Source of the DNA: Chiloscyllium plagiosum
Taxonomy: Eukaryota
DNA: 33,103 nt
Assembly (NCBI RefSeq): GCF_004010195.1
Contig: NC_057719.1
Location: 41,543,774 to 41,576,876, forward strand
Direction of reading: 5' to 3'
In this document: positions 1-33,103 of the stretch, piece after piece
Position numbering within the stretch: the stretch's first letter is position 1
Layout: every line of letters starts with the position of its first letter
Notes under the pieces: generated by a model
The model's database searches: none
What the model saw: the letters and a program-made list of their open reading frames with translations, nothing else
What the model was told of the DNA's origin: nothing
Translations under genes and position numbers: made by a program

Positions 1-301
1 TCATTCTCATGTTTCTCACATATGCATAAAATGCCTTTGGGTTATCCTTGATCCTATCCGCCAAAGATTTTTCATGCCCTCTCTTAGATCTCCTAATCCC
101 TTTCTTCAGGTCCCTTCTGGCTATCCTGTATCCCTCCACTGCTCTGTCTGAACCCTGTTTCCTCAACCTTACGTAAGCCTTCTTCTTCCTCTTTACAAGA
201 CATTCAACCTCCCTCGTCAACCAAGATTCCCTCACACAACCATTTCTTTCCTGCCTGACAGGTACATACATATCAAGGACACGTCGTATTTGTTCCTTGA
301 T
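1..301 (-). mobile_element. CR1 LINE ORF2 fragment (EN-RT linker), truncated by window edge
   Basis: Minus strand translates as KEQIRRVLDMYVPVRQ...WLTREVECLVKRKKKAY...IRRSKRGHEKSLADRIKDNPKAFYAYVRN, a typical CR1 linker. Confidence 0.9.
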
Positions 302-305
302 AGTG

Positions 306-472
306 AACCCATTGTTCACTAACGTCCTTTATAGAAGGGAAGGGAATCTTCCATCCTTATCTGGTCTGGCCTACATGTGACTCCAGACCAACAGCAATGT
401 GTGGTTGTCTCTCAAGTGCCTCTGAGCAATAACTGCTGCCTAGCCAGCAATGCTCTCATCCTGTTACAAAAT
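306..472 (+). mobile_element. SINE 3' fragment (elasmobranch family)
   Basis: gttcactaacgtcctt...ctggtctggcctacatgtgactccagacc...cctagccagc resembles a common shark SINE body and tail (from recall). The tRNA head is absent. Confidence 0.6.
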
Positions 473-550
473 AAAGATTAACCACGACAAACAAATTGGA
501 GAATTCTTGACATGGAACTCAGAACAAGTACTGACGTCTGCTCACCACTG

Positions 551-1934
551 CAGTATTCTGCACCCAGACTGAACTGGAGCAGTTCATCAACTTTGCTCAC
601 AACTTCCACCCTGCCCTCAAATTCACTCGGTCCATCATGGACATATCCCTCCACTTCCTTGACATTTCCAGACGGACATTGACTATAAACCTACAGACTC
701 TCACAACTACCTGGACTACATCTTCTCCTACCCAGTATCCTGCAAGTGCTCCGTCCTGTTCTCCTAATTCCTCTGCCCTCGCCACATCTGCTCGGACATG
801 GAGACATTCCATTCCGAAGTATCCCAGATGTCCATATATTTTGAACAATGTGATTTCGTCCCTCTGTCATCCAGACAGCACACCACCACACCACCTCCAT
901 TCCCATTCCATTGCTCTAAACCTCGCCCACCAACACAATAAAGACACAGTCCCCCTTGTCCTCACCTGCCACCCCACCAGTCTCCGCAAAAATGCATCAT
1001 CCTTATATACTCCCATCAACTCCAACCAGACCCCACCACCAAGAACATCTTCCCCTCCCCACCCCTCTCTGCCTTCCACATCGCCCCAAACACCTGCTAC
1101 CTTTCCCTGCAACTGTAAAAGATGCAAAACCTGCCGGCACACAACTCCCCCTCACCTCCGTCCAGATTCCCAAACAGTCCATCCAGGTGAGACAGAGGTT
1201 CACCTGCCTCTCTTCCAGTCTAGCTTACTGCATCAGGTGCTCCCGATCAGGGAGACCAAACGTAAAGCGAGGGAATGGATCATTGAGCATCTCAGCTAGG
1301 CCTGCAGGGGCCGTCCGGACCTCCCAGTCACTGGCCACTTTAGTTTCCCTTCCTGCTCCCTTTCCAACATGACTTTCCTTGGCCTCCGCCATTGCCACAA
1401 AAAACCACATTGCAAACTGGAGGAACAATACCTCACCTTCAAGGTAAAACCGAGGACTACAGATGCTGGAAACCCGAGTCTGGATGAGAGTAGTGCTGGG
1501 AAAGGGCTTTTGGCTGAAATGTCGATTTTCCTGCTCCTTGGATGCTGCCTAACCTGCTGTGCTTTTCTAGCACCATGCTAATCCAAACACCTCATCTTCA
1601 GCCTGGGCAGCCTACAGCCCAGAAGACTCAACATTGAGTTCTCCAATTTCAAATAACCTCCCTTCCCATCCCTGACTCCTTTCCCAACCCCTCCCCATCC
1701 CTTCCAAGCCTCCCTGCCACCAACCAGATTCATTCTTCCCATTGACCAACCAGGTCGTACCCTCTACCTGTCTCCACTTATCCCCACCTCACCAACCTGC
1801 TCTCCCCATGCAGTCTATCTGCTGCTCCCATTATAACAACCCCCAATCCTGAAGAAGAGTTACCTGAAACATTGGCTTCTCCATCTCCTGATGCTGCCTG
1901 ACTTGTGTTCTTCCAGCCTCCTGCTTATCTATTT
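551..1934 (+). mobile_element. Penelope-like element, 5'-truncated: RT C-terminus, GIY-YIG region and terminal repeat (degraded)
   Basis: Peptides across frames: ELEQFINFAHNFHPALKFT..LHFLDIS, YKPTDSHNYLDY, VPLVLT, FPCNCKRCKTC, RQRFTCLSSSLAYCIRCS, ETKRK..EHL, KLEEQ/HLIFSLGSLQP..LNIEFSNF*. Perfect 14-bp TSD TCTGCTCACCACTG at 537-550 and 1935-1948. Decayed hammerhead CTGAAGA..GAAAC at 1849-1870. Confidence 0.9.
1442..1585. mobile_element. PLE terminal-repeat mini insertion (two arms in opposite orientation) nested in the PLE
   Basis: Interrupts the KLEEQ|HLIF reading frame. 15-bp TSD AATACCTCACCTTCA (1427-1441) / AACACCTCATCTTCA (1586-1600). Similar in sequence to 9930-10063. Confidence 0.8.
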
Positions 1935-2060
1935 TCTGCTCACCACTGGCTGCATACAGCCTCTGTGTTCTACACTAAGAAATAGCAACTCAGGAAATGA
2001 TCCATAGGCACCAACCATGCATGCCCCTCACCAACAGACTTTGCCATCTGATAATAAGAC

Positions 2061-3560
2061 TCAAGATGACAGCAGAGAAGACTCCTGAGCTCAGGGCTCA
2101 TCTGCTCCATCTGCTTTTCTTTCCGTTTCTTTTCTATTTTTGTCTCTTCTTGTTTTTTAAACTTGTTTTCTCTTTTACTTACTTCTTACTTTACTCACTT
2201 AACAGTGAAGAGTTTGAACAATATTGGCAGTAGCGTGTTATCCTCGCGTTGATCCATGGTAGAGAAGAGTGGGTCCAGCGTGGAGGGGAGAGTGCAGGCC
2301 CACCACGGGGGAGGAGAGCACAGGCTCAGCACAGAGGAGAGAGCGCAGGCCCAGCATTGGGGCAGAGCGCAGGCCCAGCACAGGGGGGAGAGCGAGGGGC
2401 TAGCATGGAAGGGAGAGCACAGGCCCAGCATGGAGAAGAGATCAAGGGCCCAGCTTGGAGGAGAGAGAGTGACCCTTCCGCCCGGAAGGGAGACCGAGGG
2501 CCCAGCACGGAGAAGAGAGTGAGGGCCCACTGGAGGAGAGAGTGTGGCCTCTGCATGGAGGGGAGAGAGTGGCCCCAGCACAGAAGAGAGAGTGAGGGCC
2601 CAGATGGATGGGAGCGTGAGGCCCCAGCACAGAGGGGAGAGTGAAGGTCTCACACGGAGAGGAGAGAGCAGTCCCTGCACGGAGGGGAGAGAGTAGCGCC
2701 AGCATGGAGGGGAGAGCGCAGCCTCAGCATGGAGGGGAGAGTGCAGCCCCAGCATGGAGGGAAGAGTGAGAGCCCAGCTTGGAAGGGAGAAAGCAGCCTC
2801 AGCACGGATGGGAGAGAGCGGCCCCAGCACGGCAGGGAGAGCGAGGACCCAGCACGGAGAGGAGAGTAAGGGCCCAGCACAGAGAAGAGAATGAGAGTCC
2901 AGCATAGAGAGGAGAGCATGGGTCCAGCTCGGAGGGGAGAGAGCAGTCACAGCACAGAGGGGAGAGTGCAGCCCCAGCACGGAGGGGAGACAGTGGTCTC
3001 AGCACGGAGGGGAGACAGTGGTTTCAGGGTGGAGTGAAGAGTGAGGGCTCAGTGCAGAGGGGAGAGCAAGGGCCCAGTGTGGAGGGGAGAGAGCAGCCTC
3101 AGTGCGGAGGGGAGAGAGCAGCCTCAGTGTGGAGGGGAGAGCGCGGGCCCTGAGGACATGTCAGTGACATAGGTCCAGCAGCAAAAGATGGCGCATGAGG
3201 ATTGGCGACTTCATCATTGGCTGGGTCTGGTGTTGGCGGTGAAGTAGTGGCAGAAGGGCACCATGGCAACATTAAAAAAGTAGACTGCAGTGAGAGACGC
3301 CAACATTGGTGGGTGTGGCATAGGCAGTGACAGAGTTGAATCAGCCCAGAGATGAAAGATGGCACCTGTAATGTTAGTTGGGTCTGGCATAGACGGCAGT
3401 AAATGAACCTCTCTTGAAACTATATCTTATCATTCTTCTCTTATTCTTAAACTATCAAAATGACACCGTATTGGGATGACAAATGAAAGGTTTCCACTGT
3501 ATTTTATTGTATTTCTCACTGTAAAATACACGTGACAATAAAAATCAATCATTCATTCAA
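2061..3560 (+). mobile_element. Candidate composite non-autonomous retroelement (CAAGATG head, CT-rich tract, VNTR, LINE-like tail)
   Basis: Head is similar to 30523-30610. Tail tacacgtgacaataaaa..(attc)n resembles the Rex1 tail tacatgtgacaacaataaa at 7611-7629. No clear TSD. Confidence 0.5.
2268..3150 (+). repeat. Purine-rich minisatellite, ~22-25 bp unit (CCCAGCACGGAGGGGAGAGAGCAG-like)
   Basis: Directly visible tandem units over ~880 bp. It explains the stack of low-complexity ORFs here. Confidence 0.95.
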
Positions 3561-4419
3561 TTGCTAATCCCTCAGCATCCTAATAGTAGCTAACTGATTC
3601 TCTTGCATACAGCTTTGAAAATAGCTTAAATACTACAGACCAGCTTAGAATTTATTGACTTAGCACCTACTGCATGCTGACAGCATCCATGCCTTGTCCT
3701 GCCATGCCTTGCATGTAAACATGTTTATACAAAGTCTAAATATTATCAGTACTGCCATATTGACATGGTCTTTTGCACAGACACAGTGTCAGGCTGCTTG
3801 TCATGCCTGTTTATAAGGAGCTATCCACAGGGTGAGGGGTAAGGGTGTGTGTGGTGGGCATACTATGGGAGCATGTTGAGTGCCATGAGAGCAAGGGAAC
3901 AGCTTAGAAATCAGGTTGATCTAGTGCGTGAGCTAGATCTGGCTCCCTGAGAGTAAAGTGTCCTTGCTGCAGCATTATACTGATACTTGCCAGAGCTGGC
4001 TGAGCTGCAGCACTGAAGTGCAGAAGCATCCTATAAGAGGATTGGAGATGTACCATGACAGTTCATCTAGACTGGCATCTGGCAGATGCCAATGTCTGTT
4101 GCCACAGGGTATAAGTGGTAGGTGCATGCGGAACGTGTCAAAAACGTTGATCTCTGTTGTCCAACATGAAGATTGTTTGGAACAAGAAGGGTGCTGAACC
4201 TCCAAGAACCCACTTTGGCTTCTCAGATAACTTTTCCTGATGGCTAGTTTGTTTGGCGAGCTTGAAGAGATTGCAACCCATAGTTGTTAACAAGACATTT
4301 AACAAGCAATAGTGATCACCAGTTGGGAACCCGCTGTTACCTAGTGAGAATCTTGCTGTGTCACTTGGGAAAAGTGCCCAAGATACATCGAGGTGGGCAT
4401 TGCCAAACATCTCACCCTA

Positions 4420-4850
4420 TTCAACCACTCATCTCACTATACCCCACATTGGTCAGTTAAGATTCCATCCTTGACTTTACTTTTTTCCCTTTGTCCAATC
4501 TTTCCCACCGACAGTCGGGATTCTTCTGAGGCCCTACGGCATTTGATCAATTTCTAGTTTCTGAGCTGCAGCTGCCTCCTCTTTACCATGGATGTCCAAT
4601 CCCTCTACACCCCCATCCCTCATTAGTTTACTCAGTGGACTTGTTCTTCTTTCTTGAATGGAGAGACTGAACAGTTCCCACTCTCCACCACGCTCCTCCA
4701 CCTGGCTAAACTTGGTCTCACTTTGAACAATTTATCCTTTAATTTGGCTCACTTCCTCCAAATAGAAGGAATAGCCATGGTTACCCACATGAGCCCTAGT
4801 TATGCCTGTCTCTTTGTAGGATTTGGGGAACATTCCTGTTTCTGGGAGCA
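4420..4850 (+). mobile_element. Penelope-like element RT fragment
   Basis: LLFTMDVQSLYTPIPH (from ~4575) and LTLNNLSFN..FLQIEGIAMVTHMSPSYACLFVG match PLE RT motifs. Confidence 0.85.
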
Positions 4851-5971
4851 ACTTTTCTTTGTCCAGATAAAATTCACCAGGGGGAGATATAGCGACAGGA
4901 AATTGGCATCCTGGCTGGCAGCACTTTTATTTAGCACCTACTTGCCTCTGTTGCCAACCTGCCACAGCCTTTCTGTTCTTAAGTGTTAACTTATTATTCC
5001 CCAAGGGCATGAAGCTAAGGCCATTAAATTTATTGATTTTGCCCTGAACAGCAAGGCCTGATTCAGGTAAAGTGATGATCATATTCTCAAAAGAACACTG
5101 TATGTTTTCAATGGATATAATTAAATAAATGATTATTAAATCTGGCAGGTTTCTCTGCAATAAAAAAAATTGATATTACACAGCAATAAATCAGTTCATC
5201 TGAGAAAATGAAGCTATAACTAATATACAGTATAGTGTAAGATAAGTCTGGAAAACATCTGCCATTTGTGAAAATATAACTATATAATGATATAACTATA
5301 GTTATAGTCACTTTGCATGAATTGCTTCAAGGTATGGGTGTGCTAAAATCTCTGACAAAAGATTTATAAAATTACCTTAAAGGATTCTTTGTGTGTGATT
5401 CACCTATTTGGTTTTTGACCATATTGTCATTATATATTTGTTTTTTAAAAATGGACAGCAAAACAGAGTATTGTCTCAGATATTTTAATATCAAAACATA
5501 TACCTTAACTGTTGCCACTTAAGAGACTACTTTTGTCTTTGAAATTCAAGACTCACTGTAACTATTTGTTGATTTTTTTAAAGTTAATCTTCTTTTGCTC
5601 CACCAACTTTGCTGGAAGTGAAGGGGAAATCCTTTTATGGGCTTTATATAAATTAATGTCATTCTTCTGGCAATGCCATAGCAGCAACGTTCAGGGACAT
5701 TTCTGGATCTGCTGGTGAAATAAAGTAACAAATATGAACTTGATAACTGTTTTGGAAATGGCTCTTGCTTCTAAAATATTAACTATTGAAAATATGAATC
5801 ACTGTATTCAGATAAATGAGGAAAATTGAGGAATGTACACTCATGTAAATTCCAGCATTTCAAATATCAGGAAACAAAGGCTGAAAATTCAAGAGATTTG
5901 GTGTAAGAATCAAGAGTTGATACTCTTCCTCAAATATTAACCAATAGCAACAGACAATTTATTTATGAAAC

Positions 5972-6361
5972 TTGCTCTTGAGAAGGTGGTAGTGAGCTGC
6001 CATCTTGAACAGCTGCAGTCTGGATGGTGAGTGGTTTTGCGAGGATATGAAGATAATGGTATTCCATATATTTGTTGCCCTTGTCCTTCTAGATGAAAGT
6101 GGTTATGGATTTAGAAGGTGCTAACTAACAAGCTTTGATAAATGTTTACAAGGCATCTTGCAGATGGTACCACTGCTTCAATGATGGCAAACTCCTCAAC
6201 TATTGTTGGTGCTGCACTCATGCGGGTAAGTCATCAACTCCTAACTTGTGCCTTGTAGATGGTGAACAGGCTCTAGGGAGTCAGGACAGGAGTTACTTGC
6301 TGCACGATTCCTAGCCTTTGACCTTTTCTTTTAGCCACTGTACGTTTGTGGCTGGTCCACA
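5972..6361 (-). mobile_element. CR1/L2-group LINE 3' region; continues at ~7634-7670 beyond the Rex1 insertion
   Basis: Minus strand reads WTSH..TVA..GQRLGI.QQVT.VLTP*SLFTIYKAQVRS. The 3' end is aagatggcagctcactaccaccttctcaag. Confidence 0.7.
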
Positions 6362-7634
6362 ATTATGGAATGCTTTGAGAGGTTAGTCATGGCTCACATA
6401 TGGCAAGCTGACCATATTGCCATGATCCTTTGCAATTCTCCAGTCAGCACAACAGGTCCACAGCAGATGCCATCTCTCTGGCCCTACGCTCATCCCTGGA
6501 ACATTTGGATAACAAGGATATCTACGTCAGGCTCTTTTGTATTGACTCCACTTCCACCTTCATCACCATAATTCCAAACAAATTCATGTCTAAACTCTAA
6601 GTCCTAGGTCTTGACACCCTCCCCCTCTGTAACCAGATCCTCAACTTCCTGACCCATAGATCGCAATCAGTGATCAATAGGTGACAACACCTACTTCACC
6701 ATAATCCTCAACACCAGTGCCTCACAAGGCTGCCTACTCAGCCCCCTACTATATTCGTTGTACACCCTAGACTGTTTGGTCAAATTCTGCCCCAACTTCA
6801 TTTACAATTTTGTTGACAACACCACTGTTGTCAGTCAGATCTCAAACAACGATAAGACAGAATATAGGAAAGAGATTCAGTGCTTATTGGCATAATGTAA
6901 AGACAACAATCTCTCCATTAGCATCAGCAAAATGAAGGAACTAGTCATTGACTTCAGGAAGCGGAGTGAAGAGTATGCCCCTGTCCGTATCAATGGTGGA
7001 GATGGTCAAAAGTGTCAAGTTCCTGAGAGTGATAATCACTAACAATCTGTCTTGGTCCACCCACATTGACTCGATGGTCAAGAAAGCACAATAACATCTC
7101 TACTTCCTCAAAGGTTAAGGAAATTTGGCATGTCCACAAGTACTCTTATAAATTTTCATAGGTTCACCATAGAAAACATCCTACCTGGATACATTACAGT
7201 GTGGTATGGCAGCTGCTCTTCCAAAGACCGAAAGAAACTACAGAGAGTTGTGAATACAGCCCAGTCCATCATGCAAACCAGCCTTCTATCCATTGACTCC
7301 ATCTATATTTTCCACTGACTCAGGAAAGCAACCAACATAATCAAAGGCCCCTCCCATCTAAGTGATATTCTCTTCCACCCTCTTCCATTGCATAAAAGAC
7401 ATAAAAGTTTGAATACACATATGAATAGATTTAAAAGCTTCTTCCCCGCTGTTATCAGACTTTTAAACAGGCCTTTCTAATGTTAATTCTGATCTCTCTC
7501 TCTCGCTCGCTTGCTTGCTCGCTCTCTGCACCTTCTCTGCAGCTATAACACTGCGTTCTGCACACTGTTCTGCTACCTGATGCACTTTATATGGTACAAT
7601 CTGCCCATAGTACATGTGACAACAATAAATAAAT
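6362..7634 (+). mobile_element. Rex1/Babar-type LINE, 5'-truncated RT and 3'UTR (pseudogenised)
   Basis: [89 protein letters not shown]. Tail tacatgtgacaacaataaataaa. Confidence 0.85.
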
Positions 7635-7835
7635 TAGTTCAGTTAATGGTCAATGGTCACCCTAGGATACTGCCTTAATATAGAATTCGCCAGCTTCCAA
7701 ATCTACCCACCCCTGCCTCATCTCAGGTCTAGCCCTCCCTCTCTCCAACACCCCCTTGACCTGACCTCACCTGTCCATCTTCCTTCCCACATATCTGCTT
7801 CCTTCCCACTGACCAATAATAATCACATCCTACCT

Positions 7836-9367
7836 GAGGATTTCACTAAGGAGAGGAACATGATGAATCTTGAGATTAGAGATAGAAGTTTGATTAGTCT
7901 GGATCATGTTGACATAAGTATGGAAGATGCGTTGGGTATGTTAGAGGTTACTAAGGTGGACAAATCCCCAGGACTGGATAGGATCTATCCCAGATTGCTG
8001 AGGGAGGCGAGAGAGGAAATAGCTGCGGCCCTGACTGATATCTTTGTGGCATCTTTAAACACAGGTGAGGTGCCGGAGGACTGGAAGATTGCTCATGTTG
8101 TCCCCCTATACAAGAAGGGTAGCAGGGATATTCCAGGTAACTACAGACCAGTGAGACAGACGTTGGTGGTGGGAAAGTTGTTGGACAGGGTACTGAGGGA
8201 CAGGATCTATTTATATTGAGAAACGAATGGGCTTATCAGTGATAGGCAACATGGTTTTGTGCAGGGGACATCATGCCTTACCAACTTAATAGAGTTCTTT
8301 GAGGAAGTGACCATGTTAATAGATGAAGGAAGTGCTGCTGATGTCATATACTTGGACTTTAATAAGGCATTTGATAAGGTTCCCCATGGTAGACTAATGA
8401 AGAAAGTGAAGTCATATGGTGTGCAGGGTGTTCTAGCTAGGTGGATAAAGAACTGGTTGAGCAACAGGAGACAGAGAGTAGTAGTTGAAGGGTGTTTCTT
8501 GAAATGGAGAAAGGTGACCAGTGNNNNNNNNNNNNNNNNNNNNNNNNNNNNNNNNNNNNNNNNNNNNNNNNNNNNNNNNNNNNNNNNNNNNNNNNNNNNN
8601 NNNNNNNNNNNNNNNNNNNNNNNNNNNNNNNNNNNNNNNNNNNNNNNNNNNNNNNNNNNNNNNNNNNNNNNNNNNNNNNNNNNNNNNNNNNNNNNNNNNN
8701 NNNNNNNNNNNNNNNNNNNNNNNNNNNNNNNNNNNNNNNNNNNNNNNNNNNNNNNNNNNNNNNNNNNNNNNNNNNNNNNNNNNNNNNNNNNNNNNNNNNN
8801 NNNNNNNNNNNNNNNNNNNNNNNNNNNNNNNNNNNNNNNNNNNNNNNNNNNNNNNNNNNNNNNNNNNNNNNNNNNGTGCAGAGAAGGTTTACGAGGATGT
8901 TGCCTGGTATGGAAGGTGCTAGCTATGAAGAGAGGTTGAGTAGGTTAGGCTTATTTTCATTAGAAAAAAGGAGATTAAGGGGGGACCTGATTGAGGTTTA
9001 CAAATTCATGAAGGGTATAGACAGGGTGGATAGAGACAAGCTTTTTCCCAGAGTGAAGGATTCAATAATGAGAGGTCACACTTTCAAGGTGAGAGGTGGA
9101 AGGTTTAAGGGGGATACATGTGGCAAGTACTTCACACAGAGAGTGGTGGGCGTTTGGAATGCATTGCCAGCAGAAGTGATACAGGCAGACATGGTAGATT
9201 CATTTAAGATGCGTCTGGACAGATGCATGAGTAGGTGGGGAGCAGAGGGGATACAGATGCTTAGGAATTGGGTGACAGGTTTAGACAGTAGATTTGGATC
9301 GGCTCAGGCTTGGAGGATCGATGGGCCTGTTCCTGGGCTGTAAATTTTCTTTGTTCTTTGTTCTTTG
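7836..9367 (+). mobile_element. CR1 LINE, 5'-truncated RT region to 3' tail, spanning an assembly gap
   Basis: KSPGLDRIYPRLLRE, VPEDWKIAHVVPLYKKG..PGNYRPV, SCLTNLIEFFEEVT, YLDFNKAFDKVPH, VQRRFTRMLPG, RRLRGDLIEVYK. (TTCTTTG)n tail. Possible TSD TACCT at 7831-7835 and 9368-9372. Confidence 0.95.
8524..8875. other. Assembly gap (352 N)
   Basis: Run of N. Confidence 1.
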
Positions 9368-9929
9368 TACCTACATCTACCTATTGCCATCTCATCTACC
9401 TTTCTCCCAGCACCACGCTCCCCCCTCATTTATTTCTCAGCCCCATTCTGCCTGCCCAGTCCAGATGAAAGGTCCTGACCTGAAATGTTGACTGTCCTGC
9501 TCCTCGGATGTTGCTTGACCTGCTGTGCTCTCTCCAGCTCCACATTTTATCAACTCTGACTTTTCAGCATCTGCAGTCCTCACTATCCTCATGTTGCTGA
9601 CCCCAGGATACCTCCCTTATTCTGTCAGCCTCAGGATTTTGAGGAGCCATGATTCTATTGTCAGGGAATGCTAGAATCCCAAATCTCACCAGGATACAGA
9701 ATGTTTCTATTCTGGCGAACAAAAAGAGTCCAGAACTGGGATCAATATTAGTGTTTTACATTAAACGTGAATCTTGCATTATGTGACAATATTTATAAAG
9801 CTCAGGGTTACTACCTGCTTTATTAAGTGCTTTGCATACCTTTCCTTCCACCTTCAAACAATCTGTGCATAAACATCCCCAGAACACATTCTTTGTTACG
9901 TCCCCTTGATAAGTATATTCATTAGTATG

Positions 9930-10063
9930 GTAAAAACAATGACTGCAGATGCTGGAAACCAGATTCTGGATCAGTGGTGCTGGAAGAGCACAGCAATTCA
10001 GGCAGCATCCGAGGACAGGCAAAATCGACGTTTCGGGCAAAAGCCCTTCATCAGGAATAAAAC
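9930..10063 (-). mobile_element. Solo PLE terminal-repeat insertion
   Basis: 11-bp TSD TCATTAGTATG at 9919-9929 and 10064-10074. Same family as 1442-1585, 14562-14760 and 28779-28970. Confidence 0.85.
10023..10058 (-). ncRNA. Minimal type I hammerhead ribozyme motif (PLE-associated)
   Basis: Minus strand: attc-CTGATGA-A-GGGC tttt GCCC-GAAAC-GTC^gatt. Both core boxes are intact, stem II is 4 bp, and stem III is the palindrome ACGT. Predicted cleavage between 10027 and 10026. Confidence 0.75.
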
Positions 10064-10264
10064 TCATTAGTATGTATTGTTCCTCCTCAGTCTTCTTTCC
10101 AAATATGGTATTTAACATCCCTGTGGAAACCAATTCATTTTAAGACTTCCACAGTAACGATCTAGTGAAAGTTGAAATGGATTAATCATTACTTAGTGGG
10201 CAACTAATACTCTGAACTGGAAACAGGTTTTCCTCATTAGTTTCTTGTCCAGTAAGCCCAATAA

Positions 10265-10416
10265 TGAGCTGGTTAGCTCAGTTGGCTGGACAGTTACTCT
10301 ACAATACCAAGGAAAGCTGACAGTGTGGATTCAATTCCCACACTGGCTGAGATTACCATGAGGGATTGTCCAACTTGGTTCCTAGCCTGAGATGTTGTGA
10401 CCCCTCTATCATCAAT

Positions 10417-10447
<31 letters not shown>

Positions 10448-10490
10448 AATGACGGAACAACCCTATGGTCTGGTAAGATAATGGACTTTA
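10265..10490 (+). mobile_element. tRNA-derived SINE
   Basis: A-box TAGCTCAGTTGG and B-box-like GGATTCAATTCCC, internal (CT)n, tail ccctatggtctggtaaga..gactttac. A homologous copy lies at 18040-18256. Confidence 0.75.
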
Positions 10491-10730
10491 CAATTAAGTC
10501 TACATCGTTTTGATACTCTCCACAGGGCAGAATTTCGTTAAGGTTTAACCAATGTGGGCTGTGGCGAGATGGGTGGCAGGATCAGCTGACAAGTACGATG
10601 AGGCTCATTGAGACTATCTCACTCTATCGTTTATGCTTCTCACTTGGCACCAAGTGCCAAATGCTTGTTAAACACCTTTTACAGTCAAATTCACCTCATT
10701 AATGCTCACACTACAATCTTAATCTCACCA

Positions 10731-10948
10731 GGTTAAAAATTACACAACACCAGGGTATAATCCAACAGGTTTATTTGGGAGCACTAGCTTTCGGAGTGTC
10801 GCTCCTTCATCAAGTGGTTCACAACCAGCTAATGAAGGAGCAGTGCTCGGAAAGCTACTGCTTCCAAATAAACCTGTTGGACTATAACCTGGTGTTGTGT
10901 GATTTTTAACTTTGTACACCCCAGTCCAACACCAGCATCTATGAATCA
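10731..10948. mobile_element. PLE hairpin insertion of a second family (88-bp inverted arms)
   Basis: Arms 10732-10819 and 10823-10910 with a 3-nt spacer. Each arm has a mutated hammerhead (TTGATGA or CTAATGA..GAAAGCTA). TSD TTAATCTCACCA (10719-10730) / TTAATCTCACTA (10949-10960). Confidence 0.85.
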
Positions 10949-11517
10949 TTAATCTCACTAAATCAGCTCCACATTGGAAATCAGAGGATGGAATGACAGA
11001 TTCACCTCACCACTTGCTTTGAACCATCTCCATGTTTCCTGCAAACAAACTGCATCTCAGGGCAAGAGACACAGGAAACAGCTATACTCACTCCTCCTCT
11101 ACAGACATGAGCATCCAACACTGGTGAGCCCATTGCAACCACCTTGGACTTTATTATTCACTGGTAATTTGATCAGGAAGTATGGACTTGCTTTGCATCA
11201 TGCGCCAGCTGCTCCCATTGAAAGGCTGCAGTAGGACACTTTGCACACATGGACAGGTACCCAACCCAGACTGCATCTCAGGAATGCCCACTTGCTGTCT
11301 ACCACCAATCTCCTTGCTCACAGCTTCATGCATTCCCTTTACTTGGCTTCCTATGCATGCCATGCCAATTAACACATGTACACATTGCTCTCCCTGATTG
11401 TAACTGATGCTGTCAGCTCTGTCTCATTCCATGCAGCCTCTTGTGTGGCTATGTACTGCTGCTGAATAGTATTACAATGCATTAAGAGAGAATCCTAAAC
11501 AGTAGCATTTGTGTTTG

Positions 11518-11829
11518 TGGGCAACAGTGGTTAGCACTGCTGCCTCACAGTGCCAGAGACCCAGGTTCAATTCCCGCCTCAGGCGACTGACTGAGTGGAG
11601 TTTGCATATTCTCCCCGTGTCTGCATGGGTTTCCTCCGGGTACTCCAGTTTCCTCCCACAGTCCAAAATCGTGCAGGTTAGTTGAATTGGCCATGCTAAA
11701 TTGCCCATAGTGTTAGATGAAGGTGTAAAATGTAGGGGAATGGGTTTGGGTGGGTTGCACTTCCGCGGGTTGGTGTGGACTTGTTGGGCCGAAGGGCCTG
11801 TTTCCACACTGTAAGTAATCAAATCAAAA
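11518..11829 (+). mobile_element. HE1-type V-SINE
   Basis: tRNA head (cagtggttagcactgctgcctcacag..ggttcaattccc), V-domain (gtggagtttgcatattctccccgtgtctgcatgggtttcctccggg), CR1-like tail gggccgaagggcctgtttcc. Confidence 0.92.
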
Positions 11830-12274
11830 GCAGATGCACTGAAGCTACAGTCAACAACACCTATGTACAAACCTTCCTCATCCAAGCTGCCAAATTGCTC
11901 TCGGTATATTTTCTTCCTTCTCTCCCTCCTACTGCATCTCAGTACACTGATCGGTTGCACAGATGGAGCGGAGGGAGCCTGCTCTAATGTAGTGACCACT
12001 GACCTTGGAGCTTTAGCAGGGCAACCCAAGGGGTACTTGTGTTGAAGTGGATCAGACATGGGAGCACCTTCTTGCCAGAGGCAATTTCATCCTCCTCAGC
12101 TTGATTTTCTGCTGCTCAGATGAGGAGAGGCAGGTTAGAGGTAGAAGGCCCAGTTACCTCTGTAGTGTCCCAAGTGGAAACTGCAAAAGGCCCTGTATGT
12201 GTAGTACCTCCTCTGACTGGGTGTAACCTGCCTGTTACTCTATCTCCATGTGAGGGGGAGTTACCTGGACTAAG

Positions 12275-12811
12275 ATCCATGCTGACCAGATATCTCTACC
12301 TAATCTAGTCCCCACTTGCCAGCACCTGGCCCATATCCCTCCAAATCCTTCCTATTCACATACCCATCTGGATGCCTTTTAAATGTTACAATTGTACCAG
12401 CCTCCACCACTTGCTCTGGCAGCTCATTCCATACACGCACCACCCTCTGTGTGAAAAAGTTGCCCCCTAGGTCTTTTTTATATCTTTCCTCTCTCACCCT
12501 AAACCTATGCCCTCTAGTTCTGGAGAACCCCACAGGGAAAAGACTTTGTCTGTTTATTCTATCCATGCCCCTCATGATTTTATAAACCTCTATAAGGTCA
12601 CCTTTGACACTTTGACACTTGAGGGAAACCAGTCCTAGCATATTCAGCCTCTTCCTATAGCTCAAATCCCCTAATCCTGGCAACATTCTTGCAAATCTTT
12701 TCTGAACCCTTTCAAGTTGCACAACATCCTTCCGATAGGAACAAGACAAAAATTGCATGCAATATTCCAAAAAGGTCTGTTTCCGTGCAGTACATCTCTA
12801 TGACTCTATGT
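12275..12811 (-). mobile_element. CR1 3' fragment with inverted body (12275-12771 minus; tail 12772-12811 plus)
   Basis: ORF 12300..12770(-) EYCMQF..LERVQKRFARMLPGL..GDLIEVYKIMRG. The adjacent plus-strand tail ggtctgtttccgtgcagtacatctctatgactctatg matches the tail at 29950-29995. Confidence 0.92.
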
Positions 12812-13439
12812 TGTACCCATCCTCTGTTTCCATGCCTTTGATCCTGGGGTTCAATGGATGGGACAATGGATTGAAAGGTGTGTGAGATTCTCCAGCAGCC
12901 CCTGACGGAGCTCGACCTGGCTCCCAACGACAGCTACTAATGGAAGCAGACAGATGGTCACTTAACTCCTGACACTAATGTAGCTTCTGAGCATTGATGA
13001 CCTTTGTCTCCCAGATGCCTGTTTGCTGTTGCTGCCCCTCCCTGTATGTTGAGATGAAGTCCCCATTGCTAACTCCTGCCAGGTTCCTGGACTCCAGCAG
13101 CCCTTCGAGTGCCAGCGACTGGAGGTCTTTCTTCCTCAGCCAGTTGCTGCGCAATTGCAGTGAGGCACTCAGTCAATAGTGTATCCTCACTACTGAACTG
13201 TCAGTATCTGGGCTAGCGGAGGGTGCAGGAGGCAGTCTTGACAATGCTTCTCTTGTCCCCACAAGTTTGAGGATTCTGGTGGAGCCAGAGTGTTTTGACA
13301 GTGTTGTCAAGGCAGGGCGGCCAAAGCTACAAGACAAAAGGTAGTGTCATGGCCAGTTGTTAGAAATGGTGCCCGATGACTGACACTAATAACAGGGAGA
13401 GTGGTAGTGCCTTCAGAGTGGGTAATTAGCACTTAGATT

Positions 13440-14005
13440 GATCCCTCCTTCTCCTGCTAGAGTCAAAATTCTCTCCTTGTAAGGAAAAAGGAGCCGAATA
13501 TCAGGCACCGCTCCACCCACTTGTCCTCTCTGCCCTGTTCTGTGCAGAGTCCTCCTGCAATTAGAGTAAAGGAGGCGGGGGAATGAGTGAGCAGACAGGG
13601 ACTGTCGGTGTTGGTGGAAAGGTAGTGAGATGTAGTGAAGCGCTGAATAGGTAGCCCGGAGGGCCTGCAGGTTAGTGATGTGGGAGTCTGAGGGGAGACA
13701 GTGACTGGGGGAGAATGTTGCAGCAATAGTGAGAATGGTTGAACATGTGCAATGGAAGAATTGAGTGAAAGTGAGATAACACTTACCCTGGCAAAGCAGA
13801 GCAGGTTATTGGCTTTTTTTTTCTCAGCAGTACTGGCTATTAGTCCATACCCTGGACGTAGCAGTGACTGAGATGATGACCTCAGACCAAGCTAGCAGGG
13901 TCTCCTGGTATAGCCTCCTTTGGTAGTACTCTGAGAAAAGAATGCTCCTCCTCTGCATCACCCAATCAGAACCTCCAGATCCCTGTCGGTACCTCACAGT
14001 GCCAT
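13440..14005 (-). pseudogene. Harbinger Myb/SANT-like DNA-binding gene remnant (two exons visible)
   Basis: DRDLEVL..MQRRSILF..QETLLAWSEV..SVTATS..KKANNLLCFAR, then donor gtaagt (13786-13781). Acceptor ttgcag precedes 13554, then EDSAQNRAER..VPDIRLLFPYKERILTLAG. Contains stops and frameshifts. Confidence 0.7.
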
Positions 14006-14561
14006 CTTACCCTATGCCTATACCTTCAGTGGAGCGGATTCAGAATGCCAATGTTTGTCTACGTGCATGGCAGCATTGTTAAAGATGGTGTGAAGAATGA
14101 CAGTCTTTGGATCGACGCTTTCTGAGTGTTGAGCTGTTGTATGAATGGAACATGGTAAGATGGGGAAGATGTCAGATGTAAGAGATGCCATGGGGCAGGG
14201 TAGGCAATTAATACTCTGAATTTGGTGAGATACTGTGAGAGAACCCACTAGGCCTCACAGCAACAAACCCTCCAAGAAAAGACTTTACTCAACAAAGACT
14301 CAGCCAAAAAAAAAAGCAAGATTCAGCCACTGATTTTTACAAAAATCAGTTCAAAGGTAGTCTCAACTTCCAATAATTTCACTTATCCAAATTTCACTGA
14401 GCCGGAATGTCCAGTGCCTGATAAAAGTTGTTTTTCTCTCCCTTCGAAGAATCCGCAGACTAGTTGTAAGGCATACTCCCATGATTTCTTCCCTCAGCCA
14501 CGTTAGGGTGAATCTTTTATTCCATCTTTTTGACCAAACGACAAACTTTCAGAAACATTTT

Positions 14562-14760
14562 GGAGGAGAAAGTGAGGACTGCAGATGCTGGAGATCAAAG
14601 TCAAAAAGTGTGGCGCTGGAAAAGCATAGCAGGTCCGGCAGCATCCTTAGGAGCAGGAGAGTTGATGTTTGAAGCATAAGGTCTTCATCATTCCTGACTC
14701 TCCCGCTCCTCGGATACTGCCTGACCAGCTGTGCCTTTCCAGCACCATACTTTTTGACTC
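14562..14760. mobile_element. PLE hairpin insertion (older)
   Basis: Inverted arms (gtcaaaaagtgtggcgctggaaaagc.. / ..gcctttccagcaccatactttttgac). Decayed hammerhead on the minus strand at ~14660-14692. Diverged TSD at 14549-14561 / 14761-14773. Confidence 0.8.
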
Positions 14761-16744
14761 TCACAAACATTCTACCTAGTAGCTGTTTGAGAACTATCTT
14801 TGCCATTGCTATCCCCAACAACTGATGCTTTCCTCCATAGTCCTCACTCTCTCTCTCTCTCTCTGTCACTTTCCTTCTACAATCCTGCGATTTGTAGCCA
14901 GACTACTGGAGAATCTGTAAGTTTACTCATAACAAAGCCAGCTACTGTGTCATTTGTGTTGAAATGTTAAACTTAACAGCTGACTTATGATAAGGCTTGC
15001 CCTCTGTCCTCATTGTGGTCCAAAGGCCATGCAGGATTAGCATCAGGCAGAACCAGCAGCAGGTTACATGTCACTTTTCATTCTTCCATTTGGCAATGAG
15101 TGAAAGAAATGGTTTAAAGCACAGCCATCTTATAACATCAAGCAGAAATAACGCTATCTTATTATGGTTTGTGCATCATAAATCTTTGGGGTGTCTGAAG
15201 ATAGCTGTGTTGGATAAGTAGAACATACATATAAAATAATTGAAGCAGACGACACAAAGGTAATCTTACAGAGAGGTGTCAGAGAAACAAGGTATGGTTA
15301 ACTATATTAAACACTTCTGAGAGGTGCAGTAGTACAAGGAGGATTTATTATACATGATGATGTTCACAGAGCTGTGACTCTAGTCAGAGGCATCTAGGTG
15401 CTATGAGAACGAGGCAAATAAAGAACTATAAGAGGGATGGATATGGGCTTGGGAAAATAACGCATTTGTAAGCCTTATATAGGAATGAAGTATGTTTTTG
15501 AAAATAGGATCACTATCTAGTTTCAATCTTATAGGTAAATGGGGAAAAGGAGAACAATTTTTGATTGGAGATCAGCAAGAGGGAAAATGGAGTAACATTG
15601 AGCCTATTGCAGGCAAAGTCTGTATTTGGAGACAAAAGTTAGCATACAGCCATTAAAACAACACATCTAGCTGAGGATTATGATAATTTTTATAAGGTGT
15701 AAAATCTCTAGGCAGTGTTGTGGTTTATGCAGAGATGTGTCAGAATGACAGCAGCTTCTAAGTATTAACTGGAATTTTATTCACAATGCTTTTAAAATGT
15801 CAGCTCTCTTTCTTACAGTTTTTTGTTTCAATTTTTATTTACGTTTCTCAGGAAGCACACCAAGCCTGACCATGGGCACATAGTAATCAATTAACAGAAA
15901 TGCATAAATCAAATTGCACCTGAGAGGGAAATGTTGTTTGGACAATTTCTGCTCTGCTCCTTCCAGAGAATGTGGAATATTGGGGTTATGGGAGTGTGAT
16001 GAGGGTATAGGCTGCTTAATGGTTATCTCTTGTTCTGGTTAACCGTGACAAAGTCTAATTTCATCCCATTGTGTACTTTCTTCTGTCAAATTTAGCTGAA
16101 TTTGGCGTTCTAATTAAACTGATGCAGACTCCATCATTTCTGTATGTTTCCTTCATGTTTTCACGCATCTTCCCCAGAGTATTGCTTACTGCTGGGCTAG
16201 GTTCCCAGCCTTGTTCCCCAGGTAATGAGAGCCTATTATACATAGTCAGTGGACTATGCTGATAGACACAACACCATAAGGAGTTAGAACTTATAATGTT
16301 AAGGGGAACACTTTTGTTTAATCAGTCTAATTTATCCTATTCCGTTTTTTCAAAAGCAAAATCTTCTGAGAAATAAATGGAAATGAAATGTGAAAAAGTA
16401 AATAAATGAAATTTGAGAGAACATAGTGGCAGTGATGTGTTCCAATCAGTAACTCTCAAATCTGGTTAGAAAACCTGCAGGAATGCTGCAGTTGGGCTCA
16501 GCTTGCTGTCTGATAAACTCCAGAATCAGATTATTCCTGCATCAAAATTCACAAACTCTTTTTAAACAATATCCTCGCATGGCGTGGTCTTGTTATTCGC
16601 TGTATGGAATTCCTAATTCAAATCAGAAGAAAAGTCACTCTGATTTCCCGAAGACAAGTCAAGACCTCCCTCCATGTCGTTATACAATGTCGGCAAAATC
16701 CGTGAAAGCATCATGGATGCTGCCTACAAGAATATAAAATCATA

Positions 16745-16990
16745 CTAATCACAAATTTAAGGTGATTGCAGAACAAAGCAAGAGGAAATATGAGGAAAGA
16801 CTTTATGATGCAACAGATGCTTACGATTCAGATAGCATGGTGAAAATGAACACAGCAGTAGCTTTCAAATTGAGCTAAATATATAGTTGAAAGACGTAAT
16901 TGCAGAGACTGAATGAGTGAGATAAATTGGATTATCTACTAAAGGGCCAGTACAGATTTAATTGGCTGAATAGCTTCCATTGATATTGAA
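16745..16990 (+). mobile_element. Old CR1 3' fragment
   Basis: cacaaatttaaggtgattg..tttatgatgcaacag..ggccagtacagatttaattggctgaatagcttcc resembles other CR1 3' ends in the window. Confidence 0.55.
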
Positions 16991-17484
16991 CAGCATTTCA
17001 GTGTCCTGTCAGCCAGTAAGATTCCCCTGATGATGTTCTCAATGTCCTCCTGCCTCAACCTCATATGTCACTTACAGGCCACTTCCCTTGTGGCCTCAAT
17101 TTTGAAGCTAGTGGGAGATGTTCAGGGGCAGTGGGAAGTCAACTAGATGACCTTATTTGGGCCTAGTGCTGGAAGTTGATGGACTTTGGCTCAATCTACA
17201 AACTTACTTTCTTCTATGTGTGAGCCAAGTCCTGCGTGTTCTTTTAAATGAAGCAATAGGAGAAGATCTTCGGTCTCACACTCTTAATTTATTTTAAGCA
17301 GTAAGTGGATAAAGCATACAGAGCTCTGGATCTAAACCTTTTTATCCCTGACAAACTACAAAGTATGCCAGTTCAAAAAGTAAGACCCCGTTCTGTCCCT
17401 GACCCAGTCTTTTATACAATAAAAAACGTCATACAAACACTGAGGTAGAATTATCTTCTGATTGACTGTTGATCTGACTCCATT

Positions 17485-17730
17485 CTCCGCTTCCTCGCAT
17501 TCCCGGATGTCCGACCCCACGTGACCTTCTTTTGCCCGCAAAACGGAGCATCACGTGACCTCCTCGGCCCGCGAAACGGAGCATCACGTGACCTCCTCGG
17601 CCCGTGAAACAGAGCATCACGTGACCTCCTCGCACTCTTCCGGGGCACGAAACGGAATGTCACGTGACCGCCTCGCACTCTTCCGGGCGCGAAACGGAAT
17701 GTCACGTGACCCCCTTCTGCGCATGTTAAA
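17485..17730. promoter_or_regulatory. CpG-island promoter-like element built from tandem repeats, six CACGTGAC motifs
   Basis: CACGTG at 17518, 17552, 17585, 17618, 17661 and 17703; the last two are perfect GTCACGTGAC. ETS CTTCCGG at 17637 and 17680, E2F-like GCGCGAAA at 17687, NRF1-like TGCGCATG at 17718. Dense CpG in a CpG-depleted window. Confidence 0.7.
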
Positions 17731-18039
17731 CAGCATCATCACAGGCTTCCGAATGCTGAATACATTTACACTCGCAGCCAGCCTTCTAATTTACAAGTAA
17801 GCCATATATTTACAAAGTGCAGGATGATCCCTCAGTGCTCTCTTTCCCCAGTGGGCACACCACTCTGCAGAGTTTCCCACTCAGTAGCTGCTCACTCCAA
17901 CACCAGCTGCTCCAGAAAGGTCCCCATGCTCTGACCCCAGGCTTCACATTTACCTCCACATCCTTCAGCCCCCTGTGCACTTGAATACCAGGACTGAAAA
18001 TCAGGTGGTTGTTTGCAGTCCTTACCTCCTCTTGACTCT

Positions 18040-18256
18040 GGTTTAGTTTGGATGGCTTCAAGGTTGGTTTGTGATGCTGAGTAGCACCAATAGCATGGGC
18101 TAAATTCCCACACCAGCTGAGATCCCCAGGAATGATTCTCCTTCTCAATCTTTCATCTCACCTTAGGCAGCATGACTCTCAGGTTGAACCACCATCTCTC
18201 CCTCTCTAATGAGAGAGCAGCCCTTTGGGCTGGTAAGACTCTGCTGACTTTAGACT
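18040..18256 (+). mobile_element. tRNA-derived SINE (same family as 10265-10490)
   Basis: Shares gctgagat.., ctctctaatga.., ccct(a/t)tgg..ctggtaaga..gacttta with the other copy. Confidence 0.7.
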
Positions 18257-18476
18257 CCACAGCCAGTGGAACTAAGTTTTTTTCCGCATCTACTTTTGCA
18301 TTTTACTGATATATTGAAAGCTTTGATCAATTCACCTCATAACATTCTAAATTTCAGGGAGCGTAACACCAGTGTTCTTCTTAGTATTTCTTATGTTTTA
18401 ATCCTTCAACTTCAGCTATCTTTCTGGTAAATCTATGCTCTATTACTCAAAAGCTAATGCATCCTTCCTCGGGTGT

Positions 18477-18610
18477 TCTGAGGAAGGGTCACTCGACCCA
18501 AAACATTAACTCTGATTTCCCTCGACAAGTGCTGCCAGACCTGCTCAGCTTTTCCAGCAACTTCTGTTTTTGTTTCTGATATGCAGCATTCACAGTTCTT
18601 TCAGTTTGTA
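18477..18610 (+). mobile_element. Solo PLE terminal repeat within an old minus-strand CR1 remnant (~18275-18700)
   Basis: CTGAGGA-A-GGGTC actc GACCC-aAAAC-ATT is a decayed hammerhead, followed by gctgccagacctgctcagcttttccagca. Diverged TSD at 18464-18476 / 18611-18623. Confidence 0.7.
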
Positions 18611-20442
18611 CTTCCTAAAGTGTGGTCTAAGTGGGCTTTGTGAAAGGTAAATGCGACTTCTACATTCCTAAACTCTAGCTCTTCTTTAATGAATGATGCA
18701 AATGGACTTGTGATTTCCTAGCTGTTCACTATTTAGAGTTACTCTGTTTTATCCTTTTCAGATCTTAAATGAATGTCTTTGTATTTGCTTACACTTCAGT
18801 TTTTGCCTGTTCGTTATGGTCTGTGCACAATTCCCTTTGTGCTGCTTGCGATGTGACAGCTCTCAGGCTGCTTTTAAGTACAGTTACAGAATAAAGCCAG
18901 TCTGTACAAGCACCATTAAAATGCTCTTAAAACCAAAAGCTGCCAGAATGCAGGCAAACAACTAAACATTTTAAAAACTGCCACACTAAGTCAGGTGCCA
19001 CATGTGCTAGCATTGCTACAGGGTGTTTTAACAATGAAGCTAATGCTATGGGTGGATTCTTACTCAAACTTGTGAAATTAGCCATGAGGTCTGATTCATT
19101 TTATTTGCATATTAATATGAGCCCCATATCCAGCCTCTGTTTTTGCCTCAGACAAAACCAGGCCTTCAGCAAATTATTTTGCCCAGGCACACGAGCAAGA
19201 TCCAGCCTTACAAGATCAGGGCTAATTAGTATTGAACAGCTGGTTACCAGACTGCACTATCTTTTTCCACACCACTTAATTTCCCAATAGACTAATCTCA
19301 AACGAGGTCTCTCTAATTTACAGTTTATGTCACATTGTGTGCTGAATGGTTTCATTTCCCATCCACTTAATTGGGCTCACCCTACCCAAAACTGACTGTC
19401 AATACAGGGCACCAGATGCCTTTTTAACAGATATCAGCACACAAGCTCAGAATAATGTTCACTACAAGACAGGGAGCATTTGTGCCAACCTGTAAAACCT
19501 GGAGAAATTAACAAGCAACTACGGAAGAGATTGCAATGAACCAAACATGCTCACAACTTAAAGAACAACTGACAGACAGCTTTCACACAAAAACTCTATC
19601 CAAGTCAACCAATTGCAACCGAGTCAAGTTAAATTATTTCTGTTTCATTGAATTTCAGGGTGTTTCGTATACTATCATATCACATTTGAAAAGTCCAGTT
19701 TGTGTCAGTTCTAAAACTCTCAATAACTTCACATATTGAGATAACTGGTCACAGTTTTGTACTCACAAGACTATCAATGTGAACTTGAGTTTCTAGTGTA
19801 TGGTTTAAGCATGGAAAATGTTGGAGTTTGATTTTCAATTTGGAGTCAGGTACCCAATGCCCAGACTACTTCCTTGTTGGTCCCACACTGCATCTGTGTC
19901 GCTTAATCTATGTGCTCATTAAATCTAAATACCCTAATTGGTGGTGAGCGAAGCACCCAAGCAGGATGTTGAGAATTATCAGGAAGCAGAAACTGCTTGC
20001 AAAGAAGTTGGCAGCTGTGAGGAGGCCCATCTTACTGAAGAAAGCAGGCAGCACCTCAGAGAGCATCAAGGTGGGCAAATGACCAACTGGAGCATGCAGT
20101 GTCCAATCTGCAGAAAGATCCTACAGGCCCCAGAGGTACACAACATAAAAATATAGCACCCATTATGGAAGCTGGCAGCTGTGCACTAACATACACCAGA
20201 CTGACTAGTTTGGCAATTTGCAGATTGAAAATTGTCTTCACTGAACCATGAGCTAGCTCCTCGAGGAGGTTAACAGTTATTAATTGGAGGCAAGTAGATT
20301 CCTGACTCCCCACAGTCACTGATCTCACATTGAAAACTTAAGCACATCTTGGTGAAATGGGAGATGGCATGGGGCAGGGTGACACTAGGCACATGAGTAG
20401 CGTATACTGCCCACCGAAGCTTCTGGGTCTAGTCAACACCTT

Positions 20443-20888
20443 TGATAGAAATGTTAATAGCTTGATTCGGGCTCAATACAGAGTGCTAATAGCCAGGGCT
20501 GCAGTAATCATCCTTCCCAGGAAGAGCGATTAGTGCCCATTACTACAGCAATGGACTTCCGCGCAGACTGACAATGTCTGCATTGAAACTAACAACAAGC
20601 GCGCTGAAATTCACAAAGGCTGCGCTGGAACTGACAATGACTGTATCGAAATTATCAACAACTCTGCAATGATGATCATAAACAAATCATGTTACAAGGA
20701 CAATAATCTCATGAATTACCTATTGTATCACAACATGTATAAGATTATCTTGACATGTGTCTGAGTCGAGAGAAGAATCACAGCTGTTGGTGTCTTTCTC
20801 TCCCCGGAGATCCGGTATTTCCTTGTACAATAAACTCTGTCATTGAACCCAGACTCTGACTCCGAGGCTGATGATTTTCCCCATAGCA
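20443..20888 (+). mobile_element. Possible solo LTR with internal 21-bp tandem repeat
   Basis: TG...CA ends, TATA-like TGTATAAG at ~20736, AATAAA at 20829, degenerate 21-mers at 20558-20662. No TSD found. Confidence 0.4.
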
Positions 20889-20974
20889 CTGGATTCAACA
20901 GGATTCAGACATAGCATCTAGGAACACAATTTCAAAGTTTAATGGGCAGTTAAAATTGTTGACCTTGATGTCCT

Positions 20975-21230
20975 AGTTCAAAGAATGGGCATTGGTTTGT
21001 GGTCAGGAATGTCTTCACATTCCGCCCATCCCCCATTATGTGGAACTCCCACTAAGACAAAGTTCTTTCTAATCATATAGAGGAAGTGGTCAGCATTTAG
21101 GAGATGGAAGACAATTAGAAGTAGACAGAACACAAAAGGATATCTGGAATAAGATGGATAGTTTAATAGAAGATCAGTCATTCAGCGAAGCAAAATTAAG
21201 TATTAATTGGACTAAATAATATCCTTCCCA
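20975..21230 (+). mobile_element. Old CR1 3' fragment
   Basis: tggaactcccc..gatatctggaataag..aagatcagtcattcagcgaag..ttggactaaataatatccttcc resembles a CR1 3' end. Confidence 0.5.
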
Positions 21231-22352
21231 ACAACTGATCACAGGAACAATTAAATGCTACTTGGTGTTTATAGTTCTGATATTATTACAGTAATCATTT
21301 CTTAACCTCACTTCTTTTGAAGTATTGGGTGGAATCTACTGAGGTCATAGGAGTGAAGGATAGAGACAGGACGCTTTGAAAGTGAAGCAGGTTGTTGCAG
21401 GGAATGATATTCCAGTGTCTGAGCAGGTAAGTTTCAAGTGAGAAGCCCCAAGGACGGCCTTTCCACCCTGCTTCCACTTAAGGTCACTTAACAACCTTTT
21501 CCCACCACAGCTGCGATTTTTGCTGGTCCTTGTGGGCCCTACCTGACTGGTAAACCTGTATGGGCTGCATGACACTTGTGGATTGTTCCCCAAAATGTAT
21601 TAACTGGTGCATAATCGAGGGTATGGACATAAGAATGGCTGCAGACAGCCACACACCCTACTACTGTTTCTGACTCCCATTGTACTCCTCTCCCTGTGAA
21701 CCCCAGCCCATTAGAGAGCACATCCCCACCCCTTTTAAAACAAAGCTTATGTTTTATCACAGGCTTACTCTTTTCCTGTGGAGTTCCAATTTACTATGTT
21801 TGTAGCAGTCATGGACTCATCCATGAGATTGCTGGTCTCTGATCTGAAGTGGCCTGAGGTGGTGGGATGTCATATCCTGGGGTCCTCAGTCAGGAAAAAA
21901 GCCTGCTTATGTCCTTTTAAGTGCCTGATGGATATAAGGTCCAACTCACCGTCAGTGGGAGACACTGCCAGAATCAGAAGTTAGCATACATTAACTCTAT
22001 GTCTCACACCATAGATGCTGGTAAAATCACTGTTGATCTCTGGCCTTTTCTGTTTTTCTATTTGTCTTATAAGTTTCCTTAATTCAATTCTATGCATCAA
22101 AATCTGAGCTGGTCCCATTTTTTAGAAATGGGGCTTGTGATTGGTAACCTAGACATATACATGCAGTTCACAATGTGAGCAACGTGGAAATTTGAAATTC
22201 TCACATCATTTACATGATAATAGAAAGTGTCCAAGCAGATAGAACACTACACATGAGCTCTGCAATCATCAGTTGCTTATAGATCACATGTTGCAGCCAG
22301 CGGCTCTTATTGACAGGCTGTCCTTAAAGGGGAACCTCTCCCATTTATCTAC

Positions 22353-23596
22353 AGGATTTGCTGGCATTTGGAAAGGCAAAGACTCATTTAGAATAGTCAG
22401 TATGGCTTTGTGTGTGGGAAATCATGTCTCACAAGTTTGACTGAGTTTTTTGAAGGCATGACAGCAAAGTTAATGAGGTCAGTGTTGACAAGGTACCACA
22501 TGGTAAGTTGAGTAAGGTTAAATCTCATAGGATCCAAGGACAGCTAGCCAACTGGATACAAAATTGGCTTGACAGTAGAAGATGGAGGGTGGTGGTAGAG
22601 AGTCATTTTTCAGACTGTGTCACAGGGATTGGTGCTGGGTCCACTATTATTCATTATTTACACATATGATTTGATGAGAATTTAGGAGGTATGCTTAGTA
22701 AGTTTGCAGATGACACAAAGATTGGTGGACAGTAAAGAAGGTATCTGGGAATGCATTGAGATCTTGATCAACTGGGCCAGTGGACTGAGAAATGGCAGAT
22801 GGAGTATAATTTAGATAAATGCAAAGTATTGCATTTTGATAAACCAACTAGGGGAGGACTTACACAACCAATGGTAAGGCCCTGGGGAGTGTTACAGAAC
22901 AAAGAGATCTGGAGGAACAGATTCATAGCCATTTGAAAATGGAGTCACAGGTAGAAGAAGGTGAAGAAGGCTTTTGGCAAGCTAGCTTTAATTTGTCAGA
23001 TCATTGAATATGAGATGCAACATCTTGTTGCAGCCATACAAGACATAGGCAAGGCCATATTTCAAGTAATGCATGTAGTTCTGGTCACCCAACTATAGAA
23101 AGGATATTATTAAACTAGAAAGAGTACAGAAAAGATTTACAAGGATGCTACCTGGACTGGAGGTTATGAGTTATTAGGAGAGATTCGTTAGACTGAGACT
23201 CTGCTCTCTGGAGCATAGGAGATTGAGAGGTGACCATATAGAGACATATCAAATCATGAGAGGCATAGATAAGGTAGATAGTGGACAGCTTTTCCCCATG
23301 GAATGGGAGTCAAAAACTAGAGGACATAGGCTTAAGGTGAAAGGGAAGAGACACAAAAGAGTCTGGAGGGGCAACCTTTTTTCACACAGAGGCCTGGAAT
23401 GGGTTGCCAGAGGTAGTGGTGGAAGCAAGTATAATTTTGTTATTTAAGAAACATTTATACAGGTACATGAGTGAGATAGGTATGGAGGGATATGGACCAA
23501 AGACAGGCAAACTCGTTTAAATTGTGAAACCCGGGCAGCATGGGCACGTTGGGCTGAAGGGCCTGTTTTCATGCTGTCAAGCTATACGACTCTATT
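22353..23596 (+). mobile_element. CR1 LINE RT region to 3' tail (degraded)
   Basis: YGFVCGKSCLTSLTEFFE, GLVLGPLLFIIY, SKFADDTKIG, LERVQKRFTRMLPGL, RGDHIETYQIMRG. Tail gggctgaagggcctgtttt..gactctat. Confidence 0.92.
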
Positions 23597-23629
23597 TAAA
23601 TGATGCCAAACCACATATCAGGACACGGA

Positions 23630-24080
23630 AAGGATTTCAGAAAGAAACATGATTTTGCTGGTGGAGCTTAATATGAGGTCTTCAATGACCAGTCTCAGAA
23701 AGGAGTGGGAGCAGGTGACCAGGTGTCTGGAACCAAGGACTGAGCAGAGCATCATGAGAATCACTTCATATGGGTGATCAATGTCAGTAAATGTGTCTTT
23801 ACATGATATCTCCCAAATAGCTCATCAGCAGCATCCCTAGCACATATGGCTTATGGCTAACAGTCAGAGAACTCACACACTTACCAATTCTGCCAATCTC
23901 ACATCAACCTCTTGTTGCCTGCACATCCTTCCATCCATTGAGGTTTGACTGGCCCATCACCCAAACATAGTCACTAACATTCTTCTCTGTCTTATAAGAT
24001 AATGTGACACATAATAGAAGGGAACAGATCAGTGAGAGATAAGGCTACCTACATCTCTGAAGTCCAAATAAAGGAGACGA
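23630..24080 (+). pseudogene. Harbinger Myb/SANT-like gene remnant
   Basis: RNMILL..RSSMTSLRKEWEQVT..PRTEQ, and after a putative intron DNVTHNRREQ (~23998). Convergent with the transposase remnant. Confidence 0.55.
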
Positions 24081-24934
24081 GGCTGAATTCTACTTTTTTG
24101 GTTAAGTGCAAGTTGCATTGAGTTTTTTGGAGGGTTTCACATCTTACCAAACTCACCTAATTAACTATCTACCCTGTTGTTATGGCATTCCACCCATTTG
24201 ATTCAAACGCCATTGTACCTTACACTGTTCCTGGAACAACTTGCCACTCAGTGGATATGTGCTGAATTACTGGATTTGTGCATGCATCTTTGAAAGGTTA
24301 TTGTGCACCTGAACAAGTATTGACAGTCTGGTGTTGTCCTTCACTGGTAGCGTAATAACACAACAGGTACAAAACTAAGCTTGCATGGCTTATCCTCCCT
24401 CTCATATGTAATCTCATTCTCTCACCTTGGTCATCATTTAACCACCAACGCACTTTACCTGTTTATAGCTACACTCTCTCTCTCTCTCTAGGACACTGGC
24501 CCACAGGAGACCCTCATTGTCCAGTAGGGGAACATCGCAGACAGGCAAACCAATGGACAATTCTGAACATGAGGTTTTATTTACAGCCACCATAAGTGAT
24601 CATAAACATAAAGGACTGAGGCTGACATTTGTCTCCACAGTGCAACCAAATGCTGACACCATGGTCACTGACAATTTAACATTCCACGATGGAATGCTGC
24701 ACCAAGTGGCATCAGATCCTCTCCGGTCTGCAGCAGCTGGTGTAGCTGCACTCTGTCATGACAAGGAGAGTTTCCTTCTTCCTTCTCTGTCTGGTACACC
24801 CTGTCCAGACTACACTGGAAGGCCTCTCCAGACCGGTCTAAACAATGGAACTACATTTTCATCAGCCCATACTATACCATGATCCTGGTTAAAGCATTAG
24901 TTCTGTATCTATATCAGTTAGGGGGTTATGCTAT

Positions 24935-25560
24935 GGGTCATGAGCCATTATCACAGCGGGTAGCACTTGTCCCTCAAGCCCTTTAAGGCACCTGGACCCT
25001 CAAACACAGCAGATACATGAGAGTGCACCAGGATATAGGAGTTGTGGCAGCTGCTATGGTAGTGGGTATACACCTCCAGGAAGTGGTAACAGTGATCACA
25101 GATCACCTGAACATTAAATGAGTTGAACTCTTGCTGTTGATGAATTGTGCATTGTTGTGTTTGAATCCTCTCAGGGCCATATGTGTGCAGTCAATGGCAC
25201 CTTGAATTGGGGAAGTCAGCTATGTCTCTGAATCCTACTGCCCAGGCTGCAGCACTGACCTTGTCACTGGGGGATAAATTGAAGCTGGCTGATCTTGCAC
25301 AAATGCTATCCATCCTGATATATCTTGGGAGCATGACTGAGAGATCCCATTGAGAGGACATCCATATCTCTCTGAAAGGAGCCAGTTATATATAGGTTCA
25401 AAGTAGCGGTCACTTTCACAGCCACAAGGAGAGGATGGCCTCCCACTACTGTAGCCCTCATTACTGCAGCCCTCATGTCCTGCTCAAATATTTGACGTAG
25501 TTCTGTCACTGTGTCCCAGGACATAGAGAGCCATTGTGACTCGGTCAGTCCCAGGAAATA
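24935..25560 (-). pseudogene. Harbinger (HARBI1-like) DDE transposase remnant
   Basis: TVTELRQIFEQD, GGHPLLVAVKVTATLNLY.TGSFQ, GF.DIADFP, QGAIDCTHMAL (GAIDCTH at 25201-25181), FIN.K, FNVQVICDH, SCHNSYIL, DKCYPL**WLMT. Multiple frameshifts and stops. Confidence 0.88.
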
Positions 25561-25789
25561 GAGTCAGGTCAAGAAACGCTAGTCCTCCAGTGTGTCCAAC
25601 ACATCTTGAGAAGTCCTGTGGCTGAGACCTGAGCTGGATGCTTCTGGTCCTCCTATTCTTGCTACTGGGCTTGCCATTGGCCCTGGTCTTTCTACTTCTG
25701 TCTTCACCTTCTTAGGAAGGCAACCATCATGAATGGGCTGCACAGAATAGATGAGGTGAAACTGTTTCTGCTGATAAAGAAACAAGAAC

Positions 25790-26052
25790 GAGAAGGCTTA
25801 GAAGCACGAGTCATGTGAGAAAAAGTTTTTCACACGAGTATGGAATGCACTGCCTAGAAATGTGGTGAAGGCAGGTTCAATTGAGGTATTCAAGAGAGAT
25901 TGGATTTGTTTTTTGGATAGTAAAATGTACAGGGATACAGAGAAAGGGCACAAGATTGGCACAGATAATGTGCTGCTCTGTGTAATACAGCCAGTATAGG
26001 CACGATGGGTCAAATGGCCTCTTTCTGCAATGCAGTAATAGTGTGATTCTGT
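25790..26052 (+). mobile_element. CR1 3' fragment
   Basis: tttttcacacgagtatggaatgcactgcct..ttcaagagagattggat..gggtcaaatggcctct..gtgattctgt. Confidence 0.75.
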
Positions 26053-27090
26053 TAATCTCCCCATTGGCTGGGAGCCAGGGTCTCGGTGGAAATGACCCAT
26101 ATTGGGAAGCGAAGGAGTGAAAGAGGTTCTTCGATCTCAGAAGAGTCAGGGGTGACATACTCTTCACACATCCCTCCACACAGTGAGACAATGCAGTGCC
26201 CTGATATAAAGGACCATGTCTCCATCATTCATTCAGCTTTGTCTTCAGCATATGCACCAACTTGATGAAGCTGACAAACCAGCCGAAATACCAACACATC
26301 ACATCAAAAAAGGAGTGTCTGCTCTGGTCCAACCCCCTTCCCATGCCAGAAGCACATTAACCAACTTCTCACTGCACTCAGTGCAGATGAACAGACATAC
26401 AGACATGATAGATGATGAGGCGATGGCATGTTCCTCCAACAGCATTCTTGGAAGTTACACGAATATTGGTTTGAAGTCTCAAAGTGCACATTGAGCCGCA
26501 TATACTCTCCCCAGCAACATCACATGAACCTTACTGAGAGCATCCATTTTATCATCAGGAAGTAAAGTTCACCTCCATACCAGCACTTAAAGCAATGCCA
26601 AGTGAGCGAATTTCTAACCCATGCAGTTAACCTCCAAGTTTCATCGTTTCCTGCAAAAACAATTCTTTTTAAAGTAACCCATCTATTCTGCTCTTCATTT
26701 GATAATGAAATAGTTATCCAGGAGCAGATCAAAGACAGCAAATTAGAATATTTTTAGATCTTTACCTATCATGAAGCTTTACTTCATATAAATGAATTTG
26801 TATTTACATCTGTTTGCTATAAGAGGAACCAGTTTCCTCAAAGATGAAACTGACCTGAGGCTTGGTTTTGGGGTAAGCCTTCTACCTAACATCTGCATCT
26901 GCAAGAGGCATAACAATATATCGTTTTAATAAAATCTAGCTTAGAGAAGAGATAAAACACAAGGGTAAGCTAAGGTTTGGAATGAGACACAGAACATACT
27001 TACTGAAAGCCCCTGTTTGAATTGAGGTCTTCAATTTTGAGAAACTTCTGGCTCTTAAAGGTCTATTTGTGTTTCGAGTGTTGGAGTAGT

Positions 27091-27454
27091 TTAGATTACT
27101 TACAGCATGGAAACAGGCCCTTCGGCCCAACAAGTCCACACTGACCCTCTGCAGATTACTTACAGCATGGAAACAGGCCCTTCATCCCAACAAGTCCACA
27201 CTGACCCTCCGAAGAGCAACCCACCCAGACCCATTCCCCTACACCGAACACTAGGGGCAATTTAGCATGGCCAATTCACTTAACCTGCGCATCTTTGGAC
27301 TGTGGAAGGAAACTGCAGCAACCGGAGAAAACCCATGCTGACACAGGGAGAATGTGCAAACGCCACACAGACATTCGCCCGAGGCAGGTATTCAACCCGG
27401 GTCTCTGGCTCTGTGAGGCAGCAGTGCTAACCACTGTGCCACTGTGCCACCCAC
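27091..27454 (-). mobile_element. HE1-type V-SINE with tandemly duplicated 3' tail
   Basis: Reverse complement of the 11518-11829 family. 60-bp duplication at 27093-27152 / 27153-27212. Possible TSD GGAGTAGT (27083-27090) / GGGGTAGT (27455-27462). Confidence 0.92.
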
Positions 27455-28778
27455 GGGGTAGTGTTTCTGCTGTTTCATCAGTTAGATAGTCCTTCTTACA
27501 CTGGTGGGGTCTTTATCAGAGGTGGGAATCCCACCAAATCTCTACACTGCCCCTCAAGTGATAACTCAAACTAGAGAAATGGTGTAGGAGTCAGACACAT
27601 TAGAGGGCCAGGTGAACATTCTACCCCATTGAAGACAGAAATACCAGTTTGTACAAGAACAGAAGAAATGGGAATTGAAGTAGATCAGATAGTTAATCAA
27701 GCGTGATCCACCATTCAAAAGTCAGCCTAAAAACTAAAACTCTCTCTCTCAGTTATGGAATTTTCGTTAAGCTAAAAATGGTTCAATTTCCAGAATTCTC
27801 GAACAAATCTTGAAGTTGCATTATTTACTATTCTGGATCACAAACAACTTAAAATAAACTAAAGTCCATTAATTTTGAAGCCAGGCCGCAAAACTGCCTT
27901 TAAAATAAATCATCATGGTTACAGAAATGCTTATAACTTCATTATTAAATTTTGGCACACCAAAAACCCCCAGTTATTAACTCAAAAAAGAAATCCAAGC
28001 TTACAACATTTAACATTAAAATTTATACACATAAATTCCACAGTTTATATCACACCTGAGAGACTAAAAATCTACCTATTTCAGCTTTGTAAGTACTTAA
28101 TACAGGAGTATCCAGTATTCTCTAGTGTAGAGAATTCCAAAGATTCATAATCCCTTTGAGTGAAGTCATTTCTTATTTCTCAGTTCGAAACAAGCAGCTT
28201 TTTATCTTGAAGTTGTGCTTCTGTTTTTTAGATTCCCCATCAGTGGAAAAACTCTGTTAGCATTTACCCTGTCAAATCCTCTTAGAATTTTATGTTTCAA
28301 TGAGGTCACCTCTCATTATTCACAAAACCATTCGCAGTATTCCAGCTGTGTTCTGACTGCAGCCTTGTACAGTTTTAGCAAACCTCCCTATTTTTTACAC
28401 CACTCCCTTTCAACTGAAGTCCAACATTCCATTTGCCTTCCTTACTATCCATTGAACATGGATGCAAGTTTTTTTGTGAATCATGAATGAGCCATCCCAA
28501 ACATGTCTATTCTATGGCTTTCTGCAGTCTTTCTCCATTTAAAAAAAAATGAAGTTCCATTATCCTTCCTAACAAAGACCATAACCTCACATTTACCCAC
28601 ATTATATTCCATCTGCCAAATATTTGCCCACATCCTTAACCTGTCTATATTCCCTCTGCAGACTCTGTGTCATCCTCACCACTTGCCTTCTCACCTATTT
28701 TTGTGTAATCCATAAACTTGGCTCTAATTCATTCACTTTCCTCATCAAAGTCATTAATATATGTTGTAAATAATTGTG

Positions 28779-28970
28779 CTGAAACTTTATTGCTGGAACA
28801 GCACAGCAGGTCAGGCAGCATCTAGGGAACAGAAGATTCGACGTTTCGGGCACATGCATGTGCCCGAAACGTCGAATCTTCTGTTCCCTAGATGCTGCCT
28901 GACCTGCTTTGCTGTTCCAGCAATAAAGTTTCAGCTTTGATCTCCAGCGTCTGCAGACCTCACTTTCTCC
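28779..28970. mobile_element. Young PLE hairpin insertion containing a spacerless 158-bp palindrome
   Basis: Arms 28778-28856 and 28857-28935 with one mismatch. Perfect 14-bp TSD TGTAAATAATTGTG at 28765-28778 and 28971-28984. Confidence 0.92.
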
Positions 28971-29013
28971 TGTAAATAATTGTGGCCCAGCGATGCTCCC
29001 TGTGGCACATGAC

Positions 29014-29989
29014 CTGTTTAAGAAAGGTGGTAAGGACAAGCCAGGAAACTGTAGACCAGTGAGCCTGACGTCGGTGGTGGGCAAGTTGTTGGAGGGAATC
29101 CTGAGGGACAGGATGTACATGTATTTGGAAAGGCAAGGACTGATTCGGGATAGTCAACATGGCTTTGTGCGTGGGAAATCATGTCTTACAAATTTGATTG
29201 AGTTTTTTGAAGAAGTAACAAAGAGGATTGATTAGTAAGGCATTCGACAAGGTTCCCCATGAGAGACTGATGAGCAAAGTTAGATCTCATGGAGAACTTG
29301 CCATTTGGATATAGAACTGGATCAAAGGTAGAAGACAGAGGGTGGTGGTGGAGTGCTATTTTTCAGACTGGAGGCCTGTGACCAGTGGAGTGCCACAAGG
29401 ATCAGTGCTGGGTCCACTACTTTGCATCATTTATATAAATGAATTGGATGTGAGCATAAAAGGTATAGTTAGTAAGTTTGCTGATGACACCAAAATTGGA
29501 GGTGTAGTGGACAGTAAAGAAGGTTACCTCAGATTACAACGGGAACTATAGGGAGAGATTGAGTCGGCTGGGGCTGTTTTCCCTGGAGCGTCAGAAGCTA
29601 AGGGGTGACCTTGTAGAGCTTTATAAAATCATGAGGGGCATGGATAGGATAAATAGATAAAGTCTTTTCCCTGGGGTGGGGGAGTCCAGAACTAGAGGGC
29701 ATATGTTTAGGGTGAGAGGGGAAAGATATAAAAGAGACCTAAGAGGCAATTGTTTCACTCAGATGGTGGTACGTGTATGGAATGAACTGCCAGAGGAAGT
29801 GGTGGAGGCAAGTACAATTGCAACATTTAAGAGGCATTTGGATAGATATATAAATAGGAAGAGTTTGGAGGGATATGGGCCAGGTGCTGGCAGATGGGTC
29901 TAGATTGGGTTGGACTATCTGGTCCGCATGGATAAGTTGGACCGAAAGATCTGTTTCCTTGTTGTACATCTCTATGGCTCTATGACTCT
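29014..29989 (+). mobile_element. CR1 LINE RT region to 3' tail, with internal deletions
   Basis: LFKKGGKDKPGNCRPVSLTSVVGK, QHGFVRGKSCLTNLIEFF, SGVPQGSVLGPLL, SKFADDTKIGG. (CTCTATGA)n tail. TSD or microhomology ATGAC at 29009-29013 and 29990-29994. Confidence 0.95.
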
Positions 29990-30522
29990 ATGACTAGTTA
30001 CAGTTGCCATTCTGAAAATGCCCTCTTATCCTAACTCTCTGTTTTTCATTTGTTACCTATCTATTAGTTTATTTACACTCTTTGTTATATCCTCAAAATA
30101 ATTATAATAACCTTGTCAAACATATTTCTCTTTTCCTAATTATGTAATAACTTTCCAAGTTCATTGTTTTATAAATAATGTTCCAAACGTTTTGCAGTAA
30201 ATGATGTAAAGCTGTAGTTTCTGACGTTCCCTTTTCTTTCTCCTCCCTTACTTGAAAAGTAATGTTATATTTGCTAACTTACAAACTAATAGAACTGGTC
30301 CTGAATCTAAGAACATTTAGAAAATCATTGCTCACACATCCACTAACTCTGCAGCTGTCTCTTCTAAAACCCAAAGATATATGCTATCAATTCCTGTGAA
30401 CTTCTCAAATCTTAGTTCGTTAAGTTGCTCCAATACTTTTTCTCTGACAATATTAATTACCTAATTTCCTCACTCCTTCAGCATCAATGTTACTGTCTAC
30501 TTTTGCTATGCAACTTCCAAAT

Positions 30523-30739
30523 CCAAGATGGCAGCACTGTAGGAATTCTCAGCTAGAGCTCGTCCACTCCATCCATTTCTTTTCTTTTATTCTGTCTTTT
30601 TGTGTTTCCTTTCCCTTTTTTCTTCTTATCTATCTTCTGTCCTTGAGTCTCAAGTGAAGTCATCGCAGATTCTCAGCCTCAGCATTGACTCCCAGTCTCA
30701 GTGCAGACCCCAGCCTCAACGTGGACTCCCAGTCTCCGG
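30523..30739 (+). mobile_element. Truncated relative of the 2061-3560 composite element (head, CT tract, four ~19-bp repeats)
   Basis: caagatggcagca..agctagagctcgtccactccatc aligns with 2062-2111. Units cccagcctcagcgtggact-like at ~30672-30739. Confidence 0.5.
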
Positions 30740-31703
30740 CCAAATTATTTTTACACAGTTTTTATCACTTTTCCATTCCCCAATTTCTCCTGTTTACACT
30801 TCTAACTGTTTCTAAAGTATTTACTTCAGTCACTCTTTTTCTTTTTATATATTTATAAATGCTCTTACAATCTGTTTTTATATTCCTGGCTAGTTTACTG
30901 ACAAATTTTATTTCTCTTTTTATCCCTTTTTATTAACACCTTGGTGACCTTTTATTGACCTTTCTCAGTCTTCTGACTTGCCACTGTCTTTTTGAGACAT
31001 TATAAGTCTTTGCTATTAATTTAATACCGTACTTAACTTTCCCAGTGAGTTTTGGAAGCGTCTATTTGTTGATGTGTTTTATAAAGGAAAGTATCTTTTC
31101 AATATTTTGAATTATTTATTTAAATGCTCCTTGCTTATTTACACCATACCATTTAATCTGTTCATCCAATCAACCTTAAGATGGCTCTTCCGTCCTATCC
31201 AACTAATTGGTCTTATTTAAGTTTAAGATTCTTGTTTGTGATTGGAGTAAAGCACGTTCAAACTTAAAATGGAATTTGAGTGGGAGCAGCGTCGAAGGTA
31301 AAAGCGAACCCGGGAGACTACAGCAAAGGTAAGACAGTTTGTTTTAAAATTGCTTACCTGTAGCGGGCAGCGGTGTGTTTTTTTTACTCTCTCTCCACAG
31401 AAAGAGCGGGAGCAGCAGAGGAAGTGACGGCAAGCAGAGGGGCAGCCGGGAAGGAAAAGTGAGTATATAAGTCAGGCACCCACCCTCCTCCTCTAACCTT
31501 CTTAACTACTCTGCTTTTTCTTTTAAGGTAAGGATTTTTATTTCTTTACCAGGGACTAGTTAAAAATTTACTTTGTTTTTTTTTGTATGTGTGTGTATAC
31601 ATCAAGTCCTTATTTAGGGTAAAAAAAAACGAGAGCAGAGAGGTATCAGAAGGTATTCTAATTCATACTTGTACAAAGTAACTAATTAACTAACTAAGCA
31701 GAG

Positions 31704-32659
31704 ATGGCTGGGCAGGTGATGTGTTGTTGCTGTATGATGTGGGAGCTGGCTGATCCCATTGTGAACGGCAGTGACCACATCTGCAGCAAGTGTTGGTTGC
31801 TGGAAGAACTCCGGATCAGAGTTGATGATCTGGAATCTGAGCTTCAAAAACTGCGGCACATCCGGGAGGGGGAGAGTTACCTGGACACTTTGTTTCAGGA
31901 GGCAGTCACACCTGGGAGATTAAGTAATTCACATCCAGTTAGTGATCAGGGACATCAGAGTGTGACTGTAAGGCAGGTAGGGGGAACCGGAGTTCAGGAG
32001 TGGAGGAGCCTCAGCCCTTAACCTTGTCCAACAGGTACGAGATTCTTGCTCCCTGTACAGATGAGGAAAAGGGTTCTGGACAGGATGAGCCAACTGACCA
32101 AGGCACCATGGTCCAGAAGGCCATTCAAGAGGGGGGAGCTAATAGACAAGTAGTGGTTATAGGGGATTCTATAATTAGGGGGACAGATAGTATCCTATGC
32201 AAGCCGGATCGGGAGTCTCGTATGGTGTGTTGCCTGCCCGGTGCCAGGGTGCGAGACATGTCCGACCGTCTTGAAAGGATATTGGAGCGGGAGGGGGAGG
32301 ATCCAGTTGTTGTGGTCCACGTTGGTACCAACAACATAGGCAAGACTAGGGTGGAGGACCTGTTTGGGCATTATGAAGCACTAGGCAGGAAATTGAAACA
32401 CAGGTCCTCAAGGGTCATAATCTCCGGATTACTGCCCGAGCCAAGTGCCAATTGGCATAGGGACAAGAAAATTAGGCAAGTAAACACGTGGCTAAGGGAT
32501 TGGTGTGGGAAAGAGGGATTCCACTTCATGGGGAATTGGCATCAGTTTTGGAACAGGGGGGATCTGTACCATTGGGACGGTCTCCACCTGAACCGATCAG
32601 GTACCAATATTCTAGCGAAGAGGATAAATAGGATGGTCAGTAGGACTTTAAACTTCTGA
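31704..32659 (+). CDS. CR1 ORF1p: zinc finger, coiled coil and SGNH esterase; one frameshift at ~31946-32021
   Basis: CCCCMM..HICSKC followed by LEELRIRVDDLESELQKL (31704..). In the second frame: LSNRYEIL, VIGDSIIRG, CLPGARVRD, VHVGTNN, DGLHLNRSG (32000..32659). Confidence 0.9.
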
Positions 32660-32694
32660 GTTGGGGGGAAGGGAAAGTCAAAGCGACAGGGAGT

Positions 32695-33103
32695 ATGGAG
32701 GTAAATGGCAAGATAAGCAGCAGGATAGAATGTTTCCAGGCGGATTTAAAATTGAGGCAGACTGAGAATGCAGTAAAAAGCAAGGATAACTTAGGACATA
32801 TGACTTCCAAAATCTCTAATGATAAGGAAGTTAGCATTAAGGCACTTTACCTGAATGCTCGTACCATACATAACAAAGCCGATGAACTAATGACACAGAT
32901 AATAGTGAATGATTATGATGTAGTAGGCATCACAGAGACTTGGTTACAGGGGGGTCAGGACTGGCAGTTAAACCTCCATGGTTTTTCAACTTATCAAAAA
33001 GACAGAGAGGTGGGCAGAGGGGGTGGGGTTGCCTTGTTAGTTAAGAACAAAATTAAATCTATGGTATTGAATGACATAGCGGCGGATGATGTGGAGTCTG
33101 TGT
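32695..33103 (+). CDS. CR1 ORF2p N-terminus (APE endonuclease), partial and absent from the ORF track
   Basis: MEVNGKISS..IKALYLNARTIHNKADEL..YDVVGITETWL..DREVGRGGGVALLVK..VESV with no stop to the window end. The frame is open from 32644. Confidence 0.92.
   Translation, partial: MEVNGKISSRIECFQADLKLRQTENAVKSKDNLGHMTSKISNDKEVSIKALYLNARTIHNKADELMTQIIVNDYDVVGITETWLQGGQDWQLNLHGFSTYQKDREVGRGGGVALLVKNKIKSMVLNDIAADDVESV

Follow-up and report, generated by a model that had tools for sequence, protein, structure and literature searches.

Several LTRs are known in which tandem repeats multiply binding sites for transcription factors, and an LTR enhancer in which one motif is repeated in tandem is a known design (the published sources cited here were available in part). 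The human LTR10A and LTR10F, LTRs of a primate ERV, contain a VNTR with AP1 motifs (PMC466953; Sci Adv 2024 eado1218). The units of this VNTR are 28–30 bp long with an AP1 motif in each, the unit number is variable among copies, and the number of motifs is correlated with the signal of FOSL1 and H3K27ac (PMC466953). The LTRs of PERV-A, -B and -C are 600–800 bp long and carry 37–39-bp repeats in U3, which are built of sub-repeats holding factor-binding sites, and more repeats lead to more transcription (PMC5932395); the factors involved in PERV include NF-Y (PMC10968565). The HERV-K LTR promoter is acted on by MITF-M and USF-1 (PMC10968565). Among cartilaginous fish, the elephant shark has ERVs (CmiERVs) of epsilon-like and snakehead-like type, with LTRs in pairs (PMC4422223). 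Our literature searches brought up no account of an E-box array in a shark LTR; Repbase and Dfam lay outside this search, and the family may be named there. The available parts of PMC5753468, PMC9604959 and PMC5381603 held nothing that classifies the element characterized here.

The window, i.e., the whole stretch of 33,103 nucleotides that was analysed, contains a CpG-rich tandem array with E-boxes which the initial annotation had taken for a host promoter. The array is very probably the U3 enhancer of a solo LTR that belongs to a multi-copy LTR retroelement family. The features of the element are listed in Table 1.

Table 1. Features of the putative solo LTR and its E-box array (window coordinates).
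Feature	Position	Strand	Remarks
Solo LTR (very probable), 638 bp	17177..17814	-	TG start and CA end on either strand; reads 17814 to 17177
Target-site duplication AAGT, left copy	17173..17176		From window sequence and empty-site contig
Target-site duplication AAGT, right copy	17815..17818		From window sequence and empty-site contig
VNTR, putative U3	17485..17730	-	Three ~33-bp units, two 42–43-bp units and a partial sixth; six E-boxes
Two ETS-type CCGGAAG motifs, long units	17637-17643, 17680-17686	-	CTTCCGG at 17637 and 17680
Two exact E2F-like motifs (CGCGAAA)	17570-17576, 17687-17694	-	Variants in other units
Single NRF1-like TGCGCATG	17718..17725		Found once only
CCAAT-box position	17459..17465	-	CCAAT-like; 49 nt upstream of TATA box
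TATA box TATAAAA	17410..17416	-	~100 nt downstream of last E-box
Poly(A) signal AATAAA, putative R region	17288..17293	-	123 nt downstream of TATA box
Putative end of R and U5	17177..17287	-	Within the stretch that the largest number of copies share; R/U5 borders predicted

Six copies of CACGTGAC, each with the E-box CACGTG, were found to start at 17518, 17552, 17585, 17618, 17661 and 17703, with exactly the spacing reported initially (34, 33, 33, 43, and 42 bp), and TRF resolved the array into a 33-bp repeat of 3.5 copies and a 42-bp repeat of 2.3 copies. All eight matches to GGTCACGTGA (≤1 mismatch, both strands) were located inside the array, compared to 0.94 ± 0.94 matches in shuffled sequences, of which none out of 100 reached eight; these eight matches are copies of one unit and hence not independent events. 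The CLEAR-element 10-mer GTCACGTGAC showed an exact match at two of the six E-box sites (17659 and 17701), one mismatch at three and two mismatches at one. A CLEAR-type site in every unit, as the initial annotation had it, is therefore seen for the six CACGTG cores, but for the full 10-mer at two sites only. The CTTCCGG described as a gain of the longer units was present in both of them, whereas the E2F-like motif was exact at two places and not in every unit, and the NRF1-like site was single. The ETS-, E2F- and NRF1-type labels are our assumption or were taken over from the initial annotation.

CpG islands are defined by a length of >200 bp, a GC content of >50% and a CpG o/e of >0.6. With 246 bp, 29 CpG, a GC content of 0.61 and an o/e of 1.34, compared to 0.24 for the whole window, the array lies above all three thresholds, and no other part of the window is as rich in CpG, in agreement with the initial annotation. 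We also agree that it is promoter- or enhancer-type DNA made by tandem duplication. The E-boxes had further been called phased. At 10.5 bp per turn they were found at 0, 3.24, 6.38, 9.52, 13.62, and 17.62 turns, with a half-turn drift reached by the fourth site and sites 4–6 facing roughly away from site 1, and helical phasing is not supported. As a chance baseline, 46% of unit lengths between 25 and 50 bp fall within 2.5 bp of whole turns.

It was the order of motifs on the minus strand, corresponding to U3-R-U5, that prompted the test for an inserted multi-copy element. Counted on this strand of the 638-bp element, the E-boxes are at positions 107–292, the CCAAT-like box at 350, the TATA box at 399 and AATAAA at 522, and enhancer, TATA box and poly(A) signal thus follow each other as in an LTR. 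This layout is of the one-directional LTR type and not that of a bidirectional CpG-island promoter, which would be TATA-less. The CCAAT position in this copy is one base off the form seen in 95–100% of the aligned contig depth. Contigs over 17184–17519 were far more numerous than those over the array and the part above it. With 17184–17519 as the most widely common part, the pattern agrees with U3 being variable and R/U5 conserved, which supports the minus orientation; U3 is also the most heterogeneous LTR region in PERV (PMC5932395). A plus-strand AATAAA at 17418–17423, adjoining the minus-strand TATA box, permits the opposite orientation in principle; no TATA[AT]A match was found on the plus strand. 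This plus-strand AATAAA could terminate plus-strand transcripts entering the element. Besides, a donor-like GTAAGC was seen by eye on the plus strand near the end of U3 (17797–17802), and a polypyrimidine tract with AG, also seen by eye, at 18760–18761, ~960 bp beyond it. A spliced antisense transcript from the LTR, running from the GTAAGC donor to this AG, is conceivable.

Of 24 runs listed, 20 contained the stretch or part of it, and these came from three organisms (A, B, and C). Contigs of one run from each organism were aligned on 16400–18075 at 80% likeness; the organism A run represents a second sample, other than the best-matching one. In total, 596, 707, and 363 contigs were aligned for A, B, and C, respectively. 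One RNA run of organism A (about 6 in 100 covered) was aligned as well and gave 0 reads, and no RNA run was among those listed as containing the stretch; neither result speaks for or against expression. The mean depth of the flanking bins was 0–29 in A, 6–19 in B and 13–56 in C, the higher values lying mostly over what by eye appears to be an old LINE tail. Within 17184–17799 the mean depth of the bins was 378–45,306 in A, 1,186–9,051 in B and 68–36,084 in C. The step from flank to element thus amounted to one to three orders of magnitude in most bins and to ~4-fold in the weakest bin of C, where summed contig depth is not to be equated with copy number. This depth profile, seen in all three contig runs, corresponds to an interspersed multi-copy family with a shared end. 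In addition, 14 organism B contigs run out of the element near 17181 and continue in unrelated sequence (agreement 0.5); these exits resemble differing insertion flanks, which likewise supports a multi-copy family. No second copy of the element was found in the window.

The site itself was found empty in two of the organisms, with one contig per species. In organism C, an 849-nt contig (depth 18.4) passes from 17172 to 17815 and so omits 642 bases; four letters are compatible with both sides. In organism B, a 671-nt contig spans 16720–17161 and 17815–17961 with six letters of its own in between, which is five letters short of a clean empty site. The filled site was recovered from the second sample of organism A, in which one contig (17759–18075) bridges the right junction and another enters the left end by 28 nt (31 required to count as bridging). 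Since the limits of the element were set by the empty site, the TG...CA termini and the short (4 bp) target-site duplication, which is single at the empty site, are an independent check, and the joint chance of finding both at those limits is ~1.5e-5. As no full-length copy was seen, the designation LTR rests on the anatomy together with this insertion signature.

Copies of the family differ in unit number. Fourteen of 15 joints (15 of 21 joints listed) were within the array or leaving it, with skips of 35–226 and steps back of 92 and 140, and some other copies carry units with decayed E-box cores. The bins over the long units (17632–17743) had depths of 198 and 68 in C, 940 and 378 in A, and 3,073 and 1,186 in B; those of C were low despite a higher flank depth than in A or B. 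It may be mainly in A and B, the pair with the closer flank sequences, that the long-unit subfamily has spread. The 21-nt unit pattern gave no matches against viral contigs and three against metagenome contigs; the latter were rejected as relatives and attributed to chance, being GC-rich and CpG-undepleted with only 21–23 matching bases.

Gypsy/Ty3 elements have LTRs with TG...CA ends and make a 4–5-bp duplication. The ends and the 4-bp duplication of the element are compatible with Gypsy/Ty3 and do not separate ERV1 from Gypsy. Duplications of 4 bp for ERV1, 6 bp for ERV2 and 5 bp for ERV3/ERV4 have been reported, although these sizes are not always consistent (PMC4299795); the duplication found here agrees with ERV1, though it is not exclusive to it. 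The parent may have been either an ERV1-like retrovirus or a Gypsy retrotransposon, the two being about equally probable with a slight lean to ERV1. A possible lead to a primer-binding site, a loose end in organism C at 17188 (six contigs, agreement 0.72), where a minus-strand LTR-like end is followed by TGG, is too weak to classify the element.

The reading put forward initially, a single-copy host CpG-island promoter that grew by local tandem duplication, draws on the CpG-island composition and on the USF-, ETS-, E2F- and NRF1-like motifs. A single copy at a conserved position was not what we found: the array lies inside an element that is multi-copy in three species and whose matching site is empty in B and C, which shows that it is not a host promoter, and this element is bounded by TG...CA ends and a 4-bp duplication. 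An internal repeat of a multi-copy transposon was the very finding that the initial annotation had named as speaking against its own proposal, and the depth profile and the empty sites point to exactly that. Unless both the empty-site contigs and the depth profile are assembly artefacts, a host CpG-island promoter is refuted, and we regard it as extremely improbable. An inserted element need not be an LTR. In favour of a small non-autonomous element that is complete in itself (a MITE, a SINE or a tyrosine-recombinase element), no internal region is seen here, and both ends have TG and a 5-base word 11–15 nt in. However, only eight of the first 15 bases match as inverted termini, no inverted repeat links both ends (25 of 27 pairs listed), an A-rich or simple-repeat tail is lacking, and the TATA box and the poly(A) signal, which is internal, stand in LTR order. 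A MITE was rejected for want of terminal inverted repeats, and a small element of any of these kinds is considered quite unlikely compared to a solo LTR.

Among the contigs listed, the flanks differed from the window by 26 of 1,018 letters in B, 35 of 1,023 in C and four of 1,030 in the second sample of A. With the family in all three species and the insertion in A only, the insertion most simply postdates the split of A and B. At an assumed shark rate of 2.2e-10 per site per year (PMC4422223), this corresponds to an age of at most ~58 million years, as an order of magnitude only. Four of the five isolated single-base differences among units 2–6 were CpG to TpG/CpA, a bias with a probability of ~0.003–0.016 if CpG were not hypermutable; unit 1, a 3-bp block and the non-homologous unit tails are excluded from this count, and the differences may date from the parent element rather than from this locus. 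As four of five differences are of the CpG-decay type, LTR DNA in which decay is incomplete is the best reading of the “island”. If CpG has a mutation rate about ten times that of other sites, ~12% CpG decay fits a methylated copy at ~1.3% background divergence. At that level of decay, chance alone would leave all six E-boxes intact with a probability of 0.3–0.5, and they are thus no sign of selection. The 29 CpGs remaining in the array were counted against a relic. Most likely, this copy is nevertheless a methylated, neutrally decaying relic whose CpGs are not yet lost, and it is probably silenced. The same solo LTR could instead have been co-opted in organism A, as an unmethylated, active promoter or enhancer driving a host transcript: 29 CpG and the six E-box cores are all kept, the insertion is present also in the second sample, and human LTR10 copies with motif VNTRs function as enhancers (PMC466953). 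The CpG-decay-type unit differences, at which six intact cores are unremarkable, and the altered CCAAT position in this copy argue against co-option, as does the fact that no host gene was recognised (two of 13 scanned ORFs matched Pfam, both LINE), although small exons would escape such a scan. Co-option is seen as unlikely.

The surrounding vertebrate DNA is rich in repeats, among them LINE fragments, palindromic insertions and SINE-like repeats. Neither the tRNA nor the Rfam scan of the whole window gave a match, and a Pfam scan of 13 of the 51 listed ORFs gave two, both to LINE proteins. The ORFs over or beside the array (17451–17735, 17525–17800, 17810–18157, 16453–16737, and 18931–19290) had no Pfam match, and a coding role of the array was rejected on this ground. 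A CLEAR element is defined by a location close to where a lysosomal or autophagy gene starts; no host gene was recognised in the 13 of 51 ORFs scanned, where small or non-coding exons would escape. Position 16520–16740, which includes part of the ORF at 16453–16737 without a Pfam match, is single-copy, has CpG above its surroundings and is present in organisms B and C. At 31200–33103 the 5′ part of a young-looking LINE was seen, in which the ORF at 31946–32659 matches Pfam Lipase_GDSL_2 (E 1.9e-13), presumably as in the esterase-type ORF1 proteins of CR1/L2-group LINEs, and an endonuclease-like frame seems to begin near the window end. Self-inverted insertions were located at 28778–28935, 10732–10910, and 14599–14759 (arm identities of 98.7, 83.8, and 76.1%, respectively). 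Besides, the window contains a G/A-rich 25-bp minisatellite of ~35 degenerate copies (2275–3150) and a 60-bp tandem duplication (96% match; 27093–27209); the SINE-like repeat whose tail carries the latter recurs at 11524–11820.

For the solo LTR, the following origin is proposed. An integrase would have inserted a full-length element at this site in the lineage of organism A, giving the 4-bp duplication, and recombination between its two LTRs would have left a single solo LTR. Slippage or template switching within the family would have produced the tandem units, which would multiply a bHLH-ZIP site (USF, MiT/TFE or MYC/MAX class), to which the long units would add an ETS site. Where copies are active, the array would be occupied by bHLH-ZIP dimers and ETS factors and the CCAAT box by NF-Y, all acting on the element's own TATA promoter, directed toward lower window coordinates, and more units would result in more transcription. 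A strength that scales with repeat number, as the initial annotation suggested, could hold by analogy with other LTRs (PMC5932395; PMC466953).

In genome scans, a “CpG island” rich in motifs calls for caution, since in a shark genome that evolves slowly it can be an LTR in partial decay. The insertion also provides a presence/absence marker that distinguishes organism A from B and C. A far-reaching proposal, to which we attach only a slim chance, is that the LTR family scattered tunable USF/TFEB-type E-box arrays through these shark genomes, with the ETS-carrying long-unit subfamily mainly in A and B, and that some copies, possibly this one, are enhancers of a nutrient- or lysosome-stress-responsive kind, with unit number setting their strength, i.e., a lineage-specific, retroelement-built extension of CLEAR in cartilaginous fish. 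If the binding of USF or MiT/TFE factors to the copies scaled with unit number, this would amount to a retroelement-made stress-response network in cartilaginous fish.

Compared to the described systems, the shark LTR resembles LTR10A and LTR10F in having an internal VNTR with one factor motif per unit and a copy-variable unit number. It differs from them in carrying an E-box, plus ETS in the long units, instead of AP1, and in units of 33 and 42–43 bp instead of ~30 bp, and the likeness is one of design with no sequence kinship claimed. With PERV it shares the LTR size range and a variable U3 with tandem repeats that hold factor sites, but the CCAAT position of NF-Y is single and outside the array in the shark LTR, and PERV is a mammalian gammaretrovirus whereas the parent here would be ERV1-like or Gypsy. 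The similarity to HERV-K lies in bHLH-ZIP E-box factors on an LTR promoter, predicted in the case of the shark; HERV-K, however, has three MITF sites of the form CACATG (PMC10968565) compared to tandem CACGTG units here, and it is a class II element, ERV2 duplications being generally 6 bp (PMC4299795) and not 4 bp as at this locus. The CmiERVs come from the same host group, and as LTR motif content is not given in the available part of their description (PMC4422223), the likeness extends to the existence of ERVs in cartilaginous fish.

Follow-up and report, generated by a model that had tools for sequence, protein, structure and literature searches.

Comparison of nine related lineages indicates that the ORF1/ORF2 junction of a CR1-type LINE in Chiloscyllium plagiosum carries a real, deeply conserved recoding-type signal, and that this signal is most likely a -1 frameshift site. 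We put the probability that ORF2 is reached by programmed -1 frameshifting on U_UUA_AAC, giving an ORF1-ORF2 fusion, at about 75%. Such a fusion had been proposed in a first-pass annotation of the window, the 33,103-nt stretch of DNA analysed here (GCF_004010195.1, NC_057719.1:41,543,774-41,576,876, forward strand); it is now supported at the sequence level, and the frameshifting itself is what we infer. The translation of ORF2 in two-ORF LINEs is an open question for which reinitiation is the standing model. If true, frameshifting would provide a second answer, would predict a fused esterase-endonuclease-reverse transcriptase protein, would explain ORF2s that lack an AUG, and would change the design of retrotransposition assays and annotation for CR1, which the available text describes as the principal repeat family in chicken.

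The layout of the junction in the window copy is given in Table 1. ORF1 matches Pfam Lipase_GDSL_2 (E = 1.9e-13), with PDB 4c1b as its closest solved relative (E = 6e-43), and we identify the element as a CR1-type LINE from its ORF1 homologues and its architecture. The ORF1 frame ends ACT TTA AAC TTC TGA, and the position and X_XXY_YYZ phase first given for the heptamer are correct. The -1 frame had been described as opening after a TAG and running into the endonuclease without a stop; it does so, with 153 stop-free codons up to the window end and a match to Pfam Exo_endo_phos (E = 3e-07). A 4-base deletion near 31972 breaks ORF1 of this copy, and translation from its ATG halts at 32019-32021. 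Since its own ORF1 stops at 32021, the window copy would not bring ribosomes to the heptamer, and the frameshift question therefore concerns the family, whose sister copies have a 321-codon open ORF1, and not this single copy. The family is young (98-100% identity; 40 copies scored out of 2791 candidates), and the presence of the heptamer in all 30 nearest copies is, at 98-100% identity, uninformative on conservation. A single heptamer is likewise no proof, because heptamers alone are frequent in the window DNA: TTTAAAC occurs five times on the + strand and twice on the - strand, and the XXXYYYZ pattern has about 100 matches per strand.

Table 1. Features of the CR1 copy and related elements, in window coordinates.
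Feature	Position	Strand	Remark
CR1 copy 5' untranslated region	31271..31703	+	start approximate; longest sister-copy alignments begin at 31271-31279
ORF1, Cys-rich N-terminus and SGNH esterase	31704..32659	+	broken in window copy
DGLHL motif of ORF1 esterase	32576..32590	+	heptamer-independent anchor
TAG closing the -1 frame	32641..32643	+	one codon upstream of heptamer; equal distance in 85/90 family copies
Slippery heptamer T_TTA_AAC	32647..32653	+	X_XXY_YYZ phase with ORF1
ORF1 stop TGA	32657..32659	+	one codon past heptamer
Conserved G motif GGGG(G)NNGGGA	32664..32674	+	+11 to +21 past heptamer; putative stimulator
ORF2 in-frame ATG, strong context (A at -3, G at +4)	32695..32697	+	only in window family; 32/35 modal-length copies
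ORF2 in -1 frame: variable linker, then APE endonuclease	32647..33103	+	motif-I Asn at 32854; extends beyond window
Five further decayed LINE ORF2 3' fragments	7647-9343, 12312-12770 (-), 22553-23511, 28056-28785 (-), 28927-29903	where marked	similar to the reverse transcriptase tail of the window family

Junctions for comparison were found through the DGLHL motif, independently of the heptamer. From 392 records, 333 were unique; 12 without a neighbour and 7 with N or a short flank were dropped, leaving 314 in 46 clusters, and 23 bacterial loci had been left out before clustering. The nine lineages are the eight clusters with at least four copies together with one metagenome locus (L162), the ORF1 end of which resembles those of proteins P0042 and P0050. 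They share 41-84% amino-acid identity, eight of them come from one genome, and their ancestry is common; L208 is based on 4 copies and L162 on one. The remaining 37 clusters comprise 1-2 decayed copies each. A pattern search with the junction motif gave 1315 matches. Among non-shark DNA loci, one of ten in metagenomes was usable (L162), none of 13 in prokaryote genomes, and none on viral contigs. The heptamer was exact in 11, one mismatch away in 11 and neither in 8 of 30 single decayed copies; the corresponding figures for a sample taken in genome order (n = 29) were 18, 6 and 5. Two variants recur among the small clusters, T_TTC_AAC in five of them (junctions L341, L343, L346, L363, L386 and L391) and T_TCA_AAC at L310, L330, L340 and L360; these are either mutation hot spots or tolerated variants of the shift site.

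The first-pass annotation had made its proposal depend on conservation of the heptamer and its -1 phase in the family, and both recur in all nine lineages (AAC in eight). The base before TTA is T in 9/9, where it serves as the third base of Thr, Gly, Val, Arg, Ile or His codons. The Leu codon of the heptamer is TTA in every lineage, without synonymous variation, a codon found elsewhere at only 3 of 65 Leu positions; other invariant Leu sites show 3-4 synonyms among the nine. The Asn codon is AAC with the exception of the 4-copy lineage. Among control codons, not one had a single third base common to all nine lineages (0/60 in ORF1 and 0/45 in the endonuclease; 0/105 together). As the lineages are related, these counts are not independent trials, and the controls carry equal ancestry. 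The signal stands beyond chance because silent bases are fixed across lineages, not because of any single heptamer. These patterns indicate that the constraint at the junction acts on nucleotides.

We also considered whether the fixed bases could reflect protein constraint on a Leu-Asn pair at the end of the esterase combined with shared descent, or polymerase slippage adding an RNA base. Leu171 and Asn172 are indeed invariant in alignment A2 and the lineages are related, but the synonyms at other invariant Leu codons and the absence of any fixed control codon already disfavour constraint and descent. Slippage sits poorly with runs just three bases long and with RNA reads that contain no added base, and we judge this explanation as a whole to be very improbable. 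The raw RNA reads (run X19) cover the junction to a depth of about 7-8 and derive from related copies; no splice joint or indel was found in them at the junction, which at such depth shows little.

The ends of ORF1 proteins bear on the same point. A DGxH motif lies near the end in 219 of 240 ORF1 homologues; 197 of the 219 end in Leu-Asn (118 of these being one family), nine in Ser-Asn and one in Gly-Asn. The Leu-Asn ending lies 22, 26, 27, 28, 31, 32 or 39 residues from the motif, and since this distance varies over seven tail lengths, Leu-Asn tracks the end of the ORF and not the fold. Source labels of the homologues, known from proteins alone, include sharks, rays, coelacanth, sturgeon, a teleost, frogs, turtles, squamates and a sea cucumber, and the named ones are chiefly from sharks and rays. 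Invertebrate homologues (P0085-P0095, P0083) end in Ser-Asn or Gly-Asn; the latter, seen at the protein level, could encode G_GGA_AAC. Three CR1-type ORF1 proteins carry the labels bacterium (P0030), flatworm (P0060) and cyanobacterium (P0099), likely through host contamination in at least some of the records. Protein P0012 ends Leu-Asn-Tyr, resembling the extra codon of the window family.

Modal distances from the heptamer to the motif-I Asn of the endonuclease are 207, 144, 165, 201, 150, 144, 159, 150 and 105 nt, seven different linker lengths that are all multiples of three and place ORF2 in the -1 frame in 9/9 lineages. The linker is open in this frame, in keeping with the original proposal: modal copies have on average 0-1.5 stops in the -1 frame versus 3-9.5 in the +1 frame, although both modal copies of L208 have stops in the -1 frame. 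Small decayed clusters are in phase in 7 of 16 cases, as random indels would give. The constancy of phase bears on the idea that the motif serves some other purpose at the RNA or DNA level, such as ORF1p binding, splicing control or packaging, and that ORF2 comes from spliced or internally started RNA. Fixation of silent sites reveals a role at the nucleotide level without specifying which, and G runs are typical protein-binding sites. However, this idea does not predict a -1 phase maintained in every lineage over seven linker lengths, no splice acceptor AG common to the lineages was found, and the few RNA reads, shallow and from related copies as they are, contain no joint; we regard it as having a slim chance of being correct.

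Going upstream from the heptamer, the -1 frame meets a stop after 1-5 codons in five lineages and after 13-46 in the other four, and no majority ATG occurs there in any of the nine. Dual coding from an upstream start was ruled out on these grounds, and such an overlap cannot account for the fixed bases. No in-frame esterase-endonuclease protein was found among 143 new representatives. Two long open frames (1591 and 1456 residues) were rejected as fused in-frame copies because they are runs of N, and proteins P0121 and P0122, which read from the esterase into the FKL frame, appear to be single broken copies and not a fused lineage.

When the heptamer is set against the ORF2 ATG, as the annotation had suggested, the heptamer is kept and the AUG is not. 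A fixed linker AUG is present in three of nine lineages (L082, L001 and L112, at codons 4, 17 and 28), one of which carries a TAATG stop-start. In L122, L125, L129, L208 and L162, no Met before endonuclease motif I is shared by a majority of copies, and L185 is mixed. Codon 4 reads CTG, ACT, ATG, AAT, GTA, ATC, ATT, GTA and GAA across the nine. A missing AUG does not prove frameshifting, since production of human L1 ORF2 reportedly does not depend on its own AUG. The main rival to frameshifting is reinitiation: ribosomes that terminate on ORF1 could restart near its stop, at an AUG where there is one or, as has been reported for L1, at some other codon, with TTTAAAC and the G motif as coupling signals. 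Reinitiation is the known route for SART1, where UAAUG coupling leads to ORF2, and has been proposed for L1. It would suit the TAATG lineage, the strong-context ATG 36 nt past the ORF1 stop in the window family, the lack of a classical stimulator, and the stop that directly follows the heptamer in the other eight lineages. Against this, no start-like codon common to the nine lineages was found at the ORF1 stop, and a SART1-type start there occurs in only one of them. Reinitiation also leaves unexplained both the three fixed bases before the stop in exact X_XXY_YYZ phase and the fact that the open frame begins at the heptamer, not at the stop. We consider it unlikely. The window family alone has an extra codon before the stop (TTC TGA at 32654-32659), while older copies read TTG TGA, TTA TGA and TAG TGA (L352, L361 and L368); because of this additional codon, the heptamer has outlived the loss of the adjoining stop.

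The first-pass annotation had further proposed the downstream G tracts as a stimulator, possibly as a quadruplex, and this held in part. In the window copy, a 9-nt spacer separates the heptamer from a run of six G (32663-32668), followed by GGG at 32671-32673 and 32689-32691. Across the lineages, G is found at +11 to +14 and +18 in 9/9 and at +15, +19 and +20 in 8/9, with A at +21 in 9/9. The bases at +11 and +14 fall on third codon positions of ORF2, so conservation of the G tract extends to silent sites; the ORF1 control uses GGG at 22 of its 69 Gly codons, and the endonuclease at 5 of 23. The quadruplex fared less well. A two-tier quadruplex adjoining the heptamer was predicted by ViennaRNA in 3 of 10 representatives, the window family not among them, and a three-tier quadruplex in that family was rejected, as just three separate GGG tracts are present. 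No stable downstream hairpin or pseudoknot stem was detected in the ten representatives (40 z-scores against shuffles, -1.04 to +2.08), Rfam and tRNA scans gave no match, and the fetched flanks contain no C-rich tract, at a position common to the lineages, that could pair with the G motif. What the sequence comparison offers as a candidate stimulator is the G motif itself, unstructured and lying at +11 to +21 from the heptamer. The fixed motif is of interest by itself, because, according to the available portion of a 2016 review (PMC5009743), frameshift stimulation by G-quadruplexes was not then known in nature.

Under programmed -1 frameshifting, the Leu and Asn tRNAs on UUA AAC would slip back to pair with UUU AAA and decoding would pick up at CUU, giving the junction peptide ...SRTL[N/K]LLSWGEGK.... 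This would yield a protein joining esterase, endonuclease and reverse transcriptase, in small amounts relative to free ORF1p. Pausing may be promoted by the adjoining ORF1 stop and by the G motif, which would probably act by binding a protein or by forming a weak quadruplex of two tiers, and not through a hairpin. In the window family, the AUG at 32695 may offer an additional route to free ORF2p. The absence of a hairpin, the restricted occurrence of the quadruplex and the strong-context AUG of the window family count against frameshifting, as do the inexact or missing heptamer in most of the 30 single decayed copies and the failure to find an in-frame fused protein among the new representatives. 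More tentatively, esterase CR1 LINEs of jawed vertebrates in general, and probably of further groups, might make a Gag-Pol-like fusion by -1 frameshifting that needs no hairpin. Its driver would instead be an unstructured G motif, 10 nt beyond the shift site, that either is recognised by a trans-acting protein or folds into a small quadruplex. This would be a natural type of stimulator not yet described; we regard the generalisation as possible but doubtful.

The heptamer and its phase are identical to those of the coronavirus (IBV-type) signal, and the fusion of a structural ORF to a polymerase ORF is akin to retroviral gag-pol frameshifting. Unlike the coronavirus signal, CR1 has no downstream pseudoknot or hairpin, and its 0-frame stop lies at or one codon past the heptamer. 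The fixed distance at which the short linear motif follows the shift site recalls PRRSV nsp2, whose stimulator has a spacer of about 10 nt, although the analogy is our inference. As described in the text available, PRRSV nsp2 frameshifting is stimulated by an nsp1beta/PCBP complex on the linear motif CCCANCUCC at a set spacer; the CR1 motif, in contrast, is G-rich, and its binding protein is putative where that of PRRSV is known. The accessible part of PMC5009743 counts U_UUA_AAC among the heptamers at which mammalian ribosomes shift most readily into the -1 frame.

Among LINEs, a precedent is that of the Dictyostelium non-LTR retrotransposons TRE5-A and TRE3-A, which are stated in the available part of PMC5911963 to require a -1 frameshift for ORF2; that part contains no shift site or experiment for them. 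These elements are likewise APE-type LINEs, but they belong to another clade and another host, whereas CR1 has a canonical heptamer fixed across animal lineages and an esterase ORF1. Like SART1 and human L1, CR1 would have a bicistronic LINE RNA, and one lineage also has TAATG. Most CR1 lineages differ from SART1 in having no start codon at the stop, and from human L1, with its ORFs 63 nt apart, in that the ORFs overlap in -1 phase. ORF1 shares the SGNH esterase domain with ORF1 of ZfL2-1, a member of the CR1 clade (the structure noted above; PMC3905857). The accessible text of that paper does not mention a frameshift or a route to ORF2 translation.

We found no report of CR1 frameshifting in the literature searched, in the portions accessible (including PMC5911963, PMC5006619, PMC4255032, PMC3905857, PMC7618843, PMC5972666, PMC3708506, PMC2881922 and PMC3894237), and the available part of the recoding review PMC5009743 does not name CR1. 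Earlier remarks on the overlap may exist in the chicken and turtle CR1 papers of 1997 and in Repbase notes. Frameshifting as such is a known mechanism, here proposed for a LINE clade in which the texts searched do not report it.

Two minor observations concern the surroundings of the junction. At L065, an inverted duplicate of the G motif has been inserted just upstream of the heptamer, probably by template switching. Elsewhere in the window, a decayed frame at 535-1299 on the + strand presumably resembles the reverse transcriptase end of Penelope-like elements.
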